Assembly (NCBI GenBank): GCA_965203905.1
Contig: CBDBDQ010000005.1
Coordinates: 2,848,001 to 2,912,000 of the forward strand
Length of the DNA: 64,000 nucleotides
DNA from: Spirochaetia bacterium
Lineage (GTDB): Bacteria; Spirochaetota; Spirochaetia; SZUA-6; Bin103
Direction of reading: 5' to 3'
The translations under genes were made by a program, and so were the position numbers. The notes below the pieces were generated by a model. That model was not told the origin of the DNA, searched no databases, and worked only from the letters and a program-made list of their open reading frames with translations. Every line of letters starts with the position of its first letter. Positions within the stretch are counted from its first letter, which is position 1. Positions 1 through 64,000 of the stretch are shown here, in pieces.

Positions 1-1819
1 AGGCGGCGCGGGCGTGGCGCCGCGCGGGTCGGGAGATGCGAGCCGTGGCCAGCGAGGCGCGTCACTACGAGTCCGCCGGCAACTACGCCGCCGCGGCCAG
101 GCGTTGGCAGCAGCTCGGCGACGACGACGGCGTACTGCGCAACTGGGAGCTGGGGCGGGACTTCGGCAAGCTGGCGCAGTACCACCTGGAGCGCAACGCC
201 CGCGGCGAGGCGGCGCGCTACCTGCAGCTCGCGGGCGACCACGCGGAGGCGGCGGTGCAGTTCCGCCGTGCCGGGCTGCTGGAGCTCGCGGCGCAGGAGT
301 TCGAGCAGGCCGGCGACCACGCGCGCGCCGCGACGCTTTACCGGCGCCTGCAGGACGGCGCCGGGTTGCTACGCTGCCTGCTCCACGACGGCGCGTTCCA
401 CGACGCGGGCCTGGAATACGAACGGCGCGGCGACCTGGAGAAGGCGGCCGACTGTTTCCGCCGCTACGCGGAAGGCTCGCCCGAGGCACGGCAGGATCTG
501 GAGCGGCGTCTCGCCAAGATCACGCCCAAGCGTCCGGGGATGCGGGCCGCCATCCGGCTGGTCGCCCTGGGCCGGTTGGACGAGGCGGCGCCCATCTACG
601 CGCGGCGCGGCCACCATGAACGTGCCGCCGAGCTGTTCAGCGAGGCCGGGCGGCCCGATCACGCGGCGCTCTGCCTGGCCGAGTGCGGCCGTTATCGGGA
701 GGCGGCGGACGAGGTCCTGCGCGGCGGCGGCGGCCATGCCATCAGGGTGGCCACCTCGTATCTGGTCGACTACCTGACCAGCGACCGGTCCGCGGCGCTG
801 AATCGGATCGGCGAGCTGAACCGGACCGCCGGTCGCCTGGTGCGCAGTGCCGCCGGCGAGCAGGCGCTGGCGTACTATCTCGCCATCGACGAGGTTGGCG
901 GCCACCTCTACCTGCACGAGGTGACCACCCTGTACGCAAAGCTCGGGCGCCACGCGGAGGCGATCGGCTACGCTCTGGACCGTGATGAAGGCGGCAACGC
1001 GGACGCCTACCTGGAAGCGCGGCCCGAGCTGGTGCTGACGCTCGACGAGGTGGAATCCCTGGCACGCGGGACCAAGCTCCGACCGCCGCTGTGGCAGGAG
1101 CACCGCGCCGAGGTCATGGGCGTGCTGTTCCGGCTCCTGCACGGATGCCTGTTTCGGGGCGCGGAACCCGATCGTCGTCCCCGGATTGCCGCGCTCATGG
1201 ATGAGGTGTCCTCGACACCGTCTACATCACGCGCCTGTCCCCGGAGTTGACCGACCTGATGATCGACCTGCGGCTCTACGATCTGATCCAGACCACCGTG
1301 GGGCTGTGGGAGTACCGTGAGGACGAGGCCGGCGACGAATACGATTACTTCGAGGAGCGGTTGGAGCGGACGGTGATGGAGGAGCGCGACCCGGAGCTGG
1401 CGCTCTGCCTGCTGCTGGATGAACCGGGGGCGTTCGAAGCGGCGATCGCGCAAGTTGAGCCGACAGCGCGCAATGTGGCGCTGTTCGCGCGCAGCAGCAC
1501 GCGCTATCCGGAAGCGGCGGCGGTGCTGGTGGAGTCGGGCGCCACGCAGCGCGCCGCCGAGGTTTGCATCCGCCATCGCGACTACGCCCGCGGCGGCAGG
1601 ATCTACGATGAATCCGGCGATCTGCAGCGCGCGGGCCGCGCCTATCGCGACGGCAGGTTGTACGCCGACGCCCACCGCTGCTTTGCGGCCTGCGGCGACG
1701 AGGCCGGCGCGGCGCGCGTGTTCGAGCGTGAGTTACGCTTGGGGGAGGCGTTGGCCATCTGGAAACGGCTCGGCCGGAAGCGCGAAGTGGACCGGGTGCG
1801 CAAGAAGATGGGGCGTTAG
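1..1819 (+). CDS. TPR-repeat C-terminal portion of a paralog of the downstream RelE-helicase-TPR protein; 5' end outside the window; split by a frameshift near 1205-1245
   Basis: Frame 3 is open from position 3. AARAWRRAGREMRAVASEARHYESAG aligns with EAARIWRGAGNEMRGVACEAKHYEAAG of 1998..6434. ORFs 36..1250 and 1247..1819 align collinearly with the C-terminal ~610 aa of that protein. Confidence 0.85.
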
Positions 1820-1997
1820 GTACTCCGTACGGTAGGCGGGGCTGGGCAGAAAGCGACGCCGGTAGGCGGAGCGGCGCCGTCCACCGCAACGGCGAGCCCT
1901 GCTGTCGATCCTGTCCGACTACCTGCACCGCAGCCGGCGCCGGTGGTAGGATGGTCGGTGGGTCGCGGCTCCTGCACGGCCCGCCGGATCTGCTTCC

Positions 1998-4900
1998 ATG
2001 GTACGAAACTACACCCTGCTTCTGCACGACGCGGTGCGCGCCCACGTGGTTTCCCTGGACGTGCGGGCGAAGCAGCGCCTGCGTGAGAAGCTGGAGTTTC
2101 TGCAGGAGGGGTTGTGGGACGCCGGGGTACGGGTCAAGAAGCTCAGGGGCAGCGGCCGCGCCGTGTTCGAGGCGCGCCTCAGCCGTGGCGACCGCATCCT
2201 GTTCACCCTGGGCGAGCCGCCGGCCGCGGACGCGAGCGGCAATGGCGCCGGCGCTACCCGCATCTACGTGTGGGGGGTGGTCAAGCACGACGACGTGAGC
2301 GCCGCCGCCGAGCGCCGCATCGTGCCCGCCAACGCGCCGTTTCTCGACTTCGAGCCGGCTCTGGTGGAGGAGTTGCCGCACCTCGATGCCGGCGACCTGG
2401 GCGGCGACTATTTCTCGCCCGCGCTCGACCAGCCGCTCGCGGCGCCGGGCGCCGATGCGCCGACCGACGCGGGACCGCAGCGCTGGCTGGTGGTGGACGA
2501 GGAGGAGTGGCGCCGGCTGCAGGCGGCCCACCCGGGCGACCACCTGGAGCTGTACCTGTTTCTGACCCGCGAGCAGGCGCGGCTGCTGCACGGCGAGCCG
2601 CCGTTGCTGCTCTCCGGCACCGCCGGCAGCGGCAAGACCACGATCGCGGTCTACTTCCTCCTGCGCCACCGGGTGCGCCAGCTTGCCGCCGCGCCCGACG
2701 GCGCCGGCGAGCCGGCCGGCGGTCGGAGCATGCGCCCTGCAACCGCGGCCCGTGGTGGCGGTGCGCGCGGCCAGCTCACGCAGGGCGCTGAGGACGGGAC
2801 AGCCGTCGTGGCGAGTGCCGAGCGGGCGCTGTTTCTCACCTGCAGCCCGCACTTGAAGCGGTTTTCGGAGCGCATCTATCGCGGGCTGGTGACGGCCACC
2901 GAGTTGGAAGACGCGGCACAGGCGGTGCGCTTCGCCACCCTCGGCGAGCTGCTCGGCGAGATCATGGGCCGCGCCGGACGCCCACGGTGGCAGGCGCCGC
3001 CAGTCGGGCTGGCCGAGTTTCGCGCCATTTTCCGCAACCACCCGGGGGCGGCCCGCTACGACGCGGAGCTGGTGTGGGAGGAGATCCGCTCCATCATCAA
3101 GGGCGCCAAGCCGCCGGTGAGCCGGCGCCGGTTCGCGGAGCTGGCGGCTCGTTTCGCGGCCGCGCAGGCGGCGCAGCGCGAGCGCAACGAGCTGGCAGAG
3201 TACGTGGTGCGGCTGGGAAACCTGGAGCCGGGCGCCAGGCTCGACGGCGCGCGCGGGCGCAAGACCGGCTTCGGCTCGCTGCAGGAATTCGCCGCCAGCC
3301 TGCGTGACGGCGCGACCGTGCGGCGTGACGAGCAACTGTTTCTGCTGCAGGCGGCCCTGCGCCTGCTGGAACGGCAGTCCACGCGTCTCGACCAGCCCCT
3401 GCTCACCCTGCGCGAGTACGAGGGGCTGGGGCACAAGCGGGCGCCCAACTTCCCGTTCGACCGGCGTGAAATCCACCGCATCGCCGAGTACTACCAGGAG
3501 CGGCTCGAGGCTGACGCCCGGTTCGACGAGATCGACCAGACCCGTGCCGCCCTGCAGTACCTGGAGCGCCACGGCGACCAGTTCCGCTACGACCTGGTGG
3601 TGTGCGACGAGGTACAGGACTTCACCGACATGCAGCTCGCCCTGCTGTTCCGCCTCGCCGGCGACCCGCGCCGCACCGTGCTCACCGGGGACCCCAAGCA
3701 GATCATCAATCCGAGCGGCTTTCGCTGGGAGGAGGTCCGAGCGCGCTACTACGAGCGCGGCCTGCAGGTGCCGGAGGTGATCAATCTCAGCATCAACTTC
3801 CGCAGCGTGGGCAACATCGTCAGCCTGGCCAACAGTCTGCTGCTGCTGAAACGCAGCCTGGTCGGGCTGGCCAGCGGTGAGATCACCGAGCGCTGGACCT
3901 TCCGCGGCCGGCCCCCGCTGCTGGTCGAGGGCCTCGCCGAGCGCGAGCTGCTGGCCACGGTGCGCCGCGGGGGTGCTGGACAGGTGGTGCTGGTGCGCAC
4001 CGAGCGGGAGCGCGATCGCCTGCGCAAGGCGCTGCAGAGCGAATTGGTGTTCACGGTGGGCGAGGCCAAGGGGCTGGAGTTCGACTCGATTCTGCTGTGG
4101 CGCTTCCCGGAGGCGGAGGGGGCGCCAGCCATCTGGCGGCGCATCGCCGCGGACCAGGTGCGTGGCGCCGCCGACACGCCGCACGTCCGCCACGAGCTGA
4201 ACCTGCTGTACGTGGCGGTGACGCGGGCACGCAACACCCTGGTGATCTGGGACGGGGAGGAGGTGAGCCCGATCTGGGGCATCGAGACGCTCGCCGACCA
4301 CGTGTACCGGTCCGCCGACGGCGCCGCCGTCGATACCCTGTGGCGACGCGTTTCGACTCCTGCCGAGTGGCAGGCACAGGGCGACTACTTCATGGAACGG
4401 GAACACTTTGCAGCCGCCGAAGAGTGCTACCGCAACGCCCAGGCGGTGGTCGAGGAGGAGCTGGCGCGCGCCCACCGGCTGGAGCGGGAGGGCGATCACC
4501 AGGCGGCAGCCGGGCTGTTCATCCGCCACGGGCGGGTGGCGCGGGCGGCCGAGGGCCTGGAGCGGGCCGGCGAGCACCTGGAGGCGGCGCGCATCTGGCG
4601 CGGTGCCGGCAACGAGATGCGTGGCGTCGCCTGCGAGGCGAAGCACTACGAAGCGGCCGGCGACCATGCCGCCGCCGCCGCCCGCTGGCAGCAGCTGGGG
4701 GTGGAGGAGGGGATGCTGCGCAACTGGGAGCGGGGCCGCGAGTTCCGCAAGCTGGCCGGGTTCTACCTGGAGCGGGAGGTTCCCGGGGAGGCGGCGCGCT
4801 ACCTCAAGCTGTGCGGCGACCACGCGCGGGCGGCGGAGCAGTTTCGCCGCGCCGGGATGCTGAGGTCGTCGGCCGCGGAGTACGAGGTGGCCGGCGACCA

Positions 4901-6434
4901 CGAGCGCGCCGCGGTGCTCTACCGGCGGCTGGGCGACAACGACGGGCTGCTGCGCAGCCTGTTCCACGCCGGCCTGTTCCACGATGCCGGGCTGCTGTAC
5001 GAGAAGCGGGGCGACCTGGAACGCGCCACCGACTGCTTCCGCCGCTATGCCGAGAGTTCGCCGCAGGCGCGTCAGGACCTGGAGCGGCGGCTCGAGGGCA
5101 TTGTCCAGAAGCATCCGGGGATGCGGGCCGCGATCCGCATGGTCGCCCTGGGCCAGCCTGAACGCGCCGCGCCGATCTACTTCCGCAACGGCCATCCGGA
5201 GCGTGCCGCGGAACTGTTCCGGGCCGCCGGACAGCGCCAGTCGGCCGCGCTGTGCCTGGCCGAGTGCGGGAGCCACCGGGAGGCCGCCCGCGAGGTCGCT
5301 GCCGGCGGCAGCGACGAGGATGTCCAGGAGGCCGCCAAGTACCTCGTCACCTACCTGGCCAGCGGCGACCCGGAGAAGCAGGACCGGGCCGGTGATCTGC
5401 TGCGTACCGGGGGCCGGCTGTTGCGCTCCGGGAACTATCAGCTGGCGCTGGCGCACTACCTGGCGGTGGGTTCCGCGCGCGGCGGCGTCTACATGCAGGA
5501 AGTGACCGCCGCCTACGCCGGGCTGGAGCGTCACGCCCTGGCCCTGGAGTATTGTCTGCACCTCAACCGCGGCGCCAGTGCAGCCGCCTACCTGGACGCG
5601 CGTCCCGAACTGGTGCTGGCGCCGTCGGAGGTGGAATCGCTGGTGCGCGGCCCCGGAGAGGGTACGGGCCCCGAAGGGCGTACGCGGCTCGAGAGTGAGG
5701 ACGAGGCCATCGAGGGTGTGCTGTTTCGGCTCATGCACGGCTGCCTGTTTCGCGGTACGGCGCCTGACCGCCGGCAGCGGATGGCCGCGCTGCTGCGCTT
5801 GTTGCCGGCCCACTACGGCCATGCCTGCCCGCTGTTCGTCGAGCTGAGTGACCTCATCGTCGAGCTGCGCCGCTACGACGTGATCATCGACATCCACACC
5901 TCGCGGATGGTCCGGCAGCCACCGGCGGACGAATTGCATGACCATCTCGTAAGCCGCCTGCAACGGACGGCAGAGGAACAGCAGGATCGGGATCTGGCGC
6001 TGTGCACGCTGCTGGACGATCTCCCGGCGTTCGACGCCGGGCTGAACGAACTCGAGGTGAGCGAGCGCAACGTGGAGCTGTTCGCGCACAGTGGGCGGCA
6101 CTATGCCGCGGCCGTAGCGTTTCTGCTGGAGCAGGGCGCTGCCGACAGGGCAGCGTCGGTGTGCATGAGCCAGGACGACTACGCCGGTGCCGGGAAGATC
6201 TACGAGCAGGCCGGGGACTTGGCCCTGGCGGGGCGCGTCTATCGCGACGGCATGTGTTTCGCCGACGCGTTACGCTGTTTCGACGCAATCGGCGACGAGG
6301 TGGAAACGGCGCGCGTCTACGAGCGCGAGCGACGCTACGACGAAGCGTTGGCGATCTGGCAGCGGCGCGGGTGCGAGCAGGACGTCGAGCGGGTACGCAG
6401 CGAGATGGCGCGGCGCAGCGGCGACGCCTTTTGA
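1998..6434 (+). CDS. RelE-like domain + SF1 (UvrD-like) helicase + TPR repeats; TRANK1-like protein
   Basis: Helicase motifs: Walker A SGTAGSGKTT, Walker B VVCDEVQD, LTGDPKQ, LSINFRS, TVGEAKGLEFD and LYVAVTRAR. The N-terminus has VKKLRG..VFEARLSRGDRILF (RelE-like). The tail is A/G/Y-patterned TPR-like sequence. Confidence 0.9.
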   Translation: MVRNYTLLLHDAVRAHVVSLDVRAKQRLREKLEFLQEGLWDAGVRVKKLRGSGRAVFEARLSRGDRILFTLGEPPAADASGNGAGATRIYVWGVVKHDDVSAAAERRIVPANAPFLDFEPALVEELPHLDAGDLGGDYFSPALDQPLAAPGADAPTDAGPQRWLVVDEEEWRRLQAAHPGDHLELYLFLTREQARLLHGEPPLLLSGTAGSGKTTIAVYFLLRHRVRQLAAAPDGAGEPAGGRSMRPATAARGGGARGQLTQGAEDGTAVVASAERALFLTCSPHLKRFSERIYRGLVTATELEDAAQAVRFATLGELLGEIMGRAGRPRWQAPPVGLAEFRAIFRNHPGAARYDAELVWEEIRSIIKGAKPPVSRRRFAELAARFAAAQAAQRERNELAEYVVRLGNLEPGARLDGARGRKTGFGSLQEFAASLRDGATVRRDEQLFLLQAALRLLERQSTRLDQPLLTLREYEGLGHKRAPNFPFDRREIHRIAEYYQERLEADARFDEIDQTRAALQYLERHGDQFRYDLVVCDEVQDFTDMQLALLFRLAGDPRRTVLTGDPKQIINPSGFRWEEVRARYYERGLQVPEVINLSINFRSVGNIVSLANSLLLLKRSLVGLASGEITERWTFRGRPPLLVEGLAERELLATVRRGGAGQVVLVRTERERDRLRKALQSELVFTVGEAKGLEFDSILLWRFPEAEGAPAIWRRIAADQVRGAADTPHVRHELNLLYVAVTRARNTLVIWDGEEVSPIWGIETLADHVYRSADGAAVDTLWRRVSTPAEWQAQGDYFMEREHFAAAEECYRNAQAVVEEELARAHRLEREGDHQAAAGLFIRHGRVARAAEGLERAGEHLEAARIWRGAGNEMRGVACEAKHYEAAGDHAAAAARWQQLGVEEGMLRNWERGREFRKLAGFYLEREVPGEAARYLKLCGDHARAAEQFRRAGMLRSSAAEYEVAGDHERAAVLYRRLGDNDGLLRSLFHAGLFHDAGLLYEKRGDLERATDCFRRYAESSPQARQDLERRLEGIVQKHPGMRAAIRMVALGQPERAAPIYFRNGHPERAAELFRAAGQRQSAALCLAECGSHREAAREVAAGGSDEDVQEAAKYLVTYLASGDPEKQDRAGDLLRTGGRLLRSGNYQLALAHYLAVGSARGGVYMQEVTAAYAGLERHALALEYCLHLNRGASAAAYLDARPELVLAPSEVESLVRGPGEGTGPEGRTRLESEDEAIEGVLFRLMHGCLFRGTAPDRRQRMAALLRLLPAHYGHACPLFVELSDLIVELRRYDVIIDIHTSRMVRQPPADELHDHLVSRLQRTAEEQQDRDLALCTLLDDLPAFDAGLNELEVSERNVELFAHSGRHYAAAVAFLLEQGAADRAASVCMSQDDYAGAGKIYEQAGDLALAGRVYRDGMCFADALRCFDAIGDEVETARVYERERRYDEALAIWQRRGCEQDVERVRSEMARRSGDAF

Positions 6435-6444
6435 CACCGGGCGC

Positions 6445-7992
6445 TCAACTCCACCGGTAGCTGTAGAGCCGGCTGCGCGTCAGCAGGAAGCGGATCTTCA
6501 CCGCTCCGCTCACGGTGGAGAGGCCGCCGTCGTTCCAGGTAACCCGCCGCTCCAGCTCGTCTCCGCGCAGCGCCACGCACTGCCGGCGCGAGAACCCGTC
6601 CAGCACCGTGCCGTCGGGCGCGCAAAGCTCCACCAGCACCTGTCCGCCGGCCGCGTCGGCGTTCACCGTGAGCTCCCGCGTTCCCGGCGGCAGCGTCACC
6701 GGCTTGGTGGTGACCACCCCGGTTTCGGCGGCGTGCAGGGCGACGAAGCGGTCGCGCCGCCAGGTGGCGCGTGCCAGGTACTTGACCCGCTTCTCCAGGT
6801 CGGTCTCGCCGTGGCCGTGCTCGCAGCCGGTGTAGTACCAGTGGATCGCGTCGCCTTCGATGACTGGCTCCTTGGCGGTGCCGATGATCATGCCCCGGTC
6901 GAAGGCGTCGCCCTCGCCGCGCGGGATTGCCGGGGTGCGCTCGCGGTCGGCGTGGGTCCAGCTCATCCCGTCGCGGCTGTACACCAGTTGCGCATCGATC
7001 GGGCCGTCGCAGGGCATCTGGTTCTTCTCGTTGGGTATCTTCTCCGCACGCACGTACAGCGCTCCCACCAGGCCGAGATGGAGGTGGTGGTAACGGAACG
7101 CCGACAGGTCATAGTACTCGGCGCGCAGTGCGCCGTAGCGGCGCCAGGCCACCGCGTCGTCCCAGCCGGTCGGCTCCAGCACCGGGCACGACTCCTTCCA
7201 GGGACCCTCCAGCGCCGGACTCTCCGTGTAGCAGATGATGCGGCGATCGTCGCGGTCGCCGCTGCGCTCGATGGAGTAGGCGCGGTACACCCGGTCGCGG
7301 GGATCCCAGGTGACGTTGAAGGCACCCTCGTTGCCGCGCGCGGTCACCGGCTGCAGGTGGTGGCGGTCGTCCCAGCGGATGCCGTCGGCCGAGGTGAGCA
7401 GGAAGATGCCCTTGTAGCGGCGGCAGTAGCCGATCGCCTTGTAGCGTTTCTCGGGGTCGGGCTCGGTGCGGTCGATGAACACCGAGGCGCCGTGCAGGTC
7501 CCACACGATGTTGTTGTCGGGGCTGCCGTTGAAGGTGAAGATGCCGAGATCGGGCTTGACCCAGTCCAGGCCGTCGTCGCTCTCCGCGTACAGGGTGAGG
7601 TCGCCGCGGTCGTTGTTCTGCAGGGCCCGACCGTGGCGGTCATGGGTCACGCCGTTGCAGTGGAAGGGACGTTCGTCGGTGCGCGGAATGTACAGGCCCG
7701 GGATCTGGTAGTTGCCCGCCGGGAAGCGCCAGTGCGGGCCCATGCGGCCCATGTACCACATGCGGTACTTGCCGATCAGGTCGTCGTAAAGCACGGTCCC
7801 GTAGAGGTGGATGCGCTTGCTCATGCCGGCGCCGCAGTACTCCCACGGCTTGTCGCGGTCGGGAGCCACCAGCACCGGGCTCTTGCTCCCGACCTGCACC
7901 TCGCGGCGGATGCCGTGCTGCTCCTGGATCAGCGCCTCGTCCAGCAGCAGGACCGGGGCTGCCGTCCACGCGTCGCCTTGGTGGCGCAGCAT
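6445..7992 (-). CDS. Hypothetical glycoside-hydrolase-like beta-propeller protein (GH32/43/130-like fold)
   Basis: Asp-box-like motifs YAESDDGLDWVKP, SADGIRW and SRDGMSW; C-terminal beta-sandwich (ELTVNADA..G...VEL); similar to 54718..56172. Confidence 0.7.
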   Translation of the reverse strand: MLRHQGDAWTAAPVLLLDEALIQEQHGIRREVQVGSKSPVLVAPDRDKPWEYCGAGMSKRIHLYGTVLYDDLIGKYRMWYMGRMGPHWRFPAGNYQIPGLYIPRTDERPFHCNGVTHDRHGRALQNNDRGDLTLYAESDDGLDWVKPDLGIFTFNGSPDNNIVWDLHGASVFIDRTEPDPEKRYKAIGYCRRYKGIFLLTSADGIRWDDRHHLQPVTARGNEGAFNVTWDPRDRVYRAYSIERSGDRDDRRIICYTESPALEGPWKESCPVLEPTGWDDAVAWRRYGALRAEYYDLSAFRYHHLHLGLVGALYVRAEKIPNEKNQMPCDGPIDAQLVYSRDGMSWTHADRERTPAIPRGEGDAFDRGMIIGTAKEPVIEGDAIHWYYTGCEHGHGETDLEKRVKYLARATWRRDRFVALHAAETGVVTTKPVTLPPGTRELTVNADAAGGQVLVELCAPDGTVLDGFSRRQCVALRGDELERRVTWNDGGLSTVSGAVKIRFLLTRSRLYSYRWS

Positions 7993-7994
7993 TG

Positions 7995-8879
7995 CTACAG
8001 GGCCAGGGACGGGGTGCGCAGCGCCGTCGCCGGGTCCGCGCCGCGGCCGTTGCCGCCGGCGGCGATCCAGGGACGGTAGCGGTACTTCGTGCGGTCCTGG
8101 AAGCGCCGGTCGGCGGCGCGGGCGGAGAGCGCCAGCTCCACCACCTGGGCGCGGCGGCGGATCTGCTCGGCGGCAAATGCTCCCTCTACCGTGGGACGCG
8201 CGTGGTAGCCGAAGTAGACGGTCACGCGCTGCTCCGGCGAACGATTGGTGAACGAGCCGTGCACCAGGTTGCGGCTGTGGACGATCACGTCGCCGGCTGC
8301 CACCGGTACCGGAATCGATCCCGGCAGCCGCTCACCGTGGCTGGCGATCTGGGCCGCGATGTCCACCCGGCCATTGCGATGGCTGCCGGGCACCACGTAC
8401 AGGCAGCCGTTGCTCTCGTCCGAGTGGTACAGGTAGATGCCGAAGTTCACGCCGCGCTCGGGCACCTCGCCGGTGGCGAAGCGGCCATCCTGGTGCCAGG
8501 CGAACGGCGCGCCGACGTGCGGCAGCTTGATCACGACCGACTCCGCGAACGGCACCCAGTCGGGCCCGTACAGCGCCTCCACCGCCTGCAGCAGCCGCGG
8601 ATTGGCGTACACCTTCAGCACGTCGGCGGAGCGAGCCAGCGGCGTACTGATGCGGTTCAACACCGGCGAACCCTCGTCGGGCGGCAGAAACGAGTAGTCG
8701 TTGGGGTAGGGGACAGGGTTGCCCTCCCGGTCGTGGGGACGGTCCGGTCCCACCGGAGCCTGGTCCAGCAGTCGGCGCACCGCATCGCGTAGCAGCGCAA
8801 CCTCGGCGCCGCTCACCAGGCCGCGGACGACCACGTAGCCGTGGCGGCGGTAGTGGGCGACCTGCTCGGGACTCAGCAT
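7995..8879 (-). CDS. Phytanoyl-CoA dioxygenase (PhyH) family Fe(II)/2OG oxygenase
   Basis: Motifs MLSPEQVAHYRRHGY, WHQD, SNGCLYVVPGSH and GDVIVH...VHGS. It is the C-terminal part of track ORF 7995..11513, with ATG at 8879. Confidence 0.88.
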   Translation of the reverse strand: MLSPEQVAHYRRHGYVVVRGLVSGAEVALLRDAVRRLLDQAPVGPDRPHDREGNPVPYPNDYSFLPPDEGSPVLNRISTPLARSADVLKVYANPRLLQAVEALYGPDWVPFAESVVIKLPHVGAPFAWHQDGRFATGEVPERGVNFGIYLYHSDESNGCLYVVPGSHRNGRVDIAAQIASHGERLPGSIPVPVAAGDVIVHSRNLVHGSFTNRSPEQRVTVYFGYHARPTVEGAFAAEQIRRRAQVVELALSARAADRRFQDRTKYRYRPWIAAGGNGRGADPATALRTPSLAL

Positions 8880-8917
8880 GGCCGCAGTATGCCGGCCGGG
8901 AGCGCGCGGCGCCAGCG

Positions 8918-10192
8918 TCAGCGGCGCGCCACCCGCGGGTCGGCGATGGTGCGCAGCAACAGCCAGCCGAGCAGCGACAGCACCACGCCGGCGATGAACA
9001 CCGGCCGGAAGTCGGCCACGTCGATCAGCCAGCCGCCGAGGATGGGCGCGGCCAGGGCGGGGGCGGCGAGCAGGGTGGTGGTGAGCGCCACGTAGGTGGG
9101 AACCCGGCCGCCGGCGCCCAGGTCCATGGTCAGGGCCGGCCGCGCCACCTTGATGCCGGCGTCGGAGACGGTAAGCAGCGCGAACGCGGCGTACATCCAC
9201 CCCGCGCCGGGCGCGAACACCATCACCAGGCCGGCGGCCGCACACAGCAGCGCCGCCACCTCGATCGCCGAGCGGTGGCCGAAGCGGTCGCCCCACCAGC
9301 CCAGCAGCGGCGTGCCGAGGGCCTGGCTGATCAGCGCCGCCATGGTGAGGGAGGCGGCGAAGGCGTCGCTGACGGCGAATGTCTCCCTCCCGTACACGAT
9401 GTAGAAGGTGACTCCCAGGGTGCCGAAGATCACCAGGAGCTGGCTCACCAGGAAGCGTGCGAAGTTGGGGTCTCCGCGCAGCACCGCCGGCAGTTCTCTC
9501 AGGTAGGCGCCGAGGCGTATCCGGGGACGGTCGGCACGGCGCGGCGGCTCGCGGTTCAGCGTCAGGAAGCTCCAGGAAATCGCCTGACCGGCGAAGGCCA
9601 GCAGGAAGCACAGCCCGAACGACACAGGGAAGGCCACCGTATCCAGGATGTGGCGCGCCAGCAGCGCACCGGCCGCGCCCATCAGCCCACCGAACGCGCT
9701 GCCGAGCCCGAACATCAGCCCCTTGCGGTCGGGATGGATGATGTTGGCCAGCATGGCGCGCCAGGCCGGGCTGGCAACGCCGACCGCGCCCTGCGAGAAC
9801 AGCAGCATGGCCACCAGGAAGGCATAGGAGAACCACGCCGGCGCCGTCGGCCACAGCAGGATGCCGAGCGCGAGGATCAGCCACGGCACGCGCTCGAACA
9901 CGCTGACCTTCACGATCCACGGTTTCTTCCGCTCCAGCGACTCGGCGCGCGCCGCCATCAGGATCTGCGGCACGTGGGACGCCACGATGTAGACGGCGGG
10001 GATGAGCCCGATCAGGACCCGCGACTCGGTCAGGTAGCTGACGTAGAGGGGCAGGATCGTGGAGATGAACACGAAGCTGCCGGCCAGGTTGACGAACGAC
10101 AGGTCGCCGATGTTGACCCAGAAGTTCCAGCCCGCGTTGCGGCGCACTGCCGCCCGGTAGGCGTCGTCGTCGAAGCGCCCGGATGCGATCAC
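8918..10192 (-). CDS. MFS transporter
   Basis: About 12 hydrophobic segments; GWWGDRFGHR MFS motif A. Confidence 0.88.
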   Translation of the reverse strand: MIASGRFDDDAYRAAVRRNAGWNFWVNIGDLSFVNLAGSFVFISTILPLYVSYLTESRVLIGLIPAVYIVASHVPQILMAARAESLERKKPWIVKVSVFERVPWLILALGILLWPTAPAWFSYAFLVAMLLFSQGAVGVASPAWRAMLANIIHPDRKGLMFGLGSAFGGLMGAAGALLARHILDTVAFPVSFGLCFLLAFAGQAISWSFLTLNREPPRRADRPRIRLGAYLRELPAVLRGDPNFARFLVSQLLVIFGTLGVTFYIVYGRETFAVSDAFAASLTMAALISQALGTPLLGWWGDRFGHRSAIEVAALLCAAAGLVMVFAPGAGWMYAAFALLTVSDAGIKVARPALTMDLGAGGRVPTYVALTTTLLAAPALAAPILGGWLIDVADFRPVFIAGVVLSLLGWLLLRTIADPRVARR

Positions 10193-10198
10193 CGGCGG

Positions 10199-11377
10199 CT
10201 ACTGTGGGGCAACCGACTCCCAGGTGCCGCTGTCCCAGGAGCGCGCCACCGCCTGCTGCACCCGCGCCACCGCGGCGGCGGCCGCCAGGCTGGCACGTCC
10301 CGGCGTGCCCTGGGCGACGGCGCTCAGAAACTCGGCCAGCTCGATGGTGAGGGTGTCGTCGTAGCCGATGCCGATGCCGGCGCCGGGGTTGAAGCGTCCG
10401 TGGTAGGGGTGCTGCGGCCCGCCGATGGCCTGGGTAAAGCCGTCGCCGGTGGCTCCGCGCTCGTCCGCGAGCCGCACCTGCAGCTCGTTGAGCCGCTCGA
10501 AGTCCCAGGCCAGCGCGCCGCGGCGGCCGTTCACCTCGAACGCCATCTGGCACTCCGGGCCGAAGATCACCCGGCACGCCTCCAGCGTGCCGCGCGCCCC
10601 GCACGCGAACTCCGCCAGGATTCCCACGTAGTCCTCGTTGGTCACCGGCCCGGTGGGGCCGCCGCGCCTGGCGCTGAAGTGGGTGCCCTCGCCGGGCGTC
10701 GCCAGCGGCCGTTCGGTGATGAAGGTGTGCTGCTGGCTCACCACCCGCCGGATCGGGCCGGCGATGAAGTGGGCGGTGTCCAGCACGTGCGAGATCAGGT
10801 CGGCCAGGGTGCCGCGGCCGGCCAGCTCGCGCTGGAAGCGCCAGGACAGCACGCCGTCCGGGTCGCGCCCGTAACCGCTGAAGAAACGCCCGCGGTAGTG
10901 GGTCAACTCGCCGAGGCGGCCGTCGGCGATCAGGCGCCGCGCCTGCTGCACCATCGGTGCCCAGGCGTAGTTGTAGCCCACCCCGCTCACCACGCCCGCG
11001 CGCTGCGCGGCGGCCGCCAGCGCCAGGGTCTCCTCCGGGCTGCGGCCCACCGGCTTCTCGCAGAACACGTGCTTGCCGGCCGCGATCGCGGCTTCCACCA
11101 TGGGCCGGTGCAGGTAGTTGGGGGCGGTGACGCTCACCACCTCCACGTCCGCCGCGGCCACCACCTCGCGCCAGTCGCCGGTGGTACGGGCAAAGCCGTA
11201 CTCGCGCTGCGCCGCGTCCCTGCGCGCCTCCACCTCGTCGGCGCACAGCACCAGCCGCGGCTCCAGGCCGCGATCGGCGAACCGGTGCCGCACCTGCAGA
11301 TAGGCGCGGCTGTGGGCGCCGCCCATCCAGCCCATGCCGATCACCCCGATGCCAAGCTGCCTGCTCATCGCCGCCAT
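10199..11377 (-). CDS. Gfo/Idh/MocA family oxidoreductase
   Basis: GIGVIGMGWMG Rossmann motif; GKHVFCEKP; DLISHVLD. Confidence 0.9.
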   Translation of the reverse strand: MAAMSRQLGIGVIGMGWMGGAHSRAYLQVRHRFADRGLEPRLVLCADEVEARRDAAQREYGFARTTGDWREVVAAADVEVVSVTAPNYLHRPMVEAAIAAGKHVFCEKPVGRSPEETLALAAAAQRAGVVSGVGYNYAWAPMVQQARRLIADGRLGELTHYRGRFFSGYGRDPDGVLSWRFQRELAGRGTLADLISHVLDTAHFIAGPIRRVVSQQHTFITERPLATPGEGTHFSARRGGPTGPVTNEDYVGILAEFACGARGTLEACRVIFGPECQMAFEVNGRRGALAWDFERLNELQVRLADERGATGDGFTQAIGGPQHPYHGRFNPGAGIGIGYDDTLTIELAEFLSAVAQGTPGRASLAAAAAVARVQQAVARSWDSGTWESVAPQ

Positions 11378-11511
11378 GATCGCATGCCGCCGCGCGCGGG
11401 CGCCAGATCCCGGCACCACCGCGGCTGCGACGGCTCGCACCGGCGGAACCCCCGGCCCGGCGTCCACGGGACAGCGACACCTGCGGCCGGTTGGCGTATG
11501 CTGGCGCTCTC

Positions 11512-12450
11512 ATGGCGGAGCTGAAGGTTGCAATCGTCGGCTGCGGGGGGCGCGGCCGGGGTCACGCGCGCCACATCGCGGGGCTGGACGGAGTACGGCT
11601 GGAAGCGGCCTGCGATCCCGTGGCGGCCACGCGCCGGGCGCTGGCGGCGGAGTTCGGAATCGCGCACCAGTATGACGAGCCGCGCCAGATGCTGGCGGCC
11701 GGGTCCGTCGACGCGGCGGTGGTGAGCGCGCCGCCGGAGCTCAACTTCGCGGCGGCCCTGCCCTGCCTGGAGGCGGGCGTGGACACCCTGGTGGAGAAGC
11801 CGCCGGGCCTGCGCGTGGCGGAGACCCGACGGCTCCAGGAGGCGGCGGCGCGCAGCGGCGCCCGCTGCATGGTAGGTTGGAACCGCCGTTTCAACCCGCT
11901 CATCGTCGAGGCGCGGCAGCGCGTCGCCGAGCGTGGCCCGCTGGTCACCGTGGTGGGCGAGTTCCACAAGAACCTGGTGCAGATCGAGGCCGAGGGCAAG
12001 CTTACGGAGCCGGTCCTGGCGCGCTTTCTCTACGAGACGCCGATCCACGCCATCGACACCCTGCGCGTCCTGGCGGGTTCGCCGGCAGGCGAGGTGCATG
12101 CCCTGTCCCGCAGCGCGGTGTCGCGCCATCGCGACGTCTTCGGGGCGCTGATCCAATTCGAGAACGGCTGCGTCGGCCACCTCGTCGCGAACGTGACCAG
12201 CGGTGCCCGGCTGGAGCGCTACGAGCTGCACGGCGCCGGGATCTCGGCCTACCTGGAGGGCGTGAGCCGGGGCCAGGCGGTGGAGGACGACGCGGTGACC
12301 GAACTCTCCCTGACGGCCGACAGCACGCTGGAGCAGGACCGCTTCTTCCTCGACTGCGTGCGCGCCGGCCGGCCCATCACCGCGCCTGCCGCCGACCTGG
12401 ACGAGGCGGTGGCGACCATGGAGCTGGCGGCGCGCATCTTCGGCGACTGA
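11512..12450 (+). CDS. Gfo/Idh/MocA family oxidoreductase
   Basis: KVAIVGCGGRG; LVEKP; VGWNRRF; IHAID. Confidence 0.88.
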   Translation: MAELKVAIVGCGGRGRGHARHIAGLDGVRLEAACDPVAATRRALAAEFGIAHQYDEPRQMLAAGSVDAAVVSAPPELNFAAALPCLEAGVDTLVEKPPGLRVAETRRLQEAAARSGARCMVGWNRRFNPLIVEARQRVAERGPLVTVVGEFHKNLVQIEAEGKLTEPVLARFLYETPIHAIDTLRVLAGSPAGEVHALSRSAVSRHRDVFGALIQFENGCVGHLVANVTSGARLERYELHGAGISAYLEGVSRGQAVEDDAVTELSLTADSTLEQDRFFLDCVRAGRPITAPAADLDEAVATMELAARIFGD

Positions 12451-12478
12451 GCGCCGCCGAGCCGCTCAGTCCGCGGCG

Positions 12479-14197
12479 TCAGTTGGCGGCGGCCGCGGCC
12501 AGGGCGGGGGCCGGCAGCGGCAGCGGCGATGCCGCCAGGGTGCGGTTCAGGGCCGAGATCAGCGCCAGCGCGGAGGCCTTGGCGATGTTGGGGTTGGTGC
12601 CCACCCCGAAGCGCTGGGTGCCGTCGTCGCGGGCGATCTGGATGTAGGCGATGGCGGTGGAGTCGGTGCCCTGGCCGAGGGCGTGCTCGGAGTAGTGGGT
12701 CAGCCGGAAGTCGGCCAGGCCCGCTTGGCCGAGAGCGTCCTTGAGGGCGTCGATCGGCCCGTTGCCGGTGCCGCTCAGCTCCATCTCGGAGCCGTCCACC
12801 GCCAGCGTCAGGGTGCCGTGCATGCGGGAGCTGTCCTCGGTATCGCTGGCGATGGCGTAGTCGAGAAAGCGCAGCGGCGCGTCCGCCTCCAGGTACTCGC
12901 GCTGGAAGGCGCGCCAGATCTCGTGCGCCTCCACCTCGCGGCCGCTGCGGTCGCTCAGCACCTGCACCACCTGGCCGAACTCCGGCTGCATGGTCTTGGG
13001 TAGCTGGCAGCCGAACTCGGTCTCCATCACGTAGGCGACGCCGCCCTTCCCGGACTGGGAGTTGATGCGGATGATCGCCTGGTAGGAGCGGCCGATGTCG
13101 GTGGGGTCGATGGGCAGGTAGGGCACCTCCCACAGGCTGTCGGGAGCGTCGCTCTGCGCCGTCATGCCCTTGTTGATGGCGTCCTGGTGGGAGCCGGAGA
13201 AGGCGGTGAACACCAGCTCGCCGGCGTAGGGGTGGCGTGCGCCCACCGGCAACTCGGTGCAGTAGTCGGAGACCTCGATCAGGCGGCTCAGGTCGTGCAG
13301 GTCGAGCCCGGGATCGATGCCCTGCGTGTACAGGTTGAGGGCCACGGTGACGATGTCCACGTTGCCGGTGCGCTCGCCGTTGCCGAACAGCGTGCCTTCG
13401 ACCCGGTCTGCGCCGGCCATCAGTGCAAGCTCGGTGGCGGCCACGCCGGTGCCGCGGTCGTTGTGGGTGTGCAGGCTGAGGATGATGCTGTCGCGGCGCT
13501 GCACGTGGCGCAGGAACCATTCGATCTGGTCGGCGTGCACGTTGGGGGTGGCCAGCTCCACCGTGGCCGGCAGGTTGATGATGATGGGCCGCTGCGGGCT
13601 GGGGTCCCAGGCCTCGATCACCGCGTCGCACACCTCCACCGAGAAGTCCAGCTCGGTGCCGGTAAAGCTCTCCGGCGAGTACTCGTAGAGGATCTCGGTG
13701 TCGGTTCGGTCGGCCAGCTCGCGCACCAGGCGGGTGCCGTCCACGGCGATTCCGCGGATGGCGGCACGGTCCATGCGGAACACCACGCGGCGCTGCAGCT
13801 CGGAGGTGGAGTTGTAGAGGTGGACAATCGCCCGCGGGGTCCCCTCGATCGCCTCGAAGGTGCGCCGGATCAGGTGGTCGCGCGACTGGGTAAGCACCTG
13901 GGGATACACCCCCTCGGGAATCAGGTCGCGCTCGATCAGGGTGCGCGTGAAGTCGAACTCCACGGCGGCGGCGGAGGGGAACCCCACCTCGATCTGCTTG
14001 AAGCCGATGTCCACCAGCAGGGAGAACATGCGCAGCTTCTGCTCCAGGTTCATCGGGTTGATGAGAGCCTGGTTGCCGTCGCGCAGGTCGACGCTGCACC
14101 ACTGCGGGGCCTGCGTCAGGGTACGGTTCGGCCACTGCCGGTCGGGCAGGTCGATGGTGGGGAAGGGTCGGTACTTGGTGATGGTGCCTCGCTGCAC
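12479..14197 (-). CDS. leuA: 2-isopropylmalate synthase (LeuA2/yeast-type)
   Basis: Motifs WCSVDLRDGNQAL, LHTHNDRG, GNGERTGN, AFSGSHQDAI and RINSQSGKGG. GTG start at 14197 follows GGAGGA. Confidence 0.96.
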   Translation of the reverse strand: MQRGTITKYRPFPTIDLPDRQWPNRTLTQAPQWCSVDLRDGNQALINPMNLEQKLRMFSLLVDIGFKQIEVGFPSAAAVEFDFTRTLIERDLIPEGVYPQVLTQSRDHLIRRTFEAIEGTPRAIVHLYNSTSELQRRVVFRMDRAAIRGIAVDGTRLVRELADRTDTEILYEYSPESFTGTELDFSVEVCDAVIEAWDPSPQRPIIINLPATVELATPNVHADQIEWFLRHVQRRDSIILSLHTHNDRGTGVAATELALMAGADRVEGTLFGNGERTGNVDIVTVALNLYTQGIDPGLDLHDLSRLIEVSDYCTELPVGARHPYAGELVFTAFSGSHQDAINKGMTAQSDAPDSLWEVPYLPIDPTDIGRSYQAIIRINSQSGKGGVAYVMETEFGCQLPKTMQPEFGQVVQVLSDRSGREVEAHEIWRAFQREYLEADAPLRFLDYAIASDTEDSSRMHGTLTLAVDGSEMELSGTGNGPIDALKDALGQAGLADFRLTHYSEHALGQGTDSTAIAYIQIARDDGTQRFGVGTNPNIAKASALALISALNRTLAASPLPLPAPALAAAAAN

Positions 14198-14230
14198 GGT
14201 GTCCTCCTCCGTAGCGCCCTCAAGGCGCGG

Positions 14231-14284
14231 AAACAAAAAAAGCCCGGGTCCGCAGTCGACCATGTTCGACTGTGAGCCCGGGCT
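14231..14284 (-). terminator. Intrinsic terminator of the leuA attenuator
   Basis: Minus strand reads AGCCCGGG-CTC-ACAGTCGA-loop-TCGACTGC-GGA-CCCGGGCT followed by a T run, between the leader peptide and leuA. Confidence 0.88.
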
Positions 14285-14304
14285 GCTGCTTGCTGCGCCG
14301 TTCG

Positions 14305-14397
14305 CTACATGCGGTCTCCGGCGGAGCACGCGGCAACCCAGGCCGTTAGGCCCAGTAGGGTGAGAAGCAATTGCAGTAGTGTCGGAAGCTGACGCAT
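14305..14397 (-). CDS. leu leader peptide MRQLPTLLQLLLTLLGLTAWVAACSAGDRM (30 aa)
   Basis: 9 Leu among the first 17 codons, including three CTA, two CTT and a TTG, which are rare in this GC-rich sequence. It lies directly upstream of the terminator and leuA. Confidence 0.88.
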   Translation of the reverse strand: MRQLPTLLQLLLTLLGLTAWVAACSAGDRM

Positions 14398-14442
14398 GTC
14401 CTAACCGAAGTCCGCGCCCAATCTACCGCGGAGCGTTACAGA

Positions 14443-16203
14443 GTGGCAAGTGGTTTATGGCATAGTGGCATGAGTGGCATAGGGGTGGGAGTGACCGGTG
14501 CACATCGGGGACGTATGATGACGGTGGTGGACAAGCGCAAGCTGCCGATCGGCATCCAGACCTTCCGCCAGATCCGCGAGGAGGGCTACTACTACGTCGA
14601 CAAGACCACCTGGGCACGCCGGCTCGAGGACGACGCCGGCAAGCACTACTTTCTGTCGCGCCCGCGGCGCTTCGGCAAGAGCCTGTTCGTGGACACGCTC
14701 AAGGAGCTGTACGAGGGCAGCGAGGAGCTGTTCCGCGGGCTGGCCGTCCACGACGGCTGGGACTGGTCCCGGCGCCACCCGGTGGTGCGGCTCGATTTCA
14801 GCAGTGGCGACTTCGCCGACCCGGAGGAACTGCACCGGAATCTGATGCAGCAGTTCGACCTCATCGAACGCGACCACGGGATGGAGTCCGGCTACGACAC
14901 GCCGCGCGGGCGCTTCCTCCACCTGTTGCGGGAACTGCACCGGCGCGCCGGACGGCGTGTGGTAGTGCTGGTGGACGAGTACGACAAACCGATTCTGGAT
15001 GCGATCGACGACGTGGAGACGGCCACGCTCAACCGGCGCCGCCTGCGTGGGCTGTACGGGACGATCAAGTTCGCCGACGCGCACATCGAGCTGACCTTCA
15101 TCACGGGGGTGAGCAAGTTCAGCAAGGTGAGCATCTTCTCCGACCTGAACAATCTCATCGACGTTACCCTCGACCCGGCCTACGCGGCGATCTGCGGCTA
15201 CACCGGGGCGGATCTGGACAAGGTGTTCGCGCCGGAACTGCCGGGCCTGGAGCGGGACGCCATCCGCGCCTGGTACAACGGCTACCACTGGCTGGGCGAA
15301 GAGCGGCTGTACAACCCATTCGGACTGCTCATGCTGTTCCGCAGCCGCATGTTCAAGGCGCACTGGTTCGAGACCGCCACGCCTCGCTTTCTGATCGACA
15401 CGCTGATCCGGTCCGGCTTCGCTGCCCCCAACCTGGAAGGGGTGTACGCAAGCGAGACGCTGCTGTCCTCGTTCGACGTGGAGGCAATCGCGCCCGAGGC
15501 GCTGCTGTTTCAGACCGGCTGCCTGACTATCGTCGACGAGCAGGATGACGACGGCTACCGGCAGTACCGGCTGGGCTACCCGAACCGGGAGGTGCGCCGC
15601 AGCCTGAACCAGAGCCTGCTGCACACGCTGGCGCCGCACTGGCAGCAGGCGGCACGGGCCGGTGCCGGCGCAGGCGGGACCGCCCTGCGCCGGCTCCTGG
15701 CGGCGCGCGCCTGGGCCGGCCTGGAGGCTCTGTTCCGGGCACTGCTGGCCGGCATCCCGCACGATTGGCACCGGCGCAACGACGTGGCCCGCTATGAGGG
15801 GTACTGGGCGAGCGTATTCTACTCCTTCTTCCAGGCGTCGCTGGACGGCGTGTCGGTGGAGGACGCCACCAGCCGCGGCCGATTGGATCTGGCGGTGGTC
15901 TCATCCGGCACGGCGTGGCTGTTCGAGTTCAAGATCGCCGAACGCTCCAAGGCCGGCGCGGCGCTGACGCAACTGAAGGAACGGCGTTACGCCGACAAGC
16001 ACCGCGCGGCCTGCCGCGCGGTGTACCTGATCGGCGTGGAGATCAGCGCCGAGCGACGCGCCCTCGCCGCGTTCGCCGTGGAATCTGCCTGAACTCCGGG
16101 CGGCGGCATGAGCGGGCTGGCTACCGCCGGGGCGCGCATGACCGCCAACGCGGTGGCGCGCTGCATGGAGTAATCACCCGGTCGCGCCGCGTGGCAAGTG
16201 GTT
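14443..16203 (+). repeat. 13-bp direct repeat GTGGCAAGTGGTT at 14443-14455 and 16191-16203 flanking the AAA-nuclease gene
   Basis: Exact match seen at both positions. Confidence 0.65.
14515..16092 (+). CDS. AAA-ATPase-like protein with C-terminal PD-(D/E)xK nuclease (AAA-ATPase_like + PDDEXK_9 type)
   Basis: KLPIGIQTF, YYVDKT, FLSRPRRFGKS, LVDEYDKP and YNPF; C-terminal GRLDL...FEFK...A..Q...Y. Confidence 0.92.
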   Translation: MMTVVDKRKLPIGIQTFRQIREEGYYYVDKTTWARRLEDDAGKHYFLSRPRRFGKSLFVDTLKELYEGSEELFRGLAVHDGWDWSRRHPVVRLDFSSGDFADPEELHRNLMQQFDLIERDHGMESGYDTPRGRFLHLLRELHRRAGRRVVVLVDEYDKPILDAIDDVETATLNRRRLRGLYGTIKFADAHIELTFITGVSKFSKVSIFSDLNNLIDVTLDPAYAAICGYTGADLDKVFAPELPGLERDAIRAWYNGYHWLGEERLYNPFGLLMLFRSRMFKAHWFETATPRFLIDTLIRSGFAAPNLEGVYASETLLSSFDVEAIAPEALLFQTGCLTIVDEQDDDGYRQYRLGYPNREVRRSLNQSLLHTLAPHWQQAARAGAGAGGTALRRLLAARAWAGLEALFRALLAGIPHDWHRRNDVARYEGYWASVFYSFFQASLDGVSVEDATSRGRLDLAVVSSGTAWLFEFKIAERSKAGAALTQLKERRYADKHRAACRAVYLIGVEISAERRALAAFAVESA

Positions 16204-16224
16204 GTGGCTTGGCACGGCGCAGCG

Positions 16225-17037
16225 CTATCCCTTGAGCGCCCCGGCGGTCAGACCGCTCACGAACTGGCGCAGGGCAATGCCGAACACCACCACCAGGGGC
16301 AGCGTGGCGATCACGAAACCGGCCATCATCGGCCCGTACTGGGTCAGGTAGGCGCCCTGGAAGAAGCGCAGGCCCACCGCTACCGGGCGCAGCGAGTCGC
16401 TGGAAATCGCCACCAGCGGCCAGATGAAGTCGTTCCAGGTGGCGAGCAGGTGCACGATCAGGATGGTGATCACCACCGGCACCGACAACGGCAGGCCGAT
16501 CAGCCAGTAGCAGTGTAGCTTGTTGGCGCCGTCCATGTACGCGGACTCGAAAATCTCCTCCGGCAGATTGGCGAAGAAGGTACGGAACACCAGGATCGAG
16601 AACGGCTGGCTGACCGCGATCCAGGGCAGGATGAGGGCCCACGGCGTATTGATCAGGCCGAACTGTCTCACCTCCATGAACAGCGGCACGAGCTGCAGCA
16701 CCGAGGGAATCATGAGCAGCGAAATGGTGGCCAGGAACAGAAAGTTGTCGCCGGGAAACCGGTAGCGGGCAAAGGCGAAGGCGGCCAGCGAGGCGAACAG
16801 GGCGATGCCCGCGATGCTCACCGTGCTGTACCAGGTGCTGTTGAACAGGTATACCGACACCACTTCCCAGGCGATCGCGTAGTTGCTCCAAGTCAGCGGA
16901 AACAGCGGCAGCCAGAACTCGTGGTAGAACTGGTTGAGGCTCTTGAACGAGGTGATGAACATGAAGACGAAGGGAAAGAAGGTGAGCACCGCGATCAAGA
17001 CGAGAATGGAGAACGCTATGATCCGTGACAGGGACAT
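16225..17037 (-). CDS. Carbohydrate ABC transporter permease (MalG-like)
   Basis: EAA loop EIFESAYMDGA; WNDFIWPL. Confidence 0.93.
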   Translation of the reverse strand: MSLSRIIAFSILVLIAVLTFFPFVFMFITSFKSLNQFYHEFWLPLFPLTWSNYAIAWEVVSVYLFNSTWYSTVSIAGIALFASLAAFAFARYRFPGDNFLFLATISLLMIPSVLQLVPLFMEVRQFGLINTPWALILPWIAVSQPFSILVFRTFFANLPEEIFESAYMDGANKLHCYWLIGLPLSVPVVITILIVHLLATWNDFIWPLVAISSDSLRPVAVGLRFFQGAYLTQYGPMMAGFVIATLPLVVVFGIALRQFVSGLTAGALKG

Positions 17038-17121
17038 GGCCAGCTAACGCCCAAAAACCGCCGCCAGCCGGCGTCGCTTCGTCCTGTCGATGGGTCGCTG
17101 CCGCTCCAATTCGGCAGGCTC

Positions 17122-18060
17122 CTAACGCCGGGCGACGTATTCGGTCTCCACCTTGATGCCCTTGAAGTTCAGGTAGGTGAGTCCGAATATCAGGATGAAC
17201 AGGACGAAGCCGATGGTGGTGGCGTAGCCCATGCGGGCGTACCAGAACCCCATGTTGTACATGTAGAGCCCCGGCACCAGGGTGGCGAATCCGGGACCGC
17301 CCTCGGTGAGGATGAGCTGCACGCCGAAGCTCTGCAGGGAGTTGATCACGCTCAGGATCAGGATCAGCTTGACCTGTCCCAGCACCATCGGCAGGTCGAT
17401 GTACCAGAATCTGCGGAACACATTCACCCCGTCGATCAGGGCGGAATCGAGGATCTCGTCGGAGATCGCCTGCAGCCCGGACAGGTAGATCAGCAGGGAG
17501 AATCCGCCCACCCAGGGGAAGCCGATGAACATCATCGCGAGCAGCGCGAAGCGGGCGTCGCCGAGCCACGCGTGGCGCAGATTCTCCAGTCCGATGAGGC
17601 TCAGGAACTGGTTGATGATGCCCACCTCGGCGTCGTAGATGAATCCCCAGACCAGGACCATGACGATGAACGGGACCACCATCGGAAACACCAGCATGGC
17701 GCGCGACACGTACTGCAGCCGCGCCGACTTCAGGTTGAAGATCAGCTCGGCGGCGAACAGCGGCGCGGTGGTGTTTACGACGATGGCGAAGGCGGACAGC
17801 TTGAGCAGGTTGGCGAGCGCCGTCAGGAAGATGTCGTCCCCGGCCAGCTCGATGAAGTTGTTCAGCCCGATGAAGCGCGACACGCCGCCCACGGTCCAGC
17901 GGGTGAAGGAGTGCTGGATGGCCGACAGGAACGGGTAGTAGGAGAACAGCAGCATGAGCAGGAAGGAGGGGGCGAGAAACAAGTAGACCGTCTTGTTGGC
18001 GTAGATGCGCCGCAAGAGGTCCTGTACGGAACTGCGGAAGGGTACCGATGGCGCTGACAA
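17122..18060 (-). CDS. Carbohydrate ABC transporter permease (MalF-like)
   Basis: FIGLNNF; EILDSALIDG; LTEGGPG. Confidence 0.93.
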   Translation of the reverse strand: MSAPSVPFRSSVQDLLRRIYANKTVYLFLAPSFLLMLLFSYYPFLSAIQHSFTRWTVGGVSRFIGLNNFIELAGDDIFLTALANLLKLSAFAIVVNTTAPLFAAELIFNLKSARLQYVSRAMLVFPMVVPFIVMVLVWGFIYDAEVGIINQFLSLIGLENLRHAWLGDARFALLAMMFIGFPWVGGFSLLIYLSGLQAISDEILDSALIDGVNVFRRFWYIDLPMVLGQVKLILILSVINSLQSFGVQLILTEGGPGFATLVPGLYMYNMGFWYARMGYATTIGFVLFILIFGLTYLNFKGIKVETEYVARR

Positions 18061-18128
18061 GCGTGCTGCCCCGGGGAAGATCCCACCGGGCGCGGCGCGC
18101 GGCCGGTGGGATCCGTGTCAGGCGGAGT

Positions 18129-19574
18129 CTACTTCAGGCCCCATTCGGGGTTGGCCGCAACCATGCGGTCGACGCCCGCTTCCAGGATCTTCTGCAACTC
18201 GGCTGCGCCTTCCTCGATGGAAATGCTGCCGCCGAGGATTTCGGCCACCATGCCACGTCCGATGTCGCCGGCCTGCACGTCGTAGAAGCCGAAGAACACG
18301 AGCTGTTCGCCCGGACCCGCCTCGGTGGTGATCGAGGAGATCATGCCGTCCAGCAGGTCGGTGCTGCGTTCGCCCTTGATGTTGGGAATCAGCACGTTGG
18401 CCTCTTCGATCATCGGGATGGCCCGCTCCGGCACCGTGAGGAAGCGCAGGAAGTCGACCGCGAGATCGGTCTTGCCGCCCTCGATCGCGGTGGCGGTGAT
18501 GGCGAGCTGGGTGGCGTGGGCTCCGCCCAGGCCGCGCACGAACTTGCCGGTTCCGTAGGGCGAGCTGTCGGTGGTCACCGGCGGGAACCAGAAGGTGCCG
18601 AAGTCGAAGTCGCGCAGCGGGTCGTTGACCAGCGCCAACAGGTTCCAGGTTCCGGCCCAGGCGATCGCGGCGCGCCCGGTAATCCAGGGGCGGAAGTCGC
18701 CGCCGTCGGTCTTGGTAGCCCAGTCGCCCTGCCAGTTGGGCGCCCACGCCTTGAGCAGGCGCAGCCACTCCTGCTGCTGCTGATCGTTCAGGTCGAGGGT
18801 GCCGTTGCGCACCGCGCGGGCAACCTCCTCGTGGTTGCTGAACCCACTCCCATCGGCGTCGATCTGCTCCACGATGTCCAGCGCCGTGGCCTCGAACAGC
18901 AGCACGAAGGTCCAGTCCAGGTGATTGTTGACGTGGGCCGTCTGAAACGGGATGTAGCCGGCTTCCTTGATCGTCTCCTGGATATCCGTGAACTCCTTCC
19001 AGTTGCTGGGCACGTCGATGCCGAGCTCGTTGAAGATCGCCTTGTTGTACACCCATCCGGTAGCCACCAGGTCGATGGAGAGTCCGTACAGCGCGCCGTT
19101 GGACTGCACCTTCGGCCGCAGGGTGGACTCGAAGAACAGGTCCCACCACTTGGCGTTGCCGGCGGCGTAGGTGTTGGGCTCCTGCAGGTAAGGCATCAGG
19201 TCTACGAACCAGTTGTTGTCCTTGTACTGGTACGCCCACTCGTTCTTGACGCTGAGAATGTCGGGAGCGGTGCCGCCGCTGAGCTGGGTGACCACCCACT
19301 CCAGACCCGACACCGGGTCGGTCAGGATCTCGATGCTGACGCCGGGATGGAGCTGCTGATACTCGTCGACGATCTCCTGCGCCTCGACCAGCTTCTCCAG
19401 CCCTTCGCCGCGGACCACGCCCGGCGTGTAACTGCCGAGGTGGATGCTCATCTCGCCGCTGAGCCCTTCTTCGGCGGATGCTTCTTCCGCTCCCGAGGCG
19501 AAGGCCAGCGTCCCCGAAAGGAGCAGCAGACCGGCGCTCACGACGGCCGGTACGAGTTTCTTGAAGTCAACCAT
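18129..19574 (-). CDS. Sugar ABC transporter substrate-binding protein
   Basis: Signal peptide ending AFASGAEE; GGTAPDI; YNKAIFNELGIDVPSNW; RBS GAGGAGG. Confidence 0.9.
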   Translation of the reverse strand: MVDFKKLVPAVVSAGLLLLSGTLAFASGAEEASAEEGLSGEMSIHLGSYTPGVVRGEGLEKLVEAQEIVDEYQQLHPGVSIEILTDPVSGLEWVVTQLSGGTAPDILSVKNEWAYQYKDNNWFVDLMPYLQEPNTYAAGNAKWWDLFFESTLRPKVQSNGALYGLSIDLVATGWVYNKAIFNELGIDVPSNWKEFTDIQETIKEAGYIPFQTAHVNNHLDWTFVLLFEATALDIVEQIDADGSGFSNHEEVARAVRNGTLDLNDQQQQEWLRLLKAWAPNWQGDWATKTDGGDFRPWITGRAAIAWAGTWNLLALVNDPLRDFDFGTFWFPPVTTDSSPYGTGKFVRGLGGAHATQLAITATAIEGGKTDLAVDFLRFLTVPERAIPMIEEANVLIPNIKGERSTDLLDGMISSITTEAGPGEQLVFFGFYDVQAGDIGRGMVAEILGGSISIEEGAAELQKILEAGVDRMVAANPEWGLK

Positions 19575-19604
19575 AGTAATTCCTCCTCATATGGTTCTCG
19601 GATT

Positions 19605-22397
19605 TCATTGCGCGGCTACCTGGAACTGGTATTTCCCGGAGCCGACTTCGAAGGTCACGTAGTCTTCCTCGGCGCGAGCCGCCGTGATGCCGGGCGTACC
19701 GTTGCGGTAGGTGCCGTCCTGCCACACCACCTGTCCGCCTTCGCGGATCACCGGCTGCGCCAGGCCGGCCGCCGGCACCGCCACCCGGGCGCTGCAGTTG
19801 ACCGGCACGGTCACCTCCAGTTGCAGCGTATCCGGGCCACGGGTCCAGCGCGAGCTGACCGTTCCGTTGACCGTGTCCACCGAGGCGGCGGCGCCGGTCA
19901 GGTCGCCGAGCAGGCGCGGCTTGATGACCAGCTCTCGGAAGCCGCGCCCGGCGGGGGTGATGCCGGCCAGATGGCGGTACAGGAAAACCGCCACGCTGCA
20001 GAACATCTTCATGTTGAGGCTGAGGATGCCGCCCTCGAAGCTCTCCCACACGGTGGTGGCGCCGTTGGCGATGGTATGGCCCCAGCTCGGATAGGTGGTC
20101 TGGGTGGCGATACGGTACATCACCTCGCCCCGGCCGTGCTCCGGCAGCACGTGCTGCAGGGCGCCGGCGCCGATGATGCCGGTGGACAGGTGGCCGTCGT
20201 GGCAGTCCTCGATCTCCTCCACCAGGCTGGCCAGCGCGGCCGCTTCTTGGGCGGCGGGAACCAGCCCCAGGTCGAGGGCCAGCGCCTGGGAGGTCTGGCT
20301 GCCGCCGCCGTAGCGGCCGGTGGCGGGGTCCAGGAAGCGCCGGTTGAAGGCCTCCCCGATCGCTTCGGCCAGCGCCCCGTAGCGGGCCGCATCGCCCTCC
20401 TTGCCGAGCACGCCGGCGCTGTCGGCCACGATCTGGGCGTCGCGGAAGTAGTAGGCGGTGGAGGTGAGCGCCACCGGCGTGTGCAGCGGCCGCCAGGAGC
20501 TGACGCCGTCGGCCTGCGGCTCCATGTGGTCGCCCAGCCCCTCCTCGATCACGTGGTCCCGGGCCATGGTGCCCAGGTAGTCGACCAGCCGCCGCATGCC
20601 GTCGTAGTGCCGCTCCAGCACCCGCCGGTCGTCGTAGTAGCGGTGGACTGCCCACACGAACAGCGGATAGGTGCTCATCCACGCCGGCCACGGCTGCCAC
20701 GACGACTCGCGCCAGTGGATGGGGCTGATCACCGGCAGGTCGCCGGCGGCGCGCTGCGAACCGCGGATGTCTTCCAGCCACTTGCTCCACAGGGCGGCGA
20801 CGTCGAAGGTGTACAGGTAGTCCTCGACCACGAAGCCGGGGTCGCCGAGCCACGAGACCCGCTCGCTGCGCTCGCCGGCGTCCTGCAGCGCGCCCTGGAA
20901 GCTGGTGCGGAAGGTCCACAGCACGTTGCGGTGGATCTGGTTGAGCAGCTCGTTTGAGCACTCGAAGGCGCCGCTGCGCGGCACTTCGCCGTGCACTACC
21001 CGCCCTTCGAACTGGTCGAGCCGCGGCGCCTCCGGCAGACCGGAGACTTCCACGTAGCGGAAGCCGTGCAGGGTGAAGCGCGGCTCCCACACCTCCTCGC
21101 CGTTGCCCTTGAGGATGTAGGTGTCGATCTGGCGCGCCTCGCGGTTGTTGCGCCGGTCCACGAAGCCGTCGGCGTAGAGCCGGCCGCCGTGGCGCATGGA
21201 CACCTCGGTGCCGCGCGCGCCGCGCACGCGCAGCCGCACCCAGCCGCTGAAGTGTTGCCCGAAGTCGACCACGTAGACCGGGGCGTACGGGTAGCGCGGC
21301 GCGTTGACCGCGACGGCCGGCAGCGTCTCACTGACAGCGATCGGCTCGATCGCCTGCGCCTGCAGCGCTCCCACCGGCTCCGGAGCGGCGACCGCCGGCT
21401 GCCAGCCGCTGTCGTCGAAGTCCGGCGCGGACCAGCCGGGCTGCTCCAGGCGCGCATCGTAGACCTCGCCGTCGCACAGGTCGTTGGCCACGATCGGGCT
21501 GGCGGAGGCGCGCCAGGAGGCGTCGCTGGCGACGGTGTGGCGGCCGCTGTCGGCGGTCTCGATCACCAGTTGCACGACGGCGCGCGGCGCGGCGCCGTAG
21601 GGTTCGGCGCGCGGATCGGGGCGCAAGTGCGGCGGCCGGTCCGAGCTGTACCAGCCGTTGCCGAGCCACACCCCCACCGCGTTGCCGCCCTTTTGCAGCA
21701 GGCTGGTCACGTCGTAGCTGCTGTACAGCACGCGGTCCTGCAGCTCCGGCTCCTGGTCGTTGTGGTAGTAGGTGGGCGCCGGGTCGAGCACGCGGTCGCC
21801 CACCCTGGCGCCGTTGAGGTACAGCTCGTAGAAGCCGAGACCGGCAACGTAGGCCCGCGCCCGCGTCACCGCTCCGGGCACTGAAAACTCCTTGCGCAGC
21901 AGCGGCGAGGAGATGTCAGGGTCGGGCGCGCAGATCCAGGACGCCGCCCAGTCGGAGGGCTCCAGCAATCCCATCTCGAACCACGCCGGCTCGCTCCACG
22001 GTCCGGGGGTGCCGGCCTCGTCCCACACCTGCACCGCCCACCAGCAGCGTTCGCCGCTGGCCGGCGTGGGTCCGCCAAAGGCCACGTTCGTTGAGCCGCG
22101 GGCGGCCACCCGGCCGCTGTCCCAGACGCTGCCGCTGCCGGCGTCCAACTCCTCAACTGTGGCGGCCACCAGGATCCGGTAAGCGCTCTGCGCACGGCCC
22201 CGCCCCGGCGCAGACCCCGGTGTCGCGTCGAGCTGCCAGGAGAGCCGCGGAATTCGCACGTCAATGCCCAGCGGATCGACCAGATACTCGCAGCGCAGGT
22301 AAGTGGCGCGCAACGCCGAGTTCGGGCCAGGGGCGGCGGGGTCGGTAAGACTCAGGATCCAGCCTCCGTATCGCCGGGAACGGCGCGCGGACCCCAC
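19605..22397 (-). CDS. Alpha-L-rhamnosidase-like glycoside hydrolase family 78 (start uncertain)
   Basis: LRCEYLVDPLGID..PRLSW, GLGFYELYLNG, DFGQ, FTLHGFRY, ERVSWLGD and GATTVWE. Confidence 0.9.
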   Translation of the reverse strand: MGSARRSRRYGGWILSLTDPAAPGPNSALRATYLRCEYLVDPLGIDVRIPRLSWQLDATPGSAPGRGRAQSAYRILVAATVEELDAGSGSVWDSGRVAARGSTNVAFGGPTPASGERCWWAVQVWDEAGTPGPWSEPAWFEMGLLEPSDWAASWICAPDPDISSPLLRKEFSVPGAVTRARAYVAGLGFYELYLNGARVGDRVLDPAPTYYHNDQEPELQDRVLYSSYDVTSLLQKGGNAVGVWLGNGWYSSDRPPHLRPDPRAEPYGAAPRAVVQLVIETADSGRHTVASDASWRASASPIVANDLCDGEVYDARLEQPGWSAPDFDDSGWQPAVAAPEPVGALQAQAIEPIAVSETLPAVAVNAPRYPYAPVYVVDFGQHFSGWVRLRVRGARGTEVSMRHGGRLYADGFVDRRNNREARQIDTYILKGNGEEVWEPRFTLHGFRYVEVSGLPEAPRLDQFEGRVVHGEVPRSGAFECSNELLNQIHRNVLWTFRTSFQGALQDAGERSERVSWLGDPGFVVEDYLYTFDVAALWSKWLEDIRGSQRAAGDLPVISPIHWRESSWQPWPAWMSTYPLFVWAVHRYYDDRRVLERHYDGMRRLVDYLGTMARDHVIEEGLGDHMEPQADGVSSWRPLHTPVALTSTAYYFRDAQIVADSAGVLGKEGDAARYGALAEAIGEAFNRRFLDPATGRYGGGSQTSQALALDLGLVPAAQEAAALASLVEEIEDCHDGHLSTGIIGAGALQHVLPEHGRGEVMYRIATQTTYPSWGHTIANGATTVWESFEGGILSLNMKMFCSVAVFLYRHLAGITPAGRGFRELVIKPRLLGDLTGAAASVDTVNGTVSSRWTRGPDTLQLEVTVPVNCSARVAVPAAGLAQPVIREGGQVVWQDGTYRNGTPGITAARAEEDYVTFEVGSGKYQFQVAAQ

Positions 22398-22508
22398 CCG
22401 GCAGGATTGCGCGAGTATGCCGGAGCCATTTTCGCTCCGTCAAGTTAGCCTGCGGCGGAGCAGGTACGGGACGTCACGGGCGTACTGGGAGACGTGCAAC
22501 TCGGAGCC

Positions 22509-24208
22509 TCATGGCTCTACGTACTGTACGGATACCTCCACATCGTTGAGCCATAGTTCTGAGATAACGTCCGGGTTGCCACGCTCCAGCCTGACTTCCA
22601 GTTCGTTCTGGCGTGTCGTCAACACCGCCGGATCCAGGTTTACCTCTACTGTGTATCGCAGCGGATACTCGTCCTGGAGCCGGGTGCGGTGAACGTGCGT
22701 TCCGTTCAAGGATAGCTCGATCAAATGGTCCCCACCCGTCAAGTCCCGAAACCGGAGCGTGAGCATTGCCATCATCGTGAGACCATGAGCCGCTGCCTCA
22801 TCACGGTCATCGGACAAGCATAAGTGCAGGGCCACTGAGCTGCCCTCCTGGAGTCGAGCCGGCAGCTCGGTGCGGGCCGACGCGGTGCCCATCTCCGACC
22901 TCAGAAAGCGATCTTGAAGGCTCGCCGACCACTCGTGGAACGCGCCGCTGTCGATGTACCGATGCGAGACCCCGAGATTGTCGATCTTGTAGTGCTTGTT
23001 GGAGAATCGAAGCGCATCCGGGTCGCCTATCTCGCGCAGTGGCGCGAAGTCATAATCGGCGCCGAGGCCGTAATCATGGCTATCCCGCACCGCGTTCATA
23101 TTGAACAGGTGTATGCCGTCGGCTCCCGCATGGTAGGCGTAGGCCGCCGCCGCTCGGAACCCCTCTGGGCTGTAGCCGAGTTGTTGGAAAGCGGCTTCCA
23201 CCTTCAAAGAGAGATAGAACGAACAACCCGCCTCGTGGGCCTTCTCGGCGTCGTCGGAAATCGGGAGCTGAATGATGTCGTCGATTCCCGCGATCAATCC
23301 ATCGATCCAGCCATTCTCAAGCCAGGCTTCGAGGTCCAGGCCAAGGGCAGCGGAGGCCGCCAAGGGCAGACTCCTGATGTTGAGACTGAGCTGTTTGCCG
23401 CGCGCGGTACCCGCCTCGTCCAGGCAAGCGCGGACTCTCCCGACAAGCTCCGTCATCAACCCGGCCCGGCGCTGTGCCTCGCCCGGTTTGAAGTAGATGG
23501 GGTGGCGCAGGAAGTCGAGCTCCACGCCGTCGAGGTCGTAGTTCTGGCAGGCCTCCTTGATCAACGCCACGCGGAAGTCACGTACCTGGGGATGCGCATA
23601 GTCGAATCCGATGTGACACAGACGAGTCAGCTCGGGGTGCTCGCCTATCAGGTATTCTGGATGGTCGCGCTTGAGCTTGCAGATGTATCCTCTGATGTTT
23701 GCCTCGTTGAACGCTCCCGCTTCGAATACCGGGAACCGCATAGGAACATCCGTGCCCATGATTCCGGGGGTATTCCGCTCCACTGGCCGGCCGTCGTGCA
23801 GGTCGTTCATCCGGAAACCCAGGAATACTTCCAAACCATGGTGGTGACCATGTTCGATCACCACCTCCGGTGGATCGTACCCCTGCTCGATCATGGCGCG
23901 CACGCGGTGCGCGTGCAGGTGCCAGATCTTCGACTGAAACGGCGGTGGTAGTTCGTAGAAGCGTTCGCCCACTTCGGTCTTGTGGCAGTACAGGTTGGCA
24001 GCCCGGCCGGGTCCCTGCTGGGCGGCTACGTAGCCATTGTCCGTGCCCAGGGTCCAGGTCACGGCGTCTACGTGGGTCCCGGCCAAGAAGCCGACCGTCT
24101 TGTCGACGAATCCCTCCATGGAAAACGGCTTGCTGGTGAAGGGGTGAACGGCCGCAGCAGCGTGCCACCGTCATGGTTGTAGATTATGCGGTAACGGGTA
24201 CGGCTCAC
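22509..24208 (-). CDS. GHL10-like TIM-barrel glycoside hydrolase; frameshift near 24140
   Basis: GTG at 24208 overlaps the upstream stop and gives MSRTRYRIIYNHDG. One missing C in ACCCCTTC would join it to 22509..24119. Motifs FRMNDLH, DYAHPQVR and YDLDGVELDFLR. Confidence 0.75.
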
Positions 24209-25038
24209 CCCTTTAGGCCTCCCATCGCGATTCCCCGAGTGAGAAAGCGATTGAACACGATGTACAACAGGATGACGGGCACGGACATGATGACGGCGAT
24301 ACTCATCAGACGTTCATAACGGTAGCCGAATTGCCAGTCCCCCTGGAGCCGTGTCAAAGCCAGAGGCAGCGTGGTGAACTCATCTCGAAATACGATGAGC
24401 AGAGGCCAGATCAGGTCATTCCAGCTGCCGAGGAAGTGCAGCACCACCAAGGTCACTATGGCGACCCTTGCCAGCGGCAGAATCACGCGCCAGTAGATTT
24501 GCACCTCGTTACAGCCATCGATCCGCGCCGAGTCAGTGAAGTCGTTCGGGATCGGCAGAATCGTCTGCCGCATCAGAAACACCCCGAAGGCAGTCACGGA
24601 GGTGGGAATGATGAGTCCATGTAACGAATTGAGAAGTTTGAACGTCTTCGCGAGAATGAACAACGGAATCATCATCACTTGAAACGGCACCATGATACTG
24701 CTCAGGATGAACAGAAAGATGAGCTTGCGGCCGAAGAAGCTGAACTTCGACAATCCGTACCCGGCCATCGAGGAGACCAGTACGTTTATCACGGTGGTAG
24801 TGCCGGCCACCACCGTGCTGTTGAATATGTAGCGGTTGAACGGAACGCCAATCCACACGTCCGCGTAATTCTGCCACTTCACCTCGCGCGGAAGGAATTG
24901 GATGCTCGGGGCGATCACCTGGTCCTCTGGCTTCAGCGAGGACAGGACCATCCACGCTACCGGAACCATGAACACCGCAAGCCAGAATACAAGGATCGAG
25001 TACAGCACGATGCGGGTAATGGGGTTGCGCGGATACAT
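24205..25038 (-). CDS. Carbohydrate ABC transporter permease (MalG-like)
   Basis: DSARIDGC; WNDLIWPL; ATG at 25038. Confidence 0.92.
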   Translation of the reverse strand: MYPRNPITRIVLYSILVFWLAVFMVPVAWMVLSSLKPEDQVIAPSIQFLPREVKWQNYADVWIGVPFNRYIFNSTVVAGTTTVINVLVSSMAGYGLSKFSFFGRKLIFLFILSSIMVPFQVMMIPLFILAKTFKLLNSLHGLIIPTSVTAFGVFLMRQTILPIPNDFTDSARIDGCNEVQIYWRVILPLARVAIVTLVVLHFLGSWNDLIWPLLIVFRDEFTTLPLALTRLQGDWQFGYRYERLMSIAVIMSVPVILLYIVFNRFLTRGIAMGGLKG

Positions 25039-25057
25039 CCTACAATCTGGCTGGCGC

Positions 25058-25942
25058 CTAGAACTCCGTCTCTCTTCCGAGCAGCCGCAGGTAGAGAAAG
25101 GTGCAGAGCAACATGATCGACACCACGAGCATCGATTCGGCACTCGCCTTGCCCATGCGAAAACTCTCCATGCCGTCACGATAGATGCGCAAGGTCAACA
25201 CCGTCGTGGCGTCGCCCGGGCCTCCTTCGGTCAACAGATAGAACGGGGCAAAATGGCGAAAGTTCTCGGTCATCTTGAGGATGGCACTGAGCAGGAAGAC
25301 CGGCACCATTAGTGGCACTATCAGTCTTCTCAAGGTAACCCAATAGGACGCCCCATCCACCTTGAATGCATCGTACAGTTCATTGGGCATCAAGCGAAGG
25401 CCGGCGACGAAAATGATCATGTAGAAACCTATCCGATTCCAAACCATCATCATGATGATAAGAGGCATTGCGTGCGTAAAGCTCGACTGCCACGGTATCG
25501 CTACTCCTGTCAGAGCCTCGCCGGCGAGGGTAATCAAGCCATAGGGCGTGGACAGGAACCGAAACAGAATGGCAACTACCGTCAAGGACAATATGGACGG
25601 AAAGAAAAAGGTGGCTTTGAAGACCCCGGAGAATGCCAAGTCACGGTCGACGATCAGCGCCAGAGCGAATGCGATAGACAGCGTAAGTGCCCCGTCGACA
25701 AACACAAAGTAAAGCGTTACCACAAGCGAATGCAAGAACTTGCGATCGCTCAGCAATCCTACATAGTTCGAGATCCCGACAAACTCCCGTGGGTTTCTGA
25801 GGTCCCACTTCGAGAAGCTCGTCACCAACGCGACTAGCAATGGATATAGGAAGAAGACAAGAAAGAAACACAGCGCAGGAAGTGCGAACAGAAAGCCAGC
25901 GAGCTTCCTGCGTTGACTGAGCGGCGACCCGGCGAGCACCAA
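25058..25942 (-). CDS. Carbohydrate ABC transporter permease (MalF-like)
   Basis: FVGISNY; ELYDAFKVDGA; LTEGGPG. Confidence 0.92.
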   Translation of the reverse strand: MVLAGSPLSQRRKLAGFLFALPALCFFLVFFLYPLLVALVTSFSKWDLRNPREFVGISNYVGLLSDRKFLHSLVVTLYFVFVDGALTLSIAFALALIVDRDLAFSGVFKATFFFPSILSLTVVAILFRFLSTPYGLITLAGEALTGVAIPWQSSFTHAMPLIIMMMVWNRIGFYMIIFVAGLRLMPNELYDAFKVDGASYWVTLRRLIVPLMVPVFLLSAILKMTENFRHFAPFYLLTEGGPGDATTVLTLRIYRDGMESFRMGKASAESMLVVSIMLLCTFLYLRLLGRETEF

Positions 25943-26026
25943 CGATCTCCAAACCCCGGTGCTCCCCCGCCATGGGTAGCGACGATGAATCGCTCAGCCC
26001 ACGGCCGGGGCACCGAGGGTGGTCAG

Positions 26027-27353
26027 CTATTGCGTCGCAAAGCTGTAGGGAACTTCAGCCAGATACTCCTCGAACTCGTCGTTGGCGACTTCCAGGGTGG
26101 CGGCGATGTCGGCATCTTCGAAGACGATCCTGGCCAGGGCTTTCTGCCAGATCGCGGTCGCTTCGGGAGTCCGGATCTGCTCGCCTCCGGGGTTCTCCAG
26201 TATCCCGGAGAACATATCAAAGTCCTGCACGGCGCGGGCAGCGTCGGAAGTCTCGTATCCCTGCACAGGAACAAGCAGGCCAGTGGCGTTGAAGCTATCG
26301 GCGTGAGCCATGACCTCTTGCTGGAATCTCCACGCTTCGGTCTTGTGGTCGGAGAGACTGGATACGGTCCACAGGCTCCCAAACTTGGTCGAGTATGGGA
26401 CGCCGTCCGGGTACTGTGGATTGGGGATGAACTTGATCCCGTCTCCACCCTTGTAGACGTCTGGAAACTGCTCGATTACGGGACGATACCAGGACCATAT
26501 GGTGTTCATCATCGAGGCGGTGCCGTTCTGGAATTCCTCTCGCTTTATTGCGGCGTTCCGCAGTCCACCGGGTGCGGAAATCTGATACTTGAATGTGAAA
26601 TCTCGAAAGGTCTGCAGTACCCGTTGCGACTCCGGTGAAGCGATGTTGGTGGACTTGCCATCGGCGGTAATCAGGTCCTTGCCGAGATTGCCAAGCATGT
26701 TGTAGTAGACCAGTATGGAGCCCTGCGGGTGAGTCGCGAGGCCATAGCCTTCGCGTGTGATTCTGTCTCCGTCACGGCGTGTGAGCTTCTGCCCGATGCT
26801 GGCCACGGATCTGTCGCCTTCCTCCCAGGTTAGTGGATACTGGGTGTCTGGATCGTATCCCGCTTCGCGAAAATGCTCGGCGTTGATGATCATCGTATAG
26901 CTGGAGACATTGATAAGGACGCCGTAATAGGTGTCTCCCAGCCCAAGTATCCCGTGACCACCGGCCCACAGGTCGCCAAACTCGGCCATGCTGCCTACGC
27001 CGAACACTTCGGGGTCTACCGGGTCTACGTTGCCCAGGTGAACGTGGTTTGCCAGGTAGGCATGCTGGAGTCCGACAACATCCGGCGCTGCATCGCCTTG
27101 ACTGGATATGAGGAACTTCTCGTGGACTTCGTTCGTCCTGCCGGGCTGCTCATACAGCACCTTGACGTTCGGGTACTTGGCCTCAAACGAGGGGATCACC
27201 TCGTCATTCAAGATGTTGATCATCGGCTCGTGCTGCCATGTCCACACTTCAAGCTCGACTTGCTCGGGCTCGCCTTGGCCCTCGGCCAAGATGAGAAGTG
27301 GCTCCGAGCACGCCTATTACGAGGCTGAAGAGCATCGTCCTTTTGCCAATCAC
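26027..27353 (-). CDS. Sugar ABC substrate-binding protein; frameshift in the signal peptide near 27297
   Basis: RBS AGGAGG and GTG at 27353 give MIGKRTMLFSLVIGVLGAT, out of frame with LILAEGQGE... of 26027..27289; FEAKYPNVKV; APDV. Confidence 0.82.
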
Positions 27354-27513
27354 TTGGTTCCTCCTGCCCGTCGCGGGGCGCCGTAGAGAGAGCCGTGTCT
27401 CTCAGGTTGGAAAATCACAAGTACCACACGCGGCAAGCCCTGTCAATGCACCGCTATCCGCGCAAGTCCGCGTAACCCGCGGAGATCCTCGGTGAGCAAC
27501 GGTCCTTGGACCG

Positions 27514-28443
27514 CTACGCGGAGGCGGCGGCGGGGAACTTCGGTGCCGGGTGGGCGAGTTGGGGTTCCGCCACCAGGTGCCGGTACACGTCGTTGCACGA
27601 GGCCAGGGTGAGGCCGGCGCGGCGGGCGTGCTGCAGCAGCAGGTCGATCTGGCCGGCGCCGCGGTCGACGCGGTAGATCGACCAGGGGTGGAAGCAGGGG
27701 GCGTAAGTCAGCAGCCCCTGGTCGCGGGTGTACTCGAAGCCGGGAGCGTAGGCCTCGTACACCTCGCGGCCGGTGGTGGGGAGCCGCGACGGGTAGCCCC
27801 ATGGCAGCGCCGGCGGCCATGCCATCGGCGAAGGCTGGCCGGTGAGTATGTTGTCGTGCCAGGCATGAGCCGAGACCTCGAGGAGTTCGGGATAACCGTC
27901 GTCGCTGAACCAGAACGGCTGCGTCAGCGGCGCCGGCGCGACGTGGTTCGGCTGCCAGCTCAAGGTGCGGATGTAGCGGTAGCCCGCCTCCCATAGCGCC
28001 TCCAGCAGCCGCGTCTCGCCCAGAAAGCCGTGGCCGAAGCCGCCCGGTGCGGTAAAGCCGATCACCTCGCGCCCGAACAGGTCCTCGATCACCCGCTTGG
28101 AGTCAACCAGCTCGCGGCGCACGGCGGCCGCATCGTCGCGGATCGCGATCATGTTGTCGTGGGTGTAGCTGTGCGACTCCAGGTCGAACAGCTCATGATC
28201 GAGGATCTCGCGCAGGCGCGATCCCGCTGCCACGGCAAGCTGGGCGACAACGAAGAAGGTGGCGGGCGCCTGGTGCCGCAGGTGCACCTCGGCCACGGCG
28301 CGCACGCCGTCCAGGCACTCGTCGAGGCGTGCTCCCTCGTAGCTCACCATCTGTTGATAGGTCGACGCGGAATAGGGCTTGTCACCAATCTCCCACCAGG
28401 GGTAGATCGCCTCGGTGTCGTACGCGGAAACATAGTAGGTCAT
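27514..28443 (-). CDS. Polysaccharide deacetylase family protein (CE4/NodB-like)
   Basis: AYDTE, ATFFVV, ESHSYTH, GFTAPGG and FHPW. Confidence 0.85.
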   Translation of the reverse strand: MTYYVSAYDTEAIYPWWEIGDKPYSASTYQQMVSYEGARLDECLDGVRAVAEVHLRHQAPATFFVVAQLAVAAGSRLREILDHELFDLESHSYTHDNMIAIRDDAAAVRRELVDSKRVIEDLFGREVIGFTAPGGFGHGFLGETRLLEALWEAGYRYIRTLSWQPNHVAPAPLTQPFWFSDDGYPELLEVSAHAWHDNILTGQPSPMAWPPALPWGYPSRLPTTGREVYEAYAPGFEYTRDQGLLTYAPCFHPWSIYRVDRGAGQIDLLLQHARRAGLTLASCNDVYRHLVAEPQLAHPAPKFPAAASA

Positions 28444-28528
28444 GACGCCAACGACCCTACGCAGGCGTACCGGTCGGCGCAAGGGTACACCTGCGCACGG
28501 GACTATGCGTCATGGCGTTGACCCCGTA

Positions 28529-28548
28529 TATATAATCTGCATTATATA
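28529..28548 (+). promoter_or_regulatory. Palindromic operator/promoter of the AbrB-Doc TA operon
   Basis: TATATAAT-CTGC-ATTATATA perfect inverted repeat 4 nt upstream of the antitoxin ATG; TTGACC lies just upstream. Confidence 0.7.
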
Positions 28549-28552
28549 GAGC

Positions 28553-28780
28553 ATGCTCTCGTTCAAGGTAACCACAGTAGGAGCGTCATCCGGCGTGATT
28601 CTCACCAAAGCCGCGATGGCACGGCTTAGGGTGAACAAGGGCGACACGCTATACCTCACCGAGGCACCTGACGGCGCATTTCGGCTTACCCCATACGACC
28701 CCGACTTCGCTCGCCAGATGGCCCTGGCAGAAGAGATCATGCACGACGACCGCGAGGTGCTGCGGGCGCTCGCCAAGTGA
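28553..28780 (+). CDS. AbrB/MazE-family antitoxin
   Basis: KVTTVGASSGVIL..AMARLRVNKGDTLYL; C-terminal REVLRALAK; overlaps doc (GTGA). Confidence 0.88.
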   Translation: MLSFKVTTVGASSGVILTKAAMARLRVNKGDTLYLTEAPDGAFRLTPYDPDFARQMALAEEIMHDDREVLRALAK

Positions 28781-29205
28781 GCGGCGGCGGCGAGCAGTGG
28801 CGTTGGGTCGAGAGCAGCGTCGTCTTCGCGATCCATGACCGCCAACTCGCCGAGCATGGCGGCATGGACGGAATCCGCGATCGGGCCATGGTGGAATCCG
28901 CGCTGGCCCGGCCCGCCCAGTTCGCGCACTACGGGAATCCGGACGCAGCGGACCTCGCGGCAGCCTACGCCTATGGGATCGCCAAGAACCACGGCTTCGT
29001 CGACGGCAACAAGCGCACCGCCTGGGTCACCGCGCGCCTGTTCCTGGCCGACAACGGCAGGCGCCTCCAATTTGACCCGATTGATGCCATCCGCACCATG
29101 GAACGCGTCGCCGCCGGCCGCATCGGCGAGGACGAACTCCCTATCTGGTTCCGATCACACTTGGTTTCATCTTTGCGGTCGACTCCTGCGACTTCGGGGA
29201 GATAG
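28777..29205 (+). CDS. doc: Death-on-curing (Doc/Fic) toxin
   Basis: IHD.QLAEHGG..GIRD...ESALARP; Fic motif HGFVDGNKR. Confidence 0.92.
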   Translation: MSGGGEQWRWVESSVVFAIHDRQLAEHGGMDGIRDRAMVESALARPAQFAHYGNPDAADLAAAYAYGIAKNHGFVDGNKRTAWVTARLFLADNGRRLQFDPIDAIRTMERVAAGRIGEDELPIWFRSHLVSSLRSTPATSGR

Positions 29206-29224
29206 GCGGATTCCGTAAAGCTGC

Positions 29225-29364
29225 CTACCGCGTTCGCCACGGACCTCCAGGGGGCCAACCCATGTCGAACGGAACTTCATACGGCTGTTCTGCTGACTTC
29301 ATCTTCATCATCCTCGATCGGGACAGCCACAAAATGTCGGCATCGTGACGTAAGTGCCGACATC
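29225..29364 (-). pseudogene. Collapsed relic of an AbiE (type IV TA) locus: operator half-sites joined to AbiEii fragments
   Basis: Minus strand has ATGTCGGCA/TGCCGACAT half-sites matching those at 31743-31819, then AVPIEDD (cf. AVPVVDD in AbiEii) and EVPFDMGWPPGGPWRTR* (cf. WTNGGPWRIVQ*). Confidence 0.65.
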
Positions 29365-29442
29365 GGCGACCACTCTGGTGTTGCGCTCAAAAATGTACGC
29401 GGCTGTCCTCGATGCTCGGCGACGCGGGTTGCACGTTGAAAT

Positions 29443-29656
29443 ATGAACGGGCGGCAGTTCATCGCGAGGGTTCGCAAATGGGCGAGGGAACGGGATCTGG
29501 AGGTACGCTTCGTCGCTTCCGAAGGATCCGGTTCGCATGGAACGCTCTATGCCGGCGAGAACAGGACGACCGTCAAGGACCGGAAGAAGGAGATCGGCAA
29601 GGGGCTGCTGAACAAAGATGCTTGCAGACCTCGGAATCGACCGGGACGAATTCTAG
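29443..29656 (+). CDS. hicA: HicA-family toxin; one extra A near 29615
   Basis: GSGSHG motif. Removing one A in AACAAAGATG gives ...EIGKGLLNKMLADLGIDRDEF*. Confidence 0.8.
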
Positions 29657-29698
29657 ACGTAGCGCGCGACCGAGACGCCCCGCCAGGAGGATCGAGTC

Positions 29699-30136
29699 AT
29701 GTCTGACACCTACAACTATCCCGCCGCAATCGAACGCGACGAAGACGGTCGCTACGTCGTTGTGTTCCCGGATTTCGGCTGGGGCGCGACGGATGGCGCG
29801 ACGCTGGAGGAGGCGCTGAGCGAAGCCGACGATTTGCTGCGGGAGCTGATGGTCACGACGATGCGGGAGGGTAAGAGGCTGCCCGAGCCATCATGCGTGG
29901 ACAAACAGCAGTACTTGGTGGTTCCGCCACTATCGACAGTCCTGAAGGCAGCCCTGTACGAGGCGTTTCGGGAGGCAGGGATGTCGCAACGCCGCTTGGC
30001 GCGTGAGCTTGATGTAGCCGAGAGCGAAGTCCGGCGGATGTTGAATCCCGACCATGCCACCAAGGCAGCCACAATCGACCGCGCGTTGCGACGGCTGGGG
30101 AAGCGCCTCAGCGTGACCATCGACGAAGCGGCCTGA
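29699..30136 (+). CDS. hicB: HicB-family antitoxin with C-terminal HTH
   Basis: YPA.IE....YVVVFPDF....TDGATLEEAL; MSQRRLARELDV HTH. Confidence 0.92.
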   Translation: MSDTYNYPAAIERDEDGRYVVVFPDFGWGATDGATLEEALSEADDLLRELMVTTMREGKRLPEPSCVDKQQYLVVPPLSTVLKAALYEAFREAGMSQRRLARELDVAESEVRRMLNPDHATKAATIDRALRRLGKRLSVTIDEAA

Positions 30137-30188
30137 ACCGCTTGCGCCGTACCAAGACCTGATGCGGGGTCTCAGCCGTGCTCGGCGT

Positions 30189-31120
30189 TTACTGAACTAT
30201 CCTCCAGGGTCCTCCGTTCGTCCACGCTCCAGAGAGAATCGAGCGGCGCGCGAGTGCGCGCCAAGGAGTAACAAGAAACGACTGGATGAGATCACCAACA
30301 ATTCCGAAGTCGTCGGGCACACCCGGAAGAGAGTTCCGGACCAGATACGCGCGCCACTGCACGGCGCGAGCAGGATCGGCGTAGAACTGTGGCGTGAGAG
30401 AGGGAGGAAGATCGGATGAGATCACCGTACGGCGTCGAACGAAGGTCGCGCTGATAGACTGCGAGATCATGTCACCTGCGAAGGAGACGTGCATGGCGAT
30501 AGTATAGAGGTCGTAGAAATCCTTGTAGCGACTGGTCTGTTCTCCCAGCGAAACCATCGCGTGGAGCTTCTCGGCAACTACGGCTTCGGGTGGATACGCG
30601 CGGATCCATGGCTGTGGTGATCCTTCCAACAGATTAGGATATCGGGTATCGGTTGGAGGCGGCTCGATGGCGTCGCCGAATCCGACATCTATGCGCACCG
30701 GTATTCGGGCGCTGCCTACCTTGGCCCAGAAGTGGGCGCGAACCGCGGAGTACTCAGCGTGCTCTCGGATTGGTTTTACGCTGAGCGTCTCGACATCGAA
30801 AACGATACCGTCATCGACAACCGGCACAGCGCAAATGGTACGGATCGCAGAACGGACGCTGCCTCTGCCAGAGCGTCCCCGTACCCGGTAAAGTCGAGAT
30901 CCCGGGTGGGACGGTACGTAGAGTCACCCCACAGAGCGAGCAGCATAGCGCCTTTTAGAACAAGACGGTTTCTATAGTCGGACTCGCCGAGCCGGTGCAG
31001 GAATCGCTCCGCCGCGTATCGCTGCAGTAGGAACTGAAAGTCCTCATCCTTTGCACGGGCCCTGTTCAGCAGCCTGGTACGGACCGATGCCGCGACGTTT
31101 CTGAGTGGCCTGCGAGTCAC
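30189..31120 (-). CDS. AbiEii-family nucleotidyltransferase toxin (type IV TA); frameshift near 30860
   Basis: AASVRTRLLN, YAAERFLHRL, LVLKGAMLL and RPTRDLDF (30776..31120) continue in another frame as IDVGFGD, AEKLHAM and SRYKDFYD (30189..30827). Confidence 0.85.
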
Positions 31121-31725
31121 GAGACCAGTGCCGCCTGCAGGTACGCACTTACGACGGACCGTGCCCGACAGGCATCGGCCGCGCTCATGATCTGGTCAGC
31201 CGTCGCCAGCCGAAGGCGCAACGCGTCGTGTAGAGCCTCAAGTGCGACGTCGAGGCCGATTTTGTTGCGATAGCGAAAACAGTCAACGACCGTGCGGGCT
31301 GGCGACGTGACCCGCACCGGGACCCCAAGGAGCGAGTGAACGACCACGCCGCAGGTGAGCATGGCTCCAGAGAAACGCACGATACGCACGCGTGCAGGAG
31401 CGCGCGCCGGCTTGCGCGCCTTGCGATCGATAGCGATCCACACTTCATGAGGCGCCTGCGTACCGATGTTGTGGAACTGAAGCGCAGTCAGCAGGCAGAT
31501 GATGGCTTTGGGGACGGCCGCAGCCACCATGGCTTGCGTTTCGGCTTCGGTGGGCTCAACCTCGGCGAGGCGATAGAGCCCGTTCCCGAGGTCTTCGACG
31601 GTACCGTCGGAGACGAAACCTTGCAGGCGACGGTGCGAGACCCCGAGCGGCGCAATGTCACGCGGATGGAAGAATGTGCCCAGGCCGGCTTCTTGCAGCC
31701 GCGCTGTATCCAGGGTGTCCGCCAT
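31117..31725 (-). CDS. AbiEi-family antitoxin / transcriptional regulator
   Basis: GLYRL, ICLLTALQFH, VWIAI and TSPARTVVDCFRYRNKIGLDVALEAL. Confidence 0.9.
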   Translation of the reverse strand: MADTLDTARLQEAGLGTFFHPRDIAPLGVSHRRLQGFVSDGTVEDLGNGLYRLAEVEPTEAETQAMVAAAVPKAIICLLTALQFHNIGTQAPHEVWIAIDRKARKPARAPARVRIVRFSGAMLTCGVVVHSLLGVPVRVTSPARTVVDCFRYRNKIGLDVALEALHDALRLRLATADQIMSAADACRARSVVSAYLQAALVS

Positions 31726-31742
31726 CCGAAGAAGATGATACC

Positions 31743-31819
31743 AAATGTCGGCACTTACGCGCAACTGCCGACATTTAGTTCCCGGAAATGTCGGCAGTTA
31801 TCGTCAATGTGCCGACATC
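31743..31819 (-). promoter_or_regulatory. AbiE operon promoter with four ATGTCGGCA/TGCCGACAT half-sites
   Basis: Includes the perfect 14-bp IR AACTGCCGACATTT-N9-AAATGTCGGCAGTT. A TATCAT -10-like hexamer lies 9 nt before the ATG. AbiEi proteins are known to autorepress through promoter IRs. Confidence 0.75.
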
Positions 31820-31915
31820 TCGCTGGCCCAGCGCGCTCCAAGGCGTCGATCCAGGCATCGGGCCCGTGCGGCTTGAGGGTGGTGTAGAAGCCCGAACTGA
31901 CTCGGGCGGGGTCTC

Positions 31916-32890
31916 TCAGCCGTGTTCGCCGAGGTAGCGTTCGGCTTCCATGGCGGCCATGCAGCCGCTGCCGGCGGCGGTGACCGCCTGGCGGTAGACC
32001 TTGTCCTGCACGTCGCCGCAGGCGAACACGCCCGGCTTGCTGGTGACCGTGGAGTCGCCCGGCGTGACCAGGTAGCCGGTGGCGTCGGTCTCCAACTGGC
32101 CCGCCAGGAACCCGGTGTTGGGCTCGTGACCGATGGCGAAGAACAGCCCACCCGCTTCCAGCTCGCGGTCGACGTCGGTCTTGACGTTGCGCACGCGGAC
32201 GCCGGCCACCAGGTCGTCGCCGACCACCTCGGTCAGGACCGTGTCCCAGATCACCTCGATCTTGTCGTTGTCGAACACCCGCTGCTGCATTGCCTTGGAA
32301 GCCCGCATCTGATCGCGGCGCACCAGCATGCTGACGCCGCTGGCGTACTTGGTGAGGAAGGTTGATTCCTCGGCCGCGGTGTCGCCCCCGCCCACCACCA
32401 CGAGGTGCTTGTCGCGGAACACCGGCAGGGCGCCGTCGCACACCGCGCAGGCGGAAATGCCGCGCTGCCAGAGGCGATCGGCACCCTCGACGTGGAGCCG
32501 CTTGGCGGTAGCCCCGGTGGCGATGATCACGGTACGGGTGCGCACGGTGGTGCCGCTCTCGGTGGTCACCGCGTAGGGAGCGGATTCCAGATCCACTTCG
32601 CTGACGGTCTCGGTGACGATGCGGGCGCCGCTGCGCTGGGACTGCTGACGCATCAGGAACATCAGCTCGGGGCCGCCGATTCCCTCGGGGAACCCGGGGT
32701 AGTTCTCGACGTCGGTGGTGGTGGTGAGTTGGCCGCCGGCGGCCACCCCGCCGGCCATGAATCCTTCGTACATCAGCGGCTCCAGCATGGCGCGGCCGGC
32801 GTACACCGCGGCGGTGTGCCCGGCCGGACCGGAGCCGATGATGACGCAGTTCTCGATCTTCTCGGGCCCGCCGCCGTTGCCGTTGGCCAT
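31916..32890 (-). CDS. trxB: Thioredoxin reductase
   Basis: [41 protein letters not shown] and [12 protein letters not shown]. Confidence 0.96.
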
Positions 32891-33062
32891 GGCATGGTGG
32901 CGCGCGCCCACCTGCGGCGGGGCAAGAATGGCGCCCGTCCGCTGCAGCGGCAGACGGCTGCGGCGCCCCGCTTCCCGGAGCGCCGTCAGGCCCGCCGTCC
33001 CGTCTCGGCTCCGGCCATCTGTCAGGCGTTGGATGCAGTACAGATGGTGAGCCATGGTCGCC

Positions 33063-33665
<603 letters not shown>

Positions 33666-33930
33666 CGGTAACTCCTCGTAATGGATCTGGAGGTGGTGGA
33701 TTCCGGGAGCCTCGGCAACGGCTCCCGCGCCGGCAGCCAGCGCCGGCGCACCTCAAGCGCAAAGTAACTATCGCACCCGGACCCCGTCAAGGTTGCGCGC
33801 CGGACGGGTCAGCTTCGGCGCGCAGGAAATTGCGGCTTACTGACGTCACCGGTAGCGAGTATGGCGCTGTCGGTTCCCGGCGCATCAGAATTCACGACCG
33901 CGCCCCGACAACGTATACTGATTTTCCGTC

Positions 33931-35436
33931 GTGGATTACGACCGCCAGGACTTCGCACCCTGCAGCACGCTTCACTTCCGTCCGGAGGGTGCACTGGTCG
34001 GGGATATGTCGTTCTTCTCCCGTGGAGACGAGTGTCACCTGTTCTACCTGACCAAGCGCAACGACGACCCGCCGCGGCTTCCCCACAACCAGCTCGACCA
34101 CGCGGTGAGCACCGACCTGCTGCACTGGGAACGGCTGCCGCCGGCGCTGCTGCCGGGCGCGCCGGGCAGCGCCGATGCAACCGGCATCGGCGGCTGCACC
34201 ATCGTGCCGGACCGCGGCGTCTATCACATGTTTTACGCCGGCACCGTCAACGAGGTGATCTACCATGCCCGCAGCACCGACCTGATCCGCTGGCAGAAGG
34301 ACTCGCCCCTGGAGCCGTTGGTAGTACCCGATCCGCGCTGGTACACGCCGCATACCGTGCCCCCCGACGAGGGGCGCGCCTGGCGTGACCCATTCCTGTT
34401 CCGCGACTCCGCCAGCGACCGCTACCTGCTGCTGGTGACCGCCCGTCTCAGACAGGGGGCGCCCACCGAGCGCGGCTGCGTGGGGCTGGCGGCGAGCGAG
34501 GACCTGGAGCATTGGGAGGTTCAGCCGCCTCTGTACGCTCCCCACGTCTGCAACGCCCCCGAGGTGTGCGAGCTGTTCGCCATGGACGGCCGCTACTACC
34601 TGTTCTTCTCGCACGGCGAGACCTTCACCTGCCGCTACCGGGTTGCCGAGCGGTGGGACGGCCCATACCGCTGCCCGCCCGACGACCTGCTGCTGACCCC
34701 CTGGACCTACGCGCCGCGCAGCGTGTGCATGGACGGTGACCGCTACCTGGTCCCCTGGGTCGCCGACCACCTGGGCGGTCAGGACGGCTATCAGCCCGAC
34801 TACGCGCCGGTGTGGGGCGGCGACGGATTCACCTGGGGTGGGGTGCTGGGCACCCCGCAACTCATGCGCACGCTGTCCGACGGCCGCCTCGTCCTGTGCT
34901 ACCCGGAGATCGTCGAGCGCCTGCTGGGAGCGCGCCTGGTTGCTCCCGGCGCGTGGCGGTGCGCGGCAACCGAGCGGGGCGCATGGGAGGCGGGCTCCGG
35001 CGGCATCACCGGCTCTTCGGACCAGGGGTTGGCGCGGGCAATGCTTCCGGCCGCGGGAGAGAACTTCCGCGTCTCCTGCACGATGACCATCGAAGCCGGT
35101 TGCGCGGCCGGCTTGATCGTGCGCGGCAACGAACGGGGCGACTCCGGCTATTACATCCGGATCGAGCCGGGGATGAAGTCGGTTTCGTTGTGGCGCTATC
35201 CCCGTCCCTGGGTGGTGGCACGGCCCCTGGCGGCGCGGATCTTGCCGAAGATCGACTACCACGCCGTATTGGAGATAAAGATCCTCCTGCACCGGCACGT
35301 GCTCGATGCCTACCTCGACGGCCGACACCTGTTCTCGGCGCCCGTACACGACTACCGTGAAGGCCGCTTCGGCGTGTTTGTTGAAGACTCCCGGACCCGG
35401 TTCGGCGAGGTCGACGGCCGCGAGTTGCACGAATAG
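33931..35436 (+). CDS. Glycoside hydrolase family 32-like protein
   Basis: VGD..F..HLFY, HAVSTDLLHW, WRDPF and PEV; C-terminal beta-sandwich. Confidence 0.82.
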   Translation: MDYDRQDFAPCSTLHFRPEGALVGDMSFFSRGDECHLFYLTKRNDDPPRLPHNQLDHAVSTDLLHWERLPPALLPGAPGSADATGIGGCTIVPDRGVYHMFYAGTVNEVIYHARSTDLIRWQKDSPLEPLVVPDPRWYTPHTVPPDEGRAWRDPFLFRDSASDRYLLLVTARLRQGAPTERGCVGLAASEDLEHWEVQPPLYAPHVCNAPEVCELFAMDGRYYLFFSHGETFTCRYRVAERWDGPYRCPPDDLLLTPWTYAPRSVCMDGDRYLVPWVADHLGGQDGYQPDYAPVWGGDGFTWGGVLGTPQLMRTLSDGRLVLCYPEIVERLLGARLVAPGAWRCAATERGAWEAGSGGITGSSDQGLARAMLPAAGENFRVSCTMTIEAGCAAGLIVRGNERGDSGYYIRIEPGMKSVSLWRYPRPWVVARPLAARILPKIDYHAVLEIKILLHRHVLDAYLDGRHLFSAPVHDYREGRFGVFVEDSRTRFGEVDGRELHE

Positions 35437-35444
35437 CAGGCGCG

Positions 35445-36836
35445 ATGGACGAGGCGCAGCGCCCACAGTTTCACTATACCTGCCGTGCCGGCTGGCTGTG
35501 CGACGTCAACGGGCCGATCTTCCACGCCGGAGAGTACCACCTGTTCTACGAGTACAATCCCACCGGCCCCACCTGGACCTATGCCAACATGCACTGGGGC
35601 CACGCGGTCAGCACCGACCTGGTGCGCTGGCGCGAGCTGCCGCCGGTCCTCGCCCCCGACCGGCACGGACCGGTCAACTCCGGCTCGGTCGTCGTGGACT
35701 GGAACGACACCTGCGGCCTGGCCACGGCCGGGGACCCGGTCCTGGTGGCGCTGTACACCGAGGGCCGCTATCTGCTGCCGGCGAACCGGCCGGCGGCGCA
35801 ATCGCTTGCCTACAGCAACGACCGCGGACGAACCTGGACCAGATTCGCCGGCAACCCCGTGCTCGGACGCACCACCCATTATGCGCGCGATCCCAAGGTG
35901 CTGTGGCACGCGGCGAGCGGCCGCTGGATCATGGCGCTGATCCTGTCCGAGCACGGCGACGAGCGCGACCACAGGTTCGGCCTGTTCTCGTCGCCCGACC
36001 TGCGGCAGTGGCGCTGGGAGAGCACGTTTGACATGCCCACCGCGTGCGACTGCCCCGACCTGTTCGCGCTGCCGGCTGACGGCGATCTCGATGACTTGCG
36101 CTGGGTGTTCTGGGGTGGCGACGGCACCCATGCGACCGGGACGTTCGACGGGCGCAGTTTCACCCCGGAGGGCGCGATCGTGCCGCCGCTGGTGCCGTAC
36201 GATCGCAACGGCGCGGTGGGGTTCGCGGCCAAGGTGTTTGCCGATCTTCCCGCCACCGACCGCCGCGCGATCCAGATCGCCTGGCTGCGCAACGGCGACT
36301 ATCCCGGCATGCCGTTCAGTCAGCAGTTGACGTTTCCCTGCGAGCTGAGTCTGCGTACCGGCGCCGGTGCGGGGCGCGCAGCGGCACAGGTGTGCCGGCA
36401 GCCGGTGCGCGAGATCGAGCTGCTGTACCGCCGGCGGCACCAATGGCGGGATGCGGCGTTGGCACCGGGGTACGATCCGCTGGCCGCCGTCGCCGGCGAG
36501 CTGTTCGACATCGAGGTCGAGCTGCAGCCGGGCACTGCGCAGCGCGTGGCGTTCACGCTGCACGGCCAGACCGTGGCCTACGATGCCCGCACCCGACGCC
36601 TGGCCTGCATGGGCACGGAGGTCGAGCTGGCAGCGGAGCCGGACACGGACAGCCTCACGCTGCGGATGCTCCTGGACCGGAACTCGATCGAGATCTTCGC
36701 CGACGGGGGCGCGGTCGCGCTCGCCTTCTCCTTTGTGCCGCGTCCGGAGCAGAAGGGTCTGGAGCTGACCGCGGCCGGCGGCACGGCACGAATCGCTTCA
36801 CTGAACGTGTGGGAACTCGCCTCGATCCACGCCTAG
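35445..36836 (+). CDS. Glycoside hydrolase family 32 (levanase/fructosidase-like)
   Basis: RPQFH...GWLCDVNG, YHLFY.YNP, MHWGHAVSTDL, RDPKV, DCPDLF and DRNSIEIF. Confidence 0.9.
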   Translation: MDEAQRPQFHYTCRAGWLCDVNGPIFHAGEYHLFYEYNPTGPTWTYANMHWGHAVSTDLVRWRELPPVLAPDRHGPVNSGSVVVDWNDTCGLATAGDPVLVALYTEGRYLLPANRPAAQSLAYSNDRGRTWTRFAGNPVLGRTTHYARDPKVLWHAASGRWIMALILSEHGDERDHRFGLFSSPDLRQWRWESTFDMPTACDCPDLFALPADGDLDDLRWVFWGGDGTHATGTFDGRSFTPEGAIVPPLVPYDRNGAVGFAAKVFADLPATDRRAIQIAWLRNGDYPGMPFSQQLTFPCELSLRTGAGAGRAAAQVCRQPVREIELLYRRRHQWRDAALAPGYDPLAAVAGELFDIEVELQPGTAQRVAFTLHGQTVAYDARTRRLACMGTEVELAAEPDTDSLTLRMLLDRNSIEIFADGGAVALAFSFVPRPEQKGLELTAAGGTARIASLNVWELASIHA

Positions 36837-36958
36837 TCCGAAACCACGTCTGGCAGACGAACCAAGTGCACCGGGTTTCATGGTCTCTGGCGTCACGGAG
36901 TGGCCCTGCGTACTGATCACGTGCGCCGCCTGCGTTACAGCCCGCCGCGCCGCGCAAT

Positions 36959-36987
36959 TTGACGGCGCCGCGGAGCCTCCTTACAGT
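36959..36987 (+). promoter_or_regulatory. Sigma70-like promoter for the ABC/GH32 operon
   Basis: TTGACG-N17-TACAGT upstream of the GAGGAGG RBS. Confidence 0.6.
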
Positions 36988-37022
36988 GGCCCACACGCAA
37001 CTACCTTGAGGAGGTGTATTCA

Positions 37023-38252
37023 ATGCGAAGGAGAGCATTCCTGCTTACCGCCCTCGTGCTGGCGGGTGGGCTGATCTGGACGCAACAGGTACTGGCGCAG
37101 CGCGTCACCCTGAGCGTGTCGTTGGGGGCGTCGGAGGTGCACGAGGCCTGGTACCGGCTGTACGAGGAGCAGCACCCGAACGTCAAGATCGAGAGCTTCG
37201 TGGTGCCGGGCGCCTCGATGGAGGACTTTCTGCGCGCCCGCGCCGCTGCCGGCACGCTGCCCGACCTGTTCGCGATCAACAGCAACGCATTCGGCCACAA
37301 GTTCATGGCGGACGGCTTCGCCGCCGACCTCGCCGCCACCGCGGCCGCGGCCAACACCCTGCCGGGACTGCGCGAGCCGTTCACCACCCCGGCCGGACAG
37401 GTCTACGGCATTCCGGTGGGCACTGCCACCACCTGGATGTACTACAACCGCGACCTGATCGCGGAAGCGGGCATCTCGGCGATTCCGACCACCTGGGACG
37501 AGTTCATCGCGGCCCTCGAAAAGCTCAAGAGCAAGCGCATCGCCGGCACCATCATCGACAAGGACGGCTTCGGCAACTCCTGGTTCAGCTACATCTTCGC
37601 CCAGAAGGTGGTGCCCGGCGAGCCCGATTTCGTCGCCAAGATAGAGCGCGGCGAGTTCGACTTCACCCAGCCCGGCGTGGCCGACATCTTCGCCAAGGTG
37701 AAGTACCTGACCGACAACGGGTTGGCCCACAGGGCGTTCATGAGCACCAACAACGCCCAGGCCACCAGTCTGTTCCTGCAGGGACGCGCGGCGACCTTCT
37801 TCGCCGGCAGTTGGCAGGCAAACCAACTGCTCAGCGGTGACGTCGACGCCGGGATCTTCTTCCCGGCGGTCAGGGACGCTGGCGAAGCGACCATGGGCGT
37901 GCTGGTGCCCGAGACCGGCGCCGGCGTGAACGCGGCGTCCGAGAACCTTGACGCCGCCATCGATCTCCTCGACTGGATGTTCGGGGACGGCTACGCGTTC
38001 TACCAGAACGGCATGGGCAACATTCCGAGCGTGGTCGAGGTGATGGGCGAGGTGAAGCTCGATCCGCGCGTGATCCGGGTGCTCGACGAGGTGAAGGGCT
38101 ACCCGCAGACCCGGCTGTGGTTCCAGTACCTGCCGTCCGAGACGCTGCCCCTGGTCAACAAGCTGCTCGACCAGGTGTTGCTCGGGGAGCTGACTCCGCA
38201 GGAGGCGGCGGAAGAGCTCCACAACGCGGCCCGCGACGCCGTGATGCAATAG
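37023..38252 (+). CDS. Sugar ABC substrate-binding protein
   Basis: Signal peptide MRRRAFLLTALVLAGG; YEEQHPNVKIE; AGTLPDLF; YYNRDL...PTTWDEF. Confidence 0.9.
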   Translation: MRRRAFLLTALVLAGGLIWTQQVLAQRVTLSVSLGASEVHEAWYRLYEEQHPNVKIESFVVPGASMEDFLRARAAAGTLPDLFAINSNAFGHKFMADGFAADLAATAAAANTLPGLREPFTTPAGQVYGIPVGTATTWMYYNRDLIAEAGISAIPTTWDEFIAALEKLKSKRIAGTIIDKDGFGNSWFSYIFAQKVVPGEPDFVAKIERGEFDFTQPGVADIFAKVKYLTDNGLAHRAFMSTNNAQATSLFLQGRAATFFAGSWQANQLLSGDVDAGIFFPAVRDAGEATMGVLVPETGAGVNAASENLDAAIDLLDWMFGDGYAFYQNGMGNIPSVVEVMGEVKLDPRVIRVLDEVKGYPQTRLWFQYLPSETLPLVNKLLDQVLLGELTPQEAAEELHNAARDAVMQ

Positions 38253-38303
38253 ACCTCGGGCTGCCTGAGCGCAGGGTGATCCGTTTCACCCTGCGCTCGC
38301 CGT

Positions 38304-39198
38304 ATGCAGATCAAGTATCACCAGCAGCGCTTCATCGCCGGCCTGCTGTTCGTGGTTCCGGCGCTGACCGTGGCGGTCGTGTTCTTCGTCTACCCGATCG
38401 CCCTGACCCTGCGCTACAGCTTTACCAACTGGGACGGCCTGTTTCCGCAGGCGGAGTTCGTGGGACTGAAGAACTTCGCCGTCGTGCTAGGGAGAACGTT
38501 CCATCAAGCGGGTGTTCTTCAACACCTTCTACCTGGTGGTGCTGTACGTACCGGTGCTCAACGTGCTGGCGGTGTTGATCGCCGTGCACATCCACAACGT
38601 GGTCCGGCTCAGGAACGTCTACAAGGCGATCATGTACCTGCCGCAGATGCTGTCGCTGACCGTGGTCGGGTTCGTGTGGAAGGTGATCTACTCGTACGAC
38701 GGCGGGCTGATCAATGAAGCGATGATCCTGCTCGGCCTGGAGTGGCATACCCAGGACTGGCTCGGGCAGCGCAACACCGTGCTGCCGGCGATGAGCCTGA
38801 CCATCGTCTGGTCGGCGCTCGGCTATTTCATCCTCATTTACCTGGCGGGGTTGCACGCGATTCCCCGCGAGCTGTACGAATCCGCCGACGTCGACGGCGC
38901 CGGCCCCTTCAAGCAGTTCCTGTTTATCACCATCCCAATGCTGGCGCAGGCGATCACCATCAGCGTCACCCTCTCCGCGATCGGCATCCTGGGGCTGTTC
39001 GACCTGCCGTTCGTGCTCACCGAAGGCGGCCCCGGCTACCTTTCGGAGACCCTCGCGCTGCGCGTCTACATGTACGCATTCGCGCAGTTGCGCATCGACT
39101 ACGGGCTGGCGATGGCGGTGATCCTGGGGATCATCTCGGTGCTGGCCGCACTGGTGCTGCTGAAGCTGTTCCGGAAGCGGGAGGAGGTGTACGGCTGA
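38304..39198 (+). CDS. Carbohydrate ABC permease (MalF-like); extra G near 38490
   Basis: ORFs 38304..38717 (FVGLKNF) and 38512..39198 (ELYESADVDGA, LTEGGPG) join if one G is removed from CTAGGGAGAA. Confidence 0.85.
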
Positions 39199-40037
39199 TG
39201 GCGGCGCCGGGCCACCGACGCAGATCCAGGCTGGTGTCGAACGCGGTGCTGGTGTTCTGCTGCATCCTTACCTTCATTCCGGTCTGGTACTTCCTGAACA
39301 ACGCTTTCAAGGAGGAGAAGTACGTATACCAGAATCCGCTCACCATCACGCCGCAGCAGTTCACCACCGAGAACGTGGTGCGCGCGTTCAACCACCTCAA
39401 GTACGGTCGCTCGTTCCTGAACAGCGTCATCTTCGTGACCACCTCGTGCGCGCTGCTGGTGTTTCTCGCTGCGCTCGCGTCCTTCGCCATAGCCGTGGTC
39501 AGGGGCAGGCTGTTAGGCTCCATCTACGTGGGCTTCGTGCTGATGATCACCCTGCCGTTCGGACTGGCGATGATTCCGCTGGTGTCGTTGCTCAGAGACC
39601 TGGGTCTGCTCAACACCTACCTGGGAACGTCGCTGGTCTACACCGCCACCGCCATTCCGTTCGCGGTGTTCCTGTACACCGGCTACATCAGGACCATCCC
39701 GCGCGACTTCGAAGACGCGGCCAGAATCGACGGCTGCGGCATGTTCCGTACCTTCGCATCCGTGTACCTGCCGCTGTTGGGCACGGTCACGGTCACGCTC
39801 CTGATTCTGCGCGGCGTGGCGATCTACAATGACCTGCTGATCCCGCTGCTGACGATCAGCGACGTATTCAAGGTGCCGCTGGCGTTGCGGCTGTACTCGT
39901 TCGCGACCGAGCGCATCATCTACTGGGAACTGCTGTTCGCCGGCACCTTTCTGGTGAGCATTCCGATCATCATGGCGTTTCTGTTCCTGCAGCGGTTCAT
40001 CACCAGCGAAGCGATCGGCGGCGCGATCAAGGGCTGA
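39198..40037 (+). CDS. Carbohydrate ABC permease (MalG-like)
   Basis: IPRDFEDAARIDGC; ATG overlaps the upstream TGA. Confidence 0.92.
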   Translation: MAAPGHRRRSRLVSNAVLVFCCILTFIPVWYFLNNAFKEEKYVYQNPLTITPQQFTTENVVRAFNHLKYGRSFLNSVIFVTTSCALLVFLAALASFAIAVVRGRLLGSIYVGFVLMITLPFGLAMIPLVSLLRDLGLLNTYLGTSLVYTATAIPFAVFLYTGYIRTIPRDFEDAARIDGCGMFRTFASVYLPLLGTVTVTLLILRGVAIYNDLLIPLLTISDVFKVPLALRLYSFATERIIYWELLFAGTFLVSIPIIMAFLFLQRFITSEAIGGAIKG

Positions 40038-41572
40038 TGACGGGAGATTCGGTCAGGCGACTGGGACACCTGGTGGAGCACGCCCGCGAGTTGCGCGAGC
40101 GCTACCAGGCCGACCCGCACCGACCGCGCTACCACTTCCTGGCGCCGGAGGGAGTATGCCATCCGTTCGATCCGCAGGGATGCATCTACTGGCGCGGGCG
40201 CTACCACCTGTTCTACGCCGTTCAGGCGGACGGGGTGGGGCTGTGGGGCCACGCATCCAGCACCGACCTGCTGCACTGGCGGCACCACCCGATTCCGCTG
40301 GGCATCGGGCCGGGCGATCCGGAGGAACAGGTGTACGCCGGCGGCGCCCTGATCACCAGGGAAGGTACGCCGGCGATGATCTACCACGGGGTCAACGCCG
40401 GTACCTGCATCGCCACCAGCGACGACGCCGGACTGTTGCGCTGGCGCAAGCACCCCGCCAATCCGGTGCTCCCGGTGCCGGGTGCCGGCGACCCGGGACA
40501 TGGGCGGTACCACGTATGGGATACCTGCGGCTGGGTGCACGGCGACGCGTACTACTCGATCAGCGGCAACAAGCCGGACACGCCGCCGCGGACCGAGGGA
40601 GACGTCGCTTACCTGTTCCGATCGTCGGACCTGGTGCACTGGGAGTACCTGCATCCGTTCTACGTCTCCGAGCGGCGCTGGACCGACGCCGACGAAGATT
40701 GCTCCTGTCCCGATTTCTTCCCGCTGGGAGACCGGCACGTGCTGATGTTCATCAGCCACACGCGCGGCACGCAGTACTACGTCGGCCGCTACACGGGGGA
40801 GCGGTTTCATCCCGAACGCCACGGGCGCCTGAACTGGGCCGGTGGCCCCAGCTTTGCCCAGGAGAGCCTACTGGACAGCTCCGGCCGCCGGATATTCTGG
40901 GCCTGGCTGTGCGAGTCGCGCACGCGCGATGCCCAGCTTCGGGCCGGCTGGGCCGGCGTGATGAGCCTGCCGCGGGTGCTGTCGCTGGGTTCCGACGGCA
41001 CCCTGGGCATCGCTCCGGCCGCGGAGCTGCGCAGGCTGCGGCTGAACCCACGCCGGTACGACCGCGTACGGGTGGCCGCCGGCGCTTGCCTGCCGCTGGA
41101 GGTGCACGGCGACTGCCTGGAGCTGGCGCTGAAGGTGGGGCCTGGCGAGGCGGAGTCGGAGTTCGGTGTCCTGGTCAGGCGCTCGCCGGACGGCGCCGAG
41201 CAGACGGAGGTCGCGTTCGACCCGGCGGCGAAGGTGCTGCGCATCGATACCAGCCGCTCCAGCCTGAGCAGCGAGATCGTCCAGTCGTGGCCGCAGCCGA
41301 GCGCCTCGTTTCTCTCCGATCCGCTGGCCGGCAGAGCCGACGTGCGGGTTCAGGAGGCGCCGTTTGCGCTGCGCCCGGGAGAGTCCCTGGAGCTACGGAT
41401 CTTCCTCGACCGGTCGGTGCTGGAGGTGTTCGCCAACGGCCGCCAGTGCATGGCGCAGCGGATCTACCCGACCCGCGGCGACAGCACCGGCATTGCGCTG
41501 TTCGGCCGCGGCCGTGCTGTCACGGTCCGGCGCCTGCGGACCTGGGACCTGGCCGCCACCAACCCCTGGTGA
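40037..41572 (+). CDS. Glycoside hydrolase family 32-like protein with altered catalytic motifs
   Basis: DPHRPRYHF, FDPQG, YHLFY, WGHASSTDLLHW, SCPDFFPL, MSLPR and DRSVLEVFAN. Confidence 0.85.
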   Translation: MTGDSVRRLGHLVEHARELRERYQADPHRPRYHFLAPEGVCHPFDPQGCIYWRGRYHLFYAVQADGVGLWGHASSTDLLHWRHHPIPLGIGPGDPEEQVYAGGALITREGTPAMIYHGVNAGTCIATSDDAGLLRWRKHPANPVLPVPGAGDPGHGRYHVWDTCGWVHGDAYYSISGNKPDTPPRTEGDVAYLFRSSDLVHWEYLHPFYVSERRWTDADEDCSCPDFFPLGDRHVLMFISHTRGTQYYVGRYTGERFHPERHGRLNWAGGPSFAQESLLDSSGRRIFWAWLCESRTRDAQLRAGWAGVMSLPRVLSLGSDGTLGIAPAAELRRLRLNPRRYDRVRVAAGACLPLEVHGDCLELALKVGPGEAESEFGVLVRRSPDGAEQTEVAFDPAAKVLRIDTSRSSLSSEIVQSWPQPSASFLSDPLAGRADVRVQEAPFALRPGESLELRIFLDRSVLEVFANGRQCMAQRIYPTRGDSTGIALFGRGRAVTVRRLRTWDLAATNPW

Positions 41573-41682
41573 ACCGCATGCATGCCCATTCGTAGTAGTT
41601 GGTGCCGCATTGGGTGAGGCATACGCGCCGCGGGAAGGGCTGCGGTTGCCAAATCTTGCCATCCAACCGTACGCTAGGTGGC

Positions 41683-41925
41683 GTGAACACCACCATGAAT
41701 GTGTCGCTGCCCGCCTCGCTCAAGTCCTTTGTGGACGAGCAGGTTACCGGGCACGGCTATGGGACCTGCAGCGAATATGTCCGTGCCCTGATCCGCCGGG
41801 ATCAGGAACGCCAGCATCTGCGCAGGCTGCTGCTCGAAGGTGCCGAATCCGCCGTGTCGCAGCCGGTGGACGCGGCCTACTTCGATGACCTGCGCGACCG
41901 CGTGCGCTCGCGTTCTCGCGGGTGA
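41683..41925 (+). CDS. parD: ParD-family (RHH) antitoxin
   Basis: TMNVSLP.SLKSFVDEQV...YGT.SEYVRALIR..Q...LR.LLLEG; start is GTG 41683 or ATG 41695. Confidence 0.9.
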   Translation: MNTTMNVSLPASLKSFVDEQVTGHGYGTCSEYVRALIRRDQERQHLRRLLLEGAESAVSQPVDAAYFDDLRDRVRSRSRG

Positions 41926-42239
41926 CAGGCAAGTCGATAGTTCCGCGGGCGAGGGCTGTTCGCGATGTCGACGAAGCGCTCGCTTACTACCTGCGCGAAG
42001 GAGAAGCGCAAGCCGCGCTCGGTTTCATCGACGAACTGGAAAGAGCCTACGGCCACATTGCGCAGTATCCGGCTGCGGGCTCGTTGCGGTATGCGTGGGA
42101 GTTGGATGTGCCGGGACTGCGCTCCTGGCCACTGCAGCGCTACCCGTACCTGGTCTTCTACCGCGAGCACGAAGACCGCATCGACGTCTGGCGCGTGCTG
42201 CACGGCCAGCGCGACATCGCCGCCTGGATGCGTGAGTGA
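41922..42239 (+). CDS. parE: ParE/RelE-family toxin
   Basis: A.RDVDE...Y; YP..GS.RY; YPYLVFY...IDVWRVLHGQRD. Confidence 0.9.
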   Translation: MTGKSIVPRARAVRDVDEALAYYLREGEAQAALGFIDELERAYGHIAQYPAAGSLRYAWELDVPGLRSWPLQRYPYLVFYREHEDRIDVWRVLHGQRDIAAWMRE

Positions 42240-42251
42240 CGGTGCCGCCGT

Positions 42252-43682
42252 TCAGCGGGAGAGCAGGGCCGCGACCGCTGCCTCCCCGCGGCGGATGGCG
42301 CTCTCGTAGGGGGTCTGGCGGCGCGAGTCGCGGGCCGCGAGGTCGGCGCCCGCATCCAGCAGTGCGGCGACGACAAGATCGAGCTGGTCGATGTCGTCGC
42401 GCAGGTGGTGCAGGGGCGAGCCGCCATCCGGCAGGGTGGCGGTGGCGAAGCCGGGATGTTGCGCCAGGTACTGCCGCAGCGCCTCGACCCTGCCGAAGGA
42501 GACGAGGTCGAGCCCGTCGGGGCAACTGTCGAGGAGGTAGTCCCGCATCGCGGCGTTGCCGGCGTGGTTGGCCCACCCGGCCGGTGTCGACTCGTGGTTG
42601 GCGTCGCGCAGCGGGCGCGCGCCGTGCGCGACCAGGACTTCGGCGGCCGCGCGCCGGTCGTTCCAGGCGGCCTGATGCAGGGCGGTGGTCCCGTCGTCAG
42701 CGGTGGCATTCGGATCCGCGCCGAGGCTGAGCAGACACCGTACGGCGGCGACGTTGCCCAGGGACGCGGCCGCGTGCAGCGTACCGGGATCGGCCAGGGC
42801 GTCGGGGGCATGCTGCAGCGCCGCGCGCGCGGCGGCCTCGTCGCCGCTCATGCAGGCGGCCCGGAAACGGTCCTCCGGGCTCAACTCGACCGCCTCGGCA
42901 CCGGCGCGCACCAGCATCTCGGCGATCTCGCCGAATCCGTTCAGCAGTGCGTTTTCGTGGTGACTGCGCCCATCGTAGTAGTTGGCGCCGCGCGGATCGG
43001 CGCCATGCCGGAGCAGCAGCGCGGCCCGCTCGGTGAATCCCTTGACCACCGCGTGGCCGAGCATGAAGTCGAGTGTCCCTATCGGGTTGTCGGTCTTCCA
43101 GTTGACCCGGTCCGCGGCGCTGAGGCCTCGGTCGAGCAGAAGCTTCAGCCAGCGGTTGTCGGGCCGAAAGATCGTATTGTAGAGCCCCTGCGCATCGTTG
43201 GGATCCGCGCCGGCGTCGAGCAGTAGTGTCGCCAGCTCCCAGGCATGGGCGTGCGGCGGCTGGCTGACAATGCCGCCCTCACCTTCGCCCATCGCACCGG
43301 TGAGGGCGGTGAAGCGGTAGGTGCCATCCCACATGAAGTGCGCGTTCGGGTCGGCCCCGTGCTCCAGCAGCAGCCGCGCGGTGGCGACGGCATCGGCATC
43401 GGGAAGCTGCTCGGTGACCCGCGAGTAGCAGAGGTAGAGCAACGGTTGCCATTTGCGCGGCCCGCCGGCCGCAGACGCCCGGCGCGGATCCTCGCCCAGG
43501 AGCCGCCGCAGCGCCTCGACGCTCGCGGTGGCGGCGGCCGTATGGGCGTCGGCCGCCGCCAGCGCCGGCCGCGCCGTTAACATCTGCCGCGCCCGGTCGA
43601 CGCGCTCCGTCGAGTCGTTGCCGTAGGTCAGGCAGGCGAGGTCAAGAAACTGCTCCACCTCGCCGTTGCGTTGCTTCAACAT
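42252..43682 (-). CDS. Ankyrin repeat protein
   Basis: Repeats LLEHGADPN, LLDAGADPN, GTTALHQAA and GSPLH; W.PLLYLCYSR. Confidence 0.9.
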   Translation of the reverse strand: MLKQRNGEVEQFLDLACLTYGNDSTERVDRARQMLTARPALAAADAHTAAATASVEALRRLLGEDPRRASAAGGPRKWQPLLYLCYSRVTEQLPDADAVATARLLLEHGADPNAHFMWDGTYRFTALTGAMGEGEGGIVSQPPHAHAWELATLLLDAGADPNDAQGLYNTIFRPDNRWLKLLLDRGLSAADRVNWKTDNPIGTLDFMLGHAVVKGFTERAALLLRHGADPRGANYYDGRSHHENALLNGFGEIAEMLVRAGAEAVELSPEDRFRAACMSGDEAAARAALQHAPDALADPGTLHAAASLGNVAAVRCLLSLGADPNATADDGTTALHQAAWNDRRAAAEVLVAHGARPLRDANHESTPAGWANHAGNAAMRDYLLDSCPDGLDLVSFGRVEALRQYLAQHPGFATATLPDGGSPLHHLRDDIDQLDLVVAALLDAGADLAARDSRRQTPYESAIRRGEAAVAALLSR

Positions 43683-43709
43683 TTGGATTCCTCTTATACC
43701 ATGCGTCCC

Positions 43710-44510
43710 TCACGCCGGTACGGCGGCGTCGAACGCCTCGGCCAGGGCGGCCACGGTGGGGTAGCGGGCAGCGGGATCGGGCGCGCACGCCACCTCCGTC
43801 ATCGTCCGCACCGAGTCTTCCAAGAAGATCGCCGCGGTTCGGCCCAGGGTGAACACCGTCGTCCGCTCGTCGATAAGCCGCCCGCGCTCGAACTCCTCGG
43901 GTGCCATGAAGCGGGTGGAACCGGGCATCCGGCCTACGGTATTGCGATAGGGCCCGGAGCGATAGTGGTCGAGGTCGCATACCCGCAAGGTTCCGGCGTC
44001 GAAGTCGTAGATCAGGCAGCCGTCGTAGAAGTCGCCCGCCACCCACCCTCGGCCGGCGAGCGCCCGGTGCAGATCGATGATCGACCGAACCGCGGCGATG
44101 CGTCCGGCCCGCGGCAGCGATCGGAACCTTCGAGCGGCACTGTCCGGGGCGCCCCGCCGGTGGCCGGGAACGTACAGGTTCTCGCCGTCCACCCACCGGT
44201 ACACCAACATGCGGCCCCAGGTGGACTCGATCGAGGTAACGAACTGCGTCAGGGCGGGATGCGAAACGCTGCGGGCCAGCCGCTCGGCGTTCTCAAGCCG
44301 TGCGATGCGTCTGCCATGGGCGCCCGCGTGCCGTTCCGGGCCCGCGGGGTCCCCCGCCGTCTTCACGAAGTACCGGGCCGCGGCGGCTGCCACGCCGAAG
44401 GAGATGTTTCCGGAATCCTGTTGGTCGATGTGCGCGAATATCCGGCCGACCGAGCTCAGGAACTCGGCAGGAGCGAGTTCGGTCGCCGGAGTGTGCCACG
44501 TGGCCAGCTC
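43710..44510 (-). CDS. Protein kinase-like (Ser/Thr kinase/APH fold) protein; start uncertain
   Basis: DSGNISFG, YFVKTAG, WVAGDFYDG, CDLD and GSTRFMAPEEF...DERTTVFTLG. Confidence 0.8.
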   Translation of the reverse strand, partial: ELATWHTPATELAPAEFLSSVGRIFAHIDQQDSGNISFGVAAAAARYFVKTAGDPAGPERHAGAHGRRIARLENAERLARSVSHPALTQFVTSIESTWGRMLVYRWVDGENLYVPGHRRGAPDSAARRFRSLPRAGRIAAVRSIIDLHRALAGRGWVAGDFYDGCLIYDFDAGTLRVCDLDHYRSGPYRNTVGRMPGSTRFMAPEEFERGRLIDERTTVFTLGRTAAIFLEDSVRTMTEVACAPDPAARYPTVAALAEAFDAAVPA

Positions 44511-45600
44511 AGATGAACCGATCAGCGGCCTCGGCGCCGGGGGCGAAGATCGCGACCATCTCCGGTCGCAGGGGGTAGCGCAGCGGTTCGCCCGCGAAGT
44601 GGCGGCGCGCCTCGTGGCACTGGCCGAGGAACACGCCCAGGTGCGCGCCATAGGTGCCGCCGGCGCGATGCGGCGTGTGGATCACGTTGGGCAGCGTCCG
44701 CATGGGGTCGCCCGCCGGGGGCGGCTCCGGGCTGTACACGTCGATGCCGGCACGCAGCTCGCCGGCGGTGAGCCGTTCCAGCAGCGGCGGCTGCTCCACC
44801 ACCGCCATGCGCGACACCAGCACGAACACCGCCTCCGGCGGCAAGGCGTGGATCACGTCACGATTGATGATCCCGATCGTCTCCGGGGTCGGCGGGATGG
44901 CGATGCAGAACACCTCGCTGCGCGCGGCCATGGCGACCAGGTCGTCGACCTTGCGGCCGCCCAACGCCGCAATCCGGTCTTCCGGTATGTAGGGGTCGAA
45001 CGCTTCCCAGTCGGTGTCGAACGGCGCCAGCATGCGCGCCAGCTGGCGGTGGATCTCGCCGAACCCGGCCAGCCCTACCCGCCTGCCGTGCAGCCGGTCG
45101 GGTACGTCGGCCCACTCCGGGTGGTCGACCCAACGCACCCAGCCGTTGGCGCCCACCGTCTCATGCTCCTGGGGGAGGCTGCGCAGCGCGGCCAGCACCA
45201 GCGCCAACTCGTACTCCGCCACCCACGGCGACATGACGGGCGCGGTCTCGCTGATGGCGATGCCCTGCGCAACCGCCGCTTCCACGTCGATGAACTTGGC
45301 CTGCGTGTAGTGGCAGGTGGAACCGATGTAGCGCAACCGGCTGGCCCGGGCGAGCCGTTCGGCGGACAGGTAACCGATGCCTTGCGGGCCCCAGCCGCGC
45401 AGCACCATGCCGTCGGCATCGGCGAGCGCGGCATCCACCTGCGACGCACGTTCCTCTTGCGTCTGCTCAGGCTGCAGGCGAACCTCTACCCGCTCGGCGA
45501 ACGAGTCGAGCACCTCCGCCGCCCGCTTGCTCCAGTGCTGTTCGATTTCCGGCCTCCGTAACCGGGACCCATGCACCACGACAATCCTGGGACGTGCCAT
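44509..45600 (-). CDS. D-isomer-specific 2-hydroxyacid dehydrogenase family
   Basis: VGLAGFGEI, FDPY, P.TPET.GII, IDVYSPEP and TPHRAG. Confidence 0.88.
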   Translation of the reverse strand: MARPRIVVVHGSRLRRPEIEQHWSKRAAEVLDSFAERVEVRLQPEQTQEERASQVDAALADADGMVLRGWGPQGIGYLSAERLARASRLRYIGSTCHYTQAKFIDVEAAVAQGIAISETAPVMSPWVAEYELALVLAALRSLPQEHETVGANGWVRWVDHPEWADVPDRLHGRRVGLAGFGEIHRQLARMLAPFDTDWEAFDPYIPEDRIAALGGRKVDDLVAMAARSEVFCIAIPPTPETIGIINRDVIHALPPEAVFVLVSRMAVVEQPPLLERLTAGELRAGIDVYSPEPPPAGDPMRTLPNVIHTPHRAGGTYGAHLGVFLGQCHEARRHFAGEPLRYPLRPEMVAIFAPGAEAADRFI

Positions 45601-45684
45601 CCTTTACCTCCTTATGCGGCGAGAGCAGGTCTCATGGGTAACGCCTGTCGCTTGCGCTTACCCAAAATGGCGGCCACCGTGCCT

Positions 45685-45846
45685 AGCAGCCCGTGGCGCA
45701 ACACCGGCTGCATTCGAGCGGCGATCCATCCCGGCTGGCTGCGTTGCTCCTCGCTCACATATGCCCTGATATGCTCGTTCGTCGCGCCTTGCCAGCCGGG
45801 CGCCTCGCCGCTCTCGGTGCGACGCCGGGTTCCACCACGGGCTGCT
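45685..45846. repeat. ~160-bp nested palindromic element (MITE-like / structured repeat)
   Basis: Terminal IR AGCAGCCCGTGG...CCACGGGCTGCT; inner IRs GAGCGGCGA/TCGCCGCTC and CCCGGCTGGC/GCCAGCCGGG. Confidence 0.7.
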
Positions 45847-45916
45847 TGCCCCATGCGCCGTTTCCATGGTCTTCCGTGGCACGGAGTGACCGTGGTGACT
45901 CCTGCGCGGCTCTGTC

Positions 45917-46183
45917 TCATTTCTCGTAGTGATAGCGGCAGGAGATGATGGTGACGTTGGCGTCGTCGACGGCATAGACCAGGCGGTTGGTGTCGTCGAT
46001 TCGCCTGGACCAGAATCCGCTCAGATTCTCCTTCAACGCTTCCGGCTTGCCTACCCCTGCGAACGGCGAACGAAGGGCGTCGGAGATCAGCCGGTTTATT
46101 CGCCGCAGCGTCCTCCGATCCTGTGTCTGCCATTGCACGTAGTCGTCCCAGGCCGCGTGAGTCCAGGCCAACCTGCGCTTCAC
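45917..46183 (-). CDS. yoeB: Txe/YoeB toxin
   Basis: AWDDY..WQ..D...L.RIN.LI; GVGKPEALK.NLSGFWSRRIDD.NRLVY; CRYHY. Confidence 0.94.
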   Translation of the reverse strand: MKRRLAWTHAAWDDYVQWQTQDRRTLRRINRLISDALRSPFAGVGKPEALKENLSGFWSRRIDDTNRLVYAVDDANVTIISCRYHYEK

Positions 46184-46440
46184 GGCTGCTCGGCGAGAGT
46201 ATCTCGCTCGACCACCATGCCGGCGCGGAACTGCTCGATCGATTCGGAGAGGTGCGCGGCGTTGGCGGGAGACTTCAGCAGATAAACCGTCTCGATCAGG
46301 CTGTTGTAGTAGTCGAGCGACATTACCACGGCGTCCTCGGCATCTCGACGCGTGATGATCGCGACGTCGGCATCTCCCGTCACTCCATCGAGGAGTGACT
46401 TCAGCCCGTTCCGGGCATCGGTGAACGACACGGTTCGCAT
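46180..46440 (-). CDS. yefM: Phd/YefM antitoxin
   Basis: SFTDARNGLK..LD.V; ITRR....AVVMSLD.YNSL.ET.YLLKSPANA..L.ESI. Confidence 0.94.
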   Translation of the reverse strand: MRTVSFTDARNGLKSLLDGVTGDADVAIITRRDAEDAVVMSLDYYNSLIETVYLLKSPANAAHLSESIEQFRAGMVVERDTLAEQP

Positions 46441-46554
46441 GCAGGAATCCTATCACATGGGGAGAGACCTGTACCACTAACCGGACAGCTCGCACAGCTC
46501 ACTCCTGCAGGAGGGGTGCCGCTGCTCGCCCCCCAACTGCGCTCTTCGAACGGG

Positions 46555-48018
46555 TCACTGGATGGGGGGCCGGCGGTCGGACCAGGGGCGGGCCGCCTCG
46601 AGCTGCGCGGAGAGCCGGAACAGGAGATCCTCGCGGCCGTAGGCGGCGATGAGCTGTACCCCGACCGGAAGCCCTTCCTCGCTCCAGTGCAGCGGCAGGG
46701 TGATGGCGGGCTGCCCCGACACGTTGTAATGCCCGGTGAAGGCGGCCAGGCCCAGCGGCTTCTCACCGCCATCCCCGCGGGGCAGGTTCAGCGCCCGCAG
46801 GCGACCGGGTTCGACCGCGCCCTCCTTGAAACGGAACGGCAGCGTCGCCAGCGTCGGCGTAACGAGGATGTCGAAACCGTCCGCCCACCACTGCGCCAGG
46901 CGGCGCGCGTAGCGGTGCTGTGCAGCCATGGCCTGCATCAGTTGCACGCCGCTCACCTGGCGCGCCGCATCCGCCGCGCTCCAGGTGTTCGGTTCCACGT
47001 CCCCGGCGCCCAGCTCGCGGCCGAGCAACGCGCCGATGCGGTCGAGTTCGCTGGCTACGTGCGCGTACTTGATCGGGTACATCGCTTCGATCATCGGGCG
47101 ATCTTCCAGAATGTCGAGACAGGCTGGCCTGTCGTCCTCCGCCTCGTGTCCGAGATCCGCCAGCAGGCTGACGGTGGACTCGACCGCGGCGGCGCAGGCG
47201 GGGTCCCACCCCCGTTCGTCCGCGCGCAGGGTGCGGAAGCCGATGCGCAGGCGGCCGGGATCGGCCCCCACCTCGTCGCGCCACGGACGCAGCGGCGGCG
47301 GCGCCATGCAGGGGTCGCCGGGCGCGGGACCGGCGCACGCGTCCAGCACCGCCGCCGAGTCGCGCACCGAGCGGGTGAGGACGTGCTCGCAGGTCTTCTG
47401 GCCGAAGCGCTCGCCGAAGTCCGGTCCGAGGGTGATACGCCCGCGGGACGGCTTGAGGCCGACCACGCCGCAACAGCTCGCCGGAATCCGGATCGACCCG
47501 CCCGAGTCACTGCCGTGCGCCGCCGGCACGAACCCGGCGGCCACGGCCGCGGCCGCACCGCCGCTGGAGCCGCCGGCCGTGCGCTGCAGGTCCCAGGGGT
47601 TGAGGGTGGCCCCGTATGCCACGGAGTCGGTGATCGGGCTGAGGGCCATCTCGGAGAGGTTGCTCTTGCCGAGGATGGCGAACCCGGCGCGCTTGTAGCG
47701 TGCCCCGAGGTAGCTGTCGTGGTCGGAGCGGTAGCCGGCCTCCTTCAGGACCCGCATGCCCGCATGGAAGGGCTCGCCCTCGATCTGGCAGAGAACGTCC
47801 TTGAGCAGGAACGGCACGCCGCGGAAGGGCCCGTCGGGAAGCCCGGCGCGGGCCTCTTCGCGCACGCGATCGAAGCGGCGCAGGATCACGGCGTTGAGCT
47901 GCGCGTCAAGCCGCTCGATGCGGGCGATGGCGGCATCGACCAGCTCCAAGGCCGCAACCTGCCCACTGCGCACCAGCTCCGCTTGTGCCGTCGCGTCCAG
48001 GCGAGTCACGTTGTCCAT
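46555..48018 (-). CDS. Amidase (amidase signature family), copy 1
   Basis: [18 protein letters not shown] and [16 protein letters not shown]; 487 aa. Confidence 0.93.
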   Translation of the reverse strand: MDNVTRLDATAQAELVRSGQVAALELVDAAIARIERLDAQLNAVILRRFDRVREEARAGLPDGPFRGVPFLLKDVLCQIEGEPFHAGMRVLKEAGYRSDHDSYLGARYKRAGFAILGKSNLSEMALSPITDSVAYGATLNPWDLQRTAGGSSGGAAAAVAAGFVPAAHGSDSGGSIRIPASCCGVVGLKPSRGRITLGPDFGERFGQKTCEHVLTRSVRDSAAVLDACAGPAPGDPCMAPPPLRPWRDEVGADPGRLRIGFRTLRADERGWDPACAAAVESTVSLLADLGHEAEDDRPACLDILEDRPMIEAMYPIKYAHVASELDRIGALLGRELGAGDVEPNTWSAADAARQVSGVQLMQAMAAQHRYARRLAQWWADGFDILVTPTLATLPFRFKEGAVEPGRLRALNLPRGDGGEKPLGLAAFTGHYNVSGQPAITLPLHWSEEGLPVGVQLIAAYGREDLLFRLSAQLEAARPWSDRRPPIQ

Positions 48019-48075
48019 GGATCGCACTATATCGAAGCGCGTCGGACCGCGTTGGCACGCACGCTTGACCTCAGG

Positions 48076-49539
48076 TCACTGGACAGGCGGCCGCCGGTCG
48101 GCCCAGGGGAGGGCCGCCTCGAGCTGCGCGGCGAGCCGGAACAGCAGATCCTCGCGGCCGTAGGCGGCGATGAACTGTACCCCGACCGGGAGCCCCTCCT
48201 CGGTCCAGTGCAGCGGCAGGGAGATGGCGGGCTGCCCCGACACGTTGTACTGCCAGGTGAGGGTGGCCAAGCCCGGCGCCTTGTCCGCACCGCATTTTCC
48301 GGGCAGGTCCAGCGCGCGCAGGCGACCGGGTTCGACTCCGCCCTCCCTGAACCGGAACGGCAGCGTCGCTAGCGTCGGCGTCACCAGGACCTCGGACCCG
48401 TCCTCCCACCACTGGGTCAGGCGGCGCCCAACTTGGTGCTGCTCGGCCATGGCTTGCAGCAGTTGCACGCCGCTCACCCCGCGGCCCGCCTCCGCCGCGT
48501 TCCAGGTATTCGGCTCCACGTCCCGGGCACCGAGCTCGCGGCCCAGTAGCGCGCCGATGTGCTCGAGCTCGCTGGCCACCTGGGCGTCATTGATCAGGTG
48601 CATCGCCTCGATGATCGGATGATCGACGAGAATGTCGAGGCAGGCGGGGCTGTCGTCCTCCACCTCGTGCCCGAGATCCGCCAGCAGTGTGACGGCAGCT
48701 TCGACGGCGGCGGCACAGTCGGGGTCCCACCACCGTTCGTCCGCCCGCAGGGTGCGGAAGCCGATGCGCAGGCGGCCGGGATCGGCCCCCACCTCGTCGC
48801 GCCACGGGCGCAGCGGCGGCGGCGCCGTGTAGGGGTCGCCGGGCGCGGGCCCGGCGCACGCGTCCAGCACCGCCGCCGAGTCGCGCACCGAGCGGGTGAG
48901 GACGTGCTCGCACGTCTTCAGCCCGAAGCGTTCGCCGAAGTCCGGCCCGAGCGTGGTGCGCCCGCGCGAAGGCTTGAGGCCTACCACGCCGCAGCAGCTC
49001 GCGGGAATCCGGATCGACCCGCCCGAGTCGCTGCCATGCGCCACCGGCACGAACCCTGCGGCCACGGCCGCGCCTGCACCGCCGCTGGAGCCGCCGGTCG
49101 TACGTTGCAGGTCCCAGGGGTTGCGGGTCGGCCCGTAGGCGACGGAGTCGGTGATCGGGCTCAGGGCAAGTTCGGGCAGGTTGCTCTTACCGAGGATGGC
49201 GAACCCGGCGCGCTTGTAGCGTGCCCCGAGATAGCTGTCGTGGTCGGAGTGGTAGCCGGCCTCCTTCAGCGCTCGCATGCCCGCATGGAAGGGCTCGCCT
49301 TCGATCTGGCAGAGGACGTCCTTGAGCAGGAACGGCACGCCGCGGAAGGGCCCGTCGGGAAGCCCGGCGCGGGCCTCTTCGCGCACGCGATCGAAGCGGC
49401 GCAGGATAACGGCGTTGAGCTGCGCGTCGAGCCGCTCGATGCGGGCGATCGCGGCATCGACCAGTTCGACGGCAGCAACCTCTCCGTTCCGCACCATTTC
49501 CGCCTGTGCAGTCGCGTCCAACCAGAGCAGGTCGTCCAT
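48076..49539 (-). CDS. Amidase (amidase signature family), copy 2
   Basis: Same motifs and length (487 aa) as copy 1, with long identical nucleotide stretches. Confidence 0.93.
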
Positions 49540-49625
49540 GATGGCACTATACCCGGAGGCCCATGGCTGGTCGCACATCAGTGCCCGCGCGAAAGCGATA
49601 CCGATATCGGCGAGTTGTATGGAGT

Positions 49626-49805
49626 ATGGCGAAAGTCAGGGACGCCATCCGGCTGGTCCGCACCAAGGGGAGCCACCGCCAGTATCAACATGCGGAAAAA
49701 TCGGGCACGATTACGATAGCCGGGAAGATGAGCAAGGATCTGGCGCCGGGGACGTGGATCCACATTCTGAAGCAGGCACGGCTGACCAAAGGAGACCGAC
49801 GATGA
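49626..49805 (+). pseudogene. hicA: HicA toxin with an apparent in-frame internal deletion
   Basis: MAKVRDAIRLVRTKGSHRQYQH...TI.G....DLAPGT..ILKQA lacks the usual L..DGW segment before RxxGSH. Confidence 0.7.
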
Positions 49806-50008
49806 GATACGCGGTGGTGATCGAGAGGACAGACAACGGCTACTCGGCCTACGCTCCGGATCTGCCTGGATGTATCGCCGCCGGTGACTCGCGGGCGGAA
49901 ACCGAGCGTTTGATCCGCGAAGCGATTGCGATGCACGTCCAGTCGCTCAAGGAACAGGGACACCCGGTCCCCGATCCCTCCACTTCTACCGCGTCAGTTC
50001 AAGTGTGA
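49802..50008 (+). CDS. hicB: Short HicB-family antitoxin
   Basis: MRYAVVIE....YSAYAPDLPGCIAAG....E....IREAI.MH...L...G.PVP. Confidence 0.92.
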   Translation: MRYAVVIERTDNGYSAYAPDLPGCIAAGDSRAETERLIREAIAMHVQSLKEQGHPVPDPSTSTASVQV

Positions 50009-50305
50009 CGAATACGTAGGGCCTGGCACTCGACGTTTGAGTCGTCCTGCGGCGACCAGGCGCTGAGGTCGGTCGGCCACCGCCTTCGCCGGCGTGCGCT
50101 CGGCCACCCGGGAACGAGCTTGAAGACTCCGCCCCTGTCGGGTACAAGATCAGATGCCCGTCATCGGGCCGCGCGTCATGCAATGGGGTATGAGGTCGTC
50201 ACCCACCGGTAGTCCGACCCGAACTGGCCGCCCGCCGGCTCCGGGCAGGGCGCCGCCTCGTGGTTGCGAACGGCCACGGACCGGCGCCGCCGGCCGCGCG
50301 CACTG

Positions 50306-51295
50306 ATGCTGCAGTTTCTCGGCCGGCGGATCCTGCTGGCGATTCCCACTTTACTCATCATCTCCATCGTTTCCTTCCTCATCATCCAGCTTCCTCCCGG
50401 TGACTTCGTCACCGTCACCGTGGCCCAGGCCAGAGAGTCGGGCAGCTTTCTCGACGAAGAGGAAGTAGCCGCCATGCGCAAGCGCTACGGCATCGATCAG
50501 CCGGTGTACGTGCAGTATCTCAAGTGGTTGCGCAACCTGGTGCAGGGCAACCTCGGGGTGTCGTTCATGTGGACCAAGCCGATCGGGAGGCTGGTCGTCG
50601 AGCGGCTTCCCTGGACCCTGCTGCTCTCCTCGGTGGCGTTGGTGTTCGTCTACCTGGTCGCGATCCCGGTCGGCGTGCTGGCGGCCACCCACCAGTACTC
50701 GGTGAGCGACTTCGTGGCCACGTTCGTGGGCTTCGTGGGCCTGGCGATTCCCAACTTCCTGTTCGCGCTGGTGTTTCTCTGGTTGGCCTTTCTGGCAACC
50801 GGCAAGGCGGTGGTGGGGCTGTTCTCGCCGGAGTATGTCTCGGCGGCGTGGAGCTTCGCCAAGTTCGTCGACCTGCTGAAGCACCTGATCATTCCGGTGG
50901 TCGTCATCGGCACCGCCGGCACCGCGGGCCTCATCAGGGTTATGCGTGCGAACCTGTTGGATGAATTGAAAAAACAGTACGTGATCGTGGCCCGCGCCAA
51001 GGGCCTGGCCGAACGCAGGCTGCTGTTCCGCTACCCGGTGCGGATCGCGGTCAACCCGATCCTGAGCACGATCGGCTGGACCCTGCCGGGGCTGGTGAAC
51101 GGCGAGTTGCTTACCGCCCTGGTGCTGGGGCTGCCGACCCTCGCTCCCATCTTCCTGCAGTCGCTGCTGACCCAGGACATGTACCTGGCTGGGAGCATCG
51201 TCTTCATTCTGAGCACGCTGACGGTGATCGGCACCATCATCTCGGACCTGCTGCTGGCGTGGAGCGATCCCCGCATCCGGGAGGCCGCGCTATGA
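50306..51295 (+). CDS. Peptide/nickel-type ABC permease (DppB/OppB-like)
   Basis: RRILLAIPTL; IIQLPPGD; RANLLDEL...Y...ARAKGL; DPRIR. Confidence 0.93.
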   Translation: MLQFLGRRILLAIPTLLIISIVSFLIIQLPPGDFVTVTVAQARESGSFLDEEEVAAMRKRYGIDQPVYVQYLKWLRNLVQGNLGVSFMWTKPIGRLVVERLPWTLLLSSVALVFVYLVAIPVGVLAATHQYSVSDFVATFVGFVGLAIPNFLFALVFLWLAFLATGKAVVGLFSPEYVSAAWSFAKFVDLLKHLIIPVVVIGTAGTAGLIRVMRANLLDELKKQYVIVARAKGLAERRLLFRYPVRIAVNPILSTIGWTLPGLVNGELLTALVLGLPTLAPIFLQSLLTQDMYLAGSIVFILSTLTVIGTIISDLLLAWSDPRIREAAL

Positions 51296-52404
51296 AGCGC
51301 ACGTCGAAGCGGCCCTCCGAGGAGCGGCTCTACGTCGCGTCCCAGTGGCAACTGTTCCGCTGGAAGCTGGCCCGACACCGGGTGGCGATGGTCTCGATGG
51401 TGGTGCTGGGGATCTTCTACCTGGCGGCGCTGTGCGCCGAGTTCGTGGCGCCCTACGATCCCAACGAGTTCGACAAGGACCTGGTGCTGGCTCCGATCCT
51501 GCGCCCGCGCTTCATCGACGACAGCGGCAAGCTGCACCTGCGGCCGTTCGTGTACCGGCTGGAGAAGTCGGTGAACGAACACTGGCAGATCATCTACCGT
51601 GAGGATCGCTCGGTGCGGTATCCGATTCGGCTCTTCGTGCACGGCGACCGCTACAAGCTGTGGGGACTGATCCCCGGCGATCTGCACCTGTTCGGTACCG
51701 ACGAGGGGGTGTTCTCGCCCCTGGGCCGGGACCGGGGAGGGCGCGACCTGTTCTCGCGCATCGTGTTCAGCAGCCGCGTCTCGCTCACCATCGGGCTGCT
51801 GGGCGTGGCCCTGAGCCTGCTCATCGGGATCATCCTGGGTGGGATATCCGGCTACTACGGCGGCCGGCTCGACCTTCTCATTCAGCGTCTCATCGAGGCG
51901 CTGCAATCGATTCCGACGATCCCGCTGTGGATGGGCCTGCGCGCGGCGCTGCCGTATCACTGGTCGATCACCGCCACCTACTTCGCCATCGTGGTGATCC
52001 TGTCGCTGGTGGGTTGGACCGGCATGGCGCGGGTGGTGCGCGGCAAGTTCCTGGCGTTGCGCAGCGAGGACTTCGTGGTTGCCGCGCGCATTGCCGGGGC
52101 CAGGGACGGCGCGGTGATCTTCGGCCACCTGCTGCCGTCGTTCATCAGCCACATCATCGCATCGGTCACGCTGGCGGTGCCGGGGATGATCCTGGCCGAG
52201 ACCGCGTTGAGCTTCATCGGGCTGGGGATGCAGGCGCCGGCGATGAGTTGGGGAGTGCTGCTGCAGGAGGCGCAGAGCATCGAGACCCTGGCCAAGGCGC
52301 CCTGGATATTGACGCCGGCGATCTTCGTGGTGGTGAGCATCCTGGGCTTCAACTTCCTGGGCGACGGCCTGCGCGATGCGGCCGATCCGTACGGGAACCT
52401 GTAG
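51292..52404 (+). CDS. Peptide/nickel-type ABC permease (DppC/OppC-like)
   Basis: LG.D..GRDLFSRI; ARVVRG..L.LR.EDFV.AA; NFLGDGLRDAADP. Confidence 0.93.
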   Translation: MKRTSKRPSEERLYVASQWQLFRWKLARHRVAMVSMVVLGIFYLAALCAEFVAPYDPNEFDKDLVLAPILRPRFIDDSGKLHLRPFVYRLEKSVNEHWQIIYREDRSVRYPIRLFVHGDRYKLWGLIPGDLHLFGTDEGVFSPLGRDRGGRDLFSRIVFSSRVSLTIGLLGVALSLLIGIILGGISGYYGGRLDLLIQRLIEALQSIPTIPLWMGLRAALPYHWSITATYFAIVVILSLVGWTGMARVVRGKFLALRSEDFVVAARIAGARDGAVIFGHLLPSFISHIIASVTLAVPGMILAETALSFIGLGMQAPAMSWGVLLQEAQSIETLAKAPWILTPAIFVVVSILGFNFLGDGLRDAADPYGNL

Positions 52405-52492
52405 CGGCAGCGTGCCGGGCGTGCCGAAAGCGGACGTTCGCAACTGGTGGGCGGACGGCGGGCACGGCGGGCAAAACGGCGGGCGCACGCAT

Positions 52493-52521
52493 TTGACAGG
52501 TGGGTTGGGCCGGGATAGGTT
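52493..52521 (+). promoter_or_regulatory. Internal sigma70-like promoter for the substrate-binding protein gene
   Basis: TTGACA-N17-TAGGTT; three ACGGCGGGC direct repeats (52455-52484) lie just upstream. Confidence 0.55.
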
Positions 52522-52615
52522 GGGCAAGTTTCGTTCCGGACCGTGGGCCGAAAGAAACACTCGCAGGCTGGCAGCTACCGGGTCCGTGGTTCGTTGCACA
52601 CGAGGAGGTGTTTGC

Positions 52616-54628
52616 ATGAAACGTGGTATCGCAATTGTGGCAGCGCTCCTGGCAGTTGGCGGGCTGGCGTTTGCCGCCGCGGCCGGGGAGAGCGCCGCGA
52701 GCGCTCCGATGGAGGAGGCTCCGACCGGGCTCTATCCGGAGCACTGGCAGTTTGCCGATCTGGAGGCTATGGCGCTCGTAACCGGCAACATGATCACGGA
52801 GTTCCACGAGGCTCCAATGCTTGCCGAGATGGTTGCCGCGGGCGAGTTGCCGCCGGTGGACGAGCGCGTTCCCGCCCAGCCCCTGGTGATCGTGCGCAAC
52901 GAGATCGGATCCTACGGCGGAACCCTGAGAACCGCACACGAGGGCACGGTAACCGGCGTCGTGCTGACGATCGGGAAGTTCATGGAAGAGTTCGCGCTGT
53001 CGTGGAACCCGGAGCTGACCGAGACCGGCCCGAACATCCTGCGTGGCGTGGACGTGTCCGCCGATGCTACCGAGTTCACCTTCCACCTGCGTGAGGGCAT
53101 GAAGTGGAGTGACGGCGAGCCGTATACCGCCGACGACTACCTCTTCATGTACGAAGCGGATGCCAGCAACGCGGAACTGCGTCCGAACGGCCTGGGACAG
53201 CTCAAGATCGGCGGCGAGATGGGCGTGCCCACCAAGATCGACGACTACACGGTCAAGTGGACGTTCCCGTCGGCGTTCGGCTACTGGCCGATGATCCTGG
53301 CCCAGACCTGGCAGATCGTCGCGCTGCCGGAGCACTACCTGAGCCAGTTCCATCCCGACTATGCCGCCAAGGCCGACCTCGACAGTCGGATCAAGGAAGA
53401 GGGCTACGAGGACTGGGTGACCCTGTGGAGCTCGAAGAAGACGTGGGTGATCAACGAGAACCCCGACATGCCGAGCATCCGGAGCTGGCTGGTGCTCACC
53501 GACGGCATGGCGCCGGTCAACCGGATGGTACGCAATCCCTACTACTGGAAGATCGACCTTGCGGGCAATCAGCTCCCCTACATCGACGAGATCGAGAGCG
53601 TGCTGGTGGAACGCGAGGCGATGAAGCTCAAGGTGATTGCCGGGGAGATCGACTACATCACCGGCGAGCTGCTCGACCTCTGGTCCGCGGAGACCTACGC
53701 GCTGCTCAAGGAGTACGAGGAGCAGGGCAACTTCACGGTACGCACCTCGCGCGGCGCGGTGATCAACATCGGGTCGATCAATCTCAACCTGACCCATGCC
53801 GACCCCTTCTACCGCGAGCTGTTCAACCAGAAGGACTTCCGGGTAGCGCTTTCGGTCGGTGTCGATCGCGACGAGATCAACGAGGTCGTGTTCCGCGGCT
53901 CGGCGATTCCGGCGCAGGTCGGCCCCACCTACAAGGACGACGGATGGTCCGACACGTACATGGTGTATACCGAGTACGACCCGGATGAGGCGAACCGGCG
54001 GCTGGACGGCCTGGGCCTGCAGTGGAACGGCGACCGGTCCGCCAGGCTGCGCCCCGACGGCCAGCCGATCAAGCTGGTGGCGCTGGTGGAGAGCTGGCGC
54101 ATCGGCGCGGTGGAGATGACCGAGATGTACGCCCAGACCTGGAAGGATCTCGGGCTCGAGGTTGCGGTGAAGCCGATGGTGCCGGGAGGCCAGAACCCCG
54201 AGCGGGACGAGGGCAGGTACGAGATGATCGTCGGCAAGTCGTACGGCGGCAGCGCCACGGCTCCGATCATAGATGACGACGAGCTGGTGCCGTACGCCGG
54301 CGGCTACTGGGCGGTCAGCAACGAGTGGGCCGCCTGGGTGATCTCCGGCGGTGAGGAAGGCGAGGCGCCCCCTGCGGAACTGCAGGCGGACGTCACGCGG
54401 CTGTGGGAAATCGTCAACGAGTTCCAGCCGGAACCGGACGCCGCCGTGCGCGAGGGGATGCTGCAGGAGGTGTACGACATCAACCTGAACCACCTGTGGA
54501 CGATCGGCGGCATGAACCAGAACCCGGACCTGACCTTCAACCCCTACAACAACAACCTCAGGAACGTGGTCGGCAAGACCTACGCCTGGCAGGCGCACGT
54601 GCCCGCGGGGTGGTTCTACGCCCAGTAG
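52616..54628 (+). CDS. ABC substrate-binding protein family 5
   Basis: Signal peptide; EAPML..V..GELPPVDERVP..P; LREGMKWSDG.P.TADD; RNPYYWK.D..GNQLPYID. Confidence 0.92.
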   Translation: MKRGIAIVAALLAVGGLAFAAAAGESAASAPMEEAPTGLYPEHWQFADLEAMALVTGNMITEFHEAPMLAEMVAAGELPPVDERVPAQPLVIVRNEIGSYGGTLRTAHEGTVTGVVLTIGKFMEEFALSWNPELTETGPNILRGVDVSADATEFTFHLREGMKWSDGEPYTADDYLFMYEADASNAELRPNGLGQLKIGGEMGVPTKIDDYTVKWTFPSAFGYWPMILAQTWQIVALPEHYLSQFHPDYAAKADLDSRIKEEGYEDWVTLWSSKKTWVINENPDMPSIRSWLVLTDGMAPVNRMVRNPYYWKIDLAGNQLPYIDEIESVLVEREAMKLKVIAGEIDYITGELLDLWSAETYALLKEYEEQGNFTVRTSRGAVINIGSINLNLTHADPFYRELFNQKDFRVALSVGVDRDEINEVVFRGSAIPAQVGPTYKDDGWSDTYMVYTEYDPDEANRRLDGLGLQWNGDRSARLRPDGQPIKLVALVESWRIGAVEMTEMYAQTWKDLGLEVAVKPMVPGGQNPERDEGRYEMIVGKSYGGSATAPIIDDDELVPYAGGYWAVSNEWAAWVISGGEEGEAPPAELQADVTRLWEIVNEFQPEPDAAVREGMLQEVYDINLNHLWTIGGMNQNPDLTFNPYNNNLRNVVGKTYAWQAHVPAGWFYAQ

Positions 54629-54652
54629 GCGTGTAGACAGTCCGTTTTTTTG

Positions 54653-54683
54653 AAGACCCGGCGCGCCCCCGCCGGGTCTTTTT
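54653..54683 (+). terminator. Intrinsic terminator
   Basis: AAGACCCGGCG-loop-CGCCGGGTCTT followed by TTT. Confidence 0.75.
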
Positions 54684-54717
54684 CGTACCGGCAACTCATG
54701 GAAGAATCCAGGCTGAC

Positions 54718-56172
54718 ATGATCATCAAGAGCAACCCCGGCCACGTCGACACCGAGCGCGTCGTGCTGTTCCCGTTCGACGACCATGGCCTGCCGTTCCG
54801 CCAGGGGCTGCGGCTCCACCTGGTGAGCTTCAAGACGCCGGTGGACCGCACCCGCATCGTGGTCCCGCTCGGACCGCCCGGCGCGCCCGACAGCAAGCGC
54901 GTCATCTACTACGGCACCGTCCTGCGCGTCGGCGACGAGCTGTGGATGTGGTACCTCGGCCAGGGCGACGACGACCACTGGCATCAGCGGGTGTGCCTGG
55001 CGAAGAGCCGCGACGGGTACAACTGGGAGAAGCCGACCCTGGGCCTGGTGGAGTACCAGGGCTCCACGCAGAACAACCTGGTGGACATGCTCGGCGGCGC
55101 GCACTCGATTGTCGCCTGCGTGGTGTACCACGACCCGGACGACCCCGATCCGGAGCGGCGCTTCAAGGCGGTGATCGAGACCAAGGATCGCCCGCAACTG
55201 TTCGGGGTGCTGTTCTCTCCTGACGGTTTGCGCTGGCGCGAATTCGACGTCGGACCGGAGACCCCGCAGTGCGAGCCTGCCGGCGGCACCAGGTTCAACG
55301 GCTGCTACTACCTGAGCGCCCACGGCGGCCGCCACTTCGGCGCGCCGCGGCAGTTGGTTACGTATGTCTCATATGACTTCGAGCACTGGATCGAAGCCTC
55401 CTGCCTGGGGTTGCGCCGCGACGACATTCCGCCGCGGCCGTACCGGGAGATGTTCGCGGGCGGCGAGCAGGTGCACATAGGGGCGGCGCTGTGGAACCGC
55501 GGCAACGTGATCGTCGGCCTGTACGGCCAGTGGCACGGCCCCGCCAACAACGACCGCCGCCACGTCGAGATGGACCTGGGACTGGTGGTGAGCAATGACG
55601 GGCTGCACTACACCGAGCCGATCCCCGACTTCCCGATGGTGGCGGCCGCCGAGGACGGCATGAACCACCTGCCGCACCCATGGAACTTCAAGCACGCCGC
55701 CCTGGCCCAGGGGCAGGGCTTCGAGAACATCGGCGACGAGACCCTGTTCTGGTACGCGCCTTGGCCGGAGCAGTTGAGCGACGGCGTGCGCGTGGCCACC
55801 TGGCAGCGCGACCGCCTGGGCTACCTGCAGCCGTTCGATCAGCGCAAGTTGCAGGTGGCCAACGGCTGCCACGTGATCTCCGCGCCCATCGACCTGGGTG
55901 ACAAGCCGACGCGGGTGTTCCTGAACGTGGACGGCCTCTCCGAGTACGCGCAGGTCACCGTCGAGGTCCTGGACGAGCAGTTCCGGCCGCTCGACGGATA
56001 CTCGCACCGCGAGTGCCTGCCGCTCGAATCGGGCCTCAAGCAGCCGGTAGCCTGGACCAACCGCGAATTCGTGGAAGCGGCGGGTGGCTCGATCCGGATC
56101 CGGCTCAACTACACGGGAATCCGCCCCGAGGACCCCCGCCTCTACGCCATCTACGTGGAACCCGGCGCGTAG
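54718..56172 (+). CDS. Hypothetical glycoside-hydrolase-like beta-propeller protein (related to 6445..7992)
   Basis: YYGTVL...MWY, AKSRDGYNWEKP.LG, DPDPERRFKA, SPDGLRW and VATWQRDR. Confidence 0.7.
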   Translation: MIIKSNPGHVDTERVVLFPFDDHGLPFRQGLRLHLVSFKTPVDRTRIVVPLGPPGAPDSKRVIYYGTVLRVGDELWMWYLGQGDDDHWHQRVCLAKSRDGYNWEKPTLGLVEYQGSTQNNLVDMLGGAHSIVACVVYHDPDDPDPERRFKAVIETKDRPQLFGVLFSPDGLRWREFDVGPETPQCEPAGGTRFNGCYYLSAHGGRHFGAPRQLVTYVSYDFEHWIEASCLGLRRDDIPPRPYREMFAGGEQVHIGAALWNRGNVIVGLYGQWHGPANNDRRHVEMDLGLVVSNDGLHYTEPIPDFPMVAAAEDGMNHLPHPWNFKHAALAQGQGFENIGDETLFWYAPWPEQLSDGVRVATWQRDRLGYLQPFDQRKLQVANGCHVISAPIDLGDKPTRVFLNVDGLSEYAQVTVEVLDEQFRPLDGYSHRECLPLESGLKQPVAWTNREFVEAAGGSIRIRLNYTGIRPEDPRLYAIYVEPGA

Positions 56173-56312
56173 CCCGAACCGTCGATACCGGCGTGGGCGT
56201 CGGCGGCCGCGCCGGCCGCGGCGCCGGCCCGCCCCATACGGCGCAGGCCGTTCGACGAGCAGACGCGGCAACTCCGACACACGCGCGAACGGGTCGTTGG
56301 TTGGGGTCGCGC

Positions 56313-56342
56313 TTGACACGGATTTGGGCCGGCCTCTACACT
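56313..56342 (+). promoter_or_regulatory. Sigma70-like promoter ~550 nt upstream of the next large gene
   Basis: TTGACA-N18-TACACT. Confidence 0.65.
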
Positions 56343-56686
56343 CGTTCGCGAATGGGCACTGACACCATCCAGCCCGACTACCGACTAATAGCCGCGCAGC
56401 AGCCGACCTCGCGGCGCCGGTGCTGAGCGCGGCACCATCGATCGGTGTGGCGCACTGCCGCCACGCATCCGCACGTCTAACGGCCGACAGCGTCGGCCGC
56501 AAATTCCACCGGTCCACAGCAGCGTGCGTAGCGACACTCGCCGGTACCTCTATACAGACAACTGACACATCTGTGCCCGACCACAGTTGTCGACGACAGA
56601 TGCTCGCGAGCCGCGCCACCGGCTGGTCCGATGGCCGAGCCAGCGTCCTTCAAGCTCCCCAAAATAGCTCAAGAAAGGAGGTGCAA

Positions 56687-56722
56687 ATGATTCTCAAAGA
56701 GCCGGAGGCGCGCGCGACGTGA
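56687..56722 (+). CDS. Putative upstream mini-ORF MILKEPEARAT (11 aa)
   Basis: Near-perfect SD AAGGAGGT 4 nt before the ATG; overlapped and followed by a long hairpin. Confidence 0.4.
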   Translation: MILKEPEARAT

Positions 56723-56889
56723 GCCCGGGTGAACTACGGGCCTGGTTCCCACTCACCCGGTGAGTCACACGCCGCGCGCTTCTGACAACTTGACTCAGAC
56801 TGGCAGCCTGCGTTGCAGGCGTGAGAGTAGCCAGGGAGCGGCAGTCCGCTCCGCAATATTCTCAAAAAGACAAATTCAAGGAGAATACC

Positions 56890-58716
56890 ATGGCCTATAT
56901 CGTAAGCATTACAAGGGCCTTCGCGGTTGCGTTGGTCCTTGTCCTGACCGCAACCGGCCTGTGGGCCGCTGGCGCAGAAGAGGCACCGGCAGCCGCCGCC
57001 GAGAAGGAAATGGTGCTCGACCCGACCACCGGCGAGATGGTGGAGGCCCCACGCTATGGCGGGTCGATAACCGTTCTCAGTCATGATTGGGCTCCTGCGA
57101 CTATGGACCCGTATTTTTCGGCCCCTCAGGCCCTTCAGTATCTCACACAGGTTTTGGAGAAGCTAGCCATTGGCGACTGGGGAATAGATAGGGACGTATA
57201 TGACTGGTCTGGCCCCCCGGTTTTTCCTATGAGTGCCATGCGAGGGGCGTTGGCGGAAAGCTGGGAGATCTCCTCGGACAACCTCACCTTTACCTTCAAC
57301 ATCCGCCAGGGCGTTCACTTCCACGATAAGGCACCGGTGAACGGACGCGAGATGACTGCCAAGGATGTAGAATATAGCTTTCACCGCATGTTGGGAAATA
57401 AACTGACAGGGACCGAGTTCAGTGACACCGAACCTTCCCCCCACATCGGTACTTGGAAAACTAGAGAGGTCGAATCGGTAACGGCAACGGACCAATGGAC
57501 GGTTGTTTTGAAGCTGAAACAGCCAGACCCCATGGCCCTGCGGGATAGCATCGACACGAGTGTGTTTTATGTGATTCCAAGGGAGGTAATCGACACATAC
57601 GGTGACATGAAGGATTGGAGGAACGCGGTCGGCACCGGACCCTTTGAGATGACTGAGTATGTCGAGGGCAGCTCTATAACCTATACCAAGCATCCCAACT
57701 ACTGGAGCTTCGACGAGAAATTTCCGCAGAACCGCCTGCCCTATGTTGACGAGATGAGGTTCTTGTTCATGACGGAGCCAGCAACACGAATTGCGGCGCT
57801 GCGCACGGCTAAGGTCGATCTCCAGGGCAGTCTCACGTACGCGCTCAAAAACAAGGACGACATGGAGAGGCTGCAACGGACCAACCCTGAAATCGTGATA
57901 ACCGAGCATCCTAACCGGTCGGACTATGGTATCGGCATGAACACGCAGAAGGCGCCATTTGATGACATCCGGGTACGCAAGGCAATGCAGATGGCACTGG
58001 ACCGTGAGACACTTCACAATACCTACTTCAAAGGGTGGGGAAGCTGGACACCTCATTCATTGCTAGCCAACGATATGCCAGTGGTTGGCACCGCATTTGA
58101 AGAGTGGCCCGAAGAGCTCAAGAAAATCTATGACTACGACCCGGCTGAGGCCGAGAGGCTCCTTGATGAGGCGGGGTATCCGCGCGCGGCCGACGGCATC
58201 AGGTTCAAGCTCACAATGGGACATTGGGACGGGGGCGATCTGGACTATGCACAATTGGTAGCCGTTACCTACTATCGTGACATTGGCGTTGAAATAGAGG
58301 TTGAGCCAGTGCCAGGTGCGGAGTGGGCCAGTTACATTAACGCCGCACAGTGGGACATGTTTGGTGGTATGACAATGGCGGCGAAATATGGTAATCCCTT
58401 GGGTTTCTTGAGTCAGCTCGGGACTGGCGCTTCTGCCAACCGCTGCAATTGCGCCGATCCCGCTTATGACGCCATTTTAGAAGCCGCCGCAGGTGCCGCC
58501 ACGGAAGAGGAGTTTTTGCTGCAGGTGAGAGAGCTGATTGAGCACATGAAAGAGCAGGTCTGGTTCGTATCGGGTCCGCAAATTCCATTAATAGGCGTGC
58601 ACCAACCGTGGGTCAAGGGTCTCAACAACGAATTTTGGCTGGGATCCAACAAGACAAATGCCATCGTCCCCCGCCTCTGGGTCGACCAGGAGTTGAAGGC
58701 AGCGATGGGTTTTTAG
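56890..58716 (+). CDS. ABC substrate-binding protein family 5
   Basis: RBS AAGGAG; signal peptide ending LWAAGAEE; PRYGG; LAESWEIS; IRQGVHFH; GTGPF; PFDDIRVRKA. Confidence 0.92.
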   Translation: MAYIVSITRAFAVALVLVLTATGLWAAGAEEAPAAAAEKEMVLDPTTGEMVEAPRYGGSITVLSHDWAPATMDPYFSAPQALQYLTQVLEKLAIGDWGIDRDVYDWSGPPVFPMSAMRGALAESWEISSDNLTFTFNIRQGVHFHDKAPVNGREMTAKDVEYSFHRMLGNKLTGTEFSDTEPSPHIGTWKTREVESVTATDQWTVVLKLKQPDPMALRDSIDTSVFYVIPREVIDTYGDMKDWRNAVGTGPFEMTEYVEGSSITYTKHPNYWSFDEKFPQNRLPYVDEMRFLFMTEPATRIAALRTAKVDLQGSLTYALKNKDDMERLQRTNPEIVITEHPNRSDYGIGMNTQKAPFDDIRVRKAMQMALDRETLHNTYFKGWGSWTPHSLLANDMPVVGTAFEEWPEELKKIYDYDPAEAERLLDEAGYPRAADGIRFKLTMGHWDGGDLDYAQLVAVTYYRDIGVEIEVEPVPGAEWASYINAAQWDMFGGMTMAAKYGNPLGFLSQLGTGASANRCNCADPAYDAILEAAAGAATEEEFLLQVRELIEHMKEQVWFVSGPQIPLIGVHQPWVKGLNNEFWLGSNKTNAIVPRLWVDQELKAAMGF

Positions 58717-58750
58717 GCGTTTCACCCGTTGTGGCTGACCTTGAGGAAAG

Positions 58751-58793
58751 AGGGAGCTGGGAGGCTCAGGCTTCCCCAGCTCCCTAACCTTTT
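58751..58793 (+). terminator. Intergenic stem-loop (terminator or mRNA stabiliser) after the substrate-binding protein gene
   Basis: AGGGAGCTGGG...CCCAGCTCCCT followed by AACCTTTT. Confidence 0.6.
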
Positions 58794-58829
58794 CCCGGAT
58801 GATATGGCTGGAGTAATGAGGTCTATCAC

Positions 58830-59840
58830 ATGAGAGCCTATATCATCAGGAGGTTATTGCTCATAATCCCCACCTTGTGGATATTGAGCATCCTGGTCTT
58901 TCTCTCGGTCCGCTTCATCCCCGGCGATGCAATAGACGTGTGGGTGGCTAGGATGGCGACCTATGGCGAGGCCATCCAGGACTTTGAGCGTGAAGATTTT
59001 GAGCGCTTTCTGGGATTGGACGTGCCTGTGCACGTGCAGTATGGACGCTGGATAGGAGTGCTGCCGAGCCCTGACTGGGTTACCGGTGAGTTCCACTTTA
59101 GAGGTCTCCTCCAGGGCACCCTTGGCGAATCAATAGGGGGCAGCGCCGCTTCGATAGAGGAAAGGCTAATAGGTAGATTGCCGGTTACCATTCAGCTTGG
59201 CGGCATGGCAATCGTAATCGGGCTACTGATAGCCCTGCCGGTCGGCATCTACTCGGCGATTCGCCAGGATACGGCCGCCGACTACGTAGGGCGTACCGCG
59301 GGGATCATCGGCATGTCAGTGCCTAACTTCTGGCTGGCAATTATGGTCATGATCTACCCGGTAATCTGGTGGGGCTGGTCGCCACCGCTGGAGTGGGTTG
59401 CTTTCACCGAAGACCCACTGGGAAGTCTCAAGGGGTTATTCATTCCCAGCCTGATTCTGGGGACGGGAATGTCTGCGGGCACGATGCGGTTGACGCGCAC
59501 CACGATGCTGGAGGTGCTTAGGCAAGACTATATCAGGACCGCCTGGTCCAAGGGTCTCAATGAGAGGGTAGTTGTTGTGAGACACGCCGTCAAGAATGCC
59601 CTCATCCCGGTAGTTACTGTGATAGGCATGCAGTTGCCTCTGCTGGTAGGTGGCTCCGTTATCATAGAGAACATATTTAACCTGCCGGGGGTGGGTCGTC
59701 TCTTTCTGACCGCACTCACTGAGCGAGACTACCCGATGGTCTCCGGAGTCAACCTGTTTTTGGCGACCGTGATTGTAGGGACCAATCTGATCATCGACCT
59801 GGTTTATCCGTACTTGGACCCCAGGGTCCGATACAGCTAA
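58830..59840 (+). CDS. Peptide-type ABC permease (DppB-like)
   Basis: MRAYIIRRLLLIIPTL; MLEVLRQDYIRTAWSKGL; DPRVRY. Confidence 0.93.
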   Translation: MRAYIIRRLLLIIPTLWILSILVFLSVRFIPGDAIDVWVARMATYGEAIQDFEREDFERFLGLDVPVHVQYGRWIGVLPSPDWVTGEFHFRGLLQGTLGESIGGSAASIEERLIGRLPVTIQLGGMAIVIGLLIALPVGIYSAIRQDTAADYVGRTAGIIGMSVPNFWLAIMVMIYPVIWWGWSPPLEWVAFTEDPLGSLKGLFIPSLILGTGMSAGTMRLTRTTMLEVLRQDYIRTAWSKGLNERVVVVRHAVKNALIPVVTVIGMQLPLLVGGSVIIENIFNLPGVGRLFLTALTERDYPMVSGVNLFLATVIVGTNLIIDLVYPYLDPRVRYS

Positions 59841-59857
59841 AGGGGGGGATCGGGCAT

Positions 59858-60808
59858 ATGAGCGACGCCACAGGGATACCATTACCAGTAAACGAGCCAG
59901 AGAGACGTAGCAGGTTGGCTGATTTCTTTATCAGGCTGGTCAGGGAGAAACCGGTGGGTACTGCCAGCGGGATTGTCATATTGATATTGATTTTTGTCGC
60001 AATCTTTGGCGGTGTTCTGACTCCTTATCCATATGATGAAGCACACATTTCTGACATGATGAAGGGTCCATCAGCCCAGTATCTGCTGGGTACCGACCAG
60101 TTGGGGCGAGACTTATTGAGCCGCATAATCTACGGGGCTCGTATTTCGATACTTGTCGGTCTGACAGTGACCACTATCAGTGTTGCCACCAGTACCCTGA
60201 TAGGCGGCACTTCAGGATTCATTGGTGGTAAATTGGACCTGGGTGTGCAAAGATTTGTCGATGCCTGGCTGGCTTTCCCGGGACTGCTCCTGCTGTTGAC
60301 GATGATGTCCATAGTCGGGCGAGGTCTGCCGCAGATAATACTGGTCCTGGGGATATCAGGAGGCATTGGCGGCAGTCGAGTAATCAGAGGCGCCGTGATC
60401 GGCATCAAAGAGAATGTGTATTTTCAGGCGGCCGACGCCGTTGGCTCCTCGAGATTGCGAACATTCATGCGCCACGTGGTGCCGAATATCGTGCCTATCG
60501 TGATCATAATGTTCAGCGTGAGCATAGGCGGCGTAATCCTCGCTTTGGCTTCTCTGGGCTTCCTCGGATTTGGTCTGCCTCCCGGGACTCCTGATTGGGG
60601 GGGGCTGCTCAGCCGGGAGGGACGCCAGTATATGGAGGCAGCGCCGCGGCTGGCGTTCTGGCCCGGTCTGTGCCTGACTATCACCGTCTTCAGTCTCAAC
60701 ATGTTCGGCGACGCCGTGCGAGACCTGCTCGACCCGCGGCTGAAGGGCGGTGTGGGTCGTCTGGGCGCCGATAATCGCGCCGGTTCGGTACGCGCACGGG
60801 GAGCATGA
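59858..60808 (+). CDS. Peptide-type ABC permease (DppC-like)
   Basis: LGTDQLGRDLLSRIIYGARIS; NMFGDAVRDLLDPRL. Confidence 0.93.
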   Translation: MSDATGIPLPVNEPERRSRLADFFIRLVREKPVGTASGIVILILIFVAIFGGVLTPYPYDEAHISDMMKGPSAQYLLGTDQLGRDLLSRIIYGARISILVGLTVTTISVATSTLIGGTSGFIGGKLDLGVQRFVDAWLAFPGLLLLLTMMSIVGRGLPQIILVLGISGGIGGSRVIRGAVIGIKENVYFQAADAVGSSRLRTFMRHVVPNIVPIVIIMFSVSIGGVILALASLGFLGFGLPPGTPDWGGLLSREGRQYMEAAPRLAFWPGLCLTITVFSLNMFGDAVRDLLDPRLKGGVGRLGADNRAGSVRARGA

Positions 60809-61009
60809 AGGGTACTGCTCAGCGCATACGCTGGCGGCGTGCTACGCGACGTTGACCGCCCTGCCATTGGAGACGCGTATCGTGCCCGGAGAGGCGGGAA
60901 GCTGCAAATGGACTGCGCGCGCCAGGTGGCCGCGGACCAGATCCTTTCCTGCAACGTGTCTCATTTCGACCGCTTCCAGGTGCCCGGTATCACGATCAGG
61001 GAACAGTAA
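60785..61009 (+). pseudogene. PIN-domain (VapC-like) toxin relic
   Basis: Fragments GYCSAHTLAACYATLTALP..RIVPGEA and, in another frame, DCARQVAADQILSCNVSHFDRF...IREQ* resemble the middle and C-terminal segments of PIN toxins; the N-terminus is missing. Confidence 0.55.
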
Positions 61010-61020
61010 TCGGGATTACG

Positions 61021-61809
61021 TCACCAGCGAGGGATCCCGCCGAGCAGCAGCTTCTGCTCCGGGGTGCCGTTCTCGCTCAGGGCGGTCATCTTCGGCCCGT
61101 CGAAGGTCTCGCGGGACTTCATCCACGCGTTCTGGTAGCACATCAGGCACACCCGCCGCTTCGTATCCGAGTTGTTGGCCGCCCCGCGGTGGTAGAGCCA
61201 GCCGCTGAACAGCACCGCCTGTCCCGGCTTGGCGAGCACCCAGAGCTCGTCCGGGAACTCCGCGGGGCTGTCCTTCGGCGGCTTGAAGATTGCCCGGTGG
61301 CTGCCCGGGACGATGACGATGGGCCCGTTGTCCCTGGTCAGCTCGTCCAGGTAGTAGCCGCAGTTGATCTGCCCCGGGATCGAGCCGAAGGGGGTGCCGT
61401 CGGGATCCTGGGGCCACGGTCCGTCGCGGTGCCAGTTCTGCTCGGGCGTGCCGGGCGGGGTGACGCGGCCGGAGGCGCTGTGGAGCTGCACCGCGTTGCC
61501 GAGGAGCGCCTTCATGCGGGTGAGGACCGGCGGGTTGTCGAGCAGGAAGGCGAAGCGGTCGTCCTCCTCCAACAACTCCCGGAACAGGCTGCCGGTCGGC
61601 CCCGGGTTGGGCTCCCCGTTCCAGCCCACGGTGTCGCGGGAGTCGGCGTCGTCCATGGCCGCGCGCAGGACCTCGACCTGCTCCGGGGTGATGGCGTCGT
61701 CGACGACGAGGTACCCCCACTTCTGGAAGAAGCGCACCTCCCGCTCCAACTCGGGCGTGAGGTCCGGATTCAGTCGCTCCGGAACGATCGAATGGTCGGG
61801 ACGAGCCAT
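61021..61809 (-). CDS. Phytanoyl-CoA dioxygenase (PhyH) family protein
   Basis: FFQKWGYLVVDDAI, NWHRD, DNGPIVIVPGSH and GQAVLF..WLYHRG. Confidence 0.88.
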   Translation of the reverse strand: MARPDHSIVPERLNPDLTPELEREVRFFQKWGYLVVDDAITPEQVEVLRAAMDDADSRDTVGWNGEPNPGPTGSLFRELLEEDDRFAFLLDNPPVLTRMKALLGNAVQLHSASGRVTPPGTPEQNWHRDGPWPQDPDGTPFGSIPGQINCGYYLDELTRDNGPIVIVPGSHRAIFKPPKDSPAEFPDELWVLAKPGQAVLFSGWLYHRGAANNSDTKRRVCLMCYQNAWMKSRETFDGPKMTALSENGTPEQKLLLGGIPRW

Positions 61810-61919
61810 GGCATGCTCCGTTTGGTGGTTTCCATCATTACGTCGAGCGTCCACCGCCAGAGTCAAGCCAGCGCTGGTCCTGGTGAGCGTCCCCTCCGCG
61901 ACGCTCACGCGTCACTATC

Positions 61920-62094
61920 GGGTAGCAAAGCACTCCCTTCACGGCGAGTTCCACGACCTCTTGTGCGTGGCGCACGGTGATGTTCCACGAATCGCGGTCG
62001 AGGGCGGCCTTGATCTCGTCCAGGTACTCTTGAGCGGCCGCCAGTAGCTTGCGCCCTCGTTCGTCGTTGCTCAGGGCAGTTGCTCCCGGTTCAC
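61920..62094 (-). pseudogene. Truncated HEPN-domain toxin downstream of an MNT
   Basis: LLAAAQEYLDEIKAALDRDSWNITVRHAQEVVELAVKGVL matches a HEPN N-terminal half and then breaks off; it is out of frame with the overlapping GTG. Confidence 0.65.
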
Positions 62095-62594
62095 AGGGTG
62101 ACGATCTCCCCCGGACGCAGGTCGGGCTTGAGGTCCCAGTACCAGGAGCCGTCGCCGAGCTCGATACGCCGCGAACCGAGTTCCGCGAGCCGCTTCCGCA
62201 CGTGTGCCAGCTTCCTGGCGAGGACGTCGCGAGGATCGAACAGCACGATGCCGTGGTGGGCTATGTCGAGCAGCAGCCACGGAGTGTCGGCCAGGCTCGT
62301 TTCGCTGCGGAACACCGGCATCGGCTTGGTGGGCGCACCGCGGGTCCGCAACTTGGCCGTAAGGGGATCGTCGCGGAGGCCGATCTCCACTTCGACGAAG
62401 CTGCACAGGGCCTCGTGGCGGTCGCCGCGGTGAACTATGAACAAGTCGATGTCGCTGGTTGGGCGCGCCGCCTGGCGAGCGACCGACCCGTACAGGGCCA
62501 TGGCTACCAGGCGCTCACCCAGTACGGCACGCAGATCGGTCAGGAGCCGGTCGGTGAGCGGTTTCACGTCGGCGTAGCCGCTCAGGACAGCCAT
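62091..62594 (-). CDS. Minimal nucleotidyltransferase (MNT) antitoxin
   Basis: ALYGSVAR.....SDIDLFIV (GS-x10-DxD); C-terminal YWDLKPDLRPGE. Confidence 0.88.
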   Translation of the reverse strand: MAVLSGYADVKPLTDRLLTDLRAVLGERLVAMALYGSVARQAARPTSDIDLFIVHRGDRHEALCSFVEVEIGLRDDPLTAKLRTRGAPTKPMPVFRSETSLADTPWLLLDIAHHGIVLFDPRDVLARKLAHVRKRLAELGSRRIELGDGSWYWDLKPDLRPGEIVTL

Positions 62595-62737
62595 GTCGAA
62601 ACGATAGCACAAACCCGCAGCGCATGGATGCTTGTACGGCATCCCGGCCATTCCGCCCAGGACGATCCTACGCTATAGGGATAATGGGCCCAGCACCGCC
62701 CCTGCCTACAGCCGCCTTGCATCCTTCCTGACTTTGC

Positions 62738-62750
62738 ATGACAATGTCAT
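62738..62750 (+). promoter_or_regulatory. Palindromic operator upstream of dinJ
   Basis: ATGACA-A-TGTCAT. Confidence 0.55.
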
Positions 62751-62778
62751 TCATTCGACGGGAGAGGGAGAATCGACC

Positions 62779-63042
62779 ATGGCTTCAAATCAGCTCGTCC
62801 AGGCCCGCATCGACGGAGCCGTGAAAGAAGAGGCGGCCGCCGTACTGGCCGCAATGGGCATGACCGTGTCCGATGCCGTGCGGCTACTGCTGACCCGGAT
62901 TGCGCAGGAAAAGGCCCTGCCATTCGCACCACTGATTCCAAACGCCGTCACCATTGAGGCGATGAAGGAAGCCCGCAAGGGCGGCCTCCCGCAGTTCGAC
63001 AGCGTGCAAGGTCTTATGAACGATCTGCATGCGCAAGATTGA
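62779..63042 (+). CDS. dinJ: RelB/DinJ antitoxin
   Basis: VQARID..VKEEAAAVLAAMGMTVSDAVRLLLTRIAQEKALPF..PN..TIEAM. Confidence 0.93.
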   Translation: MASNQLVQARIDGAVKEEAAAVLAAMGMTVSDAVRLLLTRIAQEKALPFAPLIPNAVTIEAMKEARKGGLPQFDSVQGLMNDLHAQD

Positions 63043-63282
63043 GCGCACCGGCCAGTTCAAGCGCGATTACAAGCGCGAGGCCAAGGGGCAGCACCGGACG
63101 TCACTCGACGCCGACCTGGTGCCCGTCCTGGTTGCGCTGGCCGATGACCAGCCGCTGGAGCCTGGCACCACGACCATGCGCTGAGCGGCGACTGGAAAGA
63201 TCACCGCGATTGCCACGTAAAGCCCGACGCCGCAACACTGCGGCTTGTTCGCCTCGGATCACATTCGGAACTCGGGTTCTGA
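63029..63282 (+). pseudogene. yafQ: YafQ toxin with a frameshift (~63163) and an internal in-frame deletion
   Basis: MRKIERTGQFKRDYKR...QPLEP / HHDHALSGDWKDHRDCHVKPD-AATLRLVRLGSHSEL; the LxLIY strand expected after CHxKPD is absent. Confidence 0.8.
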
Positions 63283-63461
63283 CCCGTTTACCCCTCGTTT
63301 AGCCCCGTTTAGAGCGACCATGTTGGTGGCTTGTTTTCCCGCCAAGCTCGTGGTCACGAAGCCGGCGTCCCATCTCTGGTACGCGCGGGAGGTTCGAGTG
63401 GCGCGGGCCGCGGATCGCCGCGGTAGACCGTGCAGGATGCGGTGTGCCACAGTGCACTGCG

Positions 63462-64000
63462 ATGAGCAAACGCATTGTGATCATTGGCCACACCGGTAAG
63501 GGAGACTACGGTCACAGTCTCGACCAGGCGTTCGTGGGCGTGGAGGGGGCGGAGATCGTCGCCCTGGCCGACCCCGACGCGGCGGGCCGGCGGCGGTTCG
63601 CCGAGCTGACCGGCGCCGCCGCCACCTACGCCGACTACCGCGAGATGCTGGCCGCCGAGAAGCCGGACATCGCGGTGATCGCCACCCACGAGATGAGCGG
63701 CCACCTGGAGATGGTGCTGGCGGCGGCCGCCGCGGGCGCCCACGTCTACGTCGAGAAGCCGCTGGCCACCACGCTCGGCGAGGTGGACCGGATGCTGGAA
63801 GCCTGTGACCGCGCCGGCGTGCTGCTGGTGATGGCGCACCCGTGGCGCGGCCGCCCGCAGATCCAGCAGCACGCGATCCCGATGATTCGCGGCGGCGAGA
63901 TCGGCGAGCCGCGCTGGGTGCGGCTGTACGGACATCCCTCCGGCCGGCCTACCGCGTACGGGGTATTCAGCGGCGACGCCTGGATGATCGACCTCTATCC
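63462..64000 (+). CDS. Gfo/Idh/MocA oxidoreductase (3' end outside the window)
   Basis: MSKRIVIIGHTGKGDYGH; ALADPD; YADYREML; HVYVEKPLA. Confidence 0.88.
   Translation, partial: MSKRIVIIGHTGKGDYGHSLDQAFVGVEGAEIVALADPDAAGRRRFAELTGAAATYADYREMLAAEKPDIAVIATHEMSGHLEMVLAAAAAGAHVYVEKPLATTLGEVDRMLEACDRAGVLLVMAHPWRGRPQIQQHAIPMIRGGEIGEPRWVRLYGHPSGRPTAYGVFSGDAWMIDLY

Follow-up and report, generated by a model that had tools for sequence, protein, structure and literature searches.

RelE-like domains joined to SF1 helicases have been recognised only recently, and in multi-gene defence systems. ArmD, from the ARMADA type II system of E. coli NCTC 12900, is described as a RelE-like domain combined with a GajB-like UvrD helicase; the ARMADA type II system requires ArmD for defence, including its Walker A motif (bioRxiv 2025; PMC12458937). 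In CnuH of the CoCoNuT systems, a RelE-like domain is reported next to an SF1 helicase (eLife 2024; PMC11090510). At the locus described here, the same predicted core is found in a protein encoded by one gene and extended by a long modular solenoid tail. The window analysed is a stretch of 64,000 nucleotides from a Spirochaetia bacterium (contig C5, positions 2,848,001 to 2,912,000), and the gene, in an intact copy that we term B, lies near its start.

Domain architecture and described relatives

Copy B and its parts are as follows (window coordinates).

1998..6434, + strand: copy B, intact, 1478 residues (P0001), GC3 of 0.89 in this frame
1998..2318, + strand: N-domain with a predicted RelE/ParE toxin fold, residues 1-107
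2568..4364, + strand: SF1 UvrD-like helicase, residues ~191-789
4365..5372, + strand: proximal alpha-solenoid, residues 790-1125, with regular helices of ~10 residues and a 13-residue period; paralog identity 62-73%
5373..6101, + strand: distal irregular helical region, residues ~1126-1368, the fastest-evolving part; identity 31-58%, dN/dS 0.45-0.82 per window of codons
6102..6431, + strand: terminal regular solenoid repeats, residues 1369-1478

A long antisense ORF at 1227-6101 was rejected as a gene, being a high-GC shadow.

The N-domain is predicted, from its model, to have the RelE/ParE fold, as its RelE label in the original prediction implied. The AF2 model (pLDDT 75) has RelE and YoeB as its best Foldseek matches (E 2e-4, target-normalised TM 0.72-0.77), and the best 25 chains in VIA-align are all of RelE/ParE type (Z 10.1-5.8); Cami1, with its RelE-like domain, and an insecticidal toxin are among them. 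Sequence profiles do not support the assignment. The N-domain of B has no Pfam match, no RelE turned up in a PDB profile search, and comparison by hhalign with 27 ParE/RelE toxins of related genomes gave a probability of 1.1%, with nothing significant; two of 36 members match Gp49 weakly (E 0.018). The predicted domain shares with RelE, YoeB, HigB and ParE the topology beta-alpha-alpha-beta4-alpha, and conserved Lys, Glu, Arg, Tyr and His residues lie on its sheet and C-terminal helix. No variation is seen among 36 diverse homologs at L35, G38, G43, K47, K48, E58, R60, R66, T70, Y90, W92 and H97. The domain differs from the RelE-type toxins in lacking detectable sequence-profile similarity to them, in being fused to 1370 residues of helicase and solenoid, and in lacking an antitoxin: no small antitoxin gene adjoins A, a second intact copy described below, or B. 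Upstream of B lie a 178-bp spacer and what is left of a further copy, C.

The central part carries Walker A (GTAGSGKT at residue 207), CDEVQDF at 536, GDPKQ at 564 and VAVTRAR at 739, and matches PF00580 (UvrD-helicase, 40.8 bits, cut-off 23) and PF13361 (UvrD_C, 35.2 bits, cut-off 25.6). Motifs I, II, III and VI together with the Pfam matches identify it as a UvrD/Rep-type SF1A helicase, and these are also its points of likeness to GajB and to UvrD, Rep and PcrA. PADLOC models of GajB match the helicase in part, at E 1e-10 to 1e-7, over stretches of only ~90 residues. Gabija differs in that no GajA (OLD-type nuclease) is found nearby and in that GajB has no counterpart of the N- and C-terminal domains.

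The C-terminal ~690 residues are modelled as all-helical (pLDDT 91.7). The original prediction called this a TPR region, a label that does not hold at the sequence level: the TPR_9 score of 20.8 bits falls short of the cut-off (35), and the hairpins span ~26 residues, with a helix every 13, as against 34 residues in TPR. Foldseek returns IFT-A, Ski3, Ctr9, OGT and clathrin at E 5e-8 to 1e-4, but with TM no higher than 0.21, and some homologs have sub-family Pfam matches to Clathrin, SNAP and TPR. The model points to an alpha-solenoid, possibly TPR-like in fold but not canonical TPR.

By description, the closest known architecture is ArmD of ARMADA type II, in which an N-terminal RelE-like domain is likewise fused to a UvrD-family SF1 helicase, as in A and B. 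ArmD, however, belongs to an operon of four genes, the others being ArmA, ArmB and ArmC, none of which is found near A, B or C; the operon partners (BrxHII-like helicase, PglX-like methylase, YprA-like helicase) are absent beside A, C, B and their relatives. The published description of ArmD also names no long solenoid tail, whereas the present family adds ~690 residues. CnuH resembles the family in placing a RelE-like, RNase-toxin-like domain beside an SF1 helicase, in a predicted RNA-targeting system (type II/III-A CoCoNuT), but its helicase is described as Upf1-like rather than UvrD-like, in McrBC-type operons with other domains, and it lacks a solenoid tail. STAND/NLR proteins of the Avs type offer a further likeness, an NTPase followed by a long helical-repeat C-terminus with the distal part most variable. 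The NTPase here is an SF1 helicase, the only NTPase family found, with no STAND (NACHT/NB-ARC) module; no diversifying selection was found, and the copies are stably syntenic and conserved across the family.

The three-paralog cluster and its broken copy

The features around copy B are these.

1..1250, + strand: copy C 3' piece, frame-3 part, ~B residues 863-1278
1216..1217, + strand: frameshift, copy C having lost 1 nt here compared with copies A and B
1217..1819, + strand: copy C frame-2 part, ~B residues 1279-1472, with the native stop at 1817-1819
1820..1997, no strand: 178-bp spacer between copies C and B
6445..7992, - strand: convergent gene of 515 aa without a Pfam family; in the genus-level relatives G010, G001 and G007 it is the gene conserved downstream of the helicase gene

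As originally proposed, positions 1-1819 hold the C-terminal part of a paralog in the same orientation as copy B, collinear with its last 616 residues, and the anchors RWQQLG, DCFRRYAE, PGMRAAIR, ARPELVL, VLFRL.HGCLFRG and LALC.LLD are all present. In frame 3, copy C runs into a premature stop at 1248-1250, caused by the 1-nt deletion at 1216/1217, and homology resumes in frame 2. A consensus scan of the spacer found neither a sigma-70-like promoter nor a terminator.

The rest of copy C lies upstream of the window. A tblastn search of the whole genome with B placed its 5' piece at C5:2836555-2837703 (B residues 1-415; the piece itself extends over G000:C5:2836555-2837706) and its 3' piece at ~C5:2847175-2849816 (B residues 587-1472, split over two frames). 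The two are separated by a 9.46-kb insert, and the 3' piece begins at G000:C5:2847174, fused in frame to the remnant of an IS91 Zn-domain. B residues ~416-586, some 170 helicase residues that include motifs II and III, are missing. With this insert, helicase loss and frameshift, the genome carries copy C as a pseudogene. Elsewhere in the database there are intact C-type proteins (P0037, P0038), 1435 residues long, that match its 5' piece at 98 and 96% and its 3' piece at 92%; copy C was thus full-length in close relatives, and it derives from a complete gene that had both the RelE-like domain and the helicase. The original prediction asked whether the upstream copy also had these domains or was a stand-alone fragment without a helicase. 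Neither answer applies cleanly, as the original gene was full-length but the copy is dead: interrupted, frameshifted and without motifs II and III.

The frame upstream of the 3' piece matches Zn_Tnp_IS91 (E 3.4e-14), and other partial IS91 copies in the genome run on into the transposase body. At its left end the insert is a DDE_Tnp_1 fragment (E 2.8e-5), and this 573-bp end has three further copies in the genome. Copy C was killed by an insertion or rearrangement bounded by these DDE- and IS91-transposase fragments, an event that brought in the insert's own genes (an ABC peptide transporter and a sulfatase, of lower GC3) at the cost of the ~170 helicase residues. The strain-specific 1-nt deletion came later.

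That the break is an assembly or sequencing artefact, the genome really having an intact tandem pair C-B, is very improbable. In its favour, indel errors are frequent in long-read MAGs, intact C-type proteins exist, and the frame is open at the deletion site in related strains, with contigs from runs X2 and X4 having an extra T behind 1216. Against it, the window at the deletion is matched by a contig from run X1 (1108 bases, depth 12.8, no differences), although X1 is possibly the source sample, so that its agreement on the frameshift is not independent. The larger disruption, moreover, is not an indel but the insert, with its own genes and lower GC3, and the transposase fragments at both its ends recur elsewhere in the genome. 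X1 contigs span the insert without differences as far as L001 position 11096; among the contigs listed, none bridges the IS91-helicase junction at L001 position 11174.

The original prediction also asked whether more copies exist upstream, and one does. Copy A, intact at C5:2822681-2826985, lies 23 kb upstream of B and is 66% identical to it over the full length (tblastn); P0040 is 99% identical to A. All three copies (A, C, B) are on the + strand within 32 kb. Nucleotide identity is 85-87% for A-C and 73-80% for A-B and C-B, and a tree joins C with A as its sister. A tandem duplication of B as the source of C was therefore rejected. The split of A/C from B is older than the genus in this tree, a quick version that does not fix the A/C clade relative to other genus-level clades. 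Since intact C-type proteins are found elsewhere, the ancestral state was a three-paralog cluster. Copy number ranges from 1 to 3 among close genomes, and broken copies occur here, in G004 and possibly in six of 64 distant loci, though sequencing error may account for part of the frame breaks in other MAGs. No defence-gene context is present at the locus; around it lie transporter and hydantoinase genes and one for a sulfatase, with a solute-binding protein gene preceding copy A.

Divergence along the protein

The distal part of the tail diverges more than the proximal part, as first noticed. Between C and B, 161 of 230 residues (70%) are identical over B residues 863-1092, without gaps, against 185 of 374 (49%) over residues 1093-1478, with 13 gap columns (Fisher p = 8e-7); for A and B the values are 67 and 49%. 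The first ~230 residues are indeed near-collinear, but the ‘very similar’ of the original prediction amounts to this 70%, below the 78-95% between copies in the helicase part. Divergence is therefore not uniform along the protein, the distal part evolving fastest.

The original prediction took this gradient as duplication followed by diversification of the tail. Orthologs, however, show the same gradient: identity profiles of the paralogs and of three ortholog sets (B-type, A-type and sister genus) correlate at Spearman 0.86-0.90 over 25 windows, and close B orthologs (84-98% identity) repeat the pattern. The distal solenoid evolves ~1.5 times faster than the proximal one in orthologs and paralogs alike. 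Across 11 pairs, distal dN/dS is 0.21-0.97 against 0.14-0.35 for the helicase. The distal value of 0.65 for A/B compares with 0.84 and 0.97 in two ortholog pairs, where region-wide values near 1 could mask positively selected sites, the window method being too coarse for single sites. Per 60-codon window the maximum is 0.82, never above 1. A diversifying array would be expected to show dN/dS above 1, and higher values between paralogs than between orthologs; the window and region tests yielded neither. The distal region keeps anchor residues that do not vary across phyla, and the short B-type orthologs in G001 and G004 lack the distal irregular region altogether. In every lineage examined the tail evolves faster than the rest, so its divergence belongs to the family as a whole rather than resulting from this duplication, and the identity drop is a family-wide constraint gradient under net purifying selection. 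There is a lesson of method here: a paralog divergence gradient should be checked against the ortholog gradient before it is read as diversification.

Distribution and possible role

The gene is present in 22 of 23 genomes of the same family, in ~6 of 17 from other families of the order and in two of 200 others sampled across the phylum, and is scattered over many other phyla. Searched with the N-domain profile, 1.84 billion representatives yield only 229 clusters at E <= 0.001. Of 64 distant loci, 40 align in one frame from N-domain to C-terminus at 32-48% identity; all 10 second-tier members tested have a UvrD helicase after the N-domain, within totals of 820-1899 residues. Judged from these searches, the ~1450-residue single-gene proteins form a rare family, patchy across phyla and fixed in one spirochaete family. 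Across the wider family, a constant core is followed by a C-terminal extension that ranges from almost none to more than 1000 residues. The N-domain is 41-63% identical across phyla, against ~38% for the whole protein. The 64 distant loci have no conserved neighbour or partner gene; most neighbours are metabolic or housekeeping genes, with clear TA-, RM- or transposase-type neighbours at five of the 25 loci examined and six more ambiguous. Phage records gave no match and plasmid records three weak matches only; a relative on a Crinalium plasmid adjoins DUF262 and DUF3696 genes. In its own family the gene is stably syntenic among transporter and metabolic genes, between a solute-binding protein gene upstream and the 515-aa gene downstream. 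Presence in nearly every genome and so stable a placement speak against a typical mobile defence gene.

How should this combination be read? An immune-receptor-like array, its tail diversified under positive selection to give different specificities, was the original suggestion and is unlikely. It draws on the three paralogs within 32 kb, the 1 to 3 copies among close genomes, the broken copies, the short forms without the distal region, the wide C-terminal length variation, the Crinalium neighbours and the defence role described for ArmD. The distal region also has the highest dN/dS, up to 0.82, yet orthologs have the same gradient with equal or higher values, no window exceeds 1 and the distal anchors are invariant across phyla. 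A/C and B had separated before the genus arose, copy C beside B is dead here, the frame breaks elsewhere are partly possible errors, and the locus offers neither a STAND/NLR module nor defence neighbours. The likeness stays an analogy, with support for a modular tail that evolves fast but none for diversification after duplication. A lineage-specific housekeeping enzyme, acting in stalled-ribosome or mRNA surveillance or as a repair helicase, with redundant or subfunctionalised paralogs and the tail a weakly constrained scaffold, is possible but doubtful. Fixation in 22 of 23 genomes with conserved synteny would suit it, as would the very highly conserved N-domain, purifying selection throughout and the mostly metabolic or housekeeping neighbours at distant loci. 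The generic solenoid matches also include Ski3, a TPR scaffold that belongs to a ribosome-bound RNA-helicase complex. Those matches, at TM <= 0.21, carry no functional weight, and a housekeeping role sits poorly with presence in two of 200 other genomes across the phylum and scattered occurrence in other phyla, with so small a family and with copy gain, loss and pseudogenisation within one genus.

Our preferred reading, which is probably correct though held with reserve, is a three-paralog cluster with C broken, each protein combining a RelE-fold domain, a helicase and a modular, fast-evolving tail under the family-wide gradient. The RelE-fold and helicase core would be the catalytic engine, probably a nuclease or binder that is driven by ATP and directed at RNA or the ribosome. 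The solenoid would be an exchangeable partner-binding or regulatory module, since the core is constant and the extension variable across the wider family. A and B may differ in partner preference, inherited from the old split rather than from recent local diversification. Between anti-phage defence and lineage-specific RNA surveillance, we lean towards a role in conflict or defence. More speculatively, the family might be an undescribed stand-alone immune or surveillance protein, in which the distal solenoid senses an invader or stress cue and the UvrD motor couples this to a RelE fold that cuts or clamps RNA on the ribosome; the A/C/B cluster of this marine-invertebrate-associated spirochaete would then be a small repertoire with different specificities under birth-and-death turnover, with copy C caught dying.

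The family is a tractable candidate for learning what a RelE fold does when it is tethered to a helicase, and it allows one to ask whether helical-repeat tails act as specificity modules outside STAND proteins, in a gene that, in one spirochaete family, has been fixed and expanded to three copies.

Copy C and the tandem cluster

The window corresponds to C5:2848001-2912000 of the source genome G000 (7.99 Mb, about 70% G+C). This genome carries three copies of the gene on one strand within 32 kb, as located by a tblastn search of the whole genome with copy B and by self-comparison of the region.

Copies of the gene and the insert in copy C (contig C5 of G000, or window positions; L001 is an extracted locus of about 20 kb)
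C5:2822681-2827006, + strand: copy A, intact, 1441 aa, 68% identical to B
C5:2836555-2837706, + strand: copy C, 5' piece, corresponding to B residues 1-415 (N-domain and Walker A), where it ends
G000:C5:2837710-2847173 (L001 1710-11173), just upstream of the window: insert splitting copy C, 9.46 kb, lower GC3
C5:2847174-2849819, + strand: copy C, 3' piece, corresponding to B residues 587-1478
window 3-1250, + strand: 3' part of copy C in frame 3, collinear with B from residue ~863
window 1247-1819, + strand: 3' part of copy C in frame 2, collinear with B to residue ~1478
window 1998-6434, + strand: copy B (P0001), open frame, 1478 aa

The original prediction described a paralog directly upstream of B whose proximal part is conserved and whose distal part has diverged. 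Every anchor that it quoted is found in the C-B comparison, where identity is 161/230 (70%, gap-free) over B residues 863-1092 and 185/374 (49%, with 13 gap columns) over 1093-1478, a drop that is beyond chance given a Fisher p of 8e-7. The upstream paralog is thus real but does not lie in a single reading frame, since one nucleotide that both other copies have is deleted at window 1216/1217, which shifts the frame and leads to a stop at 1248-1250. Nor is it intact further upstream, where it is split and lacks any equivalent of B residues ~416-586, which take in helicase motifs II and III.

The insert carries a family-5 solute-binding protein gene, two ABC permease genes and a sulfatase gene. 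Its left end holds a minus-strand C-terminal fragment of a DDE transposase (DDE_Tnp_1, PF01609, E 2.8e-5), and the 573-bp left end occurs three more times in the genome (C5:1278736, C5:5786044 and C1:5374). The right end consists of an IS91-family transposase fragment, its N-terminal zinc domain (PF14319, E 3.4e-14), which joins copy C in frame at B residue 587; elsewhere in the genome, two further partial copies of IS91 (C5:270441 and C5:5121166) run on into the transposase body. Given the insert with its transposase ends, the missing B residues and the frameshift, copy C is a pseudogene that arose through a frameshift and through insertion and deletion associated with transposons.

The break was checked over 20 kb against contigs from four public sequencing runs. 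A 1108-base contig of run X1 matches the window across the frameshift with no differences, and X1 is also identical over most of the insert; X1 may be the source sample, in which case its agreement is non-independent support. Contigs of runs X2 and X4 (~98% identical) have one extra T behind L001 13216 (window 1216), which keeps the frame open, so the frameshift is strain-specific and recent. No contig bridging the IS91-helicase junction was found among those listed for the four runs, and the putative junction is placed by the assembly and the flanking X1 contigs. Contig joints with a short side, such as that in X4 from L001 481 to 11169 (side 25), were set aside as unreliable.

Two uninterrupted proteins of 1435 aa, P0037 and P0038, match both pieces of copy C (98% and 96% to the 5' piece, 92% to the 3' piece) and are only 83% identical to A, to which another protein, P0040, is 99% identical. 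Close relatives therefore have a full-length C-type gene, and the ancestral state was a cluster of three paralogs. Thus the upstream copy derives from a complete gene, and a further copy, A, does exist. One 15,654-base contig is the recorded source of both P0008 (88% to B) and P0041 (A/C-type), which would fit an intact tandem pair.

A consensus scan of the spacer between C and B found neither a promoter nor a terminator. A long antisense ORF at window 1227-6101 was ruled out by GC3 as a high-GC shadow. A 192-base contig from the coral metatranscriptome run X19 is identical to window 3568-3759 (L001 15568-15759) in copy B; the match hints weakly at transcription and, as DNA carry-over is possible, is not counted as expression.

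History of the copies and the divergence gradient

In a quick maximum-likelihood tree of 22 sequences, A and C are sisters (support 100), and B clusters with orthologs of the same genus from the related genomes G001, G004, G005, G007, G009 and G010. Second copies in three genomes (G001_2, G006_2 and G007_2) form a third genus-level clade; the tree gives no resolved order among the three clades. The A-C pair has 82% amino acid identity and a dS of 0.36, compared with 68% and 0.64 for A-B, so copy C arose as a duplicate within the A lineage and not as a tandem duplicate of B.

In G007, G001 and G010, the gene directly preceding the B-type ortholog shares 86-91% identity with the solute-binding gene that adjoins A upstream. 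The 515-aa gene 3' of B (window 6445-7992, - strand) is the downstream neighbour in G010 also (85%), and in G001 and G007 it lies downstream of the second copies (72%). Because these flanking genes are common to A or B and the loci of relatives, the cluster must have grown at one ancestral locus. In a sister-genus genome (G022), two same-strand, full-length copies are separated by ~22 kb (loci L011 and L012; G022:C1:310510-314889 and 332477-336772), a spacing that echoes that of A and B in G000.

Within the genus, genomes carry from one to three copies. The second copy in G004 (locus L021, G004:C3, 6735-7337 and 9317-13083) consists of the N-terminal 197 residues, ~2 kb of other DNA and a frame change, and is an independent pseudogenisation. 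The B-type genes of G001 (1214 aa, L006 7869-11513) and G004 (1218 aa, L020 7597-11253) are short: residues ~1172-1460, almost the whole distal region, are missing, while the C-terminal end motif is kept.

The original prediction read the divergent tail as duplication followed by diversification, as in immune receptors. In sliding windows of 60 codons, A and B are 78-95% identical in the helicase, 62-70% in the proximal repeats (840-1079) and 31-58% in the distal part (1080-1478), where dN/dS per window is 0.36-0.82 and no window exceeds 1. The same profile is seen for B against four B-type orthologs, for A against three orthologs of the other genus-level clade, among five single-copy sister-genus orthologs and in comparisons between genera. 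These ortholog profiles correlate with that of A/B (Spearman 0.86-0.90, 25 windows), and the distal part exceeds the proximal part in divergence by a factor of ~1.55 for A/B and 1.44-1.68 for the ortholog sets. Even among close B orthologs (84-98% overall identity), differences are concentrated past residue 1080. Region-wise dN/dS over 11 pairs is 0.21-0.97 for the distal part and 0.14-0.35 for the helicase, with the A/B pair (0.65) showing no distal excess over the ortholog pairs G010/G009 (0.84) and G011/G012 (0.97).

Since orthologs share the profile, with distal dN/dS as high as or higher than in A/B, the gradient, as judged from window- and region-level averages, is a property of the family and not a post-duplication signature. 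A minority of positively selected sites may lie beneath the averaged dN/dS. Some distal anchors (D541, N569, G617, R650, E653 and R676 in the numbering of the C-terminal alignment) are invariant even across phyla. The sequence observation behind the original prediction was correct, but its interpretation was over-read.

Architecture and distribution of the family

Only a UvrD-type helicase scores above threshold in Pfam, and both A and B retain every core helicase motif. Matches in PADLOC and NCBIfam were all partial and generic (UvrD, GajB, PcrA and RecB), and the ESM Atlas gave only generic UvrD clusters. The first 107 residues, the N-domain, are the best-conserved part: identity between phyla is 41-63%, and twelve positions do not vary among 36 sequences. 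A model of this domain from a 35-row alignment (pLDDT 75) has the beta-alpha-alpha-beta4-alpha topology of RelE, and its best Foldseek matches are archaeal RelE and YoeB (E 2e-4, target-normalised TM 0.72-0.77). In an independent all-against-representatives structure search, the top 25 chains (Z 10.1 to 5.8) were all of RelE, ParE, HigB, YoeB or YafQ type, among them an insecticidal toxin and the RelE-like domain of Cami1, a CRISPR ancillary nuclease; unrelated folds appear only below these. Searches of PDB sequences by phmmer and by profile returned no RelE, the best match being the McrB N-domain (E 0.016), and RelE was likewise missed when 36 members were scanned with Pfam and when hhalign was run against ParE toxins. 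The N-domain is thus predicted to be a RelE fold at the fold level only, and conserved Lys, Glu, Arg, Tyr and His residues suggest that it may be catalytically competent.

Residues 790-1478 are modelled as an all-helical solenoid (pLDDT 91.7).

Predicted parts of the solenoid
aa 790-1125: regular solenoid, ~10-residue helices at 13-residue spacing
aa ~1126-1368: irregular stretch, longer helices and loops
aa 1369-1478: terminal regular repeats

Its structural matches are general TPR-like proteins (IFT-A, Ski3, Ctr9, OGT and clathrin; E to 5e-8, TM at most 0.21), so that 'TPR-like alpha-solenoid' is a fair description of what had been called a TPR tail, and canonical TPR is not.

The gene is present in 22 of 23 genomes of the same family, in about 6 of 17 from the order's other families and in only 2 of 200 other genomes sampled from the phylum, each at least 90% complete. 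Near-identical sequence occurs in runs labelled sponge, coral or marine metagenome; the locus is present in 20 runs, which belong to 11 studies. Full-length homologs with 32-48% identity are found in MAGs labelled Desulfobacterota, Marinimicrobia, Ignavibacteria, Aminicenantes and others. Among 64 distant loci, 40 align end to end in a single frame, 8 lose similarity past residue ~1100-1200, 6 have frame breaks (some possibly sequencing errors) and 10 are cut by contig ends. Among 1.84 billion representatives, an N-domain profile picks out no more than 229 clusters, 129 of them at E <= 1e-10. In all ten of the weaker members tested, a UvrD helicase lies directly behind the N-domain, whilst total length ranges from 820 to 1899 aa, with clathrin, SNAP or TPR matches in some. 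The RelE-fold and helicase pair is therefore the constant core and the C-terminal extension a variable module, and at this wider scale the idea of a modular tail is reasonable.

Known relatives, neighbours and possible role

Among described architectures, that of ArmD from ARMADA type II comes closest; according to the available text of the preprint, this protein has the RelE-like and helicase core in common with the present family and is essential for defence alongside three other genes (PMC12458937). The core pairing is also present in CnuH of CoCoNuT, described in the available text as a RelE-like domain paired with an SF1 helicase (PMC11090510). In contrast to ArmD and CnuH as portrayed there, the present family stands alone and carries a long solenoid. 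The defining partners or modules of ARMADA, Gabija and STAND were looked for and not found, so membership of these was rejected. No description of a RelE-UvrD-solenoid protein was found in the full-text literature outside subscription journals and supplements, and a search for a RelE-UvrD-TPR protein turned up nothing beyond the ArmD preprint and the CoCoNuT paper.

The 64 distant loci have no conserved neighbour in common, and a search for partner genes gave only one promiscuous cluster, in 9 of 64 loci at varying positions. Within its own family the gene is surrounded by transporters, oxidoreductases and glycosidases. A Pfam scan of distant neighbours covered the first 75 of 193 candidate ORFs, representing 25 of the 64 loci; five of these 25 have clear toxin-antitoxin, restriction or transposase neighbours, six are ambiguous and the remainder are metabolic or housekeeping. 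Phage records gave no match and plasmid records three weak ones; on a Crinalium plasmid, a 1095-aa relative adjoins DUF262 and DUF3696 genes.

Three other features of the region were seen. A ParE_toxin match (PF05016, E 1.1e-11) at window 41946-42215 (+ strand) has an equal-score match on the small contig C2 (16472-16741), so a small replicon or contig may carry a second copy of this region. From 3 to 9 kb upstream of A lie an AddB-like PD-(D/E)XK nuclease (PF12705, E 1e-32) and an adjacent ORF of ~1350 aa (extracted locus L002 378-3314 and G000:C5:2813073-2817116, both - strand), probably an AddAB/AdnAB-type repair pair unrelated to the helicase copies. The 1172-aa ORF at window 7995-11513 (- strand) has a PhyH domain at its C-terminal end only; its relatives match pieces of ~400 aa and a GC3 scan splits it into two frames, and the long frame is unlikely to be a single gene.

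The working core of the protein would consist of the helicase motor together with the RelE-fold domain. This core is most likely aimed at RNA or the ribosome, since all the characterised proteins with this fold among the structural matches act there. The most likely task of the solenoid is to bind a partner or to restrain the core; the distal irregular part of the solenoid shows the greatest difference between lineages and is missing in some.

A role in conflict or defence is tentatively favoured, at somewhat less than even confidence, because of the patchy distribution, the small size of the family and the gain and loss of copies within one genus. A lineage-specific housekeeping role stays in contention because the gene is fixed, with stable synteny, in one family; this role is judged the less probable of the two, at perhaps a one-in-three guess. 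The point of interest is the protein family itself rather than the divergence pattern.
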